Assembly: GCA_963708025.1 (NCBI GenBank)
Contig: CAVPSB010000049.1
Coordinates: forward strand, 128,001-192,000
DNA length: 64,000 nucleotides
Origin: an uncultured Candidatus Rokubacteria bacterium
GTDB taxonomy: Bacteria > Methylomirabilota > Methylomirabilia > Rokubacteriales > DASRDR01
Direction of reading: 5' to 3'
Part shown: positions 1 to 64,000 of the stretch, in pieces
Position numbering within the stretch: position 1 is the stretch's first letter
Layout of the letters: every line of letters starts with the position of its first letter
Position numbers and translations under genes: made by a program
The notes under the pieces: model-generated
What the model was told of the DNA's origin: nothing
The model's input: only the letters and a program-made list of their open reading frames with translations
Databases searched by the model: none

Positions 1-624
1 GCCGGCCAGCGCGGCGGGCTCGAGCGCGCGGCTCACCGCGGCGACCTCGGTCGCGTCGGCGCTCGACGCCAGCTTCGCGTCGACGGCCGCCAGCCACTCG
101 ATCAGCCGGGCCCGCCGCCCGTCCAGGTCGCGGAACTCCGGCGCGGTGAGCGTCAGGGCCAGCCGGCGCGCCGCCTCCTCCGCCGCGGTGACCTCTCCCG
201 GCGCCCGCCCGCGCCACCGGGCGATCTGCCGGGCCGCCGCGATCGCGGCCCCGGCCCGCTGCTCCAGCTCCCGGTTGGTCGGCTCCAGCTCTTCGGCGCG
301 GAGCGCGGCCAGCCGCACCCGCGCCGCCGCCTGGGGCGGCACCGGTCGCTCCGGTTCGGTGAGCGGGGCGAGCCGGCTCCGGAGCCAGGCCCACTCGTCC
401 ACGTCATAGCTCGCCGCCGGCGGCTCCCGCAGCCAGCCGAGCCGCTCCGAGCATGCCCCCGCGGCCACGACGAGCCCGAGGACGAGCCATGCCGCCCCGC
501 GCGTGCGACGCCGCCACGCGAGGATCGCGACGAGGGTCGCGACCCAGAATCCGCCGAGGGCCAGGTTGAGCGCGCTGGCGGCGAAGACCACGAAGAGGAT
601 CGCCGCGAGGAGCCCGGCCCTCAG
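1..624 (-). CDS. Hypothetical membrane protein, 3' end beyond window; start codon displaced by repeat insertion
   Basis: Own translation, not in the ORF track: (L)RAGLLAAILFVVFAASALNLALGGFWVATLVAILAWRRR...SYDVDEWAWLRSRL..., open to base 1 with GC3-rich codons. An in-frame GTG exists at 669 inside the repeat. Confidence 0.65.
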   Translation of the reverse strand, partial: MRAGLLAAILFVVFAASALNLALGGFWVATLVAILAWRRRTRGAAWLVLGLVVAAGACSERLGWLREPPAASYDVDEWAWLRSRLAPLTEPERPVPPQAAARVRLAALRAEELEPTNRELEQRAGAAIAAARQIARWRGRAPGEVTAAEEAARRLALTLTAPEFRDLDGRRARLIEWLAAVDAKLASSADATEVAAVSRALEPAALAG

Positions 625-908
625 TTCGGGACCTCCCGCCCACCCCCCCAACCCCCCTCCCCCACCCACTGGGGGGAGGGGGGAGTCGGACGACCCATTC
701 CTTCACACGCTCTCAGTTCGGGACCTCCCGCCCACCCGATCCTTCGGACGGCCTTCGGCCTTTGGCGACGGCCTTCGGCCCCCCTCCCCTACCGACGCTT
801 TCTTCACGCTCTCGGTTCGGGACCTCCCGCCTACCCCCCCAACCCCCCTCCCCCACCCACTGGGGGGGAGGGGGGAGCCGGAGAACCCCATTCCTTCACA
901 CGCTCTCA
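620..908 (-). repeat. Repeat family A, three tandem units (620-711, 712-810, 811-904)
   Basis: Each unit starts CTC(A/G)GTTCGGGACCTCCCGCC(C/T)ACCC and ends TT(C/T)CTTCA(CA)CGCT; CTCA flanks both ends of the array. Confidence 0.9.
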
Positions 909-1469
909 CCGCCGGAGCCGCGCGATGGTCGCCCCCCAGCCGCCACGCTCGGCGGGCGCGTCCCCGAACGCGACGACCAGGGAGGAGGCCGCCAGCAGGC
1001 GGCGCACTGCCTCCCGCTGCACCCCGCGCCCCCGGCCGTGGATCAGGCGAACCTCGTGGAGCCCGGCCGCGTGAGCCCGCGCCAGGTACTCGCCGATGAC
1101 GTCGGTGATCTCCGACGGCGTGAACGGATGGAGATCGAGGGCGTCCTCGAGCGGAACCGGCACCGCCTCGATGGTCACCGGGGTACCCGGCCGGATGGCG
1201 CCCCCCTCGACGACACGCGCCGCGCGCGGGGCGCCCACCTCGTCGGAGTCGACGATGCCACCGGCGGCGACCGGCAGCTCGGCTCCCACCAGCTCCACCA
1301 CCGCCTCGCCGACCCGGAGTCGCGTCCCGGCCACCAGCTCCGCCAGCGGGAGGCCGGTGACGACGAGGGTCTCGCCGAGCTCCCCGGGCGGAAGATCGAG
1401 GCGCTCGCGGATCTCGCCGCCGCCGCGCCACACCGCCGTCACGCGGCCAACAGGCAGGCCCTCTCCCAC
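906..1469 (-). CDS. Smr/MutS2-domain protein with an N-terminal MOSC-like beta domain
   Basis: C-terminal LDLHPF...IHGRGRGVQR...GGWGAT Smr signature; N-terminal PGELGETLVVTGL...GTRLRVGEAVVEL...VVEGGAIRPG resembles MOSC. Start uncertain. Confidence 0.7.
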   Translation of the reverse strand: MGEGLPVGRVTAVWRGGGEIRERLDLPPGELGETLVVTGLPLAELVAGTRLRVGEAVVELVGAELPVAAGGIVDSDEVGAPRAARVVEGGAIRPGTPVTIEAVPVPLEDALDLHPFTPSEITDVIGEYLARAHAAGLHEVRLIHGRGRGVQREAVRRLLAASSLVVAFGDAPAERGGWGATIARLRR

Positions 1470-1523
1470 CGACCTACCCTGCCGTCCCCACGCCGTGCAG
1501 TCTCCTTCGCCCGCTACTATACA

Positions 1524-3392
1524 ATGGCGCTCGTGGCGACCGTCCCGGTCACCTTCCTCCCGGACGACCGGACCGTGCCGGCCGAGCCGGGAACGCCGCT
1601 GCTCCGTGCCGCCCACGCTCACCACGTCGACATCACCGCCACCTGCGGCGGGCGCGGTCGGTGCACGTCCTGCCGGGTCAAGTTCGTCGCGGGCACCGTG
1701 CCGCCGCCCACCATCAGCGACGAGCTGCAGCTCGGCGCCGACCTCGTCCGCGAGGGATACCGCCTCGCCTGCCAGGCGCTCGCGACCGAGCCCGTCACCG
1801 TGCAGGTCGCGCCGGCACTGGAGGAGCGCGCGTTCCAGATCCTGGACACCGCCCGCGACCCGGGCGCCCTGACCCGGGTCACCCTGGACTCCGGCGTCCG
1901 CAAGCGCCACCTCCGCGTCGAGCTGCCTCGCGAAGAGCGCCACCAGACCTCGGATCTCGAGCAGCTCTGCCGGATCGCGGGGATGGCCCCCGAGACGATG
2001 CCCCTGGAGGTGGTCCGCACGCTGCCCGCGACCCTGCGCGAGGCCAAGGGCGAGGTGACGGTGGTCAGCTTCCTCGATGCGCCCCTCGGCGTCGAGCGGG
2101 GAGACACGACGGCGATGGCGTTCGGGCTAGCGGTGGATGTCGGCACGACGAGCGTCGTCACCGCCCTGCTCGAGCTGGCCTCCGGCGAGGTCATGGCCTC
2201 CGTCTCGAGCCTCAACCCCCAGGCGGTGTTCGGCGGCGACCTGATGAGCCGGATCGCCTTCGCCCAGTGGAACCCGGCCAACCTCCGGAAGCTCCAGTCC
2301 CGGATCCTCGGCCTCCTCAACCAGCAGATCGACGAGGTCCTCGATCGCGCCGGCGTCCTCCCCCAGTGGGTCTACAAGGTCACCGTGGTGGGCAACACGT
2401 GCATGCACCACGTGCTCCTCGGGATCGACCCGACCCACGTCGGCCTCGCGCCCTATGCCCCGGTGCTCCGGCATCCGGTGATCCTCCCCGCCCGCACGCT
2501 CCACCTCAAGGTGAACCCGGAGGCGCGCGTGTGCTTCCTCCCGATCGTCGCGGGCTTCGTGGGCGCCGACGCCGTCGCCGTCGCCCTGGCCACGCGGATC
2601 TACGACAGCCCGGTCGCCCGGGCCGCCGTGGACATCGGGACCAACGGCGAGGTGATCATGGGCACGCGCGACCGGCTCTTCGCCTGCTCGGCGCCGGCCG
2701 GCCCGGCGCTGGAAGGCGCGCAGATCCGCCACGGCATGCGGGGCGCGCTGGGAGCCATCGACCGCGTGTGGCTCGAGGACGGCACCCTCCGCTGGCACGT
2801 CATCGGTGAGGCGGCGCCGCAGGGCATCGCGGGATCCGGGCTCATCGACGCGGTCGCGACGGCCCTCGACGCCGGCCTGATCGACTGGACCGGGCTGATC
2901 CGCGTGGAGGCTCGGGAGGCGCTGCCGCCGGGCCTGCGGGCGGCGGTCGAGCTGCGCGGCGAGGAGCGGGTCCTGATCCTGGTACCCCGGGGCCAGGCGG
3001 CAGGGGAGGGCGAGATCGTCCTCTCCCAGGAGGACATCCGCCAGGTCCAGCTCGCCAAGGGCGCCATCGCCGGGGGCATCCGGATGCTCCAGCACGTCCT
3101 CGGGCTCGGCGAGGGAGAGCTGGCCGAGCTAATGCTGGCCGGCGGCTTCGGCAACTACCTGTCGGCGCGCAGCGCGGTCCGGATCGGGCTCATCCCGCCG
3201 CTGCCGCTCGAGCGCATCCGCTACGTGGGCAACGCCGCCGCGCTCGGGGCCCAGCTCGCTCTGCTCTCGGAGCCGGAGCGGGCGCGGGCCGAGGGCCTGG
3301 CCCGGCGGATCGAGCACGTCTCCCTCGCCGCCCACCCGGACTTCCAGGACATCTTCGTGGATTCGATGAACTTCCCGGCCGGCTCCGGATGA
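1524..3392 (+). CDS. ASKHA-domain protein with N-terminal 2Fe-2S ferredoxin (RACo-type reductive activator of corrinoid proteins)
   Basis: CGGRGRCTSC...RLACQ, DVGTT, NPQ..FGGDLMSRI, DIGTNGE, APAGPALEG, QLAKGAI, AGGFG motifs. Confidence 0.88.
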   Translation: MALVATVPVTFLPDDRTVPAEPGTPLLRAAHAHHVDITATCGGRGRCTSCRVKFVAGTVPPPTISDELQLGADLVREGYRLACQALATEPVTVQVAPALEERAFQILDTARDPGALTRVTLDSGVRKRHLRVELPREERHQTSDLEQLCRIAGMAPETMPLEVVRTLPATLREAKGEVTVVSFLDAPLGVERGDTTAMAFGLAVDVGTTSVVTALLELASGEVMASVSSLNPQAVFGGDLMSRIAFAQWNPANLRKLQSRILGLLNQQIDEVLDRAGVLPQWVYKVTVVGNTCMHHVLLGIDPTHVGLAPYAPVLRHPVILPARTLHLKVNPEARVCFLPIVAGFVGADAVAVALATRIYDSPVARAAVDIGTNGEVIMGTRDRLFACSAPAGPALEGAQIRHGMRGALGAIDRVWLEDGTLRWHVIGEAAPQGIAGSGLIDAVATALDAGLIDWTGLIRVEAREALPPGLRAAVELRGEERVLILVPRGQAAGEGEIVLSQEDIRQVQLAKGAIAGGIRMLQHVLGLGEGELAELMLAGGFGNYLSARSAVRIGLIPPLPLERIRYVGNAAALGAQLALLSEPERARAEGLARRIEHVSLAAHPDFQDIFVDSMNFPAGSG

Positions 3393-3477
3393 TAGCCCAC
3401 CGGCGGCCTCGACAGAAGCGTGTCGGGTATCGGTAGGCCGTCGCTTGCCGTGCTCGGCCTCGAGCCGCGTCCGAGCG

Positions 3478-3541
3478 CCGGCTTCGCCGGCGCAACCGAG
3501 GGGGGGAATCGGGGGGGTCTTCCGAGACACCCCCGAAGGAT
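3478..3541 (-). repeat. Repeat family C, partial copy directly after the lysA stop
   Basis: Shares GGCTTCGCCG...ATCGGGGGGGTCTTCCGAGAC.CC..CGAAG with 17066-17128 and 23667-23720. Confidence 0.75.
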
Positions 3542-4780
3542 CTAGACCTCGTTGGCCCAGACCTGCTCCAGGGACTGGCGCCGGCGAAGCAGCCGGAGGG
3601 TCCCGTCCGGCTCCAGCATGACCTCGGGCGCCTGGGGGTACGAGTTGTAGTTGACCGTGGACATCGCCGCGCAGTAGGCGCCGGCCCCGCCCACGACCAC
3701 GAGGTCGCCGATCTCCGGGCGCGGGACCCGGCGCGGGGCCAGGGCTTCGGGGTCGCCGGGGGCCGGGGTCAGGATGTCGCCCGACTCGCAGCACGGGCCG
3801 ACGAAGACGACGTCGGCCTTCCCGCGGCCCTCGGCCAGGACGTGGATCGGGTGCTGGGCGCCGTAGAGGGACGGGCGCGTCACCTCGGGCATCCCGGTGT
3901 CGAGCTTGGCGAAGGAATAGCCGTCGCGCCCGGTGTCGACCACGTTGACGCACGTCGCGACCACGAAGCCGGCGGTGGCGACCAGATAGGTCCCGGGCTC
4001 GATCTCCAGCCGGAGGGCCCGCCCGTCGCGGTCGCGGAACGCGAGCAACTCCTGCCGCACGTGCTCGCCCACGTCGGCCAGATCCACGGTCGGCTCCCCC
4101 GGCATCCGGCCGACCTTGAAGCCGCCACCCAGGTTCACCACCGCCACTTCGGGAAGCTTGGCGGCGAGGTCGAGCGTCATGCGCGTCACGCGCTTCCACA
4201 CCTCGGGGTCCGTTCCCGACCCGATGTGACTGTGGAGCCCCGTGATCCGCACGCCGGACCGTTCGGCGATCGTCTTCACGTCACCCAGATACTCGTGCCA
4301 GACGCCGAAGCTCGAGGCGGGACCGCCGGTGTTGGTGCGGTTGGTGGACCCGCTGCCGAGGCCGGGGTTCATCCGGACCGAGACCTCCTGGCCGGGGGCG
4401 AGGCGGCCGAACTCCTCGAGCTGGTGGAGCGAGCAGGCGTTGAATCGCACGCCGCGGGCGAGGTGCTCGGTCAGCCGGCGCGAGGGCATCTGGGAAGTGA
4501 GCTGGATCGTCTGGGGCGGGAACCCCGCCCGGAGGGCACGCTCGACCTCGGGGTCGCTGGAGGCGTCGATGTGGAGGCCGAGATCGCGGAACACGGCCAG
4601 CACGCCGTGGCTCGGGTTGGCTTTCATCGCGTAGCGCAGCGTGAGCCCGAAGGGCGCCGGGAAGGCCAGGGCGCGGCGGGCGGCCGCCTCGAGGCCGGTG
4701 CGATCGTAGACGTAGCACGGCGTGCCGAAGCGGTCGCGCACCTCGGTGGCCTGCTCGCGGGTCAGCGCGGTCGGGCTCAT
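3542..4780 (-). CDS. lysA: Diaminopimelate decarboxylase
   Basis: YAMKAN PLP lysine, HSHIGSG, NLGGGF, EPGTY, GPCCESGD, GAYCAAMS.NYNS; AGGAGG RBS. Confidence 0.9.
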   Translation of the reverse strand: MSPTALTREQATEVRDRFGTPCYVYDRTGLEAAARRALAFPAPFGLTLRYAMKANPSHGVLAVFRDLGLHIDASSDPEVERALRAGFPPQTIQLTSQMPSRRLTEHLARGVRFNACSLHQLEEFGRLAPGQEVSVRMNPGLGSGSTNRTNTGGPASSFGVWHEYLGDVKTIAERSGVRITGLHSHIGSGTDPEVWKRVTRMTLDLAAKLPEVAVVNLGGGFKVGRMPGEPTVDLADVGEHVRQELLAFRDRDGRALRLEIEPGTYLVATAGFVVATCVNVVDTGRDGYSFAKLDTGMPEVTRPSLYGAQHPIHVLAEGRGKADVVFVGPCCESGDILTPAPGDPEALAPRRVPRPEIGDLVVVGGAGAYCAAMSTVNYNSYPQAPEVMLEPDGTLRLLRRRQSLEQVWANEV

Positions 4781-4817
4781 CGTCCCTCCTGGTGAAACGG
4801 CCGGCGGCGCCACGTCG

Positions 4818-5885
4818 TCATCGCGCGACGTTGAAGCGAAAGTGGCACATCTCCCCGTCCTTGACGGGATACTCCTTGCCTTCCAAGCGCAGCGTCGCCC
4901 GCTTGCGGGCCTCCGCCAGCGACCCGGCCTCGAGCAGCTCCTGCCAGCCGATGACCTCCGCCCGGATGAAGCCGCGGGCGATGTCGGAGTGGACGGCGCC
5001 GGCGGCCTCGAGCGCCGTCGCGCCAGCCGGGATCGTCCAGGCCCGGACCTCGTCCTCCCCGACGGTGAAGAAGCTTGCGAGCCCGAGGAGCGCGTAGGCG
5101 TCGCGGATCACGCGGTGGAGCGCCGGCTCCGGGAGCCCGAGCGCGTCGAGGAACGCCGTCTGCTCGTCGGGCGGCAGCGCCGCCACCTCGGCCTCGACCA
5201 CCGCCGAGACCCAGCCGATCATCGTCCCCGGCCGTGTCGCCACCTTGGCGAGCGTCGCCAGCCACTCGTCGCGCCGCGGCACGTCGGCCTCGGCCAGGTT
5301 CAGGCAGTGGAGGACCGGCTTCAGCGAGAGGAGCTGGAAGCCGCGAACGAGCAGGAGGTCGTCGGCCGACAGCGACTGGGCGCGCAGGGACACGCCCTCC
5401 TCCAGCGGGCCCTTGAGCCGGGCCAGCACCGCCTCCTGGCGCTGCTCGACGTCCGTCGGCTTCCGCTTGAGCCCCTTGCCCAGCTTCTCGAGGCGGCGTT
5501 CGACGACCTCGAGGTCGGCGAGGATCAGCTCCTCCTCGAGCGCCGTGACGTCCCGGGCCGGGTCCGGAGGCTCGGCCAGCGCCGGCGACGGGAAGGCGCG
5601 CACGACGTGGAGCAGGGCGTCGGCATTGCGGAGGTCGCCCACGTCCAGACCGGACCGCTGGCCACGGTCGAAGCCCGCCAGGTTGACGACGTCCACGGCG
5701 GCGAACACCACCCGCTCCGGCTTGAAGAGCGCCGCCAGCCGCGTCACCCGGTCGTCTGGCACCCGGGCCACGCCGACGTGGAGCTCGCCGCGGGAGACCC
5801 GCCGCACGGCGGCGTCGGCGCCGGTCAGCAGGTTGAACAGGGTGGTCTTGCCGGTCTGAGGAAACCCGATGATGCCCAGTTTCAT
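4818..5885 (-). CDS. ychF: YchF/OLA1-family ATPase
   Basis: MKLGIIGFPQTGKTTLFN, VPDDRV, FFTVGEDEVRAW, HSDIARGFIRAEV, LEGKEYPVKDG. Confidence 0.9.
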   Translation of the reverse strand: MKLGIIGFPQTGKTTLFNLLTGADAAVRRVSRGELHVGVARVPDDRVTRLAALFKPERVVFAAVDVVNLAGFDRGQRSGLDVGDLRNADALLHVVRAFPSPALAEPPDPARDVTALEEELILADLEVVERRLEKLGKGLKRKPTDVEQRQEAVLARLKGPLEEGVSLRAQSLSADDLLLVRGFQLLSLKPVLHCLNLAEADVPRRDEWLATLAKVATRPGTMIGWVSAVVEAEVAALPPDEQTAFLDALGLPEPALHRVIRDAYALLGLASFFTVGEDEVRAWTIPAGATALEAAGAVHSDIARGFIRAEVIGWQELLEAGSLAEARKRATLRLEGKEYPVKDGEMCHFRFNVAR

Positions 5886-5968
5886 GGCGTCCTGCAGCGT
5901 ACGCGAGGCCAACCGGGTTGTCCAGCGCGGGACCCCGCCGCCGGACCCGATCCGGGTCGCGCGGATCG

Positions 5969-7156
5969 TCAGGACGTGACGGTGAGCAGTCCGCGGGTGT
6001 GCCGGGCGATCATCAGCTCCTCGTTGGTGGGAACGACGAGCACGTGAACGGCGCTGTCCTCTGTGTGCAGCACGGTCTGGCTGGCCGCGTTGGCATCCGG
6101 ATCGATCCGGATCCCGAGCCAGCCCGCCAGCTCGGCGACGCGCGCCCGCACCGGCGCCGCGTGCTCGCCGATCCCGCCCGTGAACACGACGGCGTCGAGT
6201 CCGCCGAGCGCGGCGGTCAGCGACCCCAGCTCCCGCGCCACGCGGTAGCAGAAGTACTCGACGGCCTCGACGGCGCCGGCCTCGCGACTGCTCAGCAGGT
6301 CGCGCATGTCGGCGCTGACGCCGGAGATCCCCAGCAGCCCCGAGCGGTGGTAGAGCAGCTCGGTCAGTCCTTCGACGGTCATCTTCCCGTGATCCAGGAG
6401 GTGCAGCAGGACGCCGGGGTCGATGGATCCGCACCGGGTGCCCATGGGCAAGCCCTCCAGCGCGGTGAAGCCCATGGTGGTCGCCACGCTGCGCCCGGCC
6501 CGCATCGCGCACAGGCTGGCGCCGTTGCCCAGGTGGCAGACCACGGTCCGGCCGGAGGCCGCCCGCCCGTTGACGTCCGGCAGCCGCGTGGCGACGTACT
6601 CGTAGGAGAGGCCGTGGAAGCCGTAGCGCTTGATGCCCTGGTCGAAGCTGGAGCGCGGGAGGCCGTACAGCCGCTCGATGCGGGACTGCGTGGCATGGAA
6701 GGCCGTATCGAAGCAGACGACTTGGGGCAGGTCGGGGAATCGCCGGGCCAGGAAACGGATGGGGGCCAGGTTGTGCGGCTGGTGCAGCGGCGCCAGCGGG
6801 ACGAGCGCCTCCAGCCGTTCCAGCAGCTCGGCCGTGACCCGGGCGGGCGCGACGAGCGAGTCGCCGCCATGCACGACGCGGTGACCGATCGCCCGAGGCC
6901 GGAGCAGGGGCTGGGCCGTGTCCAGCCACTCGAAGAGCCATTCCAGGGCCTGTCCGTGATCCCGGGCCGGGATCGAGCCGTCGTAGAGGTCGGCCCCCTC
7001 CGCGTCCCGGATCCTGGCATGAGGCGCTGCGGCCTGCGAGGGGCCGAGGCGATCGATCAGGCCCTTGCAGGCCGCCTGCTCACCTCTCAGGATCGAGAAC
7101 TTGAGCGTGGCGGAGCCGGCGTTGACGACGGCGATCAGATCGCGCTCCGGAGGCAT
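5969..7156 (-). CDS. ackA: Acetate/propionate kinase
   Basis: [62 protein letters not shown]. Confidence 0.95.
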
Positions 7157-7171
7157 GACCGGTGCTCCAGA

Positions 7172-7512
7172 AGGGCCCCTTCTCCTTGTAGCCGCGGACG
7201 TGGATGTTGGCGTGGTTGGCGCGACGGTAGGTCAGCCGGTGGATCAGCGTGGGATAGCCGTGGAAGTTGAAGACGACCGGCTTGTCCCGCGTGAACAGGC
7301 TGTCGAAGTCGCGGTCGCTCAGGCCGTGCTGGTGCTCCCCGGCCGGCTGGAGCTTGAAGAGGTCCACCACGTTGACGAACCGGATCCTCAGGTCGGGGAA
7401 CTCCTGACGGAGCAGCGTGGTCGCCGCCAGGGCTTCCAGGGTCGGGATGACGGTGGCTGGGCTCGTCGGGTCAGCAGGGCGGGCCTTGGCGTCCGTGGCG
7501 GCGTGAGTCATG
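7172..7512 (-). pseudogene. xfp: Phosphoketolase remnant (~90 aa of the C-terminal domain)
   Basis: PTLEALAA...[63 protein letters not shown]; full enzymes are ~790 aa; lies upstream of ackA. Confidence 0.85.
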
Positions 7513-7783
7513 GGCGTGCACCTCATCCCGAGCCGGCGCCGCCGCGGTCGCGGCGGAGCCGGCGCGTCGAATCGATTCGCGGGCGAGACCGGCATCGGGG
7601 CCGCTCGTCATCATGTCGTCATGTTCCAGCGAGTCGCTCGGCCCCGTCGTCTCTTCTCCAGATATACCGGGGTCCACACGTTGTCAAATGGGATCTCCCG
7701 GACACCGGGCCCGGCGGCGCGGTGGCCCGCGATCCGTGCCTCTGCTACAGTGAAGACGCCATGCCCGCGGACGTCCGCGCCCG

Positions 7784-8740
7784 GTGAGCCGACCGCGCGA
7801 GCTCGACGCGCCGGCCATCGGCCTGGTCCTCTTGCTCTCGGCGCTCTGGGGCGGCAACACGGTCGCGATCAAGGTCGGTCTCCTCGACGCCCCCCCGCTC
7901 GCGCTCGGCTGGATGCGCTTCGTTTTGGGCGGGATCTGTGTCCTCGCCTGGGGCTGGTGGATCCGGGCGCCGTTCCGGCCGCGACCCGACGAGCTGCCGC
8001 CGCTCCTCGGCCTCGGACTCCTGTTCGCGATCCAGCTCGGGCTCCTCAACGTGGGCACCTGGCTCTCCACCGCCGGCCACGCCGCCGTGCTGCTCAACGC
8101 CTACCCGGTCCACGTCGTGGTGATCGCACACTTCCTGGTACCGGGCGACCGGCTCACCGCGGCCAAGCTGGGCGGCGTCCTCCTGGGTTACGGCGGGATC
8201 CTTCTCCTCTTCTGGGACCAGCTCGCCACGCTGCGCGTCACGGACCCCCGTGTCCTGGCCGGCGACCTCACGCTCTCCGTGAGCGCGCTGCTCCTCGGGC
8301 TCCGCCAGGTGATCCTGAGCCGCCAGCTCCAGTCCATCCACCCCGCCAAGCCCCTCCTCGCCCAGGTCGTCATCGGGACGCCGCTCTGTGTGCTCCTCTC
8401 GCTCTGGTTCGAGCCGCAGACCTTCCACTACACGGCGCGGCTCGCCGGATCCCTCTTCTACCAGGGCATCCTCGTGGCCGGCTTCAACTTCATCGCGCTG
8501 ATGTGGGTGCTCAAGGTCTACCGGCCGAGCGCGGTGGCCGCCTTCTCGCTGACGACGCCGCTCTTCGGCGTGGCGGCGACCGCCTTCTGGCTGGCCGAGC
8601 CGATCACGTGGACGCTCGCCGCCTCGGCGGTCCTGGTCGCCGGCGGGATCGCGCTGGCCAGCCTTCGCCCCGAGCCGGGCCCGGCGCCGGCCGCGGTCGC
8701 GGTCACCCCCGAGCCGGGGCGGCCCCGGACATCGCCGTGA
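7784..8740 (+). CDS. DMT/EamA-family transporter
   Basis: About 10 hydrophobic segments; LWGGN..AIK, two EamA repeats. Confidence 0.85.
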   Translation: MSRPRELDAPAIGLVLLLSALWGGNTVAIKVGLLDAPPLALGWMRFVLGGICVLAWGWWIRAPFRPRPDELPPLLGLGLLFAIQLGLLNVGTWLSTAGHAAVLLNAYPVHVVVIAHFLVPGDRLTAAKLGGVLLGYGGILLLFWDQLATLRVTDPRVLAGDLTLSVSALLLGLRQVILSRQLQSIHPAKPLLAQVVIGTPLCVLLSLWFEPQTFHYTARLAGSLFYQGILVAGFNFIALMWVLKVYRPSAVAAFSLTTPLFGVAATAFWLAEPITWTLAASAVLVAGGIALASLRPEPGPAPAAVAVTPEPGRPRTSP

Positions 8741-9990
8741 GGCGGCGCCGTCTGGCTCTCGCGGCTGGTCTCGCCCTCCTGCTGGCCGGCGCCGCCCTCA
8801 GCGCCGCGCAGCCCTTGGGCGTCCGCGAGCTGGCCGCCGAGGCGCCGGCGATCCTCCGGGACCTGGCCCGGCTCCGCGGTCTTCCCTCCGCCGGGCCGCC
8901 CCCGCGGGTCGTGATCCGCACGCGCGACGAGCGCCGACGGTTCATCCTGGGCGAGATGCGACGGAAGTACGCGGCGCCGCGGCTGGACGCCGAGCGGCGC
9001 GCGATGGTCGCCTGGGGCCTGATCCCGCCCGACTTCGATCTCGGCGGCTTCCTCACCGATCTCGTCCTCGAGCAGGCGGCCGCCTACTACGATCCGGTCG
9101 GCAAGGTGATGGTCCTGGCGAACTGGCTCCCCCGCGACGAGCAGCGAGGCGCCCTGACCCACGAGCTGGTGCACCTCCTTCAGGACCGGCAGATCGGCCT
9201 CGACCGCTTCCTGACCGCGGGGCCGGGCAAAGGGGACCAGGCGCTCGCCCGGCAGGCCCTCGTCGAGGGCGAGGCGGTCGCCCTCACCTTCGATCGCACG
9301 CTGCGGCGTCAGGGCGGCGACCTCGGCCAGCTCCCCGACGTCCTGGCCATGCAGCGCGCGATCCTCACCTCGGCCACCGGACCGGTCTTCGGCCGGGCGC
9401 CGCGGTTCCTCAAGCACCTGCTGACCTTCCCCTACGCCTACGGCCTCGGCTTCGTCCATCAGTTCCGCCGGCGTCACGGCTGGGCCGAGCTGTCGCGGCT
9501 CTACACCGATCCCCCGCGCTCCACGACCCAGATCCTGCATCCGGAGCGCTACCTCGACCGCCGGGAGGATCCCGTCGCAGTGGCGCTGCCGGACCTCGGC
9601 CCAGCGCTCGGCGGCGCCCGGCGCATCTTCGAGGACGAGGCGGGCGAGTTCGGGCTCCAGGGAATCCTCGCCGAGTTCCTTGGCGACGCGGCCTCGGCGG
9701 CCGGCTGGCGAGGCGACCGCTACGGCCTCTGGGAGGACGCGGGGGGCACGACGGTGCTGGTCGGCCTCTCCGCCTGGGAGAGCGACGCCGCCGCGGCCGC
9801 CTTCACCGACGCCTACGCGCGGCTCCTCGCGCGAAAGCACGGGCTCCCGACCGCGACGGACCCGCCCTGGCAGGCCGGCGGTCAGGCCTTCGGAGTGGAG
9901 CGGCGCGGGAGCGAGGTGCTGCTCTTCGAGCGCGTGCCGGCGGCGAAGCTCGACGCCGTCCGGCAAGCCGCCTGGCCGACCCGCCCCTGA
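8737..9990 (+). CDS. Exported HEXXH-motif protein (putative zinc metallopeptidase)
   Basis: Signal-peptide-like start; AAYYDP, THELVHLLQD, ALVEGEA, FPY..G..F, PP.ST.QILHPE, GWRGD; GTGA overlap with the upstream gene. Confidence 0.7.
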   Translation: MRRRRLALAAGLALLLAGAALSAAQPLGVRELAAEAPAILRDLARLRGLPSAGPPPRVVIRTRDERRRFILGEMRRKYAAPRLDAERRAMVAWGLIPPDFDLGGFLTDLVLEQAAAYYDPVGKVMVLANWLPRDEQRGALTHELVHLLQDRQIGLDRFLTAGPGKGDQALARQALVEGEAVALTFDRTLRRQGGDLGQLPDVLAMQRAILTSATGPVFGRAPRFLKHLLTFPYAYGLGFVHQFRRRHGWAELSRLYTDPPRSTTQILHPERYLDRREDPVAVALPDLGPALGGARRIFEDEAGEFGLQGILAEFLGDAASAAGWRGDRYGLWEDAGGTTVLVGLSAWESDAAAAAFTDAYARLLARKHGLPTATDPPWQAGGQAFGVERRGSEVLLFERVPAAKLDAVRQAAWPTRP

Positions 9991-10146
9991 CGGACGACCC
10001 TTTGTAACGCACGACCAGCTGACCCGCGGCCCAGAGGACGCCGTGAGCGCACGGAAGCGAGGCAACCGTGACCGACGGCGCCAAGCTGGAGTGCCTGGGA
10101 TGCAGCTGCCGACACCGGGCCCGCACGCCCGTGTATGATGAGCGCG

Positions 10147-10569
10147 ATGATTCGTGGAAACCCGCTGCCACCGGACATCTCTCGACGTCTGAGCACGCTT
10201 GGTGAGGCTCTCGCGGGCTGCCCGGTCGTCGTCTTCGCGTATCTCTTCGGCGGCGCGGCGGCTGGGCGCGTGACGCCTCTCAGCGACGTCAACGTGGCGG
10301 TGTACCTGGACCCGGCCGCGGATCTGGTCGCGGCGCGGTTGCAGGCGATCGACGCGGTGACCCGTCATCTCGCCACCGATGCCGTGGATCTGGTCGTCCT
10401 CAACTCCGCGCCCACCGCCCTGGTGGGACGTGTCCTGACGAGCCGGCAGGTGATCCTCGACCGCGATCCCTTCCTCCGCCACCGGTTCGAGTCTCTCGCG
10501 CTGCGAGAGTTCGCCGACTTTCGAGTCTTCGAGCACAGGCTCCTCGAGAGGCGGGGCCGGCGTGGTTGA
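10147..10569 (+). CDS. mntA: MNT-family nucleotidyltransferase antitoxin (degenerate motif)
   Basis: AYLFGG...SDVNVAV, VDLVVLN.AP; overlaps the HEPN gene. Confidence 0.8.
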   Translation: MIRGNPLPPDISRRLSTLGEALAGCPVVVFAYLFGGAAAGRVTPLSDVNVAVYLDPAADLVAARLQAIDAVTRHLATDAVDLVVLNSAPTALVGRVLTSRQVILDRDPFLRHRFESLALREFADFRVFEHRLLERRGRRG

Positions 10570-10975
10570 CCGGGACCTGCTCCTGCGCAAGCTGGCCGAC
10601 CTCGATCTCTACCTGAGTCAGGTCGCTGAGTACCGGGGGATCAGCCTCCAGGACTACCGCGGCGACTGGAAGACCCAGCGGATCGTCGAGCGGACGCTTC
10701 AGATGGCGATCGAGGTGTGTGCCGACGTCGCGAACCACGTCATCGCGGACCGCGGTCTACGAGTCCCGGCCACCTACTCGGAGGCCTTCGACGTCCTCGC
10801 CGAGGCGGGAATGCTCCCCGGGCCCGAGCGAGACACGATGGTGCGGATCGTCGGGTTCCGGAACGTGATCGTCCACGAGTACGCCCGCATCGACGCCGAG
10901 ATCGTCGTCCGGATCCTGCGTCAGCACATCGACGACCTGGCCCGCTTCGGCGCCACGGCGCGCGCCTGGGTCTAG
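10562..10975 (+). CDS. hepT: HEPN/DUF86 RNase toxin
   Basis: VERTLQMAIE..D, GFRNVIVHEY (RX4HXY) motif. Confidence 0.88.
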   Translation: MVDRDLLLRKLADLDLYLSQVAEYRGISLQDYRGDWKTQRIVERTLQMAIEVCADVANHVIADRGLRVPATYSEAFDVLAEAGMLPGPERDTMVRIVGFRNVIVHEYARIDAEIVVRILRQHIDDLARFGATARAWV

Positions 10976-11021
10976 GGGGCGCGCCGGGCGATCCGGGCGA
11001 GCCCGGCTGCATCGGCTCGGC

Positions 11022-11909
11022 CTACCGAACGCCGGCCAGGCTGAGGAGGATCATCCCCGCCAGCATCACGCCGGCGCCCAGCGAGATCTCGCGGACGCGC
11101 TGGCGCTCGCCGAAGACGAGGGCGCCGATCGCCAGCGCGAAGAGGATCTCCACCTGCTTCACCGCCTCGACGTAGCTCGAGAGCGTCAGCGTGTAGGCGA
11201 TGGTCTGGCAGACCGTCGTGAGCGCCGCGAAGAGCCCCAGGCCGACGAAGGCCTTCCAGTTGGCCGGGATCTGCCGGAAGTGTCGGCCCGAGGTGTGGAG
11301 GACGAGCGGGGTGACCACGAGGCTGGCCGCCAGGTAGCAGCCGAGGCTTCCGGTGTAGGGGTCCGACAGGAGCGCGGCCTGCTTGATGGTCAGGACGGAG
11401 GGGGCGTAGAAGACGGCGGCCACCAGCGTCCAGCGCTGGCCGGGGTCGGCCACCAGGGCGATCAGGGGCGCCAGCGGGGACAGGCGCGCGCGCCGGACGT
11501 TGAGCAGGTAGACGCCGGCCGTGCTGAGGAGGACCCCGGCGAGGCCGAGGAGGCTCGGCCGCTCGCGGAGGGTGAAGTAGCCCATCACCAGGAGCACGAT
11601 GAGGCTCACCTTCCAGAGCGCGGTGACGATGGAGATGTCGCCGAGCTTGAGGGCTTTCGACAGGGCGAGCGTCGCGATCGCCTGGCAGACGCCGAAGGCC
11701 AGGCAGGCCACGACGAAGCCGGGCTGGGGGTGGGGCCAGCCCCGGACGCGCCAGACGAACCACCAGGCCATGGCCAGCGTGAACGGGAGCAGGAACGTGA
11801 AGCGGCCCCAGACGTTGATGTACTCGTCGAGCCGGTGGCCGAGCTGCTTCATGGTCATGTTCCGGAGCACCTGAAAGAAGGCGGAGGCCAGGGCCAGAGC
11901 GAACCACAT
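11022..11909 (-). CDS. EamA/DMT-family transporter
   Basis: Multi-pass hydrophobic protein with two EamA-like halves. Confidence 0.8.
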   Translation of the reverse strand: MWFALALASAFFQVLRNMTMKQLGHRLDEYINVWGRFTFLLPFTLAMAWWFVWRVRGWPHPQPGFVVACLAFGVCQAIATLALSKALKLGDISIVTALWKVSLIVLLVMGYFTLRERPSLLGLAGVLLSTAGVYLLNVRRARLSPLAPLIALVADPGQRWTLVAAVFYAPSVLTIKQAALLSDPYTGSLGCYLAASLVVTPLVLHTSGRHFRQIPANWKAFVGLGLFAALTTVCQTIAYTLTLSSYVEAVKQVEILFALAIGALVFGERQRVREISLGAGVMLAGMILLSLAGVR

Positions 11910-11963
11910 GCGGCGGATTCTAGCACCCGCGCGCGATTCCGACCGGCGGGCGCCTGGAGAAGG

Positions 11964-13040
11964 TTACGCGCCGGCCAGGCGGCGGGCTCGGGCCGTCCAG
12001 ATGCGACCGTCGAGCCAGTAGTGGCAGAGGAGGCCGCCCACCAGGAAGGGGGTCAGCCACGGAAGCTCCGAGAGCTTGCACGCCGCCCAGCCGGCGAGCC
12101 CGAGGGTCGGCCAGATCGCGAAGGAGGCGAGCAGGCGAAGCTCGGCGCCGAGGCCCCCGAGCCGGGCGCCGGCGGAGCGCCGGGCCATGGCGTAGGTGAA
12201 GTAGAGGTACTGGACCTCGTGGTGGAGGACCAGCACCAGGATGAACGACACGGTCCCGGCCCCCAGCACGTAGGCGCTCCCGAAGGCGACGGCGTTCGCC
12301 ACCACGAGCCACCGCTCGCCCGGATGCACCCGCCCGCGGCGTCCCGCCGTGCACGCCAGGTAGGCGGTGACGCTCACCACGGCCAGGCTGCCGAGCGCCC
12401 AGAGGACCCCGGGCTCGAGCGACAGGCCGAGATACTCCTCGCCCTCGTGGAGCGGTGAGGTGCTGGTGAAGAAGGCCACGGCGGCGGCCATCGGCAGGTA
12501 GATGGCGGCGCGGAAGAGCGACCGGTGCCAGGACGACACCGGGCCGCCGACGCGCGCCTGGTAGTAGCGCGCGATCCCCAGGTTCTGACGCCCGCGGTGC
12601 CAGGCGGCCAGGTACACGATCGCGGTCGTGACCAGGATCGGGTAGCCGCCGAGCATCAGAGCGTACGTGGCGGCCATGATGCCGACCGGGACCCCCACCA
12701 CGTCGAGGGGCATGCGCCGCCACAGCCGGCCTCGGGCGACGGCATCGTAAGTGGCACCGAGGTGGAGCTCGGACAGCAGCAGGTCGGCCGCATCCAGCTC
12801 CCGAGCGCCGTGCCAGTGGAGCACCAGGGCCAGGCCCGCCAGGAGCACGCCCCCGCCGCCGCAGGCCAGCCAGAAGTCGCCGGTCCTGGACAGGAGCCAC
12901 TCCCCCGGCGCCGGGCGGCGGTCGCGCCACCCCGAGACGGCCGGGAGGGCAACCGCGCCGCCCGGCCGCGCCAGGGCCATCACGTCCCGGTCGGCACCGC
13001 CGGGGATCGGCCAGCGAGGCTCGGAGCCCGGGTAGAGCAT
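11964..13040 (-). CDS. Hypothetical integral membrane protein with His-containing motifs
   Basis: About 8-10 TM segments; H.GATY, WH..RQN.G, HHEVQY, HYWLDG.IW. Start uncertain. Confidence 0.65.
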   Translation of the reverse strand: MLYPGSEPRWPIPGGADRDVMALARPGGAVALPAVSGWRDRRPAPGEWLLSRTGDFWLACGGGGVLLAGLALVLHWHGARELDAADLLLSELHLGATYDAVARGRLWRRMPLDVVGVPVGIMAATYALMLGGYPILVTTAIVYLAAWHRGRQNLGIARYYQARVGGPVSSWHRSLFRAAIYLPMAAAVAFFTSTSPLHEGEEYLGLSLEPGVLWALGSLAVVSVTAYLACTAGRRGRVHPGERWLVVANAVAFGSAYVLGAGTVSFILVLVLHHEVQYLYFTYAMARRSAGARLGGLGAELRLLASFAIWPTLGLAGWAACKLSELPWLTPFLVGGLLCHYWLDGRIWTARARRLAGA

Positions 13041-13055
13041 CTCCGGTCTCTCCGG

Positions 13056-13445
13056 CTACCGAGCGGGCAACGCGCCTTCGGGCCCGAGGCGCCGGCCGGC
13101 GGCCGGCATACTCTCCAGGACATCGCGGGCCGTCCAGGTGCCGAACACGCTCAAGAGCACGGAGACCAGTCCCGTCCACCCCGTCTGGTGGCTGGCTCCC
13201 ACGCCGGCCCCGTTGTCACCGTGGAAGTACTCGTAGAACAGGAGGCAGTCCCGCCAGTGGGGATCGGCCTGGAACCGGGTCGTCCCCCCGTAGACGGGCC
13301 AGGCGGTGCCATGCGGGCTGTAGTCCTCGCGAACCGTCCCCCACTGGCGCTCGCTGAGATACGGCCCCCAGCGGCGCCACGCGACACCCTGCTCGCGGGC
13401 CTCACGGAGCCGAGCGTGCTCCACCGTCTCTCCGTTCGTCGACAC
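13056..13445 (-). pseudogene. GH63/MGH1-like glucosidase remnant (N- and C-termini fused in frame)
   Basis: N-terminal [21 protein letters not shown] joined directly to C-terminal [25 protein letters not shown]. Confidence 0.85.
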
Positions 13446-13594
13446 TCCGGGCACCTCGCTTCGTCGGCCCCACCGGACGACCCCGACCCCGGGCACCATC
13501 GCCCGGCCGGCGCGTCCGCGAGATGGCCGGAGCGTAGCGTGCCCCGGGCGGGCTCCGCAAGAGGCGCCGGGGCCCGATGCTATACTGACCCGCG

Positions 13595-13957
13595 ATGCCG
13601 AGCGCACCGTCCGGGAAGCTCGAGCGGGTGCCGAACCGACACCCCGACCGCGACTACGAGGTGGACCTGGCGGTCCCCGAGTTCACCTGCGTGTGCCCGC
13701 TGACCGGCCAGCCCGACTTCGCCACGTTCCGCATCCGCTACGTCCCCGACCAGTGGCTCGTCGAGCTCAAGTCGCTCAAGCTCTACATGTGGGCGTACCG
13801 GAACGAGGGCGCCTTCCACGAGGACGTGACCAACCGGGTCCTGAACGACCTGGTCGAGACCGTCGCGCCCCGCCGGATGGAGGTCGTCGGCGACTGGAGC
13901 GTGCGGGGCGGCATCAAGACGGTCGTGACCGCCCGCCACGAGAAGCCGCCGGCCTGA
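13595..13957 (+). CDS. queF: preQ0 reductase (type I QueF)
   Basis: [32 protein letters not shown]. Confidence 0.95.
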
Positions 13958-13966
13958 CGCCGCGCC

Positions 13967-15259
13967 CTACGCGGCAGGCGGGAGGACGCCGGGGAAGGCT
14001 TCGGGGCGGAGGCGGTAGCCGGGGAAGAGGGCCGCCGTCCACGGGATGCCGAGGTGGCGGACGGCGACCTCGGCGAACAGGTCGCGGAAGTCCGTGGTGA
14101 GGGCGAGGTCGCGCCCCTCGAAGAGCTGCTCGGGCGCCAGCCCGGGCCAGCGCCCGTAGACCTTCCCGCCCCGCACGCGCCCGCCGAGGACGAGCATCAC
14201 GCTCGCGTGGCCGTGGTCGGTGCCGGCGTTCCCGTTCTCCCGCACCGTGCGGCCGAACTCGGTCATGGTCAGGACCACGACCTCGGCCCGCCGCTCGCCG
14301 AGGTCCTGCCAGAGCGCGGCGAGCCCCTGGGCCAGCTCGTCGAGCCGATTCGCGAGCAGCCCCCGGGCCCCGCCCTCGGCGACGTGGTGGTCCCAGCCGC
14401 CGATCTCGAGGAACGCCACCTCGAGGCCGACGTCGGCCTTGACGAGCTGGGCCGTCTGGCGAAGCGCGTCGCCGAAGCGACCCTTCGGGTAGACCGCGCC
14501 GTGCTCGGGCGGCCGCGCAGTGGGCCGGGCCGCTCGCAGCCGCTTGACGGCGTCGAAGGTCGCCTGCCCCGTCCCGCCCAGGAAGTCCTGCACCGCCTGG
14601 CGGTAGAGGGACTCGAACCCCTGCCGGACGTCGGGGGGCGAGCCGCGGAGATCGAAGGCCTCGAGCGCGGGCAGCGCCAGGGCGGTCGCCGGGCCCTGGA
14701 GCGATCGCGGCAGGATCGGCGCCAGCGCGACGCCGCGGAACACGGAGCTCTCCGCGGGGACGGGCCCGTGCTGGAGGCAGCGGTTCAACCAGCCGTCGGC
14801 CGTGGACTTGACCCCGGGCGTTCCGGCCTCCATGAAGTCCTGCGCGTCGAAGTGCGAGCGGGTCGTGTCGGGCGAGCCGACCGCGTGGACGCACGCCAGC
14901 TCCTTCCGGTCCCAGAGAGGACGCACCGGCGCCAGGCTCGGGTGGAGCCCGAAGAAGCCGTCGAGGTCGAGGGCCCGGTCCCCGGCGGCCCCCGCCGGCT
15001 CCGGGATCCCGATCCGCGGGCGGGCCCGGGCGTAGTCGGGGTCGCCGTGCGGGATCACGATGTTCAGCCCGTCGGCGGCGCCGCGCTGGAAGATCGCGAC
15101 GAGGACCCGCCGCTGGCGCTCGGGCGGCGCCGCCGCCGCCGTCCGCAGGAGGAAGCGGGGCGGGAGCCCACCAAGCCCGCCAGTCCCGCCAAGCCCGCCA
15201 AGCCCGAAAGTCACGAGCGCCACCGCTCCCTGCTTGGCGAACTCGCGCCGGGTCAGCAT
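13967..15259 (-). CDS. DUF1501-family protein with Tat signal
   Basis: TRREF signal; FQRGAADGLN, RSHFDAQ, GGWDHH, TEFGRT..ENG..GTDHG, TTDFR. Confidence 0.88.
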   Translation of the reverse strand: MLTRREFAKQGAVALVTFGLGGLGGTGGLGGLPPRFLLRTAAAAPPERQRRVLVAIFQRGAADGLNIVIPHGDPDYARARPRIGIPEPAGAAGDRALDLDGFFGLHPSLAPVRPLWDRKELACVHAVGSPDTTRSHFDAQDFMEAGTPGVKSTADGWLNRCLQHGPVPAESSVFRGVALAPILPRSLQGPATALALPALEAFDLRGSPPDVRQGFESLYRQAVQDFLGGTGQATFDAVKRLRAARPTARPPEHGAVYPKGRFGDALRQTAQLVKADVGLEVAFLEIGGWDHHVAEGGARGLLANRLDELAQGLAALWQDLGERRAEVVVLTMTEFGRTVRENGNAGTDHGHASVMLVLGGRVRGGKVYGRWPGLAPEQLFEGRDLALTTDFRDLFAEVAVRHLGIPWTAALFPGYRLRPEAFPGVLPPAA

Positions 15260-15261
15260 GG

Positions 15262-16887
15262 CTACCGCCGCTGGAACTCGGGAGAGCCCAGCACCAGCGC
15301 CGCGATCTTCGCCACGTCGGGCGCGGTCACCGGATCGTCGAGCGTGGCCCGCATGACCGCCGGCTGGGCCAGCGCCTCCTGGATCACGGCGCGGCTCTCG
15401 GCGGAGAGGTCGCCACCCAGCAGTCGCTCGATCAGCCGGTCGGCGATCCCCGCGGCGTCGCCGCCGCCCGCGAAGAGCGGCGCCAGGTTGACCGAGGTGC
15501 CGGGGAGCCGGTCGGCGGCCAGGGCCCGGGCGAAGTTCAGGCGCGCCAGGAGGCCGCCGGGGCTCGTCCAGACCTCGGCCCGATCCGCGTAGCCGGTCGG
15601 CGCCTGGGCCCCGTAGAGCGGCTGGCCCATGCCCGCCAGCGCGCGCTGGACGGGCGGGCCCCCGTCGGTCTCCGCGCCGACGGCGCGGAGCGCGCTCACC
15701 GCGAACTCGAGCGGGGTCTTGATCTTGGCCCGGTAGGCCGCCGCCGAGAAGAACTCGGGGGAGAGCACGATCGTCCGCACGACGGCCATGATGTCGCCGT
15801 CGCTCTCCCGGAAGACGGCGGCGGCGCGCTCGACGAGGGCCGGCGGCGGCTGGTCCGCCACGAACCGGCGGGCGAGCTTGGTGGCGATGAACCGGGCCGT
15901 CGACGGGTGGCGCGCCACCAGGTCCAGGACGCGCTCCCCCTCCTCGCGCCCGCCGCCCGCCGGGAAGGTCCGGCCCAGGATGGTCTTCGCCCCGCGATCG
16001 TGGGCCCGGGGGGCGAACACGAAACCGCCGCCCGACCGCGGGTGGCCGGGCCGGGGGTGGTCGATGGTCCACCCGGTGAAGGCTCGCGCCACCGCCACCA
16101 CGTCGGCCTCCGTGTACCCGCCATCCACGCCGAGCGTGTGGAGCTCCAGCAGCTCACGCGCGTAGTTCTCGTTGAGGCCGGCCCGCCGCTCCCCGAGCAT
16201 CAGGTCGGGCGCCGTCGAGAGCCACGCGTCCAGGTAGTAGAGCATGGCGGGATGGTGCGCCACCGCGCCGAGGAGGTCCCGGAACCGGCCGAGGGCGTGC
16301 GGGCGGATGGCCGCGCGCTCGTACTCCGGCAGGTAGTAGCGGACCGTCCCCTTCCCCGCGAACACGTTGAAGTGGTTGAACCAGAAGTCGGTCAGGACCT
16401 CGAGGAGCTGGCGCTCGCTGTAGACGGCGCGCAAGAGACGCGCCCGCCCCAGCTCGCCCAGCATCGCCTGGGGGCTCTGCTCCGGCCGCAGCTCCATGCC
16501 CTGGCGCTTGGTCTCCTGCGGCAGCGGATAGGCGTCCATGAGGGCCCGCGGGCTCATCGCCGGCACGCGGAGCGCGGCCACCCGCGCCTCGGCTGCCGGG
16601 TCGTCCAGCCCCGCCGGGTGGAGCTGGGCCTCGACCCACGCCGCGACCCCCACGCGACGCACCGCCTCGGCGTCCCCGGGCCGGGGGCCGTACCCGAGGC
16701 GGCCCAGCACGTGCACGATCTGCTGCGTCTCGGACAGCGGGGAGGCCGGCAGGGCGTCGGGCGGGCGAGCCGGCGCCGGCCCGGGGGCGGCCGGCGTGGA
16801 GACGCCGGGGGTCGGGCCCGGCGGGGCGGCGGTGCACCCCGAGAGGGCGACGAGCAGCGCGAGGGAAAGCCACGAGCGCGCGCGCAT
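15262..16887 (-). CDS. DUF1800-family lipoprotein
   Basis: LSGC lipobox; FWFNHFNV, PAMLYYLD, NENYARELLELHTLG, FTGW, SPEFQ; paired with the DUF1501 gene. Confidence 0.88.
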   Translation of the reverse strand: MRARSWLSLALLVALSGCTAAPPGPTPGVSTPAAPGPAPARPPDALPASPLSETQQIVHVLGRLGYGPRPGDAEAVRRVGVAAWVEAQLHPAGLDDPAAEARVAALRVPAMSPRALMDAYPLPQETKRQGMELRPEQSPQAMLGELGRARLLRAVYSERQLLEVLTDFWFNHFNVFAGKGTVRYYLPEYERAAIRPHALGRFRDLLGAVAHHPAMLYYLDAWLSTAPDLMLGERRAGLNENYARELLELHTLGVDGGYTEADVVAVARAFTGWTIDHPRPGHPRSGGGFVFAPRAHDRGAKTILGRTFPAGGGREEGERVLDLVARHPSTARFIATKLARRFVADQPPPALVERAAAVFRESDGDIMAVVRTIVLSPEFFSAAAYRAKIKTPLEFAVSALRAVGAETDGGPPVQRALAGMGQPLYGAQAPTGYADRAEVWTSPGGLLARLNFARALAADRLPGTSVNLAPLFAGGGDAAGIADRLIERLLGGDLSAESRAVIQEALAQPAVMRATLDDPVTAPDVAKIAALVLGSPEFQRR

Positions 16888-16957
16888 CGCGTCCTTGGAC
16901 GCCCGCCGCCGGTCCAGCATTTCCCGGGGGCCCTGGCCGATCAGCAGGCCCCGGTCA

Positions 16958-17128
16958 CGTCAGGGCCCGTGAGCAAATGCCGGTGGGTCCGATTCGCACC
17001 GCCGATCGGCTTCTCGCAACGCTCAGGCTCCGGCCACGCGGCCATGGCGTTCCGCTTCGCGCCGCGGCTTCGCCGCGGCCTCCGCGGGGGGGCATCGGGG
17101 GGGTCTTCCGAGACCCCTCCGAAGATCT
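16958..17128 (-). repeat. Repeat family C, full ~170-bp copy directly after the clpS stop
   Basis: Aligns by eye over ~160 bp with the reverse complement of 23667-23825 (ATCGGCTTCTCGCAAC...TGGCGTTCCGCT...TTCGCCGCGGCCTCCGCGGG...GTCTTCCGAG). Confidence 0.85.
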
Positions 17129-17428
17129 TCAGGCTTCCGTCACCGTGACCTGGAGCCCGATCTCGGCCAGGATCCGCGCCACCCGCTCGCACTCCGGGCG
17201 GGGACCTACCCGGACCGCGGCCTTGCCCTCGTTGTGGACCCGCCACGCGATGGCCATGCCCTCGTCGTGGGAGCAGCCGATCGCCTTCACGCACTGCGAG
17301 GCGACCTGCTCGAAGGTGTGGCAGTCGCAGTTCCAGAGGAGCGTGATCCAGGGCGGGGGCACCGCCGTCTGCTGGTCGGTCTCCTCCACCACCACCGGGC
17401 GGGTCACCGTCCGCTCCGGCACGGTCAC
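17129..17428 (-). CDS. clpS: ATP-dependent Clp protease adaptor ClpS
   Basis: LLWNCDCHTFEQV...AWRVHNEGKAAV; GTGA overlap with the upstream dehydrogenase. Confidence 0.8.
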   Translation of the reverse strand: MTVPERTVTRPVVVEETDQQTAVPPPWITLLWNCDCHTFEQVASQCVKAIGCSHDEGMAIAWRVHNEGKAAVRVGPRPECERVARILAEIGLQVTVTEA

Positions 17429-18453
17429 CCGCCGGCCCCTCCGGGAAAGACCGCCACCTTGATCGCCTCCGGTCGCCGGTGAGTCTCGAGCGCTTCCTCG
17501 ATGGCCTCCAGGGGAAAGCGATGCGTGAGGAGCGGGGTCACGTCGACGGCACCCCGGGCCAGCAGCGCGAGCGCCTCGGCGAACTCTCCCTGGTAGATCA
17601 TCGAGCCCCGGACGTCGATCTCGCGGCGAACGAGCCAGAAGACCTCGACCCGGGCCGGCTCGTGCGGGAGCCCGGTCAACACGACCCGGCCGCCCGGCCG
17701 GACGAATCCCACCGCGCCCAGCGTGAACTCGACGGCCGCCGCCGTCCCCGCGGTCTCGACGACCAGGTCGACGCCGTCCCGGCCCGACAGCGCGCGGGCG
17801 GCGGCCACCGCGTCGCCGGCCCCGAGCGCCACCGTCGCTTCCGCCCCCAGGGCGCGGGCCAGGGACAGCCGGCGGTCGCTCCGGCTGACGACGAGGACCC
17901 GGCAGCCCCGCGACCTGAGAACCTGGAGGGCGAGCAGCCCGAGGGTGCCGGCGCCGACGACCGCCGCGGTCTCGCCGGCCCGCGGGGCCGCCCGTCCAAC
18001 CGCGCGGACGACGACGGCCAGCGGCTCGGTGAGGAGCAGGCGGTCCTCGTCCAGACCGGCCGGCGCCGGCCAGCAGGCGCGCTCGGGGAGCGCGACCAGC
18101 TCGGCGAAGCCGCCGTCGCGGTCGATGCCGACGGCCGTCCGCTGGAGGCACACGTTCCCCTGCCCGTCCCGGCAGAGATCGCAGCTCCCGCACCCCCAGT
18201 TCGGCTCCACCGCGACCCGGTCGCCGGCCCGGATGCCACGAACGCCCGCCCCCACCCCGACCACCTCGCCGACGAACTCGTGGCCCGGCGTCAGTGGGTA
18301 CCGGACCGCTCGGTCGCCGGTCCAGATGCGGAAGTCGGTGCCGCAGATCCCCGCCGCGCTCACGCGCACCAGGGCCTCGCCCGGCCCGGGAGCCGGCGGC
18401 TCGACCTGCTCGACGCGGAGCGTCCGTGGCGCGCGCAGGACCGCGGCCCTCAT
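17425..18453 (-). CDS. Zn-dependent alcohol/sugar-alcohol dehydrogenase
   Basis: GICGTD, GHEFVG, C..C..C.......C structural zinc site, GAGTLG. Confidence 0.9.
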   Translation of the reverse strand: MRAAVLRAPRTLRVEQVEPPAPGPGEALVRVSAAGICGTDFRIWTGDRAVRYPLTPGHEFVGEVVGVGAGVRGIRAGDRVAVEPNWGCGSCDLCRDGQGNVCLQRTAVGIDRDGGFAELVALPERACWPAPAGLDEDRLLLTEPLAVVVRAVGRAAPRAGETAAVVGAGTLGLLALQVLRSRGCRVLVVSRSDRRLSLARALGAEATVALGAGDAVAAARALSGRDGVDLVVETAGTAAAVEFTLGAVGFVRPGGRVVLTGLPHEPARVEVFWLVRREIDVRGSMIYQGEFAEALALLARGAVDVTPLLTHRFPLEAIEEALETHRRPEAIKVAVFPGGAGG

Positions 18454-18462
18454 GGTGTCGGG

Positions 18463-18601
18463 CTCACTTTCGGGACCTCCCGCCTACCCGATCCTTCGAC
18501 GGCCTTCGGCCTTTGGCCCCCGTCCCCCACCCGTTGGACGGCCTTCGGCCTGTGGCGGGGGGGAGGGGGGTCGGAGGGACCGATCGCTTCACACGCTCTC
18601 A
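18463..18601 (-). repeat. Repeat family A copy with two nested GACGGCCTTCGGCC modules
   Basis: CTCACTTTCGGGACCTCCCGCCTACCC ... CTTCACACGCT-CTCA; the terminal TCA is the stop of the upstream SDR gene. Confidence 0.88.
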
Positions 18602-19366
18602 CCCGGCCAGCTGGCCTCCGTCGATGAAGATGGTCTCGCCGGTCATGAAGTCGGAGGCGGGCGAGGCCAGGTAGACCACGAGCGGGCCCAGCTCTTCGGG
18701 CCGCCCGGTGCGCCGGGCGGGGACCTCGCGGAGGAGGCGCTCGCGGGTCTTCTCGTCGGCGAAGGCGTGGGCGTTCATCGGGGTCACGAACCAGCCCGGC
18801 GCGATGGCGTTCACCTGGATGTTGTGGCGGGCCCACTCGACGGCCAGCGTCCGCGTCAGCGCGATCAGGCCGCCCTTGGACGCGCTGTAGGCGGTGTAGC
18901 CGGCCAGCCCGTGGGCGCCGAGCACGGAGGCGATGTTGATCACCTTGCCGCTCCGCCGGGCAATCATGGCCCGCCCGGCCGCCCGGCACAGCGCGAACAC
19001 GCCGGTCAGGTTCGTGTCGAGGACGACCCGCCATTCCTCGAGCGTCGTCTCCACCAGCGGCTTGACCACCGCGGTGCCGGAGTTGTTGACGAGCACGTCG
19101 ATCCTCCCGAGCGCGTCGAGGATGTCTCCCACCGCCCCCTCGATCTCGGCGGGGACCGCGATGTCGGCTGGCCGCACCAGGACCGAGCGCCCGAGGTCCT
19201 TCGCGGCGGCGGCGGTCTCCTCGAGATCGCCGCGCGATCGGGCTAGCAGCGCGAGGTCGGCTCCCGCCTCGGCCAGGGCCAGCGCCATCGCCCGGCCGAG
19301 CCCGCGGCTGGCCCCGGTCACCAGGGCGACCCGGCCATCGAGCCGGAGCTGATCGAAGACCCCCAC
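18599..19366 (-). CDS. SDR oxidoreductase (KduD/gluconate 5-dehydrogenase-like)
   Basis: TGASRGLG, NNSG, YSASK, NAIAPG, DGG. Confidence 0.9.
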   Translation of the reverse strand: MGVFDQLRLDGRVALVTGASRGLGRAMALALAEAGADLALLARSRGDLEETAAAAKDLGRSVLVRPADIAVPAEIEGAVGDILDALGRIDVLVNNSGTAVVKPLVETTLEEWRVVLDTNLTGVFALCRAAGRAMIARRSGKVINIASVLGAHGLAGYTAYSASKGGLIALTRTLAVEWARHNIQVNAIAPGWFVTPMNAHAFADEKTRERLLREVPARRTGRPEELGPLVVYLASPASDFMTGETIFIDGGQLAG

Positions 19367-19409
19367 GGTTTCCGCCTAGGCTCCCTGAACCGCCAAAGTG
19401 ACTGAAGAC

Positions 19410-19587
19410 GAGTCGAGTTCTCGGCAGGGCCGAGGAGCGAGCAGCGCCCACAGGCCGAAGGCCGTCCGAAGAACGCAGGGAGTCGCCGACCGCAGGCGTA
19501 CTCCTAGTACGCCGAGGATCGGCGACGACCCCAAAGGCCGAAGGCCGTCCGAACGACGACGCGATGCGACGCTCATCGGCCCTGCCG
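19410..19587 (-). repeat. Repeat family B copy directly after the acyl-CoA ligase stop
   Basis: Reverse complement aligns with 59880-60145 and 34733-34846 (GCCGATGAGCGTCGCA...ATCCTCGGCGTAC.....GTACGCCTGCGGTCGGCG...GCGCTGCTCGCTCCTCG). Confidence 0.88.
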
Positions 19588-21417
19588 CTAGCTCTGATAC
19601 AGAGACTCGATGAGATCCGTGTAGTTCGCGCTGACCACCTTCCGCTTCACCTTCAGTGTCGGGGTCAGCTCCCCGCTCTCCGTCGTGAAGTCGGCCGGCA
19701 GCACCGCGAACCGCTTCAACCGCGCGTACGAGGCGAGCTTGTCGTTGACCTGATCCACGGTCCGGCGGATCCGCTCCACCACGGCCGGGTTGCGGGCCAT
19801 CTCGGCCAGCGGCTTGTCGCCGAGCCCGGCGTTCCGGGCGAACTTGCCCAACTCGTCGGGGTTCAGGGTGATCAGGGCGATCGGGTAGGGCCGGCGGTCC
19901 CCGTAGACCATCGCCTGGCTGACGAAGGGGTCACCCTTCAGGAGGTTCTCGATGTGCTGCGGGGCGACGTAGCTGCCCCCGGCCGTCTTGATCAAGTCCT
20001 TCTTCCGGTCGGTGATGCGGAGGAAGCCCTCGGCGTCGATCTCACCGATGTCGCCGGTGTGGAACCAGCCGTCGGCCTTGAAGACCTCGCCGGTCTCCTC
20101 GGGCCGGCGGTAGTACCCCTTCGCGATGTTCCCGCCCCGGGCCACGATCTCCCCGTCGTCGGCGATCCGGAGCTCGACCCCGGGGAAAGCCATCCCGACC
20201 GTGCCGAACTTATAGCGCCGCACCCGGTTGGCGGTGAGGATGGGACAGGTCTCGGTCAACCCGTACCCCTCCAGGATCAGGATCCCGACGGCGTGGAAGA
20301 ATTCGGCGATCTCGCGGGCCAGCGGGGCGCCGCCCGAGAAGCAGAAGCGGAGCCGGCCACCGAGCGCCGCGTGGAGCTTCGAGAACACGAGCTTGTGGGC
20401 GATGGCGTGCTGGGCGGTGAGCCCGAGCGGCAGCGGCCGGCCCTCCCGGGCGTGGCGGCTCACCTCGCGGCCGACGCCCAGCGCCCAGTAGAAGATCTTC
20501 TTCTTCAGCCCGGGGCCGGCCTCCACACCCGTCAGGACCTTGGCGTAGACCTTCTCGAAGACGCGCGGGACGCTGCAGATGAAATGGGGCCGGACCTCCT
20601 TCAGGTTCTCCGAGAGCTTCTCGAGGCTCTCGGCGAACGCCGTCACCAGCCCCTCGTGCACGCCGAGCAAGCTCTCGAAGCGGGCGAAGGAGTGGGCGAG
20701 GGGCAGGAAGAGGAGATGGACGTCGCCCTCGCCGACCTCGGTTACCTCCTCCGCCGCCCGGAGGGCGGCGAGGTGGTTGGCGTGGGTCTGGACGACGCCC
20801 TTGGGATGCCCGGTGGTGCCGGAGGTGTAGACGATCGTCGCGATGTCGTCCGGGGCGACCGCGGCGAGCCGTTCGGCCAGCGCGGGCTCGAGCTGCGTCC
20901 GTCCGGAGCGCCCGAGCGAGCGCAAGCCCGCCCAGTCCAGCAGTCGGAGCTTTCGTCCGCCAGCCGGGACCTCGGCTCCGGGCGCGTCGCCCTGGATCAC
21001 CACGATGGACTGCAGCCCCGGCATCTCCTTCGCCGCCTCGAGCGCCTTGGCGAGCTGGGCCGCGTCCTCCACGACGAGGGTCTTGGCCTCGGAGTCGTTC
21101 ACGATGAAGGCCAGGCCCTCGACGGGATAGCTCGGGTAGACGGGGATCGTGACCGCCCCGGCCGAGAAGATCGCGAAGTCCGCACGCACCCACTCCGCCC
21201 GCGTCTGGGAGAGCAGCGCGACCCGGTCGCCCCGCTGCCGGCCGAGGGCGAGCAGCCCCAGGGCCAGCTCGCGGACTTCGTCACCCAGCTCACGCCAGGA
21301 AACCTCCTTCCAGCCGCCACCGACCTTGACCATCTGGGCCGGCCGGTCCGCGTGCCGCTCGACCCGCTCCCAGAACATCCGCGCGAGCGTCTCCTGAGCC
21401 ACGGCATCCCTCCTCAT
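19588..21417 (-). CDS. Long-chain fatty acid-CoA ligase
   Basis: YTSGTTGHPKG, LPLAH, EGYGLTET, TGDIG, ITDRKKD. Confidence 0.92.
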   Translation of the reverse strand: MRRDAVAQETLARMFWERVERHADRPAQMVKVGGGWKEVSWRELGDEVRELALGLLALGRQRGDRVALLSQTRAEWVRADFAIFSAGAVTIPVYPSYPVEGLAFIVNDSEAKTLVVEDAAQLAKALEAAKEMPGLQSIVVIQGDAPGAEVPAGGRKLRLLDWAGLRSLGRSGRTQLEPALAERLAAVAPDDIATIVYTSGTTGHPKGVVQTHANHLAALRAAEEVTEVGEGDVHLLFLPLAHSFARFESLLGVHEGLVTAFAESLEKLSENLKEVRPHFICSVPRVFEKVYAKVLTGVEAGPGLKKKIFYWALGVGREVSRHAREGRPLPLGLTAQHAIAHKLVFSKLHAALGGRLRFCFSGGAPLAREIAEFFHAVGILILEGYGLTETCPILTANRVRRYKFGTVGMAFPGVELRIADDGEIVARGGNIAKGYYRRPEETGEVFKADGWFHTGDIGEIDAEGFLRITDRKKDLIKTAGGSYVAPQHIENLLKGDPFVSQAMVYGDRRPYPIALITLNPDELGKFARNAGLGDKPLAEMARNPAVVERIRRTVDQVNDKLASYARLKRFAVLPADFTTESGELTPTLKVKRKVVSANYTDLIESLYQS

Positions 21418-21494
21418 CCCATCACCCCGCAGCCGAGGTGATCATGTGTAACTAGCTGTACAGTCGTGACTAACCACCATACTAGCGCCTTGGA

Positions 21495-21542
21495 TAACGC
21501 ATCGCGTTAGAAATCGCTTGCCCGTCATGACGCACCGTGTTA
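21495..21542. promoter_or_regulatory. Two 15-bp palindromic boxes upstream of the phasin gene (candidate PhaR operator)
   Basis: TAACGC-ATC-GCGTTA (21495-21509) and TGACGC-ACC-GTGTTA (21528-21542). Confidence 0.65.
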
Positions 21543-21641
21543 TCGTCCTCTGTGATGAAGCTCAGCGGTTCCCGATCCCGATCATCGGCGGCGTCCCGCC
21601 AGCCCGGCGGCGCGACCGCCCTCCACAGGAGGAGTCACCAG

Positions 21642-22118
21642 ATGGCCACCGCGAAGTCCCAGACCGAGACCCACGCCGACACCGCGTCCCAGCTGTTCAC
21701 CCAGATCCAGACCAAGGCGCTCGACGCATTTGCCGCGTTCGCCGAGACGAACCAGCGCGTCCTCCAGGGGTTCGTCGACCTCACCGTGTCGACCGCGAAG
21801 GAGAGCATGCGCGCCTACGCCGAGCTGCAGTCTGCCGCCGTCGAGACGGCGCGGGCGAACCAGCCGGTGGGCCCGACGGCGCCGACCTTCCCGACCGCCG
21901 AGGAGCTGCGGACCGATCCCTTCACCTGGTACCAGAAGGGCCTCCTCACCTCGATCGACGGGACCCAGAAGGCGTTCCGGCTCATGGAGGCCAACGCCCA
22001 GGTCGTGACCCGCAGCGCGGAGCGCCTCCAGGCGTCGGCCGAGCGGACCGGCAAGGAGATCCAGGAGGCCCTCACCTCCTACGTGAGCCGGATGAAGGAC
22101 CTCTACGCCCGCAACTAA
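21642..22118 (+). CDS. Phasin-like PHA granule protein
   Basis: Ala/Gln/Thr-rich amphipathic helical protein with strong AGGAGG RBS, adjacent to phaR/phaB. Confidence 0.65.
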   Translation: MATAKSQTETHADTASQLFTQIQTKALDAFAAFAETNQRVLQGFVDLTVSTAKESMRAYAELQSAAVETARANQPVGPTAPTFPTAEELRTDPFTWYQKGLLTSIDGTQKAFRLMEANAQVVTRSAERLQASAERTGKEIQEALTSYVSRMKDLYARN

Positions 22119-22159
22119 CGGGCCGGGCCCCCAAAGGGTCCAAGACCCTTCGCCTGACT

Positions 22160-22201
22160 CGAGTCCTCGGAGGGGGCCGCCGAGGCCCCCTCCGAGGGGT
22201 C
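22160..22201. terminator. GC-rich hairpin between the convergent phasin and phaR genes; related to the family C head hairpin
   Basis: CCTCGGAGGGGGCC-GCCGA-GGCCCCCTCCGAGG perfect 14-bp inverted repeat starting 4 nt after the phaR stop. Confidence 0.55.
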
Positions 22202-22690
22202 TCAGCGCTGGGGTCGCGACTCGAGATCCCGCAGCTTGGCCTTGAGCGCGGCCACCTCGGCGCGCAGATCGTCCAGCTCGCTGGCCGCCGGCGTCTCCGG
22301 GGGCTGCGCCGACCCCGACCCTGCAGGCCACCATCCGGCCCGGCTCCCCCACTCCCGCAACACCCGCTCGGCCTCGCGCTGGCTGGCCACGATGCCGGAG
22401 AGGCTTGCTTGCAGCGACTGCTGCACGAACTCCTGCCACGTCTCCCCGTGCTTGATGAGCTGGTGCAGGAAGGAGGTCGGTAGCGCCGAGCGGCGCTCGC
22501 GCTGATTGTCCAGGATGATCTGGGCCAGCGTGAGCGCGGTGAGATCGTCCCCGGTCACTGCGTCCACCACCCGGATCTCCCGGCCCTGCCGGATGAGCTC
22601 CTCCAGCTCCTCCAGCGTCACGTAACGGCTGCGGCTCTGGTCGTAGAGCTTCCGGTTGGCGTAGCGCTTGATGAGGATTGGCTCGTCCAT
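22202..22690 (-). CDS. phaR: PHA synthesis regulator PhaR
   Basis: IKRYANRKLYD...SRYVTL...VVDAVTGDDLT..TLAQII DNA-binding domain. Confidence 0.9.
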   Translation of the reverse strand: MDEPILIKRYANRKLYDQSRSRYVTLEELEELIRQGREIRVVDAVTGDDLTALTLAQIILDNQRERRSALPTSFLHQLIKHGETWQEFVQQSLQASLSGIVASQREAERVLREWGSRAGWWPAGSGSAQPPETPAASELDDLRAEVAALKAKLRDLESRPQR

Positions 22691-22725
22691 GCCTCGGTCG
22701 GCCCCCCCGGCCCGGAAGCCAAGTC

Positions 22726-22740
22726 TAACACCCCGCGTCA
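22726..22740 (-). promoter_or_regulatory. Third copy of the 15-bp box, upstream of phaR
   Basis: Minus strand TGACGC-GGG-GTGTTA; half-sites identical to 21528-21542. Confidence 0.65.
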
Positions 22741-22830
22741 TCGGGGCAAAGCGTCGGGCAAGCCGGGATGGCGCTGAGGCCCCGGGGCCGCGACGACCGA
22801 TCGGATGTCCGCCGAATTTGGGCGACGCCC

Positions 22831-22891
22831 GCCAATGCCTGCCAATGCCCGCCAATGCCCGATTGATCCGCGGCCGAGGGCGTGCTATCAG
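22831..22891 (+). promoter_or_regulatory. Three tandem 10-bp GCCAATGCC(C/T) repeats abutting a sigma70-like phaB promoter
   Basis: Repeats at 22831-22860, then TTGATC-N17-TATCAG (22863-22891). Confidence 0.55.
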
Positions 22892-22920
22892 GGAACATCC
22901 GCACCGAAGGAGGTCCCCCC

Positions 22921-23666
22921 ATGAAGCTGGAAGGCCGGAATGCTCTCGTCACGGGCGGCTCGCGCGGGATCGGTCGGGCCATCGCCCTCGAGCTGGCCCG
23001 GGAGGGGGCCGACGTCGTGGTCAACTATCTGGCGAGCGAGGGGGCGGCGCTGGAGGTCGTCCGGGAGATCGAGAAGCTGGGGCGCCGAGCCTTGGCCGTG
23101 CGGGCGGACGTGAGCGACTTCCCCGACACCTTCCGCATGGCCCAGGAGATCCTGGGCACCTTCGGGACCGTCAACATCCTCGTGAACAACGCCGGCATCA
23201 GCAGCGACAAGACCTTCGTCAAGATGGACCACGCCTCCTGGCGCAAGGTGCTCGCGATCAACCTCGACGGCGTCTTCAACTGCACCAAGGTCTTCGTGGA
23301 CTCCATGCTCAAGCGAACTACGGGCGGATCGTGAACATCACCTCGGTCATCGGTCAGATCGGCAACTTCGGCCAGGCGAACTACGCGGCGTCGAAGGCGG
23401 GAGTGAGCGCCATGACCAAGTCGCTGGCCAAGGAGCTGGCCGGCAAGGGCATCACCGTCAATGCCGTCGCCCCCGGCTTCATCGAGACCGAGATGGTGGA
23501 CTCGATCCCCGAGAAGGTGAAGCAGCGACTCCTGGACCAGATTCCCCTGCGCCGCTTCGGGAAGGCCGAAGAGGTGGCGCGGGCCGTGATCTACCTGGTC
23601 TCCTCCGACGGCGACTACATCACCGGCGAGGAGCTCTCGATGAACGGCGGCCTATTGATGAGGTGA
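22921..23666 (+). CDS. phaB: Acetoacetyl-CoA reductase (PhaB/FabG-type SDR), one frameshift near 23310
   Basis: TGGSRGIG and NNAGI in one frame; GRIVNITS.IGQIGNFGQANYAASK continues in another; PHA cluster context. Confidence 0.8.
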
Positions 23667-23825
23667 GACTCGGAAGACCCCCCCGATTCCCTCCCGCGGA
23701 GGCCGCGGCGAATCCGCGGCTCGTAGCGGAACGCCACGGCCGCGCGGCCAGCACCACAGGGTTGCGAGAAGCCGATGCGCGGCCGGAACTGCAGTCCCCG
23801 GGCATTCGTTCACGAGCGCTGACCG
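23667..23825 (+). repeat. Repeat family C copy directly after the phaB stop
   Basis: TGA-GACTCGGAAGACCCCCCCGAT..., homologous to 16958-17128 in the opposite orientation. Confidence 0.85.
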
Positions 23826-23851
23826 TCCCAGGGCCGTGCCCGTCGCCGTGG

Positions 23852-24430
23852 TCAGGAGCGGACGGGGCGGGGCTCCCACAGCTCGAGCATCTTCGTCGCG
23901 ACTGCCAGGCCGCTCGTCGCCCAGAACGACATCGCGTGGACGGCCAGCGCGACCGGCGTGCAGGCGACGCCACCCCAGCCCCGGGCGGGCTGCGGCTCGG
24001 CGTAGTCGATGTGCACCCGGGACGGCATCACCCAGGCCTCGCCCTCGACCACGATCTCGCCGGCCTGGTTGGCGCAGGCCGTCCGGAGCGCCACGCGGTT
24101 CCGCTCCCGCAGCACCTCGGTCACCTCCACGCGCGCCGTGATCGCGTCCCCGATGCGGACCGGGCGCAGGAACCGGAACGTCTGCGAGAGATAGATGGTG
24201 CCCGGGCCGGGCAGCCGCGTGCCGATTACCGCCGAGAGGAGCCCGCCGGTGAGGATGCCGGGCGCGATGACCTCGCCGAAGCGCGTCGTGGCGGCGAAGG
24301 CCGGGTCCGAATGGAGCGGGTTGTCGTCGCCGGTCGCCTCGACGAACTCGCGAATCGTCTCCGCCGTCACCGAGCGTGTCAGCTCGGCCGTGTCACCGAC
24401 CGCCAGCTCCTCGATCGTGCGTCCGGTCAT
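23852..24430 (-). CDS. phaJ: MaoC-family (R)-specific enoyl-CoA hydratase
   Basis: TGDDNPLH.D..FA..TRFG..IAPG, LPGPGTIYLSQ..RFLRPV.IGD. Confidence 0.8.
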   Translation of the reverse strand: MTGRTIEELAVGDTAELTRSVTAETIREFVEATGDDNPLHSDPAFAATTRFGEVIAPGILTGGLLSAVIGTRLPGPGTIYLSQTFRFLRPVRIGDAITARVEVTEVLRERNRVALRTACANQAGEIVVEGEAWVMPSRVHIDYAEPQPARGWGGVACTPVALAVHAMSFWATSGLAVATKMLELWEPRPVRS

Positions 24431-25011
24431 GCTCCCTCCTTAGGTCCGGCGGCGCGCCGCTGGGCCGCCTCTTCGTGGTCGGTGACCGCGCGCAGCGTGG
24501 CCGTGATGAGCGCCTTCAGCTCGTCGAGACGATCCTCGACCCGCTCGATCCGCTCCTCGAGGTTCACCACCTGCGCAGCGATGCCGACGACCTGCCCGCG
24601 GGAGGGCAGACCGAGTGCCTTGAGCGCCACGTCGTTGTACTGCTCCATCGCCTTCTTCGCCGGTGCCTGGATCGACAGGAACTGATCCATGTAGCGACCC
24701 AGGGCCTGGGCGAACCCCTCGCTGGCCATCGCCTGGCCGAGCGCCCGGGACCAGACCTCGATCCACTGGTCCATGAAAGCCTTCCACTGCTGCATGAACT
24801 CGGGGCTCACCTTCCCCTGCGCCGCCGCCTGCTGCCAGACGTCCATGCCCTGGGTGAGGAGCGGTCGCCAGAACTGGCTGAAGTCGAAGGGCGGCGAGCT
24901 GGGCGGGGCCTGGGTCATGGGCCCCATTGCCTTGAGCCACGCCTGGGTCCCCTCCTCGAGAGAGCGGCGCCAGAGGTCGAACAGCTCCTGGGTCGCGCCT
25001 TGGGTCGCCAT
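24427..25011 (-). CDS. phaE: PhaE-like subunit of class III PHA synthase
   Basis: Trp/Gln-rich helical protein with C-terminal LGLPSR...LEERIERVE coiled coil, downstream of phaC. Confidence 0.7.
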   Translation of the reverse strand: MATQGATQELFDLWRRSLEEGTQAWLKAMGPMTQAPPSSPPFDFSQFWRPLLTQGMDVWQQAAAQGKVSPEFMQQWKAFMDQWIEVWSRALGQAMASEGFAQALGRYMDQFLSIQAPAKKAMEQYNDVALKALGLPSRGQVVGIAAQVVNLEERIERVEDRLDELKALITATLRAVTDHEEAAQRRAAGPKEGA

Positions 25012-25099
25012 ACGCCTGTCTCCCGTGTGCCCGATCAGAATGCAATGCCCATGCCCAATGCCCATGGGCATGGGCATACCGGGCCGCCGCAACCGGCCG

Positions 25100-26203
25100 T
25101 CAACCCGAGCGCTCCGCCAGCCACTCGGAGACGCGCGGCCAGCAGTGCCGGAAGGCGGCGCGGCCGGCGATGAGTGAAATGTGACCGCCCGGCAGCTCCA
25201 GGTACGTCTTGTCCTGGGTCCCGACGTGGTCGAGCAGGGCCCGGACGCACGGCGCCGGCGCGATGTAGTCCTCGGCGCCGGCCGCCACGAACACCGGGCA
25301 GCGAATCTGCTGGAGGTCCACGAGTCGCCCGCCGAGCCGCAGCTCCTTGCGGATCAATCGGTTCTCCTGGTAGAACTCCTTCACCCACTGCCGGAAGAAC
25401 TCGCCCGGGAACGGCACGTACTCGTTCGCCCATCGCCCGAGCGCCTTGTAGCCGTCCACGTACTTGTCGTTGTCGAGGTTCCACCACAGGTTGAGGGCGG
25501 TGGTGAGGTCCATCGTAGGCCGGAGCAGCTTGAACCCGACCCGGACCCAGTCGGCGGGGATCGCGCCCACCGTGTCAACGACCCGGTCCACGTCGTAGAA
25601 CCGCTTGTCGAGCCAGCGCGCGAAGAGCCCGGCCTGCGAGAAATCGATCGGGCCCGCCATGTTCACGTACGCCCTCACCGGCGCCTCCGGGTGCAGCGCG
25701 ACGTAGCAGGCCGAGAGCGGCGCCCCCATGCAGTAGCCGACGATGGACAGCCCGGAGACGCCCGAGGCCTCGAGCGTCTTCTTGACCATCCGCGGCAGGA
25801 TGCGCGTGACACACTCGTCCACGGTGAGGCCGTTGTCTTCCTCGCCGTAGACGCCCCAGTCCAGGAGGAAGAAGTCGAACCCCTGCCCGCTCATGTACTC
25901 CACGAAGGACGACCCGGGCTGGAGGTCGAAGATCGTCGGCCGGCTGATCCCGAGGTTGGGCACGAACAAGAGCGGGACCCGGCGCGTGCGCGGGCCCGCG
26001 TACCGGTAGAGCCGCGCCTTGTTCCGGCGGTAGACCTCCTCCCGCGGGCTGACGCCGATCTGAGGCTCGGCGGGATCGGTGATGAACTCCATGGCCCTGG
26101 CGGAGCGCCTGACGTTCCGGAGCCACTCGTCGGAGAGCGCCTTGAACGTCTCCGCCTGCTGCGCCGCATCGAGCATCGGGTCCCTCCCTGTCGGGGTCGT
26201 CAT
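25100..26203 (-). CDS. phaC: Class III PHA synthase PhaC
   Basis: 367 aa; DLQPGSSFVEY, LDWG, GYCMG lipase box, GP.DF, EDYIAP (Asp), GGHIS (His). Confidence 0.88.
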   Translation of the reverse strand: MTTPTGRDPMLDAAQQAETFKALSDEWLRNVRRSARAMEFITDPAEPQIGVSPREEVYRRNKARLYRYAGPRTRRVPLLFVPNLGISRPTIFDLQPGSSFVEYMSGQGFDFFLLDWGVYGEEDNGLTVDECVTRILPRMVKKTLEASGVSGLSIVGYCMGAPLSACYVALHPEAPVRAYVNMAGPIDFSQAGLFARWLDKRFYDVDRVVDTVGAIPADWVRVGFKLLRPTMDLTTALNLWWNLDNDKYVDGYKALGRWANEYVPFPGEFFRQWVKEFYQENRLIRKELRLGGRLVDLQQIRCPVFVAAGAEDYIAPAPCVRALLDHVGTQDKTYLELPGGHISLIAGRAAFRHCWPRVSEWLAERSG

Positions 26204-26209
26204 GGCTGT

Positions 26210-27532
26210 CTAGATGATACCGTTGGACCGCAGCTCCGCCAGCCTCTCCGGGCCGAAGCCGCAGTACCGGGCGTAGACCTGGCCGTTGTGGTAGCCGACC
26301 GGACGCCCCGGGACCTTCAGGCGGGGCGGCGTGCGGGTCATGCGCCAGGCGGGCATGGCGAGGAGGAGGGGTCCGTAGAGGGGGTCCTCGACGCGGCCGA
26401 AGCAGCCGCGCTCCCACCAGTGCGTCTCCGCCAGCGTCTGGCTTGGCCGGTTGACGGGCCCGAACACCACGACCCCCGGGCCCGGGTCGGCCAGCACCCG
26501 GGCCAGGATCTCGCTCGCGGTGTGGTTCACCGACCACCGCGCGATCTCCTCCCGGAGCGCGGCGCGGTTCTCGGGCTTCGTTCGATCGAGCGTCGTCTTG
26601 AAGCGCGGGTCCTGGGCCAGCTCCGGCCGCCCCATGATCCGGCAGATCGCATGGAAGTTCGGGTCGGTGTAGCCGGCGATGAAGGCCCACCCGTCCTTCA
26701 CCGGGACGAAGGTGTACACGGAGACCGCGAGGTCGTAGACGCCCATGCGCTGCCGGACGTCGCGGGCGGTGTGGTAGAGGAGCAGCGTGTACTCGAGGTA
26801 CCGCATGAGCGCCTCGGCCCCCGACACGTCGATCATCTGGCCCGCGCCCCCCGGCTGATCGCGCCAGTGGAGCGCGGCCAGCGTCGCCGCCCCGGCCCAC
26901 GCCGCCTGGGCGTAGGCGCTGATCCAGCTCCCGACCCGGGTCGGTCGAGCTTCCGGTCGGTCGTCGCCGGGCTCGCCCGTCAGGAACGCCAGTCCCGACA
27001 GGGCCTGGTCGATGAGGTCGTACTCGGGACCACCCTGGGCCGCCCGCGGGCCGAACTGGCCGTGGGTCGAGAGGGCGACGTACACCAGGCGCGGGTTGAG
27101 CGGCTGGAGCTGGCGGTAGCCGATTCCCCAGGCGTCCATCCGACCCGGCGGAAAGCCTTCGATGAGAACGTCGGCGCGGGTCGCGAGCCGCCGGAGCAGC
27201 GCCTGGCCCTCGGGGTGGGCCAGGTTCAGCGTCGCGTACGCGCGGTTCCGACCCTCGGCGAGGAACGCCAGGCCATCGCCCCCCACGCTCGCGTCGACCG
27301 GGCCCCACGCCCGGGCCGGGTCGCCCTCCGGGGGCTCCAGCTTCACCACCTCGGCGCCCAGCTCGCCGAGGAAGCCGGCCAGGACGTGGCCGCCGTAGTG
27401 GCCGACCGAGCAGTCGAGGACGAGCAGCCCGTCGAGCGCCTCGGGCTTCTCGGACACGCGGGCGGGGTCTTCCGCGTGGTGGATCCACTCCTGCCAGGAC
27501 GACGACCGCTCCGCCGAGCCCGGGTTGCTCAT
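26210..27532 (-). CDS. Family III CoA-transferase subunit lacking the usual catalytic Asp
   Basis: LGELGAEVVKLEPP.GDP, NPRLVY, G.GQMID; reads RVGSWISAY where the paralogue has KIGNYLGDW. Confidence 0.85.
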   Translation of the reverse strand: MSNPGSAERSSSWQEWIHHAEDPARVSEKPEALDGLLVLDCSVGHYGGHVLAGFLGELGAEVVKLEPPEGDPARAWGPVDASVGGDGLAFLAEGRNRAYATLNLAHPEGQALLRRLATRADVLIEGFPPGRMDAWGIGYRQLQPLNPRLVYVALSTHGQFGPRAAQGGPEYDLIDQALSGLAFLTGEPGDDRPEARPTRVGSWISAYAQAAWAGAATLAALHWRDQPGGAGQMIDVSGAEALMRYLEYTLLLYHTARDVRQRMGVYDLAVSVYTFVPVKDGWAFIAGYTDPNFHAICRIMGRPELAQDPRFKTTLDRTKPENRAALREEIARWSVNHTASEILARVLADPGPGVVVFGPVNRPSQTLAETHWWERGCFGRVEDPLYGPLLLAMPAWRMTRTPPRLKVPGRPVGYHNGQVYARYCGFGPERLAELRSNGII

Positions 27533-28863
27533 GGGGTCGGGGCGCCGCCTTTCCACTCGTCCGGCGGCTTGGCCCCCCGCCGGTCGGCCCACCGGCCGAT
27601 GACGCCGCGGCGCTCGAGGTCGGCGATCTCCGCGTCGGTCAGCCCGAGGAGCCCCTTGAGCACGTGCGCGTTGTGCCAGCCGACCGGCTTGCCGGCCCAC
27701 TTGTGGCGGGCTGGCGTGGCCGAGAGCTTCGGCGCCGGCCCGTAGTCGACGACCCGACCGTAGACCTCGTCGTCCAGCTCCCACACGCTGCCGCGCGCGC
27801 GGAAGTGGGGGTCCGCGTACTGGTCGCCCCCGTGCATCACGGGCGCGGCTGCGAAGCCGTGGCTCAGGGCCGCCGCCTCGACCTCCGCCCGCGAGCGCCC
27901 CTCGCACCAGCCCTGGATGAGTCGATCGAGCTCGTCGGCGGCGTCCGGCACCCGCCGGGCGGCGGCCGCTCGGAAGCGAGGGGCGTCGGCCAGCTCGGGT
28001 CGGCCGAGCGCTCGGACCAGCCCGGCGAACTCGCCGTCGGCGCCGGCCACGATCGCGGCGTAGCCATCCCGGCAGCGGAAGATCCCGGAGGGCACGTGCA
28101 CCGGGTCCCGGTTGCCCGTCTTCGGCCGGTCGCGCCCGGTGAGGCCCGCGTAGAGCCAGGTCCAGTCCATCGCCCGGACGAGCCCCTCGCACTGCGCCAT
28201 CTCGACGAACTGGCCCTCGCCCGTCCGATCACGCCAGCGGAGGGCGGCCAGGGCGCCCATCGCCGACAGGCAGGCTCCGAACCAGTCGCCCAGGTAGTTC
28301 CCGATCTTGGTCGGCAACGCCCCCTCGAAGCCCGAGATCGCCGTGAGCCCCGAGACCGCCTGGGCCAGCCCGTCGTACGAGGCCCGGCCCTCGGCAAAGG
28401 GCCCCCACTGGCCGAACCCGGTGTTGGAGACGTAGATGAGCTTCGGGTTCAGCTCCCGGAGCTGCCGGTAGCCGAGCCCCCACTTCGCCTCGGTGGTGCC
28501 GGGCTTGAAGTTCTCGATCACGATGTCGGAGCGAACGGCGAGCTTCCGGATAAGCGCCTGACCCTCGGCGTGATGGAGGTCGACGCCGATATGGTACTTG
28601 CCGTGGTTCTGCGGGAAGAAGGCGACCGAGACGTTCTTCCAGAAGCAGCCGGCGTGGCCGAGGATCCGGGTCACGTCGCCCCCGCCCGGCATCTCCACCT
28701 TGATCACCTCGGCGCCCAGCTCGCCCAGGAAATCCGCGGTGGCCGGGCCGAAGATGATGACCGAGAGATCGAGCACCCGGATGCCCCGGAGCGCCTCCGG
28801 CTTGGCGTGGAGCAGGGCGGGGTCGAATAACCGCCCCGCCCAGTCGAAGTAGGATTCGGTCAT
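27529..28863 (-). CDS. Family III (CaiB/BaiF) CoA-transferase
   Basis: GIRVLDL, LGAEVIKVE, IENFKPG, GFGQWGP, YDGLAQA.SG, GD catalytic Asp. Confidence 0.9.
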   Translation of the reverse strand: MTESYFDWAGRLFDPALLHAKPEALRGIRVLDLSVIIFGPATADFLGELGAEVIKVEMPGGGDVTRILGHAGCFWKNVSVAFFPQNHGKYHIGVDLHHAEGQALIRKLAVRSDIVIENFKPGTTEAKWGLGYRQLRELNPKLIYVSNTGFGQWGPFAEGRASYDGLAQAVSGLTAISGFEGALPTKIGNYLGDWFGACLSAMGALAALRWRDRTGEGQFVEMAQCEGLVRAMDWTWLYAGLTGRDRPKTGNRDPVHVPSGIFRCRDGYAAIVAGADGEFAGLVRALGRPELADAPRFRAAAARRVPDAADELDRLIQGWCEGRSRAEVEAAALSHGFAAAPVMHGGDQYADPHFRARGSVWELDDEVYGRVVDYGPAPKLSATPARHKWAGKPVGWHNAHVLKGLLGLTDAEIADLERRGVIGRWADRRGAKPPDEWKGGAPTP

Positions 28864-28944
28864 TTGGCTGGGGCCGGCGTCGGGGACCCCGGTGGCGGCG
28901 AGATCCGAGGCGGCCCCGCCCGGGGCTCCGGGCCGGGCCGCTCG

Positions 28945-29037
28945 CTCAGTTCGGGACCTCCCCACCCCCCCAACCCCCCTCCCCCACCCACCGGGGGGAG
29001 GGGGGAGCCGGAGGACGCCATTCCTTCAGACCCTCTA
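28945..29037 (-). repeat. Repeat family A copy directly after the SCP2 stop
   Basis: CTCAGTTCGGGACCTCCCC...CCCCCCTCCCCCACCCACCGGGGGGAGGGGGGAGCCGGAG...ATTCCTTCAGACCCT-CTA. Confidence 0.88.
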
Positions 29038-29355
29038 GATGCCGAACATCCCGGCCAGCTTCATCGCCAGCCCCATGTCTCCCTTGATCTTGAGCTTCCC
29101 GGACATGAACGCCATCTGACCGTTCAGCTTGCCGGAGACCATGTCGATCCAGTCCGGGGCCGCCATCGTCAGCGTGAGGTTCGGCGTGGCCGCCGCCCCC
29201 TCCTGCATGGCGCACTTCCCGTCGGCGATGTCGACGTGGTAGCTGCCCCCGCCCTGTCCCGTGATGTCGTACTGGATCGTCGCGTTGACGCCCTGCGCGC
29301 GGTCCGGCTTGAACCGGCCCGGCATCGCGTCGAAAGACTCCTTCACGGTGGCCAT
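29035..29355 (-). CDS. SCP2 sterol/lipid-binding domain protein
   Basis: IQYDITG.GGG, GKLNGQMAFMSGKLKIKGDMGLAMKL. Confidence 0.9.
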   Translation of the reverse strand: MATVKESFDAMPGRFKPDRAQGVNATIQYDITGQGGGSYHVDIADGKCAMQEGAAATPNLTLTMAAPDWIDMVSGKLNGQMAFMSGKLKIKGDMGLAMKLAGMFGI

Positions 29356-29379
29356 AGTCACTCTCCTCGGAATCGAGGC

Positions 29380-30129
29380 TCAGAACGTGAACAGGTCCAT
29401 CCCGCCCGTCACCGTCAGCACGGCGCCGGTGATGTAGCGGGCGCGCTCGGAGCAGAGAAACGCGATGGCGTTGGCAATGTCCTCGGGATCACCCTCCCGC
29501 TGCATCGCCACCCGCTTCACCATCCGATCGTACATCGGTGACAGCTTCGTGTGCTCCCCGATGATCCCGGGGGCGATCACGTTGGCGGTCACGCCGTAGC
29601 GGGCGCCTTCCAGGGCCACCGAGCGCGCGAAGCCGATGACCCCCATCTTCGTCGTCGAGTACGCCGTCTGGCCGAAGCCGCCCATCAGGCCGGCGATGGA
29701 CGCCATGCAGACGACCCGGCCCCACCGGCGCTCCCGCATCCCGGGAAAGACGGCCTTGGTGACGTTGTAGGTGCCGCTGAGGTTGACCCGAAGGTTCAGG
29801 TCCCAGTCCTCGTCCTTCATGTCCTTGAGCTGGGCGAGCGTCCAGATGATCGAGGCGTTGTTCACCAGGATATCCACCGGCCCCAGCTCCCCCTGGACCC
29901 GGGCCACCGCGGCCTGCACGCCCGTCCGATCGGCGATGTCGCACTCGACGCCGAGGGCCTGCCCGCCCTTGCCGCGGATCTCCGCCGCCGTCTCCTCGGC
30001 GCCGTCCTTGTTGAGGTCGAGCACGGCCACCCGGCACCCTTCCTCCGCGAGCTTCAGGCAATCGGCGCGCCCCAGGTTCCGGGCACCCCCGGTCACCAGG
30101 GCGGTCTTTCCCGCAATCCCCAGGTCCAT
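29380..30129 (-). CDS. SDR oxidoreductase (3-oxoacyl-reductase-like)
   Basis: TGGARNLG, NNAS, GGFGQTAYSTTK, NVIAPG. Confidence 0.88.
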   Translation of the reverse strand: MDLGIAGKTALVTGGARNLGRADCLKLAEEGCRVAVLDLNKDGAEETAAEIRGKGGQALGVECDIADRTGVQAAVARVQGELGPVDILVNNASIIWTLAQLKDMKDEDWDLNLRVNLSGTYNVTKAVFPGMRERRWGRVVCMASIAGLMGGFGQTAYSTTKMGVIGFARSVALEGARYGVTANVIAPGIIGEHTKLSPMYDRMVKRVAMQREGDPEDIANAIAFLCSERARYITGAVLTVTGGMDLFTF

Positions 30130-30429
30130 TGCGTCCCCCCGGTTGGAGCCCGATGCTTCCGTCAGATGGCCGTCGGTGGTCGCTCCCGGCCGATGACGCG
30201 GCGCGTCCCGCGCAAAACGTAGCAGAACGGAGATGGGTACGCAACCTTCGTCGGGCAGCATGGAGGGGCGGTGGGATGCCGGCGCCTCAGAGCGGCGCTC
30301 TACGGGGTCATCTCGATGGACAGGCCTCCGCCGCAGACGGACGATGCAGGAGTATGGAGTGCGCGCGACATCCGACGGCCCACCTGAAGGCGCGGGGCCG
30401 GAACCATCGTGACCGGAGGAGCCTGCCCG

Positions 30430-30885
30430 ATGCCCGACGAGCATCACGACCGCCTTCGCATTCCTGAGCGGACGGAGTCCATCGACAGCGACGGCACTCG
30501 CCTCCTGCGGGTTCAAGACGGCAAGGCCCTGGCCCAGCGGACCCTGCACCCCGGGCTCTCGCCGGGGGCGGCGCCGGGGGCGATCATCACTCTGGCCAAC
30601 GCGGCGGCGTCGGCGGCCGGCACCTCGGCGCTGACCCCGACGGCGTCGCCCGCCTCCGGCGTCGTGCCGGTCACGATGCAGCTCTCCGTCAACCTGTTCC
30701 GCGAAGCGAGCCGCGGCATCCTGACTGCCGAGGCCGAAACCATCTACCGGGGGCGAAGCACGCTGATCGTCAACGTCAAGGTCCGGGACGAGCAGCGGAG
30801 CCTGGTCGCCACGCTCGTGGTGACCCAGCTCGCCCCCCGGGCGGCGGCTGGACCGGCGCAGGACGCCCCCCGGCTCGCCTCGTGA
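30430..30885 (+). CDS. PaaI-like hotdog-fold thioesterase
   Basis: PGAIITLAN.AA, TMQLSVNLFR, AEAETIYRGRST..V.V.VRDE. Confidence 0.7.
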   Translation: MPDEHHDRLRIPERTESIDSDGTRLLRVQDGKALAQRTLHPGLSPGAAPGAIITLANAAASAAGTSALTPTASPASGVVPVTMQLSVNLFREASRGILTAEAETIYRGRSTLIVNVKVRDEQRSLVATLVVTQLAPRAAAGPAQDAPRLAS

Positions 30886-30899
30886 ACCGCGGAGGTTCG

Positions 30900-31235
30900 A
30901 TGACGAGGAATCAGCTCCAGGCGTGCATCGCGGCTTGCCTCGACACGCACCGCATCTGCATGGAGACCGTGACGTATCTGCAGGCGAGCGAACCACGGAT
31001 CGACCCGGAGGGGATCCGCCTGCTCTTCACCTGCGCCGACGTCTGCCGGATGGGCGCCAGCCTGCTCCGGGGCGGCTGGGAGCTGCACGGACGGACCGGC
31101 GCCATCTGCGCCGAGGTGTGCGAGGAGTCGGCCCGGTATTGCGACCGGCTCGGCGGCGATCCGCGACTTCAGGCCTGCGCCGAAGCCTGCCGGCGCTGCG
31201 CCGAGGCCTGTTACCAGGCGGCACTCGCCGCCTGA
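30900..31235 (+). CDS. Cys-rich four-helix-bundle copper-storage protein (Csp/DUF326-like)
   Basis: Repeated CxxxC motifs (CIAAC, CADVC, CAEVC, CAEACRRCAEAC). Confidence 0.85.
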   Translation: MTRNQLQACIAACLDTHRICMETVTYLQASEPRIDPEGIRLLFTCADVCRMGASLLRGGWELHGRTGAICAEVCEESARYCDRLGGDPRLQACAEACRRCAEACYQAALAA

Positions 31236-31251
31236 GGGTGATCGGGCGCGG

Positions 31252-32031
31252 TCAGACCCCCCGGAACTCGGGGGGACGCTTGGCGAAGAAGGCCTGGATG
31301 CCTTCCGCCGCGTCCTCCGTCTTGAGGACCTCGAGGAACGCGCGGACCTCGGTGTCGATCCCCTGCTCGATCGGGCCGTTGAGACCGCGGTCCACGCACT
31401 CGAGGATGAGGCGGGTCGCGATCGGCGCGCGTTTCGCCAGGGTCCGGGCGAGGGCCTTCGCCTCGTTGAGCGTCTCGCCCTCCTTGGCCAGGCGGTTCAC
31501 GAGACCGAGGGCGAGCGCCTCGGACGCCGGGATCTGGGTGCCGAGGAGCAGGTACTCGAGGGCCTTGGTCCGACCGATGAGGCGAGGCAGCCGCTGGGTG
31601 CCGCCGTAGCCCGGGATGATGCCGAGGTTCGACTCGGTCTGCCCGATCCGGGCGGTCTCCTTCATCACCCGGAGGTGACAGGCCATCGCGATCTCGCAGC
31701 CGCCGCCGGTCGCATGTCCCTGGATCGCCGCGATGACGGGCTTGGGGAGCGTCTCGATCCGGCGGAGGAGCCCGGTCCCCCGCCGGAGGAAGGCCTCGAC
31801 GTCGTCGGCGGCGCCCCCGAAGGCGCTACCGAGGTCGGCCCCCCCGCAGAAGATCCGGTCCCCGGCGCCCGTGACGATGACGACCCGAACCGCGGCGTCG
31901 GCGACCAGCTCCGCCACGGCCGCCTCGAGGTCCACCACGAGCTGGGCCGAGATCGCGTTGGCTGGCGGTCGATTCAGGGTCACGACCGCAAATCCGTCCT
32001 CGCGCTCCACGAGCAGCGTCTCGTATGGCAT
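31252..32031 (-). CDS. Enoyl-CoA hydratase/isomerase
   Basis: LNRPPANAI, FCGGADL, GGGCE, E.NLGIIPGYGGTQRLPR. Confidence 0.9.
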   Translation of the reverse strand: MPYETLLVEREDGFAVVTLNRPPANAISAQLVVDLEAAVAELVADAAVRVVIVTGAGDRIFCGGADLGSAFGGAADDVEAFLRRGTGLLRRIETLPKPVIAAIQGHATGGGCEIAMACHLRVMKETARIGQTESNLGIIPGYGGTQRLPRLIGRTKALEYLLLGTQIPASEALALGLVNRLAKEGETLNEAKALARTLAKRAPIATRLILECVDRGLNGPIEQGIDTEVRAFLEVLKTEDAAEGIQAFFAKRPPEFRGV

Positions 32032-32032
32032 G

Positions 32033-32179
32033 GTTCGTAACCTCTCACCTGCCCGATCCTGACGGCCTCCGGCCTGGCCCCCCTCCCCCACCCTCGACGG
32101 CCTTCGGCTTGGCGGGGGGAGGGGGGAGCCGAAGGACCGATCCTTCATTGCAGACGACACTCACTTCACACGACACTCA
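32033..32179 (-). repeat. Degenerate family A copy overlapping the last codons of the CoA-transferase gene
   Basis: GTTCGTAACCTCTCACCTGCCCGATCCT, two variant GACGGCC.TCGGC modules, GGGGGGAGGGGGGAGCCG, CTTCACACGACACTCA. Confidence 0.7.
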
Positions 32180-33384
32180 AGGTGGGGCTCGCCGATGGCG
32201 CCGGCGGCGCGCAGGTCGGCGATCTCGGCGTCTCCCAGCCCGAGCACCCCGCGCAGCACCTCGTCGGTGTGCTCTCCCAGCCGAGGGGGCGGGCCCTGGA
32301 TGGCCGCCGGGGTGCCGCCGAACTTCACCGGGACACCGGGCAGCCGGATCGACCCGGCGGTGGGGTGCTCCACGAGCGCGGCCATGGCCCGGTGCTGCAC
32401 CTGAGGATCGGCGAAGACCTCGGCGATGTCGTTGATGGGACCGGCCGGCAACCCGGCCGCGGCGAAGGCGGCGACCCACTCGTCCCGCGAGCGCGGGGCC
32501 AGCCGCTCCTCGATCAGCCGGACCAGCTCGGTCCGACGCTCCACGCGCTTCGCGTTGCCGTCGTAGCGGGGATCGTCGGCCCATTCGGGCACCCCCAGGA
32601 CCTCGCAGAAGGCTTTCCAGAGCCGCTCGTTGCCGGCGCCCACCAGCAGGTAGCCGTCGCGGGCGCGGAAGGCCTGATACGGCACCAGCGAGGGGTGCGC
32701 GTGACCCCAGCGACCCTGCACCTCGCCCCCGACGAGATACGCGGTGGCGGCGTTGATGAGCGCGGCGATGCCGCACTCCATGAGCGACAGCTCGAGGAAC
32801 TGCCCTTCGCCGGTGCGGGCCCGGTGCTGGAGGGCCGCCAGGATCGCGCCGTGGGCGTAGAGCGCGGTGATGACGTCGATGAGGGCGACACCGACCTTGA
32901 CCGGCGGCCCGTCGGGCTCGCCCGTGATCGACATGAGCCCGGTGAACCCCTGCATGATCGCGTCGTAGCCGGCCCGCTCGCGGTAAGGGCCGGTCGCGCC
33001 GAACCCCGAGATCGAGCAGTAGATCAGCCGGGGGTTCGCCGCCCGGAGCGCGGCGGCACCCAGGCCCAGCCGCTCCATCGTGCCAGGCGTGAAGTTCTCG
33101 ACGAGCACGTCGCCCCGGCGCGCCAGCTCGACGACGAGGGCGCGGCCCCGCGGGTGCTTCAGGTCGATCGTGATGCTGTACTTCCCGCGGTTCACGGCGA
33201 AGAAGTACGAGGCCTGACCGTCGGGGGCGCGCGGCGGCGCCCACTGGCGGCTGTCGTCGCCGACCCCGGGCTGCTCGACCTTGATGACCTCCGCCCCGTA
33301 GTCGCTGAAGATCTGGGTGGCGAGCGGTCCGGCGACGATGCGCGAAAGATCGATGATGCGAAGATCGTCGAGCGGTCCGGCCAC
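32161..33384 (-). CDS. Family III CoA-transferase
   Basis: IDLSRIVAGP, GAEVIKVEQP..GDDSR, NRGK.S, ENF.PG, GYD..MQ, VALIDV. Confidence 0.9.
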   Translation of the reverse strand: MAGPLDDLRIIDLSRIVAGPLATQIFSDYGAEVIKVEQPGVGDDSRQWAPPRAPDGQASYFFAVNRGKYSITIDLKHPRGRALVVELARRGDVLVENFTPGTMERLGLGAAALRAANPRLIYCSISGFGATGPYRERAGYDAIMQGFTGLMSITGEPDGPPVKVGVALIDVITALYAHGAILAALQHRARTGEGQFLELSLMECGIAALINAATAYLVGGEVQGRWGHAHPSLVPYQAFRARDGYLLVGAGNERLWKAFCEVLGVPEWADDPRYDGNAKRVERRTELVRLIEERLAPRSRDEWVAAFAAAGLPAGPINDIAEVFADPQVQHRAMAALVEHPTAGSIRLPGVPVKFGGTPAAIQGPPPRLGEHTDEVLRGVLGLGDAEIADLRAAGAIGEPHLECRVK

Positions 33385-33491
33385 GGGCGTCACTATACAG
33401 CCCGCCCGGAACCTCTTCAACGACCGGCCGGGCGGCGGCGCGCGCGGTTGCGCGGCTTCCGCCCGCCCCGTATACTTCGAAGCGTCCGACC

Positions 33492-34439
33492 ATGCACAGG
33501 CTCACGGCCGTCACGCTCGCCCTCGCCGTCCTGACCGGCTGCAGCGTCGTCTCGATCGACCTCACCCCGCCCGTTCGCCCGCTGAAAGAGAGCACGCTGG
33601 AGGGCAAGGGACGGGACAAGATCCTCGTCGTCGAGCTGGCCGGCGTGCTCGCGGAGGAGCCGATCTTCACCTTCGAGTCGAAGCCCGCGGTGCCGCTGCT
33701 GGCGCGCGTGCGGGAAGAGTTCGAGAAGGCGGCCGATGACGACCACGTGAAGGCCCTGGTCCTCCGCATCAACAGCCCGGGCGGGACGGTCACCGCCTCC
33801 GACATCCTCTACCACGAGATCAAGCGCTTCAAGGCTCGCCGGAAGATCCCCGTCGTGGCGGCGGTCATGGACGTCGCCGCCTCGGGCGGCTACTACGCGG
33901 CGCTCGCCGCCGACCGGATCGTCGTCCACCCGACCTCCATCACGGGCTCCATCGGCGTGCTCATGCTCACCGTGAACTCGAGCGGGCTGCTCGAGAAGAT
34001 CGGCGTGAACGCGAGCTACATCACCTCGGGGCCCCGGAAGGACATGGGTAGCCCGTTCCGAGCTCTCACGCCCGATGAGCGGGCGATCTTCCAGGAGGTC
34101 ATCGATCGCCTCTACGGCCGCTTCATCGCCCTGATCGTTCGCGAGCGCCGGCTGGACGAGGCCCGGGTCCGGAGCTTCGCCGACGGCCGCATCTACACCG
34201 CGGGGGAGGCGCTCAATCTCGGCCTCGTCGATCAGATCGGCTACCTGGAAGAGGCCATCGCGCTGGCCCGCGAAGCGGCCGGGCTCGGCGAAGCCAAGGT
34301 AGTGACCTACCACCGGCCCCGCCAGTACCGGGCGACGATCTACTCCGGCGGCGAGGCGCCGCCGATCCAGTCGGGGGTGGCGGACCTCGCCCGGCTGGTC
34401 ACGTCGGGACCCCGCTTCCTCTATCTCTGGTGGCCGTGA
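33492..34439 (+). CDS. sppA: Signal peptide peptidase SppA (S49), lipoprotein
   Basis: LTGC lipobox; LRINSPGG, AASGGYY, TGSIGV, DGRIYT. Confidence 0.9.
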   Translation: MHRLTAVTLALAVLTGCSVVSIDLTPPVRPLKESTLEGKGRDKILVVELAGVLAEEPIFTFESKPAVPLLARVREEFEKAADDDHVKALVLRINSPGGTVTASDILYHEIKRFKARRKIPVVAAVMDVAASGGYYAALAADRIVVHPTSITGSIGVLMLTVNSSGLLEKIGVNASYITSGPRKDMGSPFRALTPDERAIFQEVIDRLYGRFIALIVRERRLDEARVRSFADGRIYTAGEALNLGLVDQIGYLEEAIALAREAAGLGEAKVVTYHRPRQYRATIYSGGEAPPIQSGVADLARLVTSGPRFLYLWWP

Positions 34440-34564
34440 CGGCCACCGGCGGGCCCCAACCGGGGCCGCCAGATGGGCGTGGGCATCGAACCCCGGATCG
34501 GGGTTTCCCATGACTCGGGCCGACCCCCTTGACACGGTTCGACGGCGCGTGATAACCGTCAGAC

Positions 34565-34656
34565 GGGCCCTGGGGAGTCGGACACCGACCTGAGAGTCGG
34601 AGAGGGCACGGCGCGCCGCAGCCGCGCCAGCCCACCGGATTGCTACTTCAGGGCTC
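34565..34656 (+). ncRNA. Candidate structured ncRNA of unrecognised family
   Basis: TTGACA at 34529-34534 with a weak -10 near 34551. Terminal helix GGGCCCUGGGG/CUUCAGGGCUC encloses hairpins CCGAC-CUGAGA-GUCGG and GGGC-GGCGCG/CGCGCC-GCCC. Confidence 0.55.
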
Positions 34657-34673
34657 GCGTGAGCGCGCTTCGG

Positions 34674-34717
34674 GGGCGGCAGGCCCTGGTAGGTCAGACG
34701 GGGATCGCCTGCCGCCC
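34674..34717 (+). other. 11-bp perfect stem-loop after the ncRNA candidate
   Basis: GGGCGGCAGGC...GCCTGCCGCCC; no U-tract. Confidence 0.5.
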
Positions 34718-34732
34718 ATCCCCCCCCACCGC

Positions 34733-34846
34733 GCCGATAACCTTCGCATCGCGGCGTCCTCGGCTCGGCGCCCATCCTCGGCGTACCAGGGCGTACGCCT
34801 CCGGTGGGCGCCGGCCTGCGTCCTTGCGCTGCTCGGCTCTCGGCGC
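34733..34846 (+). repeat. Repeat family B copy lacking both nested modules
   Basis: GCCGATAACCTTCGCATCGCG...ATCCTCGGCGTACCAGGGCGTACGCCTCCGGTGGGCG...CCTGCGTCCTTGCGCTGCTCGGCTCTCG. Confidence 0.75.
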
Positions 34847-34944
34847 GGTAGCCCCCCGCCGGCATTCCATCCGTCCCGGCCTATCAGCCCTGATCGGCAA
34901 TTCCACCACGCTCCCGAAGATCCCTGCAGTCGCTCCTATTCCGC

Positions 34945-35040
34945 TCCCTCTCCCTTTCAGGGAGAGGGTTGGGATGAGGGTGTCCAGGGGTGCGTGGTTG
35001 CCCCCTCGCCCTGACCCGCTCCCAAAGCGGGGGAGAGGGG
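34945..35040. repeat. REP-like CCCTCTCCC/GGGAGAGGG doublet
   Basis: CCCTCTCCCTTTCAGGGAGAGGGTTGGGATGAGGG followed by inverted partner CCCTCGCCCTGACCCGCTCCC...GGGAGAGGG. Confidence 0.7.
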
Positions 35041-35122
35041 AAATGCCCCTTCGCGCATTCGCCGATTGGGGTTGGGCGTCCTCGGCGAGCGCCGTGTTCG
35101 CGCGGGCTTGACCGAGTTGCCT

Positions 35123-35905
35123 TCAGCGGCCGGTCCAGCGGGGGGGGCGCTTGGCCAGGAAGGCGGCCACGCCCTCCTGGGCGTCCTCCGAGCGGGCGAC
35201 GATGGTCAGCAGATCCCGCAGGTACGGCAGCGCCTTCCCGTGGTCCAGCTCCAGCGCGGCGTAGAAGGCTTCCTTGGCGATGGCCACCACCGCGGGACTG
35301 TAGCCGGCGACGGTCCGGGCCATCGCCTGCACGGTGGCCTCGAGCTCGGCCCGCGGCACCACCTGGCTCACGAGCCCGATCGCCGCGGCCTCGCGGGCGG
35401 GCAGCTCGGCGCCGGTCAGGACGAGCTGGAGGACCCGCTTCGGGGAGGCGGCGCGGAGGATCGGCGCCATGACCATGAGCGGCAGGAGCCCGAGCTTGAT
35501 CTCCGGGAGACCGAAGATGGCGTCCTCGGACGCCACCACGACGTCGCAGGCCGCCGCCAGCCCGCAGCCGCCGGCCAGTGCGTACCCGTGCACCTGCCCG
35601 ATCACCGGAGTCCGCATGCGGGGAATGCCGTCCAGGATCCGGGCCAGGCCGGCGTACTGCTCCCGCGCCTCCAGGATGGGCGCCTCGCGAAACATCCCCT
35701 TGAGGTCGGCCCCCGCGCAGAACGCCCGGTCACCCGCGCCGCGGAGGACGATGGCCCGCGCCTCGGCGTCGGCATCCAGGGCGTCCAGGGCATCACCCAG
35801 CTCCTGGATGAGGGTCCGGTTGAGCGCGTTCCGCGCCTCCGGCCGGTTGAGCGTGATCGTCGCCACGCCGTCCCGGATCTCCACCAGCAGCGTCTCGTAC
35901 GTCAC
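35123..35905 (-). CDS. Enoyl-CoA hydratase/isomerase
   Basis: LNRPEARNAL, AFCAGADL, AGGCGL, LPEIKLG; GTGA overlap with the Nudix gene. Confidence 0.9.
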   Translation of the reverse strand: MTYETLLVEIRDGVATITLNRPEARNALNRTLIQELGDALDALDADAEARAIVLRGAGDRAFCAGADLKGMFREAPILEAREQYAGLARILDGIPRMRTPVIGQVHGYALAGGCGLAAACDVVVASEDAIFGLPEIKLGLLPLMVMAPILRAASPKRVLQLVLTGAELPAREAAAIGLVSQVVPRAELEATVQAMARTVAGYSPAVVAIAKEAFYAALELDHGKALPYLRDLLTIVARSEDAQEGVAAFLAKRPPRWTGR

Positions 35906-36543
35906 GGAGTCCGTCCCGGCACACCGGCCGCCCCGAACGCCACGCTCAGGAACTCCTTGAGGATCCGCGCGGTCGCACCCCAGATCACGTCGTCGCCGTA
36001 CCGCACGAAGACCACCGGGCGGCGCCGGCCGTCGCGCTCCCACTCTTCCTCCCGGTAGGCGGCCGGGTCGAGCAGGCAGCGGAGCGGGATCTCGAGGATC
36101 CGCTCGATCTCGCGGCCGTCCGCCCGCAGCGACGGTGCGGTCGCGCAGAGGCCGATGACGGGCGTGATGACGAAGCCCGTCGTCGCGGTGGGGACGTCAT
36201 CGAGGAGACCCAGCACCTCGACGGTCGCGGGGTCCAGCCCGACCTCCTCCCGGGCCTCGCGCAGCGCGGTCTCGACCCGCGAGCCGTCGAAGGTCTCGAC
36301 GAGACCCCCCGGGAAGGCGAACTGCCCCTTGTGGTGGGGCACGGTGTCCGTCTTCTTCGTGAAGACGAGGTGCGGCTCGTCGCCATGATAGACGAGCAGC
36401 AAGAGGACCGCGGCCGGCCGGCAGTCGTCCGGCTCGGCCACCTGGCGGCACCGACCCTCGAGGGCCTGACGCAGGCGGCGCCGCATCGCCTCGACGTCGA
36501 GCTCCACCTGAATGTTCGGGCCAGGGGGGAGCTGCGCGCTCAT
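35902..36543 (-). CDS. Nudix CoA pyrophosphatase (NudL/PCD1-like)
   Basis: AAVL, HKGQFAFPGG...ALREAREEVG, IWGATA. Confidence 0.88.
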   Translation of the reverse strand: MSAQLPPGPNIQVELDVEAMRRRLRQALEGRCRQVAEPDDCRPAAVLLLLVYHGDEPHLVFTKKTDTVPHHKGQFAFPGGLVETFDGSRVETALREAREEVGLDPATVEVLGLLDDVPTATTGFVITPVIGLCATAPSLRADGREIERILEIPLRCLLDPAAYREEEWERDGRRRPVVFVRYGDDVIWGATARILKEFLSVAFGAAGVPGRTP

Positions 36544-36648
36544 CCAGATCGCCGCGGCGCCTCGGGCCTCCGGCAATCGGTGCGCCGCGTCCCTCCGGGC
36601 GCCCCGGTCCCCCCTCCGGGTCTCTCCTCGCTCACGCGTCCCGGGCTT

Positions 36649-37437
36649 TCAACGCGCCTTGAAAACCGGCTTGCGCTTCTCGGCGAATGCCCGGGGGCCC
36701 TCGGCCGCGTCCTCGGTGCCCCGCAGCGTGCCCGCGAGGAGGGCTTCGAGCCTCAGCCCGTCCGCAAGCGGGAGCGAGAGCCCGCGCAGCACCGCCTCCT
36801 TCGCGGCCCGGACCGCCAGCGGCCCGCGCTCGCAGATCGTCTGGGCCCAGCGATGGGCCGTCGGGATCACCTCGGCCAGCGGCACCACCGCGTTCACCAG
36901 GCCGATCCGGTGCGCCTCCTGGGCCGAGATCGTCTCACCCGTCAGGATCAGCTCCATGGCGCGCGCCAGCGGCACCGCTCGGGGAAGCCGCTGGGTCCCG
37001 CCCGCGCCCGGCATGATCGCCCAGCGCACCTCGGTCAGCCCGAAGGTCGCGTGCTCGGCCGCGACCCGGAGGTCGCAGGCCAGGACCTGCTCGAGCCCGC
37101 CGGCCAACGCGTAGCCGTTGACGGCCGCGATCATCGGCTTCCAGATCTCCAGGCCGCGGGTGATCCCGCCGAGGCCGTAGTCGTTGTGGCCGCGACCGCG
37201 AACGCGGCCGCCTGCCGCCATGGCCTGGGGGATCATGCGCTTCAGGTCGGCCCCGGCCGAGAACGCCTTCTCTCCGGCCCCAGTCAGGATCGCCACCCAC
37301 GCCTCGGGATCGTCCCGGAACCGGATCCAGGCGTCGATCAGCTCGTAGTGCGTCTCGGGGTCGATCGCGTTCATCGCCTCCGGCCGGTTGATCGTGATGG
37401 TGACGACGCGGCCCTTCTGCTCGTACAGGATCGGCAT
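36649..37437 (-). CDS. Enoyl-CoA hydratase/carnitinyl-CoA dehydratase-like protein
   Basis: NRPEAMNA, FSAGADLK, KPMIAAVNG.ALAGGLE, PGAGGTQRLPR. Confidence 0.9.
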   Translation of the reverse strand: MPILYEQKGRVVTITINRPEAMNAIDPETHYELIDAWIRFRDDPEAWVAILTGAGEKAFSAGADLKRMIPQAMAAGGRVRGRGHNDYGLGGITRGLEIWKPMIAAVNGYALAGGLEQVLACDLRVAAEHATFGLTEVRWAIMPGAGGTQRLPRAVPLARAMELILTGETISAQEAHRIGLVNAVVPLAEVIPTAHRWAQTICERGPLAVRAAKEAVLRGLSLPLADGLRLEALLAGTLRGTEDAAEGPRAFAEKRKPVFKAR

Positions 37438-37488
37438 CTCCCCTCCGGGGCTATTCGGGACCGCGCGTGAGCGTCCTCCGGCGGCTCA

Positions 37489-38043
37489 TCAGAGGATAGC
37501 CTCCTTGCCCAGCTGCCACAACGCCTTGTCCAGCGTGCGCAGCGAGACGCGGTGCCGCCGGGCGAGTCGCCGAAGACAGGCTACGTACGCGATCCAGCCG
37601 TCGGGCGTCGGGGGGAAGCGATCGCCGACACCGAGGCGTCGCAGCGCGGCCAGGACCCGGACGTCGTAGACCGGGTACCGGGCCGGGCCGGCGAAGTGCA
37701 GCAGCACCGAAGCGACGGGCAGACCGACCCCCGACAGCCCCTGCAAGAGTCGGATGCGCAGCCGCTCGTCCCGGGCCAGGAAGGCGATGGTCGTGAGCCC
37801 GCGGACTCCGGCCGGCGTGTTCCGCGCGATCAGCGGTCGGATGCGCGCGGCCTTCCACTCGCCGAGCCGGACCAGCTCCGCGCGCGTCAGATACATCGGC
37901 CCGCGGACCCGCCGCCGGCGCAGGCGCGCCTTGAGGCGGCGCTCCTCCCGGAGCCAGCCGGACGAGCTGGCGTCGGCCCGATCGAAGGCGCGGGCGCGCT
38001 CGAGCACCAGCCGCCGCGTCAGCGTCAGGCGCAGCCGTGCCAT
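37489..38043 (-). CDS. Hypothetical protein with helix-hairpin-helix DNA-glycosylase-like motif
   Basis: LSGVGLPVASVLLHF..P.RYPVYD.RV, R.LDKALW. Confidence 0.6.
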   Translation of the reverse strand: MARLRLTLTRRLVLERARAFDRADASSSGWLREERRLKARLRRRRVRGPMYLTRAELVRLGEWKAARIRPLIARNTPAGVRGLTTIAFLARDERLRIRLLQGLSGVGLPVASVLLHFAGPARYPVYDVRVLAALRRLGVGDRFPPTPDGWIAYVACLRRLARRHRVSLRTLDKALWQLGKEAIL

Positions 38044-38239
38044 TCAGCCCCGCCGGCCGGCCCGACACCGGGTCCGCACCCACTCCCGCCCCGTCGGCAC
38101 GAGGGGAGCATGGCACGACATCGGTTGTTTCTCGACGCATTCCGCGGCACCGGCCGCGCTGGCCACGGGGTCACGACGACGGTCGGCGACGACGGTCGGC
38201 TTGCCCGCGGCACCGGCCAGCCGTAGACTGGCCGCCGTC

Positions 38240-38722
38240 ATGGACGACGCGACGCTCGTCATCGAGGCCGCCACCGCGGCCGATGCCCCCGCCGTGATCG
38301 GCCTCATCGGCCGGGTCTTCGAGGAGTACGCCTTCGTCTTCGATCCGGTGATCGAGCTGCCCGACCTCCTGGCCTTCGACCGGCACTACACGTCCCCCCG
38401 CGCCGCCTTCTTCGTGGCCCGCCTGGGCGCCGCCGTCGTCGGCTCGGTGGCCGTGGAGCGGCTCGACGGCGGGACGGCGGAGCTGCATCGGCTCTACCTG
38501 GAGGCCCACCTCCGCGGCCGCGGCCTGGGGCGCTCCCTGGTCGAGGTCGTGCTCGACTGGTGCCGCCGCGCCGGCATCCCTCACCTCGTCCTGTGGTCGG
38601 ATACCCGCTTCGACCGCGCCCACGCCCTCTACGAGCGGATGGGCTTCGCCAAGACCGGCGAGCGCACGCTGGCCGGAGACGTGAACAATACCAGTGAGTT
38701 CCGGTACGAGCGGGAGGTCTAG
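38240..38722 (+). CDS. GNAT acetyltransferase
   Basis: AELHRLYL...RGRGLG, AHALYERMGF. Confidence 0.85.
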   Translation: MDDATLVIEAATAADAPAVIGLIGRVFEEYAFVFDPVIELPDLLAFDRHYTSPRAAFFVARLGAAVVGSVAVERLDGGTAELHRLYLEAHLRGRGLGRSLVEVVLDWCRRAGIPHLVLWSDTRFDRAHALYERMGFAKTGERTLAGDVNNTSEFRYEREV

Positions 38723-38765
38723 CGCGGCGCTGAAGGGCCCATTGTGCGGGATTTTGTGCGGGTCC

Positions 38766-38885
38766 TCACTCCTCCCTGCCCTCGGTCGCCTTCGCCAACG
38801 GGACCATCGCCCGCCTCGTGGACTCCCGCATGGCGGCCTGGGTCCGGTGCAGGGCGTCACCGATGTCCTCCTTGTCGACGATCCA
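38766..38885 (-). pseudogene. Possible C-terminal remnant of a tyrosine integrase
   Basis: IVDKEDIGDAL... resembles the YxIVxxxDLxxA integrase tail; followed by the direct repeat TTGTGCGGG x2 (38742-38762). Confidence 0.4.
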
Positions 38886-39393
38886 AAACCGCGCGTTCGC
38901 GGAGGCGCAGGGCTGGCAGGCGGTGGCGGACGTGGACCATGGCATCTCCGGTGCGAAGGAACGACGCCCCGCGCTCGATGCGCTGATGGCAGCCGTCCGC
39001 ACCCACAAGGCTGAGGTGGTCGCGTGCGTGAAGCTAGACCGGCTCGCCCGCAGTGTTCGGCACCTGGTGATGGTCGCCCAGGAGCCGGAGGCGCTTGGCG
39101 TTCATCTGGTCGTGCACGACGAGGCGATTGATACCACGACGCCGTCCGGGCGGCTGCTGTTTCACGTCTTGGCTGCCATTGCGGAGTTCGAGCGGGAGTT
39201 GATTCGGGAGCGGGTCGTGGCCGGCGTGCGCCATGCGAAGGTTCTGGGTCGGCGGCTCGGGCGGCCCCGGCTCCATCATGTGGACTCTGCCCGGGCCCGG
39301 GCGCTGCTGGGGCAGGGACTCACGCTCCGTGCGGTGGCGCGCGCGCTCCACACCCATGCCACCACGGTCAAGCGCGCCCTCGGCCGGGCGTAG
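38880..39393 (+). pseudogene. Serine recombinase (resolvase) lacking the N-terminal catalytic motif
   Basis: DHGISGAKERRPAL, KLDRLARS, IDTTTPSGRL.FH...AIAEFERELI.ER, GRP, C-terminal HTH; no recognisable YxRVS. Confidence 0.8.
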
Positions 39394-39550
39394 CAAATCC
39401 TGCCTGCCGACAGCCCCATAAGTTCCCGCCGCTTGGGGACCTGGCGGGCGGCGCGAAACTCAAGGCTGAAGCTCTGGCCGTGGCCGTAGCGACGTCGAGG
39501 GACGCGCTCCGGCTGAGCCGCGCTGCGCGACGGTGAATTTCTTCCAGATT

Positions 39551-39685
39551 CTACGGGGTCAGTGCTAGACGGGGACGAGCGTCTATGTCCCCGTACCCGA
39601 TCGGTTGGCCGGTGATCTCCGCGAGCTTCTCCTCGTACTTGACCAGTTCGGGCTCGATGAACTGCGGTTTCCGCTCTTCCTGCAT
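39551..39685 (-). CDS. 44-aa RiPP-precursor-like peptide
   Basis: MQEERKPQFIEPELVKYEEKLAEITGQPIGYGDIDARPRLALTP; GGAGG RBS; TTGACG-N17-CACGAT at 39794-39766. Confidence 0.6.
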   Translation of the reverse strand: MQEERKPQFIEPELVKYEEKLAEITGQPIGYGDIDARPRLALTP

Positions 39686-40122
39686 AAATCCTCCGTCCGG
39701 CAGGAGGTGGCTCTTCCTGGATGCGTCCCGCTGACGTCCGTCAGGACGACACGTGGGGCGAAGTCATCGTGAACGTCTGCCGACACGCCGTCAAGATGAA
39801 AGAGTTTGCACCCACGCCCGTCTTGATTGCGTAGCTCGCGGCGATCTTCCACCGGTCGGCTCGGCGCGCGGGACCGGCGGGCGCGCTCGTCCAAGCCGCG
39901 CGGACGGCGTCTCGGCCTGACGGCGCCCGCACTCCGCCCTGAGCGCGGCGGCCGCGCGCTCGCACGAACCTTGGGTACGCTAGGTCTTCACCGGTTCCTG
40001 GCCTGCATCCCACAGAACAAGGCCCCGTTCAAAGAGTTGATAGACGCCATCGACCCCGCGAGCGCGGGGCTGCCCGTCAACCAGGCCCGCGAGCCCCGCG
40101 ACGAGCGGCGGTCGCCGGCGGC

Positions 40123-40467
40123 TCAGACGAGGATCGCTTCCCCCAGCACCACGTGCTTGGCCGGGGCCTTGCGGGCCGGGGCCTTGGATTTCGCCACCGT
40201 CTTGTGGCCCGTCTTCTGAGGGCCGGCGGCCTTGTGCGCCGGGGCCGCCTTGTGGGTGGCGGCCGTCTTGTGGACGCCGGCCTTGCGCTCGGCCGTCTGC
40301 GCCGGCGCCTTCTTCGCGGCCGGCTTCGCCGACTTCGCCTTGGGCGCGGCGGGCTTCACGTCGCCGTCGAGCGCCGAGGGGGGAATGCCCGGGCCTGCCG
40401 TCTGGGCGAGGGCGGCCGGAGCCAGCAGCGCCACACCGAGGAGCATCGCGGTGATCAGGACTCCCAC
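40123..40467 (-). CDS. Small exported Lys/Ala-rich low-complexity protein
   Basis: GGAGG RBS, signal peptide ending ALA-Q, KPAAKKAPA-type repeats. Confidence 0.7.
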   Translation of the reverse strand: MGVLITAMLLGVALLAPAALAQTAGPGIPPSALDGDVKPAAPKAKSAKPAAKKAPAQTAERKAGVHKTAATHKAAPAHKAAGPQKTGHKTVAKSKAPARKAPAKHVVLGEAILV

Positions 40468-40771
40468 GGTACCTCCCTTTCTACGGGGTCGATGGGGGAT
40501 CGGACTTTCGGCGCGTCGGGCGGCGTCGCGGCCGGGGCGAGCCGGCCGGCCTGGACCGGGGCCGCGGTCGGGCCGGATCGATCCGGACCGGCGCCGTGGC
40601 CGAAGTGGCCGGGACATCCCCGGCGAGCCCACCGTGAGCGGACCGAAGCGCTCGCCGCTGCTTCTCGGCTCGCAACTGGGCCAGCGCCTCGGCCAGCACC
40701 CCCAGCGCGAAGCTGCTCACGTCGAGCCATCGCCCCGGCCGGCGCCGAATCGACGAGTACGTCACGGCCTC

Positions 40772-41545
40772 TCAGCGTGCCGCCCGCGCGCGGAGCGCGC
40801 CGACGAGACCGGCCATGACGTCCCCGGCCTTGCCGGGGATGACGACGTCGGCGAGGTGGTCGAGGTGCGTGGGGGTGAGGTTGACGATGACGAGCCGGGC
40901 GCCGGCCTCCTTCGCGTAGATCGGCATGTACGCGGCCGGGTAGACAACCAGCGACGACCCGACCACCAGGACGCAGCCGGCGCGCCGGGCCCGTTCCTCG
41001 GCGAGCTGCGTCTCGCGGGCCGGCATCGGCTCGCCGAACAGGATCGTGTGCGGCTTGAGGATCCCGCCGCAGGTGCGACAGTCCGGCACCGGCTCCCCCG
41101 ACTCCAGCCGCGCCTGAATCTCGTCGCGGGCGTACGGGGCGGCGCAGCCGAGACAGCGGACGCGCGTGGCGTTGCCGTGCAGCTCGATGACTTTCTCGGC
41201 CGGCGTGCCGGCGCGCTGGTGGAGGTTGTCGATGTTCTGCGTGATCACGCAGTCCAGCAGGCCGAGCGCGTCGAGCGCGGCGATCGCGTGGTGGGCGGGG
41301 TTGGGTCGGGCCGCGCTGACGGTCGCGTACAGCTCGCGGCCGACCGCCCAGTACTTCCGCCGCCCCTCGTCCGAGCGCATGAAGCTCCGGTACGAGAAGT
41401 CGTCGGGATCGTGCCGGGTCCATAGCCCGCCCGGGCCGCGGAAGTCGGGGATCCCCGACTCGGTGGAGACGCCCGCCCCGGTGAAGACGACGACGGGACC
41501 GGCCGTCACGGTGAGGTCGGCGGCCCTGTCGATCAGGTCATCCAT
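40772..41545 (-). CDS. cobB: NAD-dependent protein deacylase (sirtuin)
   Basis: TGAGVSTESGIPDFRG, TQNIDNLH, ELHGN, CxxC...CxxC, GSSL.VYPAA. Confidence 0.92.
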   Translation of the reverse strand: MDDLIDRAADLTVTAGPVVVFTGAGVSTESGIPDFRGPGGLWTRHDPDDFSYRSFMRSDEGRRKYWAVGRELYATVSAARPNPAHHAIAALDALGLLDCVITQNIDNLHQRAGTPAEKVIELHGNATRVRCLGCAAPYARDEIQARLESGEPVPDCRTCGGILKPHTILFGEPMPARETQLAEERARRAGCVLVVGSSLVVYPAAYMPIYAKEAGARLVIVNLTPTHLDHLADVVIPGKAGDVMAGLVGALRARAAR

Positions 41546-41612
41546 GGTGGAGGCTCGCCATCGAGGCTACCAGATGTAGGGGCCGGGGCTCTGCAAGAAT
41601 TTCGCGGACGGG

Positions 41613-41712
41613 CTCAGTTCGGGACCTCCCGCCCACCCGGTCCTTGGACGGCCTTCGGCCTTTGGCTGGGGGGAGGGGGAGCCGGAGAACCCCATTCCTT
41701 CACAGGCCCTCA
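41613..41712 (-). repeat. Repeat family A copy directly after the patatin stop
   Basis: CTCAGTTCGGGACCTCCCGCCCACCC...GGACGGCCTTCGGCC...CCATTCCTTCACAGGCC-CTCA. Confidence 0.88.
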
Positions 41713-42657
41713 GTTTCGATAGCCGAGCGCCTCCAGGCAGGCGAGCCCGTCGCGGCGGCCGAGGTCGACCAGCCGTCCGAGCCGCTCACCGTCGAAGTCG
41801 AAGGGCCGGAGCGCGAGCGGCTCGGAGGGCCGCAGCACGCGGATCTCCACCCCCGGGTGCCGGAAGCCGGCCAGCTCGACGTCGCGGAGGATCTCCCGGG
41901 CCAGCGCGATCTCGAACGCGCGCTCGAGGACGGGCTGAACGGTGTCGCCGGCGAGGCGCTGGCCCTCGTAGCCCAGCACGACGAGCAGCCGGTCCAGCGG
42001 ATGCGCGTCCAGCAGCTCGAGGGTCGGGGCCCGCTGGACGATGCCGCCGTCCACGAGGACGCCCCCCGCGTGCGGCACGGCGGGAAAGACCGCCGGGATC
42101 GTCGAGCTCGCCAGGAGCGCCTCGACGGTGAGGCTCTCGTTGTCGAAGCGGCGCGCCTGTCCCGAGGTGAGGTCGGCGGCCAGGACCAGGAGACGGACCG
42201 GGGCCGCCCGGAGCCGCCCCAGGTCCAGGTGGCGCTCGATCGTCCGGCGGAGCGGCGCCGGGTCGAGGACGGCCCGGGCCTTACGGAGATAGGCGAGCCC
42301 GAGCCAGCCGGGCAGCAGGCCGCCGAAGACCGTCGCCGCCGGATAGGCGAAGACGTCCTCCCGGCGGAGGCTGCGCCAGAGGCCGGCCAGGCGCGGCGCC
42401 TCGCCAGTCGCCACCAGGACCGCGTTGAGCGCGCCGGACGAGGTGCCGGCCACGGCCGCCGGGACCACACCCCGGTCGTGGAGGGCGAGGGCCACCCCCG
42501 CCTCGTACGCCGCCTTGGCCCCACCCCCGGAGAAGACCACGCCGACCCGCAGGCCGGCCGGCTCGCGTCCACTCGGCTCGCAGGCGGCCGCCGGCCACGG
42601 CGCCACCACGGCGGCAACGAGCATCACCGCCCCCCAGCGGTTCAAGCTGGGAGTCAC
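41710..42657 (-). CDS. Patatin-like phospholipase/esterase, probably exported
   Basis: SGGGAKAAYEAG, GTSSG nucleophile, DGG. Start uncertain (42657 or 42624). Confidence 0.85.
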   Translation of the reverse strand: MTPSLNRWGAVMLVAAVVAPWPAAACEPSGREPAGLRVGVVFSGGGAKAAYEAGVALALHDRGVVPAAVAGTSSGALNAVLVATGEAPRLAGLWRSLRREDVFAYPAATVFGGLLPGWLGLAYLRKARAVLDPAPLRRTIERHLDLGRLRAAPVRLLVLAADLTSGQARRFDNESLTVEALLASSTIPAVFPAVPHAGGVLVDGGIVQRAPTLELLDAHPLDRLLVVLGYEGQRLAGDTVQPVLERAFEIALAREILRDVELAGFRHPGVEIRVLRPSEPLALRPFDFDGERLGRLVDLGRRDGLACLEALGYRN

Positions 42658-42830
42658 GTCTGGGCCACCTGGCATTCTGGTTGGCCGCGAGCGGTCACGG
42701 CCGCGAGGATCCACATTCGCCGGTCGGCGTCGGGTTCCAGGACCCGCACCCGCTCGCCTCGCGGTTATCGCGGAGGGCGGCTTCTCCCACCGGACCCGGG
42801 GGCTGCCGAGCAGGCGCCGGCAAGCCGCTC

Positions 42831-43271
42831 CTACTTCTGTCCAGCCTTCTTCGACAGGGAGGCCTGCAGGTCCTTCTCGATGTTTTTCAGCCACCCCTTG
42901 GGAATCGCGGGCTCGAGCTGACCGGTTTGGGGCGACTTGTAGCGCGAGTCGTTCAGGATCTTGACCAGTGGCCCCTCGACTTTCAGGATGACCTTGGCGT
43001 CGAAGCCGCGGTGCACGAGCGTGCCGACGACCTGCTGCGGCGAGCGTTCCGTCACCGTCCACTTGCGGCCCTCGAGCGTCGACACCAGCGCCGACTCGAC
43101 CTCGGCTTCGGTCAGGCTCGGGGGCAGCGGCACCGACAGCGGCTGGGCGTTGTACTTCGCGGCTTCATCGCCACCCATGACCGTCTGACCCGCGACAGGC
43201 ACCGGCGTCCTCAGCATCGCTCCCACGAGCGCGAGCGCGGCGACCACCCAGACCACGTGTCTCGATCTCAT
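42831..43271 (-). CDS. Hypothetical exported protein
   Basis: Signal-peptide-like N-terminus; GC3-rich codons; GGAGG upstream. Confidence 0.7.
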   Translation of the reverse strand: MRSRHVVWVVAALALVGAMLRTPVPVAGQTVMGGDEAAKYNAQPLSVPLPPSLTEAEVESALVSTLEGRKWTVTERSPQQVVGTLVHRGFDAKVILKVEGPLVKILNDSRYKSPQTGQLEPAIPKGWLKNIEKDLQASLSKKAGQK

Positions 43272-43456
43272 CGCATCACCTCCGACGCCCCGCCATCCAG
43301 GCCGCGCCGCGCGCGTCGTCACCGGCCGGTCCAGGCGGGGGGACCGAGCTCGCTTCGACACGCCTCCCCTCCGAGTTCACGGAGTCCTCCGCCCTGCGAC
43401 CACGAGCCAGATCCACGACTCGTTGCCCGTCGAGTCCGCGGGGTGCGGTCATCGGA

Positions 43457-44641
43457 CTACGGCTGACCGAGGACGGCCACGCAGGCGACCGCACCCGGGC
43501 CGCCCAGCGTGTGGGCCAGGCCGGTGCGGGCGCCCTTGACCTGCATCGCGCCGGCCCGCCCCAGGAGCTGGTCAGCGACGTTGTTGATCATCCGCACGCC
43601 GGAGGCGCCGACCGGGTGGCCGCAGGACTTGAGGCCGCCCGAGGTGTTGACCGGGAGGTCGCCGCCGAGCCGGGTCACCCCGGCGGCGGCGAGCCGGTGG
43701 CCCTCCCCCGGCCGGGCGAAGCCGAGGTCCTCGTAGTTGATGATCTCGGTGATCGTGAAGCAGTCGTGGCACTCGGCGACGTCGATCTCTTTCGCCGGCG
43801 CCGTGATCCCGGCCATCCGGTACGCGGCCTGGGCCGCCTCGCGCGTGGCCTTGAACGAGGTGAAGCTCCACGACGGGTCGAACTGGGTGTTCCAGTAGCC
43901 GGCGGCGACGCTGAAGGCGATGCCGCGGATGAGCACGTGCGGCCGGCCGCTCCGGGCCGCCAGGTCCGCCCGGGTCAGGATGCAGGCGGCGGCCCCGTCG
44001 GTCGTGGGGCAGCAGTCGAAGAGCCCGAGCGGCTCGGCGACCTTCGGCGCCTTCGCGTGCTGGTCGGCGGTGATCGGTTTCTGGAAGTGCGCCTTGGGGT
44101 TGAGGCTCCCGTGGTAGTGGTTCTTCACCGCAACCGGCCCCAGCGCCGACTCGTCGACCCCGTACTCCTTGAAGTAGCGGGTCGCCAGGAGGGCGAACAT
44201 CCCGGGCGCCGTGCGCCCCTTGCACAGGACCGGGTGGCCGCGCTCGACGGCCTGGGCGACCAGGCTGCCCCGCGACGGCACCTCACGCATCTTCTCGGCC
44301 CCCACCGCGAGGACGACGTCGTACTCCCCGGACGCGACGGCCAGGGCGGCGTTCCGCACGGCCTCCATGCCGGAGGCGCAGTAGGCGGCGACCCGCGTGA
44401 TCGGGATCGGGGGCAGGTTCAAGGTGTCCCCGACGAACGTCCCGGCGTTCCCCTCGTAGCCGTAGAGGAACGGCTCGTAGGTTCCGAGCCAGCCCGCCTG
44501 GATCGCCCGGGGCTCCACCTGCGCGTCCGCCATGGCGGCGGTGGCCGCCTCGTACACCATGTCCGTGTACGACTGGTGGAAGTTCTCCCCGAACTTGATG
44601 GTGCCGGTGCCGACGATGGCGACCTGGTTGGCGAGCCCCAT
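43457..44641 (-). CDS. Thiolase-family protein (SCP-x/acetyl-CoA acetyltransferase type)
   Basis: YCASG.EA, KNH..G.LNPKA, DCCPTTDGAA, ECHDCFT, NTSGGL..GHPVGASG. Confidence 0.9.
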   Translation of the reverse strand: MGLANQVAIVGTGTIKFGENFHQSYTDMVYEAATAAMADAQVEPRAIQAGWLGTYEPFLYGYEGNAGTFVGDTLNLPPIPITRVAAYCASGMEAVRNAALAVASGEYDVVLAVGAEKMREVPSRGSLVAQAVERGHPVLCKGRTAPGMFALLATRYFKEYGVDESALGPVAVKNHYHGSLNPKAHFQKPITADQHAKAPKVAEPLGLFDCCPTTDGAAACILTRADLAARSGRPHVLIRGIAFSVAAGYWNTQFDPSWSFTSFKATREAAQAAYRMAGITAPAKEIDVAECHDCFTITEIINYEDLGFARPGEGHRLAAAGVTRLGGDLPVNTSGGLKSCGHPVGASGVRMINNVADQLLGRAGAMQVKGARTGLAHTLGGPGAVACVAVLGQP

Positions 44642-44649
44642 GATGCCTC

Positions 44650-45687
44650 CTACTTCTCGGCCAGGTACATGATCCGGGTCGGGTTCGGCTGCTCGATCCG
44701 CCGCGCAGCCGGGAAGCCGGCCTGCTCGAGGAGCGTCCGCAGCTCGGGGATCGTGATCATCCCGCAGCCAACCAGCACCTCGTGGTGCTGGATCCCGGCC
44801 AGCATCCGGTAGGCCGGCTGCTCGCGGTACTCCTCGATCGTGCCCGGGTAGGGCAGCTCCGAGATCAGGAGCGCCCCGCCCGGCGCCAGCGCCCGGCGGA
44901 CGCGCCGCAGCACCTCTTCCCACTCCGGCCGCTCGCCGGTCTCGTGGAGCGCTATGTTCATCACCGCCAGGTCGAACTCGTCCGCGTACTCCATGGCGAG
45001 GGCGCTGGTGGCGGCCACCCGCACCCGGCCCCCGACCCCCGCCTCGGCCAGGTTGCGGGCGGCGAGGTCGAGCATCGGCGGATCCACCTCGAGCCCGAGA
45101 CCGCGGGCCGCGGGGAAGCGGCGACTCATGTGGATCAGCCCGTACGCCGCGCCGCACCCGATGTCCAGGATCGCCCCGCCCCGCTCGAGCCGGGCCAGCA
45201 GCGCCGGCGCCTGCGGGAGCACGATCTCGGTCATGATCGAGAAGTCCGGCTTGGTGTTCTCCATGATCCCCCGGACCAGCTCGGGGGCGTGGTCCTTCCG
45301 GGGGAACGGCTTGCCGTCGGCCAGGCGCGCCGGGAACGCGGCGAAGTCCTCGCCGAAGGCGACGCTCAGCTCGACGCGGCCGCCGAGGTACTGCGGATCA
45401 CGGGGATCGAGGAGCAGGTTGGCCATGTGAGGCGCCAGCCGGAAGCCGGCCGCCGGGTCGACGTCGAGCAGCTCGTAGGCGTAGGCGGCGCGACACCAGA
45501 CGCGGACGTACCGCGGCTCGTAACCGAGCCGCTTCGCCAGGTCGTCGGCCGTCATGCCGGCTCCGGCGTCGTGGATCGCCTGGAAGAGCCCGGCCTTCCG
45601 CCCGATGGCCGCCACCCAGGTCCCCTGGAAGCCCCCCAGGTAGCCGAACAGCTTCCGGAACTGCTCCTCGCGCGTGGGCACCCTCAT
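44650..45687 (-). CDS. Class I SAM-dependent methyltransferase with N-terminal winged helix
   Basis: ILDIGCGAA, ALHE, ALAPGG. Confidence 0.85.
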   Translation of the reverse strand: MRVPTREEQFRKLFGYLGGFQGTWVAAIGRKAGLFQAIHDAGAGMTADDLAKRLGYEPRYVRVWCRAAYAYELLDVDPAAGFRLAPHMANLLLDPRDPQYLGGRVELSVAFGEDFAAFPARLADGKPFPRKDHAPELVRGIMENTKPDFSIMTEIVLPQAPALLARLERGGAILDIGCGAAYGLIHMSRRFPAARGLGLEVDPPMLDLAARNLAEAGVGGRVRVAATSALAMEYADEFDLAVMNIALHETGERPEWEEVLRRVRRALAPGGALLISELPYPGTIEEYREQPAYRMLAGIQHHEVLVGCGMITIPELRTLLEQAGFPAARRIEQPNPTRIMYLAEK

Positions 45688-45696
45688 CCGTCCCGG

Positions 45697-46626
45697 TCAG
45701 CGGGCGGCGTACGTCGCGGGATCCTGGTCGAACCGGCGCTTGCAGCCGGCGCCGCAGAAGTAGACGCGCCGGCCCGCGACCTCGGACACGTACCGGGCCT
45801 GGGCGATCTCGACGGTCATGCCGCAAATCGGGTCGAGGGCATCCACGCCGAGAGCCGGTTCGGCAGCGAGCGCGGCCGGGGGCGGCTCGGGCTGGCGCGT
45901 CCGCCGGGCCTGGACGATCTCAGCCAGGATGCTGACGGCGATCTCCTCGGGGGTCACCGCGCCGAGATCGAGGCCGGCGGGCGCCTTGAGTCGCTCCGTC
46001 GGAACGTCGCGCGCCGTCAGTGTCTCGACCACCGCCCGGGCCCGCTTCGGGCTTGCGACCAGGCTGACGTAGCACGCCTCGGTTCTCAAGATACGCTCCA
46101 GGGCCGCCTCGTCGAAGCGCCCGTGGGTCGCCACGACGACCGCCGTCTCCGGGGCCAGGGCCACCCTCCCCAGCTCCGGCTCGCCCGCCACCGCGGTCAC
46201 CTCGAAGCCCACCGCCACGGCCAGCGTGGCCAGGGTCGCCACGACCGGGCCGCTCCCGACCAGGACGAGGGACGGCTTCGGGAGCACCGGCTCGACGTAG
46301 ATCTCCAGCGTGCCGCCGCTGTGACAGGGCATCGCGTGCTCCCTCACACCCTCCCGCGGGCTTCCGTGGGGCCGGGTCCCCTCGCCGGCCAGGGCCAGCA
46401 GCCGGGGCTGGCCGTCGCGCATGGCGGCCAGGGCCTCCCGCACGACGAGGGGCTCGGCGCAGCTCCCGCCGATCCACCCCACCACCGTGCCGTCCGGTCG
46501 GACGAGGGCCTTGGCGCCGACCTTCGCCGAGGTGGGCCGCTCGCAGCGGACGACCGTCGCCAGCGCGAACGGCTCCCCCCGCCGGGACAGCTCGAAGGCC
46601 TGCGCCAGCAGGCTGTCGGCGCTCAC
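45697..46626 (-). CDS. XdhC/CoxF-family Moco chaperone with C-terminal YHS domain
   Basis: LATVVR...PTSAK.G, GWIGGSCAE, CHSGG.LEIY.EP, PAGLDLGA.TPEEIAVSILAE, DPICGM...YFCGAGC. Confidence 0.88.
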   Translation of the reverse strand: MSADSLLAQAFELSRRGEPFALATVVRCERPTSAKVGAKALVRPDGTVVGWIGGSCAEPLVVREALAAMRDGQPRLLALAGEGTRPHGSPREGVREHAMPCHSGGTLEIYVEPVLPKPSLVLVGSGPVVATLATLAVAVGFEVTAVAGEPELGRVALAPETAVVVATHGRFDEAALERILRTEACYVSLVASPKRARAVVETLTARDVPTERLKAPAGLDLGAVTPEEIAVSILAEIVQARRTRQPEPPPAALAAEPALGVDALDPICGMTVEIAQARYVSEVAGRRVYFCGAGCKRRFDQDPATYAAR

Positions 46627-47180
46627 GCCTTGTCCGTCTCCCCGCCCAGGAAGCGCTTCACGGCCTGGCCCACCGCCTTGGCGCCGAGCGAGAGCGCATC
46701 GAGCGATTGCGGGGCGTCCGGGGCCGGCGCCCCCGCCAGCTTCTGCTGCATGTTGGCGGCGAACTGGCGGAAGATCTGCGTCGACACGCTCTCGATCATC
46801 CCCCGGCCCAGCTGGGCGAGGAGCCCCCTGAGGCTCACCTCCGAGGCGACCCGGACCTCGGTGCCGCCGTTCGTCGGCTGGAGGCGGCTCTGCATCCGCA
46901 TCTCGGCGCCCCCCCGCCCCTTGACGTCTTGGCCGCTGCCCACCATCCCCGCCTCCCAGCGGTCGGGGTCGAGTCGGTCGAAGCGGATGGTGCCCTTGTA
47001 ACTCGTGGTGACGGGTCCCACCTTCACGGTCATGGTTCCCCGCCAGGTCCGCTCGTCCACCTGCTCCGTGATCGCCGCGCCGGGGAGGCAGGTCGCCACC
47101 TCGCGCGGGTCGGTCAGGAGCGCCCACACGCGCTCCGGCGGCGCCTCCAGGACGACGGTCTGCTCGATCTTCAGGGCCAT
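46623..47180 (-). CDS. coxG: CoxG/SRPBCC-family protein
   Basis: VW..LTDP..VA.CLPGA, VKVGP, G.LAQLGRGMI. Confidence 0.85.
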   Translation of the reverse strand: MALKIEQTVVLEAPPERVWALLTDPREVATCLPGAAITEQVDERTWRGTMTVKVGPVTTSYKGTIRFDRLDPDRWEAGMVGSGQDVKGRGGAEMRMQSRLQPTNGGTEVRVASEVSLRGLLAQLGRGMIESVSTQIFRQFAANMQQKLAGAPAPDAPQSLDALSLGAKAVGQAVKRFLGGETDKA

Positions 47181-47224
47181 GGACTCCTCACTCGCCCAGC
47201 CGGCGGGTCGCACGTCCGCACTCG

Positions 47225-47253
47225 TTTGTATGCCCGGCCGCGCCGGATGTCAA
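47225..47253 (-). promoter_or_regulatory. Sigma70-type promoter of coxG
   Basis: TTGACA-N17-TACAAA on the minus strand. Confidence 0.6.
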
Positions 47254-47409
47254 TGTGGCCGGCCGGGCGAAATTGGACAGTGACGACGGCATCCTGCTAG
47301 ACTTCCGGACCACGATGGTTTCCACGGACGCGGGCGACCTCGCGCGCTTCGGGGGCAAGCGGCGACGTCGTGAGCGGGCCGGCGGCGCGCCGCCCGGCGA
47401 CCTCCCACG

Positions 47410-49395
47410 GTGGCGCAGGCCGCGACCACGTCCCGAGTGGAAGGGGCGCCACCCTGGCCTGGACGCTCGACGGCGCTCTCGGGTGGCCTGCTGGTCCTCG
47501 CGAGCGTCTTGTGGCTGGCGGGGCTGCCGCCGGCCCTCGTCGCCGCCCTCGCCGCTGCCGGCACCGTCGGCACGGTGACCGGACTCCTCTGGCTGGGCTC
47601 GTCCCGGGCGCTCCAGCGCAACCTGGAGCTGGCGCGCCGGGCGACGCCCGAGCTGTCCTCGACCGCGCACCGGCTGTCCGACCTGGCCGACGCCATCGCC
47701 GGTGGCGCCCAGGGGCAGGCGTCGCGAGTCGGCGAGGTCGCGGCGGCGGTGGAGGAGCTCTCGGCGTCGGTCGTCGACGTGGCCCGGCACGCCGACCACG
47801 CGTCTGACTCCGTCAAGCAGAGCGTGGCCTCGACGGAGGACGGCTTCCGCCAGGCCCGCGAGGCGATCGCGGCCATCCGGCGCGTTGCCGCCTCGCTCGA
47901 GCGGTCGGCCGCCGTCATCCAGAAGCTCGAGGAGACCCAGGGGCGCATCGCCGCCGTCGTCAACGTCATCCGCCAGGTCGCGAACGAGACGAACCTGCTG
48001 GCCCTGAACGCCGCCGTGGAAGCCGCCCGCGCCGGCCAGCACGGCGCCGCGTTCGCGGTGGTGGCCGGCGAGGTCCGGGACCTGGCCAACCGGACCAAGA
48101 CCGCCACCGGCGAGATCGCCGCCATGGTGACCGGCGTCGTGAACGAGATCGGGCGGGCGGTGGACACCGTCCGGGGCGTCGGCGCCGAGGTCGACGCCGG
48201 CGTGCGTCTGGTCACGGCCAGCGGCGAGCACTTCGGGGCCATCCGCGAGCGTGTGGCACAGATGCAGGACGCCGTCGCGCAGATCGCCCAGGCCGCCACC
48301 CAGCAGTCCTCGGCCACGCGCGACATCGCGCGGGCCATGGAGGCGCTGACCGCGGCCAGCCACGCCGCCGCCGGCCAGGCCAGCACCGTGTCGCAGGCCA
48401 GCCAGACCCTCACGGTGCTGGCCGACGAGATGGGGGGCCGGCTCCAGGCCCGCCACTCGGCGCTCGTCCGTCGCGGACGCTCCCGCGTGCTCCGGCTGGT
48501 GCTCCTCGAGCAGGGCTCCCTGGCGCCGCGAGCGCTGCTGCGCATGGCGGATCGGATCGAGGCGGCGTCGGGCGGGCGCCTCCGGGTCGAGCGGATCGTC
48601 GACGAGAGCCTGGGCGAGCGTGACATGATCGCCCAGCTCCGGCGCGGGGAAGCGGCGTGCAGCTTCTCCACCGCCGTCGTCCTCTCCAACTACGTCCCCG
48701 CGCTGCAGGCGCTCGCGCTCCCCTACGCGTTCGGAAGCTACCAGGAGCTCTTCCGGGTGGTCGACGGCCCGGTCGGCATGAGGCTCCTCGACCGCCTCCG
48801 CCCGCTCGGGCTCCTCCCCCTGGGATTCCTCGAACACGGCCCGCGCCACTTCACCAGCCGCCGGCCCATCCGGCAGCCGGGCGACCTGCGCGGGATGGTC
48901 ATGCGGATCCAGGAGTCGAGCGTGGGCAAGGCCTTCGCGCATGCCCTCGGCGCCACCCCTCGCGCCCTGTCCCGGCCCGAGTTCCGGCGGGAGCTGGAGC
49001 GCGGGGCGATCGACGCTTCCGACAACACGCTGGTCATCATCGCGGACTCGCCCGCGATTCGCCGCCACCATCCTTACGTCACCCTCGACGCCCACTGCTT
49101 CACGCCGACCGTCCTCCTGTTCTCCGAGGCGGTCTTCCGCGAGCTGTCCCCCGACCTGCAGGCGATCGTCGCGGAGGCGGCCCGCGAGGCCATCGCCTGG
49201 CAGCGCCAGTCCACCATGACGGTCGAGCCCGAGATGCTCGAGAAGATCCGCCGCGAGGGGGTGACGCTCATCGAGCTGTCACCGGCGGATCGGGAGGCCT
49301 TCGCGCGGGCCGCGCGCGTCGTCTGGGAGCAGCTCGAGCCCGTCGTCGGCCCTGACGTCATGGCCGAGCTCCGGCACGCGCTCGGCCGCGGCTGA
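47410..49395 (+). CDS. Methyl-accepting chemotaxis protein fused to a C-terminal TRAP DctP substrate-binding domain
   Basis: Two short hydrophobic segments; IRQVANETNLLALNAAVEAARAGQHGAAFAVVAGEVRDLA; then LPYAF, G.RHFT, DLRGM.MR.QES, FA.ALGATP, IDASDN. Start uncertain. Confidence 0.85.
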   Translation: MAQAATTSRVEGAPPWPGRSTALSGGLLVLASVLWLAGLPPALVAALAAAGTVGTVTGLLWLGSSRALQRNLELARRATPELSSTAHRLSDLADAIAGGAQGQASRVGEVAAAVEELSASVVDVARHADHASDSVKQSVASTEDGFRQAREAIAAIRRVAASLERSAAVIQKLEETQGRIAAVVNVIRQVANETNLLALNAAVEAARAGQHGAAFAVVAGEVRDLANRTKTATGEIAAMVTGVVNEIGRAVDTVRGVGAEVDAGVRLVTASGEHFGAIRERVAQMQDAVAQIAQAATQQSSATRDIARAMEALTAASHAAAGQASTVSQASQTLTVLADEMGGRLQARHSALVRRGRSRVLRLVLLEQGSLAPRALLRMADRIEAASGGRLRVERIVDESLGERDMIAQLRRGEAACSFSTAVVLSNYVPALQALALPYAFGSYQELFRVVDGPVGMRLLDRLRPLGLLPLGFLEHGPRHFTSRRPIRQPGDLRGMVMRIQESSVGKAFAHALGATPRALSRPEFRRELERGAIDASDNTLVIIADSPAIRRHHPYVTLDAHCFTPTVLLFSEAVFRELSPDLQAIVAEAAREAIAWQRQSTMTVEPEMLEKIRREGVTLIELSPADREAFARAARVVWEQLEPVVGPDVMAELRHALGRG

Positions 49396-49531
49396 CAGCC
49401 CCCGTCCCGGATCCCTCGGCCCGGACCGCTCTCGCGACGCGCCTCGGAACGCCGGAATCATTGCGCGTCACGCAATGCTTCGCGCCCTTCCTCGAGGCAA
49501 GGCGCCCACCGGCAGGACTCTCCTCCATCCA

Positions 49532-49825
49532 TCAGTTCCGGCCTTCCCAAGAGCTCGGATGACGGTGGAGGTGGACGATCGCCACTATCGTGGGAACGTC
49601 GTTCTCCAGCGTGAAGAACACGCCAAACGGAAACCGGTGCAGGATGGCTCTTCGAGTTTCTCTGAAGACGACGGGGAACTGAAGAGGCGCTTCTTCGATT
49701 CGCCTAAAGGCGGTGCGCGTGGCCTGGAGGAACTCCGCGCCGAGACCGGGCCGCTCGGCCTCGTACCAGAGCGCCGCCTCGAGGGCGTCGGCCTCCGCCT
49801 CCGGGCGAACCCGGAGCTGGCGCAT
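49532..49825 (-). CDS. RelE/ParE-family toxin
   Basis: EAEAD..EAALWYE....GLG.EF, RR..L.RFPF, VAI.H..R.P..W. Confidence 0.85.
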   Translation of the reverse strand: MRQLRVRPEAEADALEAALWYEAERPGLGAEFLQATRTAFRRIEEAPLQFPVVFRETRRAILHRFPFGVFFTLENDVPTIVAIVHLHRHPSSWEGRN

Positions 49826-50068
49826 CTAGCGAGGCTGTCGCAGCCGCATCTGGAGACGTTCGAGAACTTCCTCCCACGGACGAGCCTCGTGGGGAGCGGC
49901 ACGATGTGCCGCGAGGCGCGCTTCCAGGAGCTCGCGCTGCCAGTCCGCGAGCGGCACCTGCTCGACGCTCGCCGCGATGTGGTCCCACAACGACTGGACG
50001 TAGTCGATCTGCTGATCGATGGGCAGCTCATCGAAACCGGGGGGCGGCATGGGTAAGCGATCACTCAT
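49826..50068 (-). CDS. Addiction-module antitoxin component
   Basis: LP..QQI.YVQSLWD.I...WQRELLE.RL...PWEEV; abuts the toxin gene. Confidence 0.82.
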   Translation of the reverse strand: MSDRLPMPPPGFDELPIDQQIDYVQSLWDHIAASVEQVPLADWQRELLEARLAAHRAAPHEARPWEEVLERLQMRLRQPR

Positions 50069-50151
50069 GACCCCTGAAGTATACTCCAGGGCCGCACCGC
50101 CACGAATCAGCCGGCGTCTCCCCGTCGAAGCGGAACTTCCGCGCCTGGCGG

Positions 50152-52519
50152 CTACTCGGTGACCCCGTGGTCGCGGAGGAGCTTCCAGACCTTGGCCGGC
50201 GTGATGGGGATGTCGACGTGGCGCACGCCGAGGTGCCACAGGGCGTCCACCACCGCGTTAGCGATGGCCGCCGGCGCCCCTACCGTGGCCGACTCGCCCA
50301 CCCCCTTGGCGCCCAGCGGGTGGTGCGGGGACGGCGTGCAGGTCTTGTCGGTCTCCCACTTCGGCGTCTCGACGGCCGTCGGCACCAGGTAGTCCACGAA
50401 GCTGCCGCCCCGGATGTTCCCCTGCTCGTCGTAGGAGATCTCCTCGTAGAGCGCGGGGGCCAGCCCCATGGTCAGCCCGCCGTGGATCTGCCCTTCCACG
50501 ATCATTGGGTTGATGATGTTGCCGCAGTCGTCCACCGCCACGAAGCGCCGGATCTTGACCTCGCCAGTCCCCCGGTCGATGTCCACGATGCAGATGTAGC
50601 TCCCGAAGGGGTAGGTCAGGTTGGGCGGGTCGTAGTAGGAGACGGCCTCCAGCCCCGCTTCCATCCCCTGCGGATGGTTGGTGTAGGCGGCGAAGGCGAT
50701 CTCCTGGATGGTCTTCGAGCGGCCGGGGGCGCCCTTGACCGAGAATTTCCCCGGCTCCCAGACCAGGTCCTCCTCGGCCGCCTCCAGGAGGTGGGCGGCG
50801 ATCTTCCGGGCCTTGTCCCGGACCTTGCGCGCCGCCATCGCCGCGGCGGCGCCGCCGACGGGCGTGGAGCGGCTGGCGTAGGTGCCGAGGCCGTAGGGCG
50901 CGGTGTCGGTGTCGCCCTCCTCGACCTGGATGTCCTTGGCCGGGATGCCGAGCTCCTCGGCCAGGATCTGAGCGTACGTGGTCTCGTGCCCCTGGCCCTG
51001 GGACTTGGTGCCGAAGCGCGCGATCGCCTTGCCGGTGGGATGGACCCGGATCTCGCAGCTGTCGAACATCTTGAGGCCGAGGATGTCGAAGTGCTTCGAC
51101 GGCCCCGCCCCGACGATCTCGGTGAAGCTCGAGATGCCGATCCCCATCAGCTCGCCCCGCTGGCGCTTCTCCGCCTGCTCGCGACGGGCCCCGGCGTAGT
51201 CGATCCGCTCCATGGCCTTCCGGAGGGCGGCGCCGTAGTCGCCGCTGTCGTACTCCCAGCCGAGCGCCGACTTGTAGGGGAACTGCTCGGGCTTGATGAA
51301 GTTCTTGAGCCGGAGCTCGGCCGCGTCCATCCCGAGCTGGTGGGCCATGAGGTCCGTCATCCGCTCGATGGCGTGGACGGCCTCGGTCACCCGGAAGGAG
51401 CAGCGGTAGGCGATCCCCCCCGGCGGCTTGTTCGTGTAGACGCCGTCCACCTCCACGTGGGCCGCCTTGAGGTCATAGGAGCCGGTGCAGATGTGGAAGA
51501 GCCCCGCCGGGAATTTCGACGGGTTCGCCGCCGCGTCGGTGTAGCCGTGGTCGGCCAGCGTCTTGATGCGGAGCGCGGTCAGCCGGCCATCCTTGGTCGC
51601 GGCCAGCTCGGCCTTCATGTGGTAGTCGCGGGCGAAGGAGTCGGCCTGGAGGTTCTCCATCCGGTCCTCGATCCACTTGACCGGGGCGCCGGTCAGGACC
51701 GAGGCGGCGACGGCGATCACGTAGCCCGGGTACACGGGGACCTTGCCGCCGAAGCCGCCGCCGATGTCGGGGGAGATGATCCGGATCTTGTGCTCCTCGA
51801 GGCCGACGTGGCCGGCGACCAGGGCGAACACCGTGCGGATCGCGTGGGGCGCCTGCGTGGTCATCCACACCGTGAGCTTCCCGCTGACCTTGTCGAAGCT
51901 GGCGACGCAGCCGCACGTCTCGATGGAGGCGACGTGGATCCGCGGGAGGTAGATGTCCTGGGTCACCGTGACCGCCGCGTCCTTGAACGCCCGGTCGGTG
52001 GCGGCCCGGTCGCCCCACTCCCAGTGCCAGATGTGGTTGTCCTTCTTGTCCTTCTTGTCGGTGCGCAGCACCGGGGCGCCGGGCTCGAGGGCCTTGTGGG
52101 GATCGACCACGACCGGCAGCGGCTCGTACTCGACCTCCACCGCGTTCGACGCCGTCGGCCGCCGCGTAGCGACTGGTGGCCAGGACGGCCGCCACCTCCT
52201 GGGCCTGGTACATGACCTTCTCGACCGGCAGCACCATCTGGGTGTCCGACATCAGAGTCGGCATCCAGTGGAGGTTGTACTTGGCCAGGTCCTGGCCGGT
52301 GATGACGGCGAGGACCCCGGGCGTCGCGAGGGCGCGCGTGGAGTCGATCTTCTTGATCCGGGCGTGGGCGAAGGGGCTCCGGACGATGTCGAGGTAGAGC
52401 ATCCCCGGGAGCTGGACGTCGTTGACGTACGTCCCCTTCCCCCGGATGAAGCGCGGGTCCTCCTTGCGCTTCATCGAGTGCCCCATCCCGGACACTTCCG
52501 GCGACGTGCGGGGTGCCAT
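50152..52519 (-). CDS. coxL: Form I aerobic CO dehydrogenase large subunit, one frameshift near 52145
   Basis: RKEDPRFIRGKG, GGGFGGK, AYRCSFR (51391-51411), QGQGHET, GTYASRS, GAKGVGE. Confidence 0.92.
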
Positions 52520-53008
52520 CACGCGCCTCCCTGCCGCAGCGCCGCCGCGGCATGCTGGATCGCCTTGACGATGTTGACGTACCCGGTACAGCGGCAGAGG
52601 TTCCCCGAGATCGCCGTGCGGATCTCGTCCTCGCTCGGCTCCTTGTGCTTCCGGAGGAAGGCGTAGCTCGTCATGAGCATGCCCGGGGTGCAGTAGCCGC
52701 ACTGGAGGCCGTGCTCCTGCATGAAGCCGTCCTGGACCGGGTGGAGCTTCCCGTCCTGCTCGAGCCCCTCGACCGTCATCAGCTCGCGGCCGTGGGCCTG
52801 GACGGCGAACACCGTGCACGACTTCACCGGCCGGCCGTCGAGGAGGACGGTGCACGCCCCGCAGTGGGTCGTGTCGCAGCCGATGTGGGTCCCGGTCAGC
52901 CGGAGACACTTCGCGGATCAGGTGGACCAGCAGGAGCCGCGGCTCCACGTCGACCTCGTGCTTCGCCCCGTTGATCGTGAGCTGGACGCGCATGGCCTTG
53001 ATCTCCAT
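52519..53008 (-). CDS. coxS: CO dehydrogenase 2Fe-2S small subunit, one frameshift near 52905
   Basis: [17 protein letters not shown]...[20 protein letters not shown]. Confidence 0.9.
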
Positions 53009-53073
53009 CTGGTCGCGGCGGCTTCGGCCTACGGACCGTTCGACGGCCGTCGGCCTGAGGGCGACGCCGCTCC

Positions 53074-53954
53074 CTACGTTCGATTCCCGCCCGCCCGCTC
53101 GAGCGCGAGCCTGAGCGCCCGGGCGGTCAGCACCCGCACGAGGTCCCGCTTGTACTCGGCCGGCCCCCGCAGGTCGGCGGTGGGCTGCGCCTCCTCGGCG
53201 GCGAGCCGGGCGGCCTGCTGGACGACCGCGGCGTCGAGCGTCTTGCCGGCCAGGAAGGCCTCGGCCCGCCTGGCCTGGATGGGCGTCGGGCCGACGTTGG
53301 TCAGGCCGATGCCGGCCTTCTCGCAGGCGCCCCCCGGCACCGAGGCCAAGCTGGACCGCCACCCCGGCCGTCGCGAAGTCGCCGACCTTCCGCTCCAGTT
53401 CGAGGTAGGCGCCGCCGCTCCGCGCCGCCGGGACCGGCACCCGGATCTCGACCAGGATCTCCGCGGGAGCCAGCGCCGTCGCGAACGGACCGGTGAAGAA
53501 GCCGCCGATCGGGATCCGCCGCTCCCCACCCGGCGCCGACCGCCACCACCTCGGCCCCGAGGGCCAGCATGGTGGCGGGGTGATCGTTGGCGGGATCGCC
53601 GTGGGCGAGGTTGCCGCCCACCGTGGCCAGGTTCCGCACCAGGGGATCGGCGATGACCCGGCAGGTGTCGAGGAGGATCGGATACCGCGTTCGCACCAGA
53701 TCCGACTCCTCCAGGTCCGACTCCCGGGTCAGGGCCCCGATCTTCAAGACCCCGTCGGCCTCGGCGAGGGACGCCAGCCCCGGGATCCGGTTGATGTCCA
53801 CCAGGTGCGCCGGCGTCGCCAGCCGGAGCTTCATCATCGGGATGAGGCTCTGCCCTCCGGAGAGGACCTTCGCGTCGTCACCGAGCCGGGCGAGCAGGGC
53901 CGTCGCCTCGGCGATCGAGGTGGGGACGTGGTAGTCGAACGCGGCAGGAATCAT
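53074..53954 (-). CDS. coxM: CO dehydrogenase FAD medium subunit, frameshifts near 53530 and 53335
   Basis: MIPAAFDYH.P, GGQSLIPMMKLR, RNLATVGGN..HGDPAND, ERKVGDFA, DLRGPAEYK. Confidence 0.9.
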
Positions 53955-54017
53955 GATCGCCCTCGCGAGGACATCGTGTTGAGGACCGGCCTGGACATCG
54001 GAGCGAGCTTGGCCGGG

Positions 54018-54087
54018 ATACTAGAGGCCATGCGTCCGCTTGTCAAGCGATCTCGGAGGGTAAACCCTGAATGGGGTAAACCCTGAC
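54018..54087 (-). promoter_or_regulatory. coxM promoter with an upstream tandem operator
   Basis: TTGACA-N17-TAGTAT (54046-54018); GGGTAAACCCTGA repeated at ~54058 and ~54074. Confidence 0.7.
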
Positions 54088-54302
54088 GTCTGAGTGACCG
54101 CGGCGACCGCATCGCGCGGCGCGCGACCGGCGACCCGGAGCGGCGCCAGACCGGCATCCCGGGCTCCTCCAGGGTGGGTGGACGGAAGGCCTCGGTCCCA
54201 CACCGTCGGCCGGGGCGCGCGGCCGGTTGGAGGATAGCCACGCGCGACCATCTCGGTCGCGCGGCTCACTCCAAATCATCGCCGGGAGGCGCTGCCTCCG
54301 AC

Positions 54303-54354
54303 TGTCTTATTCGACACTTCCCCGCAAGGGGCTCCCGGTGGCACCGGACATGCT
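54303..54354 (+). promoter_or_regulatory. Sigma54-type -24/-12 promoter with an upstream palindrome
   Basis: TGGCAC-CGGAC-ATGCT (GG-N10-GC) at 54339-54354; TGTC-N6-GACA at 54303-54316. Confidence 0.5.
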
Positions 54355-54490
54355 TCTCCTTGCCGGCACTGGACAGGCGCAGGTCTGCCCGACCTGCCGG
54401 CGTGAACGAGCCGCTCGGGTGACAACGCGCCTCGCCGACCGTTGGTCGGGGTGGATGGGGAAGGAGGTCGGGTAAGGAAGGGAGGAGACC

Positions 54491-54776
54491 ATGCTTGGAC
54501 TGGTGCTGGCACTCTCCGTCCTGGTTCGCCTGGATCTCCCCGAGGTCGTCATCTTCGTCGCACGCCGGTACCCGGGTGGAAAACCCGGAGGCCTTCGCCG
54601 CCAGCGCAGCGTGCCCTGCCCTGACCGGCCAGGCAGTCCCGCTGCCCGTCCCATTCGTCATCCAGTGGTTCAAGCGCCAGGGCGAGGGGAACGGGGAGGT
54701 TCCGGATACCTCCCGCCGCCTGACCGGGCTCTTGACCCAGTGCACGCTCCCCGTCGCGCAGGGGCCGCCGACCTGA
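54491..54776 (+). CDS. Small hypothetical exported protein, probably frameshifted near 54575
   Basis: Strong GGAGGAG RBS; hydrophobic MLGLVLALSVLV; a protein-like frame continues ENPEAFAASAACPALTG... to a stop at 54776. Confidence 0.4.
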
Positions 54777-55027
54777 CCGCGCCCCCAACGTCTCCGCGCG
54801 CCGGATCGAATCGCGAGGACACCCTCGCGCTCCGAGGGGATCATCGCGTCCGACGAGGCCCCGCCACCGCCACTCCGCGACCGCCTTGCCGCGCCTTCGC
54901 GGTCTGCGCTATCGTGTGAGCACACGCGAGATCGAGGACGTCCGGCGGCCACCACGACACGGGATTCGTGGGTCGGCACCGTGCCGGGACGGGCTCACCA
55001 TCGAACGACCGCAGGGAGGATCGCGTC

Positions 55028-56143
55028 ATGACACGGCGAGGCGGGAAGCTCGGAGGTCTCCTGGCGGCGCTCCTCCTCGGGCTGCTCGGCGGCTCGGCGG
55101 ACGTGGGCGCCCAGGCCCAGCCGGCGATGAAGCCGCAGCCGAAGGTCCGGGCGGCCTTCATCTACGTGTCGCCGGTGGGCGACGGCGGCTGGACCTTCGC
55201 CCACGACCAGGCCCGGAAGGCGACCGAGAAGGCGATGGGCGACGTCCTCTCCACGGCCTACTCGGAGGGCGTGCCCGAGGGCGCGCAGGCCGAGCAGGTG
55301 ATCGAGCGCTACGTCCGCCAGGGCTTCAACCTGATCTTCACGACGAGCTTCGGCTACATGGACCCCACCCTGGCGGTCGCCCAGCGTCACCCCGAGGCCG
55401 TCTTCATGCACTGCTCGGGCTTCAAGACCGCCCCGAACATGGGGACCTACTTCGGGCGCATGTACCAGGCCCGCTACCTGTCGGGGCTCGTCGCGGGGAA
55501 GATGACCCGGAGCAACATCATCGGGTACGTCGCGGCCCACCCCATCCCCGAGGTGATCCGGGGGATCGACGCCTTCACCCTCGGGGTGCGCGCGGCCAAC
55601 CCGGCGGCCCGGGTCCACGTCGTCTGGACGAACACGTGGTACGACCCGCCCAAGGAGCGAGAGGCGGCCGAGAGCCTGCTCGACATCAACGCCGACGTCA
55701 TCGCCCAGCACCAGGACACCCCGGGACCCCAGCAGGCGGCCGAGAAGCGGGGGCGGTACTCCGTCGGCTACAACTCGGACATGCGCGCCTTCGCGCCGAA
55801 GGCCCACCTGACCGCGCCGATCTGGCACTGGGAGAAGATCTACACGGAGATCGTCAAGCAGGTGAACCAGGGCACCTGGACGAGCGCCCAGCTCTGGCCC
55901 GGGCTGGACTCGGGCGTCGTGGACCTGGCGCCCTTCAACCCGGCGGTCCCGGCCGATGTGCGGAAGCTGGTCGAGGAGAAGAAGGCCGAGATCATCGCCA
56001 AGCGCTGGGACGTCTTCACCGGGCCGATCAAGGACCAGGAGGGCAGGGTCGTCGTCGAGACCGGCCGCCGCATGACCGACCCCGAGATGCTGTCGATGAG
56101 CTTCTTCGTGGAAGGCGTGGTGGGCAGCCTCCCCAAGAAGTGA
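55028..56143 (+). CDS. BMP-family ABC substrate-binding protein (purine/nucleoside)
   Basis: PVGDGGWTFAHD, TTSFGYMD, YQARYLSG, PIPEVIRGI, WYDP, QHQD. Confidence 0.9.
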   Translation: MTRRGGKLGGLLAALLLGLLGGSADVGAQAQPAMKPQPKVRAAFIYVSPVGDGGWTFAHDQARKATEKAMGDVLSTAYSEGVPEGAQAEQVIERYVRQGFNLIFTTSFGYMDPTLAVAQRHPEAVFMHCSGFKTAPNMGTYFGRMYQARYLSGLVAGKMTRSNIIGYVAAHPIPEVIRGIDAFTLGVRAANPAARVHVVWTNTWYDPPKEREAAESLLDINADVIAQHQDTPGPQQAAEKRGRYSVGYNSDMRAFAPKAHLTAPIWHWEKIYTEIVKQVNQGTWTSAQLWPGLDSGVVDLAPFNPAVPADVRKLVEEKKAEIIAKRWDVFTGPIKDQEGRVVVETGRRMTDPEMLSMSFFVEGVVGSLPKK

Positions 56144-57702
56144 CCGGGGCGGCCCCCGCCGTCGCTCTCAGCGGGATCCGCAAGTCCTTTCCCGGGGTCC
56201 GCGCCAACGACGGCGTGGACCTGGAGGTCCGGGACGGCGAGGTCCACGCGCTGCTCGGCGAGAACGGCGCCGGCAAGACGACGCTGACCAGCATCCTGGT
56301 GGGGTTGTACCAGCCGGATGCGGGGACCATCCGGGTGGACGGGCGGGTCGTCGAGCTTCGCTCGCCCCGAGACGCCTACCGCCACGGCATCGGCATGGTG
56401 CACCAGCACTTCCGCCTGGTGCCGTCCTTCACCGTCGCCGAGAACGTGCTCCTCGGCCTGGCCGCCGGGCGGCGCCCGGGGTGGCGCCTGCGGATCCGCG
56501 ACCATCGAGTCCACGTGGCGGAGGTCGCCCGGCAGTTCGATCTGCCCGTCGACGTTGACGCCCCGGTGTGGCAGCTCTCGGTCGGCCAGCAGCAGCGCGT
56601 CGAGATCGTGAAGATGCTCTACCGCGGCGTTCGGGTGCTGATCCTCGACGAGCCCACCGCCGCCCTGACCCCACAGGAGGCGCGCGCGCTCTTCGTGACG
56701 CTCCGGGCCATGGCGGCCCAGGGCCGGGCGGTCGTCTTCATCTCCCACAAGCTCGACGAGGTGATGTCGGTGGCCGACCGGATCTCGGTGATGCGCCGGG
56801 GACGGCGAGTGGCCACGCTCCGGCCCGCCGAGACGGATCCCCGCCGGCTCGCCGCGCTGATGATCGGCGGCGACCTCGAGGACGCCGAGTCCCCGCGCGC
56901 GGCGCCGCCGACCGCGCCGGCGGCGTCCGGGCCGCCCGCGCTGGCGTGCGAGGGGCTCTGGGTCGCGGGCGATCACGGCCGGCCCGCCGTTCGGGGGGTG
57001 ACCCTGGCGGTCCACGCCGGCGAGACGGTCGGGATCGCCGGGGTCGCCGGCAACGGCCAGCGCGAGCTGGCCGAGGCGCTGGCCGGCATGCGCGCGGTGA
57101 TCCGGGGTCGCATCACGCTCGACGGGCGCGACATCACCACGCTGCCGGTCCGGGCGCGGATCGAGCGCGGTCTGGGCTACCTGCCCGGCGATCGTCGCCG
57201 GGTCGGGATGGCGCCCGACCTCTCCGTCGCCCAGAACCTGGCGCTGAAATCGTTCCGGCAGCCGCGCTTCGGCTCTGCGCTGTGGCAGGACCGCGGCGCC
57301 GTTCGACGCGAGGCCACCCGACTCATGGCGGAGTTCCGGATCACCGGCGCCGGGCCCGACGCCCCGGTCGGCGTCCTCTCGGGCGGTAACCTGCAAAAGG
57401 TGCTGCTGGCGCGCGAGCTGACCCTGCCCGGGCACGCGCTGGTCGCCGAGTCCCCAACCCGGGGGCTGGACGTGGGCGCCACCCGCTTCGTGCACGACGC
57501 GCTCCGCGCGGCGGCCCGCGCCGGCCGGGCCATCCTGCTCGTCTCCGAGGACCTGGACGAGCTGCTCCTGCTCTCGGACCGGGTCGCGGTGATGTTCGGC
57601 GGCGAGCTGATGGGGGTGCTCGCCGCGGCGTCGGCCTCCCGCGAGCAGCTCGGCCTCCTGATGGCCGGCACCCGCGCCGAGCCAGCGTCCGAGCTCCCAT
57701 GA
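56140..57702 (+). CDS. ABC transporter ATP-binding protein (two NBDs)
   Basis: GENGAGKT, HQHF, LSVGQQQR, ILDEPT, GVAGNGQ, LSGGNLQK, PTRGLD. Confidence 0.92.
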   Translation: MTGAAPAVALSGIRKSFPGVRANDGVDLEVRDGEVHALLGENGAGKTTLTSILVGLYQPDAGTIRVDGRVVELRSPRDAYRHGIGMVHQHFRLVPSFTVAENVLLGLAAGRRPGWRLRIRDHRVHVAEVARQFDLPVDVDAPVWQLSVGQQQRVEIVKMLYRGVRVLILDEPTAALTPQEARALFVTLRAMAAQGRAVVFISHKLDEVMSVADRISVMRRGRRVATLRPAETDPRRLAALMIGGDLEDAESPRAAPPTAPAASGPPALACEGLWVAGDHGRPAVRGVTLAVHAGETVGIAGVAGNGQRELAEALAGMRAVIRGRITLDGRDITTLPVRARIERGLGYLPGDRRRVGMAPDLSVAQNLALKSFRQPRFGSALWQDRGAVRREATRLMAEFRITGAGPDAPVGVLSGGNLQKVLLARELTLPGHALVAESPTRGLDVGATRFVHDALRAAARAGRAILLVSEDLDELLLLSDRVAVMFGGELMGVLAAASASREQLGLLMAGTRAEPASELP

Positions 57703-57800
57703 GGCAATCGCCTGGCTCGGGCAGCGTGGATCTGTCGGGGGCCGGCTCCCCTCCCCCCGGCAGGTGGGGAGGGGTCGGGGGTGGGGGGGGTCTCGAATGA
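57699..57800 (+). repeat. Degenerate family A copy flanked by an ATGA duplication
   Basis: CCGGCTCCCCTCCCCCCGGCAGGTGGGGAGGGGTCGGGGGTGGGGGGGGTCTCGA matches the reverse complement of family A; ATGA at 57699 and 57797. Confidence 0.65.
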
Positions 57801-58933
57801 TCCGGGTCCAGCCCCGGCTGGCGGCGTCGGCCCGGCACCTGGGGCTGGTGTGGCTCGCCTCGCTCGCCTGCGCCCTCGGGGTCGGCGCGCTCCTGCTCGC
57901 CGCGGCCGGCGTCCCGCCGCTTCCCGCCTACGCGGAGATGCTCGGGGAGGCCTTCGCAACCCGATACGGGTTCTCCGAGACCCTCGTCAAGGCGACGCCG
58001 CTCCTCCTCTGTGGGCTCGGGCTCGGGCTGGCGTTCCGGATGGGCTTCTGGAACATCGGCGCCGAGGGCCAGCTCTACCTGGGCGCCGCGGCCGCGACCG
58101 CGGTCGCCGCCTGGCCGCTGCCGGTGGAGACGGCGTGGCTGCGCCTGCCGTGCATGGCGGCCGCCGCCCTGCTCGCCGGCGCCGCCTGGGGGCTCGTGCC
58201 CGCGCTGCTCAAGCTCGGCCGCCAGGTCAACGAGATCGTCTCGAGCCTCCTCCTCAACTACGTCGCGATCGCCCTCGTCGGCTACCTCGTCTATGGCCCC
58301 TGGAAGGACCCGGCCTCCTCCAACTTCCCGATGACCGCGGTGATCTCGCCCTCGGCGCGCCTGCCGCGCTTCAGCGACCTCCGCGTCAACGCGGGCCTGG
58401 CGCTCGCGCTGGCGGCGCTCGCGCTGGTCTACATCCTCCAGGAGCGAAGCCGCCTGGGATTCGCGATCCGCGTCATCGGGAGCAACCCCACCGCCGCCCG
58501 GTACGCCGGCCTCGACGTGGCCCGCACGACGCTCGTCGCGGTGGCGCTGAGCGGCGGGCTGGCCGGCCTGGCCGGCCTGGTGGAGGTGGCGGGGCTCCAG
58601 CACCGGCTGATCCCCGCCCTCTCGCCGGGCTACGGCTACACGGCGATCATCGTCGCCTGGCTCGGGCGGCTCCACCCGGTGGGCATCGGGCTCGCCGCCG
58701 TTCTCCTCGGCGGGCTCTTCTCCGGGGGCGAGGTGCTCCAGATCATGCGGCAGCTCCCGGTCTCGGTCGTGTTCATGTTCCAGGGCCTGCTCCTGCTCGC
58801 CTTCCTCGCCGGCGACCTCTTCACCCGGTACCGGGTCACGTGGCGGCCGGCCGCCGCCCTCCCGGTCGGGGACCCTGCCGTCCCGGCGCCGAAGGAGATG
58901 GCGCCGGAAGCGCCGGTCCCGCCGGAGCGGTGA
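57797..58933 (+). CDS. ABC transporter permease
   Basis: TLVKATPL, WNIGAEGQ, NEIVSSLLLNY, GYGYTAIIVAWL. Confidence 0.9.
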   Translation: MIRVQPRLAASARHLGLVWLASLACALGVGALLLAAAGVPPLPAYAEMLGEAFATRYGFSETLVKATPLLLCGLGLGLAFRMGFWNIGAEGQLYLGAAAATAVAAWPLPVETAWLRLPCMAAAALLAGAAWGLVPALLKLGRQVNEIVSSLLLNYVAIALVGYLVYGPWKDPASSNFPMTAVISPSARLPRFSDLRVNAGLALALAALALVYILQERSRLGFAIRVIGSNPTAARYAGLDVARTTLVAVALSGGLAGLAGLVEVAGLQHRLIPALSPGYGYTAIIVAWLGRLHPVGIGLAAVLLGGLFSGGEVLQIMRQLPVSVVFMFQGLLLLAFLAGDLFTRYRVTWRPAAALPVGDPAVPAPKEMAPEAPVPPER

Positions 58934-58946
58934 GCCGGGAGCCCGA

Positions 58947-59879
58947 GTGGACATCCTCCTGGTGACCTCCATCGTCACCGCGGCGGTCCGCGCCGGCACG
59001 GCGCTCCTCCTACCGGCGCTCGGCGAGATCGTGACCGAGCGGGCCGGCGTGCTCAACCTGGGGCTGGAGGGGCTGATGCTGGTGGGCGCGCTCACCGGCT
59101 TCGCGGTCACGCTCGGCTCGGGCAGCGTGGTGGGCGGCCTCCTGGCCGCCGCGGCCGCCGGCGGGCTCCTGGCCCTCGTGCACGCCGTCTCGAGCGTCAC
59201 CCTCCGCGCCAACCAGGTCGTGTCCGGGCTGGCGCTCGTGTTCCTCGCGACGGGCGTGACCGACCTCTTCGGCCGGCGCTTCGTCGGCCAGACCGTCGAG
59301 GGGCTGGCGCCCCTGCCGGTGCCCCTCCTCGCCGACCTACCCGTGCTCGGCCCGGCGCTCTTCCGCCACGACGCCATCGTGTACGCCGGGTACCTGCTCG
59401 TGCCCGCGCTCTGGTACGTGCTCTACCACACCCGCGTCGGGCTCCATCTCCGCGCGGTGGGCGAGAGCCCGGAGACGGCGGACGCGATGGGGGTCTCGGT
59501 CGCCGCCACCCGGTACGGGGCGACGCTCGTCGGCGGGATGCTGGCCGGTCTCGGCGGGGCGTACCTGTCGGTCGGCTACACGCACCTCTGGGTCTCCCAG
59601 ATGAGCGCGGGCCGCGGCTGGATCGCGCTGGCGCTCGTGATCTTCGCCGGCTGGAACCCCGTGCGAGCGTTCTTCGGCGCGGTCCTCTTCGGCGGGGTGG
59701 ACGCCCTCCAGTTCCGCTTGCAGGCGGCCGGCTCCCCCGTGCCCGGCCATCTGCTGCTCATGCTTCCCTACCTGGCCACCCTGACCGTGCTGGCGCTCGC
59801 CTCGACTGCCCACGCGCGCCGGCGCCTCGGCGTGCCTTCGGCGCTGGGGCTCCCTTACGCCCGCGAAGAACGCCGATGA
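58947..59879 (+). CDS. ABC transporter permease
   Basis: ERAGVLNLGLEG, ANQVVSG, GESP..AD.MG, GRGWIALALV, MLPY. Confidence 0.9.
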   Translation: MDILLVTSIVTAAVRAGTALLLPALGEIVTERAGVLNLGLEGLMLVGALTGFAVTLGSGSVVGGLLAAAAAGGLLALVHAVSSVTLRANQVVSGLALVFLATGVTDLFGRRFVGQTVEGLAPLPVPLLADLPVLGPALFRHDAIVYAGYLLVPALWYVLYHTRVGLHLRAVGESPETADAMGVSVAATRYGATLVGGMLAGLGGAYLSVGYTHLWVSQMSAGRGWIALALVIFAGWNPVRAFFGAVLFGGVDALQFRLQAAGSPVPGHLLLMLPYLATLTVLALASTAHARRRLGVPSALGLPYAREERR

Positions 59880-60145
59880 GCGGGCGGGGCCGATGAGCGT
59901 CGCAACGTCGATCTCGGTCGGGACGCGCTCGGCCTTCGGCGATCGGACGGCCTTCGGCCTGTGGGCGTCCGTCCCGACCTATGGTTGTCGTTCGGACGGC
60001 CTTCGGCCTATGGGGTCGTGGCCGATCCTCGGCGTACTCGGAGTACGCCTGCGGTCGGCGCCTCCCTGCGTCCATTGGACGGCCTTCGGCCTGTGGGCGC
60101 TGCTCGCTCCTCGACCCCGCCCCCGCCCCCGCGAACTTGACTCAT
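59880..60145 (+). repeat. Repeat family B copy with four nested hairpin modules, directly after the permease stop
   Basis: GCCGATGAGCGTCGCA...; GGACGGCCTTCGGCC at 59945, 59994 and 60077, plus a partial one at 59931. Confidence 0.88.
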
Positions 60146-60207
60146 CGGCTACGACTTTGATACGCCACAGAACCGAGAACGACGCCAGTCACCTGAAGAG
60201 GTGAGGA

Positions 60208-61392
60208 ATGGACCCGACCGTCACCGAGTGGCTCAACCTCGCGCTCCGCTGGTTCCACGTGATCGCCGCCATGGCCTGGATCGGCACCTCGCTCCACTTC
60301 ATGTGGCTCGACAGCGCGCTCGAGCCGCCCGCGAAGCCGCGCGAGGGTCTCGAAGGCGAGCTGTGGATGGTCCACAGCGGCGGGTTCTACCTCGTGGAGA
60401 AGCTCAAGCCCGGCCCGAACGCAATGCCGGCAACCCTGCACTGGTTCAAGTGGGAAGCCCTGCTGACCCTGGTCAGCGGTGTCAGCCTGCTCGGCGTCGC
60501 CTACTACCTGAGCGGCGGCGGCGCCCTGGTCGAGTCGGGCGGCGCGCGCCTCGGCGCCGGCACCGGGACCGCCCTCGCCCTCGGGCTCCTCGCCGCCGCC
60601 TGGCTCGGCTACGACCTCCTCTGGAACTCGCCGGTCGGCCGGCACCCGACGCTCGCCGCGGTCCTGTCGTGCACCGTCCTGGTGGCGATCGCCTTCGGCC
60701 TCGGCCGCGTCATGAGCGGCCGCGCGACCTTCGTCCACGTCGGCGCGATCCTCGGCACCCTGATGACGGCGAATGTCTGGATGCGGATCCTGCCCGCCCA
60801 GCGGGAGATGATCGCGGCGAGCCGGGCGGGCCGGATGCCGGACTTCACACTCGGCGCCCGTGCCAAGGTCCGCTCGGTCCATAACAGCTACATGACATTC
60901 CCGGTCGTCATCCTCATGCTCAGCAACCATTACCCAAGCCTGTACGGACACGAGCTGAACTGGGTCGCGCTCGCCCTCCTCCTCGTGCTGGGGGCCGGGA
61001 TCCGGCACGCCATGATCGCCTGGGACCGCTCGGGGCGCTGGGCGCTGGCGCCGGCGGCGGCCGCGCTGGCGGCGCTGGTCGTCATGACGGCCCCGGCAGC
61101 GTCCCACCCCGGGGCGGCGGCCGGCGAGCGGGTCTCGTTCGCCGCCGTCCGGGTCGTCCTCAACCAGCGCTGCCTGGGCTGCCACTCGGCGTTCCCCTCC
61201 GACCGGAGCTTCGGGCTCGCTCCCGGCGGCGTGAGCTTCGACGTCCCCGACCGCATCCCGGCGTTCGCCGAGCGGATCAAGCTCCGCGCCGTCGTCTCCC
61301 AGACGATGCCGCTCGCGAACAAGACCGGGATGACGACCGACGAGCGCGCGCTCCTCGCGCGCTGGATCGACCAGGGCGCCCGCCTGGAGTAG
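60208..61392 (+). CDS. puuD: Urate hydroxylase PuuD (membrane protein with cytochrome c domain)
   Basis: RWFHVIAA.AWIG.S, W.VHSGGFY, LHWFKWEA, MTANVW..I.P.Q, RSVHNSY.T.PV...MLSNHY, CLGCH, MPLAN.TGMT. Confidence 0.88.
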   Translation: MDPTVTEWLNLALRWFHVIAAMAWIGTSLHFMWLDSALEPPAKPREGLEGELWMVHSGGFYLVEKLKPGPNAMPATLHWFKWEALLTLVSGVSLLGVAYYLSGGGALVESGGARLGAGTGTALALGLLAAAWLGYDLLWNSPVGRHPTLAAVLSCTVLVAIAFGLGRVMSGRATFVHVGAILGTLMTANVWMRILPAQREMIAASRAGRMPDFTLGARAKVRSVHNSYMTFPVVILMLSNHYPSLYGHELNWVALALLLVLGAGIRHAMIAWDRSGRWALAPAAAALAALVVMTAPAASHPGAAAGERVSFAAVRVVLNQRCLGCHSAFPSDRSFGLAPGGVSFDVPDRIPAFAERIKLRAVVSQTMPLANKTGMTTDERALLARWIDQGARLE

Positions 61393-61421
61393 CCGGGCCG
61401 ACCGGTGGTACCCTCCGGCAA

Positions 61422-63128
61422 ATGGATCCAATGATCGAGAGTCGGCGTGTCGCTGTCCTGGAGACGGCCTCCCAGCTCATCGGCAGGGCCGTCGCCCTTC
61501 TCGGCTGCCTGGTGCTCCTGGGTTGGGCGCTCGACATACCCACCCTGAGGAACCCGCTGCCAGGCTCGGTCGCCATGAAGGCCAACACGGCGATGGCCTT
61601 CGTGCTCTCGGCCGTGCCCCTGGGGCTATGGCGTGACCGGAGGACGTGGAGGCACGCCATCGCTCGCGGGTGCGCCGCGCTTGTCGTGCTGGTCGGCGTC
61701 CTGACTCTCGCCGAGTACGCGTTCGGCTGGGACCTCCACATCGACGAGTGGCTCTTCCGCGACGCGGTGGGCGCACCGGGAGCCAGCCACCCGGGCCGGA
61801 TGGCTCCCTTGACGGCTCTCGGCTTCGTCCTGCTCGGGCTCGCGGAGATGACACTCGACCTCGCTCGAGCGGGCGCCCTCGGCCAATGGCTGGCCATCGC
61901 GGTTGGGTATCTCGGCGTGCTCAACCTGGTGGGCAATGCCTATCGGGCTCAAGGCCTCAGCCACCTCTACAGCCCTGCCTCGGCGTACACGGAAATGCCG
62001 CTGCTTACGGCCGGAGTGTTCGTCGTCGTCAGCGGCGCCGTGCTGTGCGCACGGCCCGACCGTGGAATGATGGCGATCGCGACGAGCCAGACCGCCGGTG
62101 GCGTGGTGGCCCGCCGTCTTCTCCCGGCCGCCCTCGGTCTGCCGCTCGTTCTCGGTTGGCTACGCTTGCTCGGCGAGCGCGCGGGCCTCTGGACCTTTCA
62201 GGCGGGGTGGGGACTGCTGGCCCTCTCCACGCTGACGGTGTTCGTGGTGATCGTGTGGCGGAGCGCCCGCGTGCTGCACCAGACCGACGGTCAGCGGCAG
62301 CAGGTGGAAGCGGCGCTGCGTCGGGCGCGTGATGATCTGGAGACCCAGGTGCAACAACGAACCCGGGACCTGAGCGAGACCGTTCACGCGCTGCAGGTGG
62401 AAGTAGACGAGCGCCAGCGAGTCGAGCAGGCTCTCCGGGAGAGTGAGCGGCGGTACCGGGACCTCGTCGATTCGAGCCGAGGGCTCATCTGCATCCACGA
62501 TCTCGATGGCACCGTGCTGTCCGTGAACCCGGCCGCGGCGCGGCTGCTCGGCTACACGGCGGCGGAGCTGGTCGGGAGAAACTTGCGCGAGATCCTGGCC
62601 CCGTCCGTCCAGCCTCTGTTTCCTCAGTACCTCGAGCGGATCCGCCAGGCGCCGGCGGATGAGGGCGTGATGCGAGTCGTCACCCGGGCCGGCGAGGAGC
62701 GTCTCTGGGCCTACAGCAACGTGCGGTACGAGGAGCCGGGGCGCCCACCCTATGTCCTGGGCCATGCGCAGGACATCACGGCGCTGAAGCGCGCCGAGCA
62801 CCTCGCGCGGCAGGCGGAGGCGCTCCGGTCAGTCGCTCAGCTGGCGAACGCCGCCGCTCATGAGATCAACAACCCGCTCGCGATCGTCGCCGGCCAGCTC
62901 GAGATGCTGAAAGGGCAGAGTTCGGACGATCCGGACACACTCACCAGGATCGAGAAGGCAAGGGCGGCCGTGCTTCGAATCCAGACGATCCTTGGAAGCA
63001 TGGCGAGAATCACACGACTCGAGCGCCTCGACTGGTCTCCGAATCTGCCGCCGCTGCTCGACTTGCGTCGATCGGGAGCCCCAGACGCCGATGGGACTTC
63101 GACTCCCGACGATGCCCCCCAGGCATAA
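61422..63128 (+). CDS. Membrane PAS-domain sensor with HisKA domain but no HATPase domain
   Basis: About 7 TM segments (MKANTA, PGRMA), coiled coil, PAS ending QDIT, AAHEINNPL, then stop without N/G1/G2 boxes. Confidence 0.8.
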   Translation: MDPMIESRRVAVLETASQLIGRAVALLGCLVLLGWALDIPTLRNPLPGSVAMKANTAMAFVLSAVPLGLWRDRRTWRHAIARGCAALVVLVGVLTLAEYAFGWDLHIDEWLFRDAVGAPGASHPGRMAPLTALGFVLLGLAEMTLDLARAGALGQWLAIAVGYLGVLNLVGNAYRAQGLSHLYSPASAYTEMPLLTAGVFVVVSGAVLCARPDRGMMAIATSQTAGGVVARRLLPAALGLPLVLGWLRLLGERAGLWTFQAGWGLLALSTLTVFVVIVWRSARVLHQTDGQRQQVEAALRRARDDLETQVQQRTRDLSETVHALQVEVDERQRVEQALRESERRYRDLVDSSRGLICIHDLDGTVLSVNPAAARLLGYTAAELVGRNLREILAPSVQPLFPQYLERIRQAPADEGVMRVVTRAGEERLWAYSNVRYEEPGRPPYVLGHAQDITALKRAEHLARQAEALRSVAQLANAAAHEINNPLAIVAGQLEMLKGQSSDDPDTLTRIEKARAAVLRIQTILGSMARITRLERLDWSPNLPPLLDLRRSGAPDADGTSTPDDAPQA

Positions 63129-63170
63129 GGCGCTGTGTCGACCTTCGGGATTGCGACGGGTCTGAAGGAG

Positions 63171-64000
63171 CTATGAACGGCCGCCGTGCTGTCGGGGCTG
63201 GCGCTTCAAGTCTTGGAGGTTCGAGGGCGCTAACGGGCCAGCACGCCTCTTGGACTCGGCTCGGGCCCCGGTGACGGAGCAGTTCGAGAGCGTCTCGAAT
63301 GCCGCCACCATGCGCGTCAGGACCAACCTCCTGACCGCCGCCCGAGGGTCAGGCCCGGCTCCGCCGCCCACGATCGTCGGGTTGGTGTTGATCTCCCACA
63401 CCTGAACCCGGCCGTCCAGGATCGCATAGTCCATGCGCCCATACTGAATCCGGGCCAGGGCGAAGATCTCCCTGAGCGTGTCCTCGTGAGGATTGTGCTC
63501 GACGTACTGGGCCTCCTCGCGCAGCAGCTCCGGATCTTTCAGGTCCGGGCTCTTCTGGACCCAGCACCGGCTGAACTGCAGACTCTTCGGGACGATCCGA
63601 TCACCCACGATGAACGCTCCGTGCTTCCGATAGATTCCCCGTGCGTCCACGGTATCGCAGAACTCCACGACGAGGAGTTCTTCCCGCCGGTCATCCGTGC
63701 GCTCGAAGGCGCAGATCGCGTCCACGAGCTCGTGCCGGCTCCTGAGCAGTGGCGTGATCGGCCCCCCGTGGTCGCTCTCGAGCCGGAGGAAGACCGGGTA
63801 TCGTTCCGGCCACCGCCCTTCGGTCACGCGATAGGCGTTGAACGTGTTGATGCCGCGCTCGTAGAGGTTGCGCAGCAACTCGTAGCGGCGCATCGAGCGG
63901 GTCGGGTGGTTCAGCAGGCGGCGACCCGGATCCGACTCGGCGAGGGTCCGCCACACGAACGCGGCACGCCGGGTCTCCTCGGGCGTGAGACTGTCGACAT
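63171..64000 (-). CDS. Hypothetical ATP-grasp-like protein, 5' end beyond window
   Basis: Frame open to the window edge; PVFLR.E.DH.G, EFCDT, YGRMDY.ILDG.VQVWEINTNP. Confidence 0.65.
   Translation of the reverse strand, partial: VDSLTPEETRRAAFVWRTLAESDPGRRLLNHPTRSMRRYELLRNLYERGINTFNAYRVTEGRWPERYPVFLRLESDHGGPITPLLRSRHELVDAICAFERTDDRREELLVVEFCDTVDARGIYRKHGAFIVGDRIVPKSLQFSRCWVQKSPDLKDPELLREEAQYVEHNPHEDTLREIFALARIQYGRMDYAILDGRVQVWEINTNPTIVGGGAGPDPRAAVRRLVLTRMVAAFETLSNCSVTGARAESKRRAGPLAPSNLQDLKRQPRQHGGRS

Follow-up and report, generated by a model that had tools for sequence, protein, structure and literature searches.

Rokubacteria are an uncultivated, large-genome phylum of soil and groundwater that is known only from metagenomes. 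In the window analyzed here (the whole stretch of 64,000 nt from one such genome), 683 nt separate sppA, which encodes an S49-type signal peptide peptidase, from a convergent enoyl-CoA hydratase gene. The question raised by this locus is whether that gap contains a gene for a structured RNA and, if so, of what kind. The gap and its flanking genes are as follows:

33492..34439, + strand: sppA, S49 signal peptide peptidase (Pfam PF01343, E 3.3e-46; TIGR00706, 215.7 bits)
34440-35122: the gap, 683 nt, between the S49/SppA gene and the enoyl-CoA hydratase gene
35123..36043, – strand: enoyl-CoA hydratase gene, convergent (Pfam PF00378, E 1.2e-61)
35902..36576, – strand: NUDIX gene, CoA pyrophosphatase-like, given as its longest ORF (Pfam PF00293)

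The true start of the NUDIX gene is probably further in than that of the longest ORF. The family model NF007980 scored 130–133 bits on the NUDIX proteins, against a cut-off of 134 (the copy in this genome scored 130).

The original prediction placed a perfect TTGACA inside a gap of about 680 bp between convergent genes, and we found the hexamer at 34529-34534 in the 683-nt gap. Its description of the gap as gene-free was right for proteins, in that the + strand ORFs have no Pfam match, but not for the DNA as a whole, about 260 nt of which are two dispersed repeats (34729-34848 and 34928-35070, for which blastn found 192 and 41 matches, respectively, in this genome). We conclude that the gap very probably holds a real, independently transcribed structured RNA gene, and we present the evidence and the possible roles of this RNA below.

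Putative promoter, fold and predicted transcript ends

The elements of the candidate, all on the + strand, are listed in order along the sequence. Labels f1, f2 and f4 are taxonomic families, f1 being that of this genome; A3 to A9 are alignments of the homologues.

34529..34534, + strand: TTGACA, the –35 box of the putative promoter, invariant in 22/22 homologous sequences
34550..34558, + strand: TG-extended –10-like box TGATAACCG, with TG at 34550-34551 and the hexamer TAACCG at 34553-34558
34567..34578, + strand: P1 5' strand, GCCCUGGGGAGU (from the fold; helix 1 in A9, 97.0% paired)
34579..34584, + strand: junction J1/2, CGGACA, conserved as YCGG(A/C)C(G/A) in A5, A6 and A9
34585..34600, + strand: P2 hairpin, CCGAC-CUGAGA-GUCGG, 100% paired in 21 sequences
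34604..34633, + strand: P3 arm, GGGC...GCCC around GGCGCGC/GCGCGCC, GC-rich, the variable arm of the family
34642..34654, + strand: P1 3' strand, GCU-A-CUUCAGGGC (from the fold)
34656..34667, + strand: P4, small hairpin CGCG-UGAG-CGCG (from the fold; f1 only; weak support, four sequences)
34674..34717, + strand: P5, 11-bp hairpin, probable terminator or 3' end (f1 only)

The candidate had been described as promoter-associated and free-standing, and relatives keep promoter-like elements at the same place. In all 22 collected sequences, CTTGACA is followed at a spacing of 17–18 nt (18 nt in this genome) by the TA of a –10 box, while the letters of the spacer vary freely. The TGnTA form of the –10 box (TGnTAnnnn) is retained in f1 and f4; the f2 boxes read TAGGGT, TACGGT, TAGCGT or TAGGTT, with a spacer of 17 nt. 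A simple consensus promoter/terminator scan returned no site in 34300-35300, and it was silent on this promoter because the –10 box of this genome (TAACCG) lacks the final T. This –10 box is a weak one, and P5 lacks a U tract. Because P1 begins 6–10 nt past the –10 box across the family, the transcript is predicted to start at or just before P1, at about 34564-34567 in this genome.

The 88 nt at 34567-34654 fold into a three-way junction formed by P1, P2 and P3. P1 consists of 9 + 3 pairs around one bulged A and includes three G-U pairs (G34573-U34648, G34574-U34647 and U34578-G34642). The terminal helix and its three G-U pairs are therefore as originally described, although it has 12 pairs with a bulge rather than 11 bp; the junction with a CUGAGA-loop hairpin and a GC-rich arm, and the second 11-bp stem (P5), were recovered as claimed. 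The arms of P5 (GGGCGGCAGGC/GCCUGCCGCCC, 34674-34684 with 34707-34717, 11 bp) are invariant in this genome (G000) and in G001 and G006, with one change in the 5' arm in G005. In the place of P4, G006 holds CGUAGC-CUC-GCUACG. Two other pairings were considered. An alternative UCGG/CCGA pairing through an ACA triloop in the P2 region was set aside because compensatory changes support CCGAC/GUCGG, and pairing of the P2 loop (CUGAG) with the P1 3' strand (CUCAG) is not retained in the CCUAGA and CCAAGC loop variants.

The folding energy of the + strand was –98.5 kcal/mol (z –2.32), with 4 of 200 shuffles as good, and the z-score of the – strand was –1.24. Taken on its own sequence alone, the case for the fold over chance is only modest; the comparative data are the decisive support for the structure.

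The 3' end takes a different form in each taxonomic family. In f2, a pyrimidine- and U-rich tail directly follows P1, with 5–8 U among the first 12 nt in the 11 f2 RNAs of the long form described below and 2–5 in the four of the short form. The f4 member carries a separate hairpin (GGGGGGC-UCU-GCCCCCC), and the f1 members carry P4 followed by the 11-bp P5; neither of these GC hairpins has a clear U tract. P5 is thus specific to f1, its place being taken elsewhere by another hairpin or a U-rich tail. That three different solutions occupy the same 3' position suggests that the hairpins and the U-rich tail serve termination.

Homologues, covariation and strand

A homology search downstream of sppA in related genomes had been proposed as a check, and our searches of such genomes yielded homologues that are conserved with compensatory changes. 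A DNA search found orthologues in three other f1 genera (G001, G005 and G006), and a pattern search found a further one in f4 (G023). A model of the promoter and 5' half (R1) identified clear homologues (E<=2e-6) in 20 of the 151 genomes of the order: four in f1, including this genome, one in f4 and 15 in f2. The full model (R2) detected the RNA in 17 genomes, once in each, and added no member to the set. Pattern scans of genome_contigs returned four loci, of which three are true, and those of metagenome_contigs returned 49, of which five are true (L059 = L095, L088, L092, L094). The other 44 metagenome loci were judged by eye to be chance, since promoter and P1 are missing. The remaining genome_contigs locus, from Sciscionella (L053), has neither promoter nor P1 and looks like chance.

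Weak R1 hits (E 0.0016–0.1) occurred in 13 further genomes; R2, run with filters off on ten weak-hit loci (L135-L144) and on L153, scored these at 14.3 bits or below and confirmed none. Outside the order, a sample of 151 genomes of the phylum yielded no confirmed member, and the lone weak hit there, in G084, was unconfirmed by R2 (G084 and G038 enter this analysis as non-members only, apart from that single hit). The RNA was not found in 131 of the 151 genomes of the order, including 15/15 of genus g5, which belongs to the same taxonomic family, and hence it is not essential. It is absent from the gaps downstream of sppA in G002, G010, G011 and G013. The contig of G003 stops 120 nt past sppA. 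We conclude that the RNA family is spread over one order of Rokubacteria.

The gene order around the RNA is largely shared. It usually runs CoA-transferase (–), sppA (+), RNA (+), and then convergent NUDIX and enoyl-CoA hydratase genes. We examined 16 loci with Pfam: sppA lies upstream on the same strand in 11, the next gene downstream is convergent in 15, and 14 of these next genes encode the NUDIX protein or the enoyl-CoA hydratase. In G001, a DoxX gene sits between sppA and the RNA, and a convergent HNH/DUF222 gene comes next downstream; in G006, a co-directional PIN gene is inserted before the hydratase gene, behind an inserted repeat. The convergent NUDIX link is retained in G005, G023 and L059, where sppA is no longer upstream. 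In f2, the position of the convergent gene's stop codon ranges from 7 nt inside to 17 nt past the 3' end of P1 at all ten Pfam-checked loci; in G227, G232, G241 and G025, the sequence complementary to the P1 3' strand contains the TGA stop of the NUDIX gene. None of the 16 loci points to a conserved co-directional gene downstream, which bears out the earlier statement that no credible + strand gene follows and makes a 5' leader or classical riboswitch unlikely.

The collected sequences fall into two structural forms. In 15 long forms (137–153 nt), P3 opens into a branched domain of about 95 nt, whose arm P3a is rod-like, interrupted by two AG/AG internal loops and capped in most cases by GNRA-type loops. 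In seven short forms (76–88 nt), that of this genome included, P3 is a simple hairpin of unrelated sequence. The sequence and length of P3 differ in every genus. The invariant parts are J1/2 (YCGG(A/C)C(G/A)), the P2 loop (C-Y-N-A-G-N) and the purines that follow P2.

Support for the pairing was counted in two alignments. In A6 (MAFFT, 15 sequences), 92.0% of the cells were paired and both sides had changed in 10 of 52 pairs. In A9 (fitted to the model, 21 sequences, so that its counts lean toward structure), 95.7% were paired and both sides had changed in 18 of 52 pairs (57 cells). Slid controls reached 35–53% pairing for A6 and 31–56% for A9, and in each case 0 of 500 shuffles reached as many pairs changed on both sides, a result that overstates the support because the 20 carrier genomes are related to one another. 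Three further MAFFT alignments (A3, A4 and A7), in which the P1 3' strand is misaligned or the sequence of this genome is off by one base, were excluded from the counts. Within A9, P1 (helix 1) was 97.0% paired, and both partners had changed in 4 of its 13 pairs; in P2, two of five pairs are compensatory (CCGAC/GUCGG here vs CCGGU/ACCGG in f2). Compensatory changes thus exceed the controls in both A6 and A9, as expected of a structured RNA. The P2 loops follow the consensus C-Y-N-A-G-N (CUGAGN in 13 sequences, CUAAGA in one, CCUAGA in four, and CCAAGC or CCGAGC, without U, in four).

The same data assign a strand. A9 contains 80 G-U cells compared to 12 A-C cells, and 95.7% pairing as given falls to 88.0% when the alignment is read as its reverse complement. 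One U-G pair is invariant in all 15 long forms. At the same three loci, R2 scored 136–174 bits on the given strand and 26–29 bits on the reverse, although the model was itself built from the given strand. A natural variant in metatranscriptome run X18 carries T34647C and T34648C, each converting a G-U to a G-C pair, together with C34654T, which converts a G-C to a G-U pair; these changes in P1 are tolerable only on the + strand.

Comparison with known RNA families

We scanned the candidate and its homologues against Rfam 15. The whole window gave no hit at the gathering score, and the gap at E<=10 gave only chance hits of 14–19 bits to miRNA or CRISPR-type families. Five homologue loci gave no hit at E<=1, and six further loci at E<=5 gave five hits, none of them on the RNA. 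No Rfam family therefore matches the RNA at any of the 12 loci, in agreement with its description as a member of no recognized family. The lack of tRNA, SRP, 6S, tmRNA and TPP signatures that the original prediction had noted was likewise upheld by the Rfam scan and by ARAGORN, which found no tRNA or tmRNA gene in 34300-35200.

The candidate nonetheless shares features with several known RNAs, and we considered whether it might be a divergent copy of a housekeeping RNA (SRP or 6S) or of a TPP riboswitch. SRP RNA was considered because relatives have the rod-like P3a arm, sppA is the neighbor, and this genome gave no RF00169 hit. The resemblance to 4.5S RNA lies in P3a, whose hairpin has symmetric internal loops, mostly ends in GNRA-type loops and shares CAGGUCAG with E. 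coli 4.5S RNA, and in the setting, the RNA gene adjoining that of a signal-peptide peptidase. However, RF00169 does not match the candidate, and the P3a arm is dispensable, being missing in 7 of 22 sequences. Canonical SRP RNAs (65–74 bits) are found at other loci in G006, G010, G227 and G232, and since three of these genomes (G006, G227 and G232) also contain the present RNA, SRP identity is excluded.

Like 6S RNA, the candidate is free-standing and highly folded, with a putative promoter of its own and its 5' end in a long closing helix; 6S RNA is also an abundant type of bacterial RNA that acts via a protein partner, as we propose for the candidate. The central bubble and the rod shape of 6S RNA are missing from the candidate, whose distribution is patchy rather than near-universal. 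The RF00013 matches in this genome (G000:C31:384562-384746, 105.5 bits; C2, 39.8 bits) are not at the candidate, which lies on C49. The likeness to the TPP riboswitch is a CUGAGA string by a hairpin inside a P1-closed junction. In the candidate, however, this string is a variable hairpin loop (CCUAGA or CCAAGC in relatives) and no downstream gene is controlled; RF00059 gave no hit even at E<=10, and no co-directional gene lies downstream. With no Rfam hit at 12 loci, SRP and 6S RNAs present elsewhere, and the family not found in most genomes of the order, the notion of a divergent housekeeping RNA or TPP riboswitch is refuted within the reach of these tools, and we regard it as extremely unlikely.

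We conclude that the RNA is a previously undescribed family of free-standing structured sRNA of the orphan type. Orphan structured noncoding RNAs recovered by comparative genomics include raiA, OLE, HEARO and the motifs of the Breaker and Weinberg surveys. Like these, the candidate is clade-restricted and multi-helix, is supported by covariation, and has a conserved setting and no known function; unlike those in Rfam 15, it matches no existing entry and is restricted to one order of Rokubacteria. In the literature open to our search, which lay outside subscription journals, we found no paper on noncoding or small RNAs of Rokubacteria or on riboswitches of Methylomirabilota, and an unspecific search of that literature for sppA with an RNA motif or structured RNA returned nothing relevant. 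Orphan structured RNAs number in the hundreds, and taken alone this is one more. The evidence for it is clean: some 50 base pairs are supported, the promoter is defined, synteny is fixed and there are signs of expression. The family could enter RNA family libraries and help in annotating Rokubacteria genomes. Should the RNA turn out to bind a protein or a metabolite, a regulatory circuit would become accessible in a phylum seen only in metagenomes. Its tight convergent packing against genes of CoA metabolism offers a concrete hypothesis that can be tested.

Expression and possible roles

Part of the stretch is present in 20 sequencing runs, six of which are registered as RNA; runs X17, X19 and X20 contain small shares of it. 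A raw-read run, X24, yielded no read and has no bearing either way. We examined three RNA contig runs from three studies, and each contained exactly one contig of 151–204 nt on the candidate (34530-34780):

X6: 151 nt, 34578-34719, 0 differences; fits the predicted ends, stopping 2 nt past P5
X14: 164 nt, 34530-34693, 1 difference; starts inside the promoter
X18: 204 nt, 34577-34780, 5 differences; runs into the repeat

The contig ends match the predicted RNA in one of the three runs (X6, whose first nine loose letters are presumably an adapter tail), and these Logan contigs give neither strand nor ends, with DNA carry-over in RNA libraries being possible. The three runs contained nothing on 34300-34409 (the end of sppA) or 34781-34900; two pieces of other contigs, 32–33 nt long, touch 34410-34442 and 34729-34760. 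Read as contigs that lack strand and ends, these data suggest that the RNA is more abundant than its neighbors. A lack of expression had been named as an outcome that would speak against the candidate. In the event, three RNA libraries each contained a contig, although one that carries no strand or end information.

Together, we propose that the candidate is a single-copy gene for a stable, folded noncoding RNA with its own promoter that acts in trans, a statement that we hold, as a whole, to be somewhat on the probable side. Action in trans is, in our judgement, the most likely mode. In this proposal, transcription would begin at a sigma-70-type promoter within a few bases of P1 and would end after P1 and the U-rich tail in f2, or after an extra hairpin (P5 here). 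The product would be about 150 nt long in this genome (roughly 34565-34719), with a core of 76–153 nt in relatives. P1 is predicted to join the 5' end of the RNA to the 3' end of the core domain, enclosing the junction with P2 and the variable P3, and this clamp may protect both ends against nucleases. J1/2 and the P2 loop could then form a contact surface, more probably for a protein (in a ribonucleoprotein or as a sponge) than for loop-loop pairing with an mRNA. We favor a protein because conservation follows structure and scattered bases rather than a contiguous seed, and because the peripheral arms come and go; both are matters of judgement, and action in trans through a protein partner, as a specific claim, is a tentative reading that falls somewhat short of an even chance.

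Other readings of the locus were weighed against this one. The RNA could pair with mRNAs in trans as an antisense sRNA, making a kissing-loop contact through the P2 hexaloop. The loop is exposed on a GC-rich stem, and 18 of 22 loops contain a Y-U-N-R tetranucleotide (CUGA in 13, CUAA in one, CUAG in four), a loop type that speeds up antisense pairing. However, genera differ at three of the six loop positions, four sequences lack the U, six bases define no specific target, and so elaborate a conserved junction with its arms is unusual among base-pairing sRNAs; we consider this reading unlikely. We assign a similarly low probability to a riboswitch-like or otherwise conditional terminator with control over antisense transcription, in which a strong promoter would fire toward the 3' end of the convergent genes of CoA metabolism and P1 would be the terminator stem, gated by a ligand or protein at the junction, and read-through would yield antisense RNA against the NUDIX or hydratase mRNA. 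The tight placement of the convergent stop codon near the P1 3' end at 10/10 f2 loci speaks for such a switch, as do the five to eight U past P1 in the long-form f2 RNAs, a junction with invariant bases resembling an aptamer, and a convergent NUDIX link that outlives the link to sppA in G005, G023 and L059. There is also a precedent: in Listeria, a B12 riboswitch reportedly controls the antisense RNA AspocR, and the candidate is likewise a structured RNA whose putative promoter faces the 3' end of a metabolic gene convergent with it. In the Listeria system, termination decides the antisense output, as it would here under this reading; ligand, alternative fold and read-through transcript are hypothetical for the candidate. 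Against the switch, P1 has 11–13 GC-rich pairs, and we found no competing anti-terminator pairing. The f1 and f4 members add a separate hairpin more than 100 nt ahead of the convergent gene, and repeats or a PIN or HNH gene are inserted before that gene in G000, G006 and G001, so that the spacing between RNA and convergent gene is unconstrained there. The large P3 domain is also lost in 7 of 22 sequences. A narrower version, in which the P1 junction is an aptamer that gates the P1/U-tract terminator and hence antisense transcription into the CoA pyrophosphatase and hydratase genes, possibly sensing CoA or acyl-CoA, is a long shot; we know of no natural riboswitch for these ligands.

Two further readings treat the locus as something other than a gene for a trans-acting RNA. 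The structure might be a spacer, that is, a bidirectional terminator or insulator between convergent genes, with promoter-like boxes that are incidental. The RNA does always lie between convergent gene ends, tightly spaced in f2, and P1 is a strong hairpin on either strand. But the –35/–10 spacing is retained in 22/22 sequences while the intervening letters vary, on the – strand the structure is not followed by a U tract, and a terminator has no need of conserved internal hairpins, junction bases and wobble pairs that prefer the + strand, making this a very unlikely account. Our preferred reading, a single-copy RNA gene, also has to be set against the possibility that the RNA belongs to a mobile or repeated element, for instance as one end of a MITE. 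The 120-nt dispersed repeat adjoins the RNA in this genome, beginning 12 nt past P5, is also found 3' of it in G006, and is present in part in G005. The original prediction had held that many dispersed copies would mark the candidate as just another repeat, which does not apply: it is present once, on contig C49, in the 8.17-Mb genome, where an nhmmer search with the 5' core turned up no other copy, compared to 192 blastn hits for the repeat. A mobile origin is thus scarcely credible. The RNA is present without the repeat in G001, f4 and f2, and its synteny is retained across the order.

Hairpins between sppA and the RNA

GC-rich hairpins lie just 3' of the sppA stop codon:

window 34425-34470 and 34488-34512: GC-rich hairpins

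One of these, GGTGGCCG-TGA-CGGCCACC, spans the stop codon itself and is succeeded by GGCGGGCCCC-AACC-GGGGCCGCC and, last in the series, by AACCCCG-GAT-CGGGGTT-TCCC, which is partially conserved in G005 and G006, carriers of the RNA from other genera of the same family. The hairpins, which lie upstream of the promoter of the RNA, are probably sppA terminators.

Repeats and insertions 3' of the RNA, and gene overlap at P1

The region downstream of the RNA holds two dispersed repeats in this genome and mobile-type genes in two related carriers:

window 34729-34848: dispersed repeat of 120 nt with inverted ends, CCGCGCCGA ... TCGGCGCGG
window 34928-35070: second dispersed repeat, about 143 nt; the hairpin CTCCCTCTCCCTTTCAGGGAGAGGG is part of it
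L030:2115-2492 (G006): mobile-type PIN-domain toxin gene, inserted directly downstream of the RNA
L032:18-1355 (G001): mobile-type DUF222/HNH endonuclease gene, inserted directly downstream of the RNA

In this genome, the 120-nt repeat begins 12 nt 3' of the last hairpin of the RNA and has 192 blastn matches (107 of at least 80 nt); dozens of copies, at 73-92% identity, were found in genomes of the families f1, f2, f3, f4, and f5, and in G006 the repeat likewise lies 3' of the RNA. The repeat of about 143 nt gave 41 blastn matches in the same genome, with copies in G006, G012, G025, G030, and G039. Because of the mobile-type insertions in G006 and G001, together with the repeats described here, we suggest that the site 3' of the RNA is insertion-tolerant.

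In four f2 genomes, the TGA stop codon of a convergent NUDIX gene falls within the complement of the 3' strand (GCCCTGAGG) of P1, the outer closing helix of the RNA. Thus, the RNA gene and the NUDIX gene overlap there by 7 nt, tail to tail:

L124:1683-1689: NUDIX stop/P1 3' strand overlap
L126:1683-1689: same overlap
L122:1685-1691: same overlap
L133:1387-1393: same overlap

SRP RNA and 6S RNA

The SRP RNA gene was not detected in this 99.67%-complete assembly: RF00169 gave no match, nor did blastn and nhmmer searches with the highly similar SRP RNAs of four relatives as queries. SRP RNA is present in the relatives G006, G010, G227, and G232. The likeliest reason that no such gene was detectable is an assembly gap. 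The 6S RNA gene of the same genome was found outside the window:

G000:C31:384562-384746: 6S RNA gene (RF00013, 105.5 bits)

Follow-up and report, generated by a model that had tools for sequence, protein, structure and literature searches.

A chemoreceptor signalling hairpin joined to a TRAP-type substrate-binding domain in an uncultured Rokubacteria genome: a candidate receptor for an intracellular organic acid

What could a transporter-type binding domain be doing behind the signalling part of a chemoreceptor? The literature regards DctP-family proteins as components of TRAP transporters that work outside the cytoplasm, and chemoreceptor sensing has been studied mostly at N-terminal, mostly periplasmic domains. 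The gene considered here, which lies in a 64,000-nucleotide stretch of DNA (the window) on contig C49, joins the two (Table 1). We consider it reasonably probable that the product is a receptor for an intracellular organic acid that feeds a non-flagellar chemosensory pathway.

Table 1. Positions of the receptor gene, its parts and the surrounding elements in the window.
Feature	Position	Strand	Remarks
Receptor gene	47410..49395	+	661 aa; TM hairpin, MCP hairpin, linker and DctP domain, in order
Promoter-like site TGGACA-18 nt-TAGACT with TG extension	47274..47303	+	consensus match only
Two hydrophobic helices, residues 21-39 and 43-63	47470..47598	+	hydropathy peaks 2.16 and 1.86; AF2 helices
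MCP signalling hairpin, residues 64-346	47599..48447	+	Pfam MCPsignal; AF2 helices 41-207 and 213-346
14-residue (two-heptad) N-arm segment	47887..47928	+	36 residues before tip residue G209
Hairpin tip NLLALNAAVEAARAGQHGAAFAVVAGEVR, residues 195-223	47992..48078	+	differs from the genome's common EQGRGF
Matching 14-residue C-arm segment	48142..48183	+	36 residues after G209
Junction RHSALVRRGRSRVLRLV: end of C-arm helix, linker, first DctP strand	48451..48501	+	relatives and metagenome contigs
DctP (TRAP substrate-binding) fold, residues about 358-655	48481..49374	+	profiles, AF2, Foldseek; cytoplasmic by inference
R499 codon (Arg of DLRGMVMR)	48904..48906	+	conserved carboxylate-binding Arg of DctP-family proteins
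Segment of 2.95 kb missing from the coxL-coxG junctions of three relatives	47195..50148	.	nucleotide homology breaks at the ends
Small ORF, 97 aa	49532..49825	-	adjoins antitoxin gene; presumed toxin partner; no Pfam match
Antitoxin-like ORF	49826..50239	-	Unstab_antitox domain, E 4e-12; true start probably internal

The fused protein and its family

The earlier note, made from the sequence alone, described a 661-residue open reading frame with two closely spaced hydrophobic segments and no periplasmic sensor, a canonical MCP hairpin and a full DctP fold without a signal peptide, and this description held in every part. The two hydrophobic segments are linked by a Pro-Pro-Ala turn and form a membrane hairpin without a periplasmic domain. 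No further segment reached the hydropathy threshold in residues 64-661, and no HAMP domain was detected in the window's receptor. Pfam MCPsignal covers residues 171-314 (E 2e-37, 129.1 bits against a cut-off of 34.6), and AlphaFold2 (AF2) places helices at residues 18-36, 41-138 and 143-207, a tip at 208-212, and further helices at 213-275 and 282-346. The MCP part of the model has a low-confidence pLDDT of about 50, so that the geometry of the linker is not fixed by it.

The tip follows the pattern NLLALNAAVEAARAG..G..FAVVAGEVR, as in tips that contact CheA and CheW, and its residues E204, G212 and F215 are invariant in all 31 family sequences. The AF2 helices and the 14-residue segments placed symmetrically around G209 describe a long antiparallel hairpin with heptad-matched arms. 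Since Pfam coordinates are ambiguous for the heptad class, the nine receptors of the genome were aligned directly: the N-arm segment is missing in seven of these MCPs, and both segments are found only in the window's protein and in the MCP of a che cluster on contig C12. The stretches AAVEELSAS (112-120) and AATQQSSAT (295-303), which resemble methylation motifs, are conserved among close relatives only and vary across the wider family (8 of the 31 sequences keep E115, and 13 keep E116).

The domain that follows the hairpin was recognized by Pfam DctP at residues 374-641 (E 6.4e-55, 186.9 bits, cut-off 23.4) and by NCBIfam TRAP_S1 (164.5 bits vs. a cut-off of 50); TIGR00787 dctP gave 147.8, under its cut-off of 175.05. 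The structure prediction that had been proposed as a check yielded an alpha/beta domain from residue 352 with a pLDDT of 80-96, for which Foldseek returned solved TRAP binding proteins at a target TM of about 0.9, with two lobes retained. Ahead of this domain, which begins directly behind the MCP helix at about residue 352, no signal peptide, lipoprotein signal or hydrophobic segment was found. A recent duplication of a transporter DctP was rejected as its origin because the domain is only 26-34% identical to the DctPs encoded by the same genome.

The MCP hairpin and the DctP fold are separated by an 11-residue linker with no membrane segment between them. A stop codon or frameshift at the junction, which the earlier note had named as a refuting observation, was looked for and none was found. 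The junction is ungapped in 11 of 17 close relatives, the six others (P0011-P0016) having insertions of one or two residues, and the same domain order recurs in sixteen protein clusters at 44-97% identity. Contigs from all four metagenome runs, which belong to four studies, bridge the junction without indels. All 20 sequencing runs listed with matching sequence contain less than half of the sampled words and were therefore taken to come from relatives rather than from the strain of the window; none of those listed is an RNA run. BLASTP against an 879-residue member of a related form of about 880 residues gives a single alignment running from the tip to the end of the DctP domain, the distance from tip to DctP start being 150 residues in both. 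An assembly chimera was rejected on the strength of the conserved junction in relatives, the bridging contigs and this alignment. The sixteen clusters, the BLASTP alignment and the 32 fused proteins described below show the fusion to be of old date and maintained by selection.

A profile search of 1.84 billion representatives returned 32 MCP-then-DctP proteins among the best 150, and MCPsignal followed by DctP was confirmed in 28 of the 31 fused proteins scanned. The family includes membrane-hairpin proteins, some with HAMP, fully soluble proteins, and the soluble MCP-DctP-MCP sister form of about 880 residues with two signalling tips (P0017-P0027 and P0124). Eleven representatives are devoid of membrane segments, as is the entire sister form. 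In all, roughly 100 fused proteins came to light, and cultured Rhodocyclales are among the named carriers, namely Uliginosibacterium species, Propionivibrio dicarboxylicus and Viridibacterium curvum. Two contig scans added no members. A scan of genome contigs with the family alignment and a generic MCP tip plus DctP motif kept 80 loci, all of them ordinary MCPs that aligned only to about residue 470. A scan of metagenome contigs with the C-terminal 341 residues gave 10 loci, all ordinary DctPs at 28-29% identity, and the close relatives P0001-P0010 were not among them. Proteins of the P0125 type were found in none of 3 genomes and in none of 401 sampled genomes of one order, two candidates being scored per genome. 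The design is rare, recurrent and apparently unstudied, whereas the earlier note would have been refuted by an architecture that is common and already characterised. No description of the MCP-DctP architecture was found in the literature searched, outside which surveys of chemoreceptor sensor repertoires may list rare domains. The fused proteins are annotated at source as 'TRAP transporter substrate-binding protein DctP', a name that hides their receptor nature.

Does the DctP domain still bind a ligand? In alignments with solved TRAP binding proteins, the arginine of DLRGMVMR, which the earlier note had singled out as typical of carboxylate-binding DctPs, falls on the Arg of DLKGLK[IM]R of 4p9k and 4n8y and on its counterpart in 4p47. 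In DctP-family structures this Arg pairs with the carboxylate of the ligand, according to the available part of PMC4646407. The equivalence of R499 with Arg-147 of SiaP was drawn through the alignment with 4p47, 4p9k and 4n8y together with the same part of PMC4646407, and not from a direct alignment with SiaP. R499 is conserved in 31 of 31 family sequences, which strengthens the view that carboxylate binding has been retained; R479 is kept in 30, D492 in 29 and N539 in 24, the last being substituted in the other seven.

It could be argued that the domain is instead a structural or protein-binding module, serving as scaffold, oligomerisation or docking part of a receptor that builds or anchors an array. 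The sister form, in which a signalling hairpin stands on either side of the DctP domain in a manner that recalls DosM, is consistent with this proposal, as is the lack of a known ligand. We nevertheless regard the proposal as unlikely, though not negligibly so. In DctP proteins the Arg serves only ligand binding, and here it is invariant, with R479 and D492 nearly so; the complete two-lobe fold has also been retained. Scaffolding and sensing can, moreover, coexist.

The reading frame and its setting in the cox locus

Read from GTG 47410, the first start codon after an in-frame TGA at 47371, the gene is intact, its frame staying open across the two membrane helices and every domain. Uncertainty attaches to the start codon and to the first 20 or so codons. 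Relatives have longer N-termini, and their counterparts in the window are spread over three different frames of 47315-47470. Together with the TGA and with other split genes in the assembly (the frame of coxL shifts between 52145 and 52095, and there are several split matches to DctP and DctM), this raises the concern that the family is real but the window's copy is damaged or misassembled at its 5' end and yields no working receptor. We hold this to be quite improbable, given that the frame is open from the GTG onwards. The contig of a relative differs from the window by four indels within 47430-47466, but these sum to zero and so keep the reading frame, and the GC3 of the gene (0.947) is like that of the adjoining genes.

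Upstream, coxG and the receptor gene diverge from a spacer of 196 nt, which contains the promoter-like site of Table 1. The site was found once, against an average of 0.0 over 50 shuffled sequences. Relatives conserve this stretch, which in P0002 and P0003 reads as AKLDS.DGILLDFR.

The position of the gene between coxL and coxG, divergent from the latter, invites the idea that the receptor has a functional connection with the CO-dehydrogenase (cox) genes, perhaps as a sensor of a pathway metabolite. In the three family relatives that have both genes on one contig, however, coxL and coxG lie 26-756 nt apart with no receptor between them. Nucleotide homology to these relatives ends at 47190-47194 and restarts at 50149-50152, exactly at the ends of the insert, which consists of the receptor gene, the antitoxin gene and the small ORF. 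No convincing direct or inverted repeats were seen at the insert ends. The true start of the antitoxin-like ORF is probably internal, since the ORF as called overlaps the coxL stop. Furthermore, among 251 genomes from the phylum the fusion was found in one, whereas cox genes are widespread there, being present in 20 of 21 genomes of the family. The tie to cox is thereby largely refuted, and we give it a very small chance of being correct. The earlier note was right in placing the gene inside the cox locus, but comparison with relatives, whose coxL and coxG adjoin where the 2.95-kb insert splits them here, indicates that the setting is an insertion site, incidental and without functional link. 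The receptor gene itself may be dispensable, as it sits in an insert that is absent from the 250 other genomes of the phylum.

Location of the binding domain and a possible signalling route

To reach CheA and CheW, an MCP domain has to lie in the cytoplasm. Export of the DctP domain would require an odd number of membrane segments between it and the MCP domain. An exported DctP domain that detects its ligand in the periplasm, as ordinary binding-protein sensors do, in line with the extracytoplasmic location of other DctP proteins in the available text of PMC8050422, is therefore rejected as extremely improbable, since there is no such segment and soluble relatives exist. The cytoplasmic location proposed by the earlier note is strengthened by the relatives that have no membrane segment at all.

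The topology, the binding of a ligand, the mechanism of transmission, the pathway and the output are what we infer for the proposed organic-acid receptor. The N-terminal two-helix hairpin would hold the chemoreceptor at the inner face of the membrane. The only candidate input module would then be the DctP-type Venus-flytrap domain on the cytoplasmic side, at the end of the C-terminal signalling helix, where its retained Arg may bind a cytoplasmic carboxylate, either an organic acid or a sugar acid. On closing, the two lobes could pull or twist the short conserved linker and thereby alter how the four-helix bundle packs at its membrane-proximal end, which is also where transmembrane receptors take their input. 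The change in packing would travel to the tip and alter the control of CheA.

Apart from the receptor gene, there are no che or dctM matches on C49, in keeping with what the earlier note had reported for the surroundings of the gene; all 20 DctM matches of the genome are on other contigs. The search for cheA and cheW that it had recommended revealed two che clusters, each with CheA and CheW. The cluster on contig C3 comprises CheY, a CheZ-like protein, CheY, CheA, CheW, two MCPs, CheR, CheD and CheB, and that on C12 comprises CheW, one MCP, a 995-aa CheA-like protein and response regulators. The genome also contains pilM, and no flagellin, FliM or FlhA was found in it. With che genes present and flagellar genes absent, the output is probably motility by type IV pili or some other function of the cell. 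The C12 cluster, with an MCP of equal bundle length, is a possible route for the signal. The receptor's tip reads QHGAAF and departs from the EQGRGF of the other receptors of the genome, so that coupling to either CheA is not assured. None of the neighbouring genes hints at a ligand.

If the proposal is true, it adds a new type of chemoreceptor sensor and gives the TRAP binding fold a new cellular location and role. It would also offer a direct handle on metabolism-dependent behaviour, in which a cell senses uptake or production rather than the outside. The idea is testable, because cultured members exist and DctP domains are suited to thermal-shift ligand screening. More tentatively, and with slightly less confidence than an even chance would warrant, we suggest that these proteins form an undescribed class of chemoreceptors in at least four phyla, in which a transporter binding protein relocated to the cytoplasm acts as a metabolite sensor, so that steering or the output of pili or other systems follows the internal organic-acid pool. 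Its members would be membrane-tethered, soluble or, in the manner of DosM, equipped with two hairpins. In proteins of the last kind, the central DctP domain, by closing on its ligand, could change how a sandwiched cytoplasmic array is spaced or ordered.

Comparison with known systems

Sensor domains located C-terminal to the MCP domain have precedents in Tlp1 and TlpD. Tlp1 of Azospirillum brasilense is a chemoreceptor with a C-terminal PilZ domain and, as far as the available text of PMC3604760 describes it, resembles the receptor proposed here in having its sensor behind the MCP domain, on the cytoplasmic side, from where it informs the chemotaxis pathway about a small molecule inside the cell. 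The two differ in that Tlp1 carries a small c-di-GMP-binding PilZ domain, whereas the receptor has a 300-residue two-lobe DctP fold. Tlp1 also has a periplasmic domain, which the window's receptor lacks.

Helicobacter pylori TlpD is described in the accessible portion of PMC13001251 as a cytoplasmic chemoreceptor. Like the present protein, it has an input-related domain C-terminal to the signalling domain, and it senses from inside the cell, as is proposed here. Its CZB domain is a zinc-binding four-helix bundle that stands C-terminal to the signalling domain. TlpD differs from the window's receptor in having no membrane anchor, and its sensor part is not homologous to DctP.

Vibrio cholerae DosM, a receptor with two signalling domains, spans and stabilises F9 cytoplasmic arrays, as stated in the available part of PMC7534058. 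DosM and the 880-residue sister form are both soluble and have two signalling hairpins, the sister form having DctP between them. With its single tip and its membrane hairpin, the window's protein does not belong to the DosM type.

The DctP-family proteins SiaP, 4p47, 4p9k, 4n8y and 7bbr share with the window's domain the fold and the carboxylate-binding Arg; identity to solved relatives is 26-35% over about 280 residues by hand count, with E about 1e-32. Unlike them, the window's domain lacks a signal peptide and follows a signalling domain in the same chain, and no dctM lies on its contig.

Indirectly, as in the Tar system with maltose-binding protein, or as a fused periplasmic sensor domain, a binding protein outside the cell likewise gives a chemoreceptor its ligand specificity, as the available portions of PMC8050422 and PMC10443332 report. 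Those receptors act, according to the same portions, in the periplasm at the N-terminal sensing end, whereas the DctP domain described here is C-terminal and in all likelihood cytoplasmic; DctP itself is mentioned there solely as a free-standing transporter protein. The ESM Atlas also contains fusions of MCPsignal to Phosphonate-bd/NMT1 or to SBP_bac_3, mostly in Bacillota. These proteins likewise combine an MCP domain and a binding-protein-type fold in one chain, but their folds belong to other binding-protein families.

Architecture of the receptor and integrity of its gene

The receptor is encoded by one open frame, and its MCPsignal and DctP matches both lie far above the curated Pfam cut-offs. 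The DctP part is also recognized by the NCBIfam model TRAP_S1 (164.5 bits vs. a cut-off of 50), and scores 147.8 with the stricter TIGR00787, below the cut-off of 175. A hydropathy scan picks out residues 21-39 and 43-63, with Pro-Pro-Ala between them, as the only hydrophobic stretches; no other reaches the threshold within residues 64-661. Since only three residues separate the two N-terminal helices, there is no room for a periplasmic sensor. No HAMP domain was detected with Pfam or in an AlphaFold2 model computed from an alignment of 17 relatives, in which TM2 continues directly into the N arm. The model has helices at residues 18-36, 41-138, 143-207, 213-275 and 282-346, a turn at 208-212 and an alpha/beta domain from residue 352 onward. 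Its pLDDT is 80-96 in the DctP part and about 50 in the helical part, a low value of the kind expected when a dimeric coiled coil is modelled as a monomer. In a Foldseek search the model matched solved TRAP binding proteins, e.g., 7bbr, 4nq8, 4xeq and 9dsy (target TM about 0.9); by sequence, the top solved relatives are 4p47, 4p9k and 4n8y (E about 1e-32). The membrane hairpin lacking a periplasmic sensor, the MCP hairpin and the full DctP fold had all been described in the earlier note, and the searches and the structure prediction it called for bear them out.

Features of the receptor, its surroundings in the window and the che clusters on other contigs (C3, C12) of the same genome
Feature	Position	Strand	Remarks
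Serine recombinase (Resolvase) ORF	38818-39393		
SIR2 ORF	40772-41545	-	
Patatin-like phospholipase ORF	41710-43062	-	
coxG and xdhC/coxI	46623-47213 and 45697-47127	-	One flank of receptor gene
Insert between coxL and coxG	47195-50148		2.95 kb: receptor gene, Unstab_antitox-type antitoxin gene, small ORF
Receptor gene	47410-49395	+	661 codons, GTG start
MCPsignal domain	Residues 171-314		Pfam, E 2e-37
DctP domain	Residues 374-641		Pfam, E 6.4e-55
Antitoxin gene and small adjacent ORF, then coxL			Other flank of receptor gene
che cluster 1	C3:2576-13531		CheY, CheZ-like protein, CheY, CheA, CheW, two MCPs, CheR, CheD, CheB
che cluster 2	C12:161926-171205		Response regulator, CheW, Peripla_BP_6 protein, sCache MCP, CheA-like protein, more response regulators

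A stop or frameshift between the two domains is excluded, because the junction is conserved in related clusters and bridged by contigs of other origin. Sixteen protein clusters (44-97% identity, 618-715 aa) carry both Pfam domains. The junction, ...LADE....L.A....RRGR..L.L..., is conserved in an alignment of 17 sequences, without gaps in 11 and with insertions of one or two residues in the other six. Support across the junction, which the earlier note wanted from reads, came from contigs of four metagenome runs of four studies, which span nucleotides 48445-48463, extend 31 letters or more beyond them in both directions and show no indels there. They differ from the window at 4-22 positions each and, being relatives' assemblies, are independent of the window's own.

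Relatives start about 30-50 residues earlier (MVSTD...) than the GTG at 47410. The counterpart of this extension in the window is scattered over three frames (47315-47470), and an in-frame TGA is found at 47371. One relative's contig differs from this 5' region by four single-base indels, net zero; downstream of the GTG the two membrane helices and every domain are intact. Indel errors in the window assembly are possible, given a frame change in coxL and the DctP/DctM matches that are split elsewhere. The latter fall over two adjacent frames on other contigs of the genome, e.g., C13:282163-283003, C10:215532-216309, C2:219553-220783 and C19:41474-42776, which points to frequent single-base indels in this assembly.

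Predicted location and putative ligand site of the DctP domain

An MCP signalling domain must be cytoplasmic to contact CheA and CheW. As no membrane segment intervenes between the MCP and DctP domains, and eleven representatives together with the entire 880-aa form have membrane segments nowhere, we strongly infer that the DctP domain is cytoplasmic, in keeping with the signal peptide-free domain proposed at the outset.

With the transporter DctPs of its own genome the domain shares only 26-34% identity, which rules out a recent copy of one of these. Identity to the nearest solved proteins is about 26-35%, as counted from the printed alignments; at this distance their ligands, presumably for the most part sugar acids and hydroxy acids, give no indication of that of the receptor.

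When the window's protein is aligned with 30 representatives, R499, G477, P438 and H562 are each conserved in 31 of 31 sequences, R479 in 30, D492 in 29 and N539 in 24. R499 is the arginine of DLRGMVMR whose retention the earlier note pointed out, and it aligns with the arginine of DLKGLK[IM]R in 4p9k and 4n8y and with its counterpart in 4p47. According to Fischer et al. (2015, PMC4646407), a conserved arginine of DctP-family proteins (Arg-147 in SiaP) contacts the ligand carboxylate electrostatically and is required for high affinity; R499 is equated with it via these three alignments.

Genomic setting and candidate chemosensory partners

Three family relatives have orthologous coxL (91-94% identical) and coxG (66-73%) on one contig, 26, 342 and 756 nt apart, with xdhC next; neither the receptor nor the antitoxin ORFs were found at their coxL-coxG. 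Because the relatives' nucleotide homology to the window ends at 47190-47194 and restarts at 50149-50152, a 2.95-kb segment must have been inserted between coxL and coxG. No terminal repeats were seen at it, and its small ORF has no Pfam match. The receptor gene has the composition of the genome (GC 0.745, GC3 0.947; genome 0.712), and the two small ORFs have a GC of 0.65-0.67, below their surroundings. A promoter-like site, TGGACA-18 nt-TAGACT, lies in the spacer between the receptor gene and coxG. The gene does sit inside the cox locus, as first described; with the insertion and the relatives' receptor-free coxL-coxG, the cox neighbourhood is uninformative on receptor function.

The window's coxL, on the minus strand, changes frame at 52095-52145. 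A relative's CoxL matches it with residues 3-255 in frame -2 (52903-52145) and 272-918 in frame -3 (52095-50155), and coxL of relatives is one open frame of 706-969 aa; the change is either an assembly indel or the mark of a pseudogene. The C-terminal part contains AYRCSFR, which we take to be the signature of form I CO dehydrogenases. The stretch 38818-43062, upstream of the cox genes, could be a mobile patch or one related to defence.

The genome (8.17 Mb, completeness 99.67%) has nine MCP genes and two che clusters. The search for cheA and cheW suggested in the earlier note yields CheA and CheW on C3, and CheW with a CheA-like protein (995 aa, two Hpt domains) on C12. Profiles of flagellin, FliM and FlhA had no match in this nearly complete genome, with positive controls, and PilM was found; a flagellar output of the receptor pathway is therefore unlikely, and the che systems may serve pili or other functions. 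Seven of the MCPs have one tip sequence in common, and the tips of the C12 receptor and of the window's receptor are unique to each. In a tip-centred alignment only these two carry a 14-residue segment per arm, a weak pointer, from sequence, to a link with the C12 pathway. In the window's receptor the segments stand exactly 36 residues on both sides of G209, as would be expected of a longer heptad class.

Distribution, proposed mechanism and known receptors

A profile from 17 sequences was compared with 1.84 billion sequences, each representing a cluster at 50% identity, and 32 of the best 150 matches run from MCP to DctP in one stretch. Pfam places MCPsignal before DctP in 28 of 31 proteins scanned, the exceptions being one double DctP and two ordinary MCPs. 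The family takes three forms: one with an N-terminal membrane helix pair and, in some, HAMP (670-720 aa; 15 representatives outside the group of the window's protein), a fully soluble one (570-620 aa), and a soluble one with a signalling hairpin on either side of DctP (about 880 aa). BLASTP aligns the window's protein with an 879-aa member continuously over residues 180-650 (32% identity, 14 gaps in 477 columns), and the distance from tip glycine to DctP start is 150 residues in both; the joint is therefore a single old invention common to the forms.

With a 720-aa member as query, 71 of 120 clusters listed carry both domains, and source names include Uliginosibacterium species, Propionivibrio dicarboxylicus, Viridibacterium curvum, Formivibrio, Rhodocyclaceae, a Holophaga MAG and an Alteromonadaceae bacterium. 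One close relative bears the name Candidatus Rokubacteria. The ESM Atlas holds an 888-aa two-domain cluster of 249 members, most commonly Vulcanimicrobiota. It also contains fusions of MCPsignal with Phosphonate-bd/NMT1 or SBP_bac_3 (53-494 members per cluster), mostly from Bacillota.

The design is rare. Databases already contain it, the source label being TRAP binding protein. The possibility, raised earlier, that it is common and already characterised found no support: the fusion occurs in one of 251 genomes of the phylum, the window's own (E <= 1e-60), and, in a weak search, in none of 401 genomes sampled from another order, and in the literature searched, including passages of two reviews on binding proteins in signalling, no MCP carrying a DctP domain is mentioned.

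We propose that a cytoplasmic carboxylate would close the lobes of the DctP domain, that the linker would pass this closure to the point where the C-arm helix ends, on the membrane-proximal side of the bundle, and that the change would travel to the hairpin tip and alter the control of CheA. The linker is conserved inside each subfamily; over the family as a whole, both its length and its sequence vary.

A sensor behind the signalling domain has a precedent in TlpD, with its CZB domain. Tlp1, with a C-terminal PilZ behind the signalling domain, provides another (PMC3604760). Two reviews describe binding proteins in signalling as extracytosolic (PMC8050422, PMC10443332). Among the relatives, P0017-P0027 and P0124 are soluble, about 880 aa long, and have a central DctP domain flanked by two complete MCP hairpin tips. 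They are alike in layout to DosM, which spans cytoplasmic arrays (PMC7534058), but add a central ligand-binding fold.
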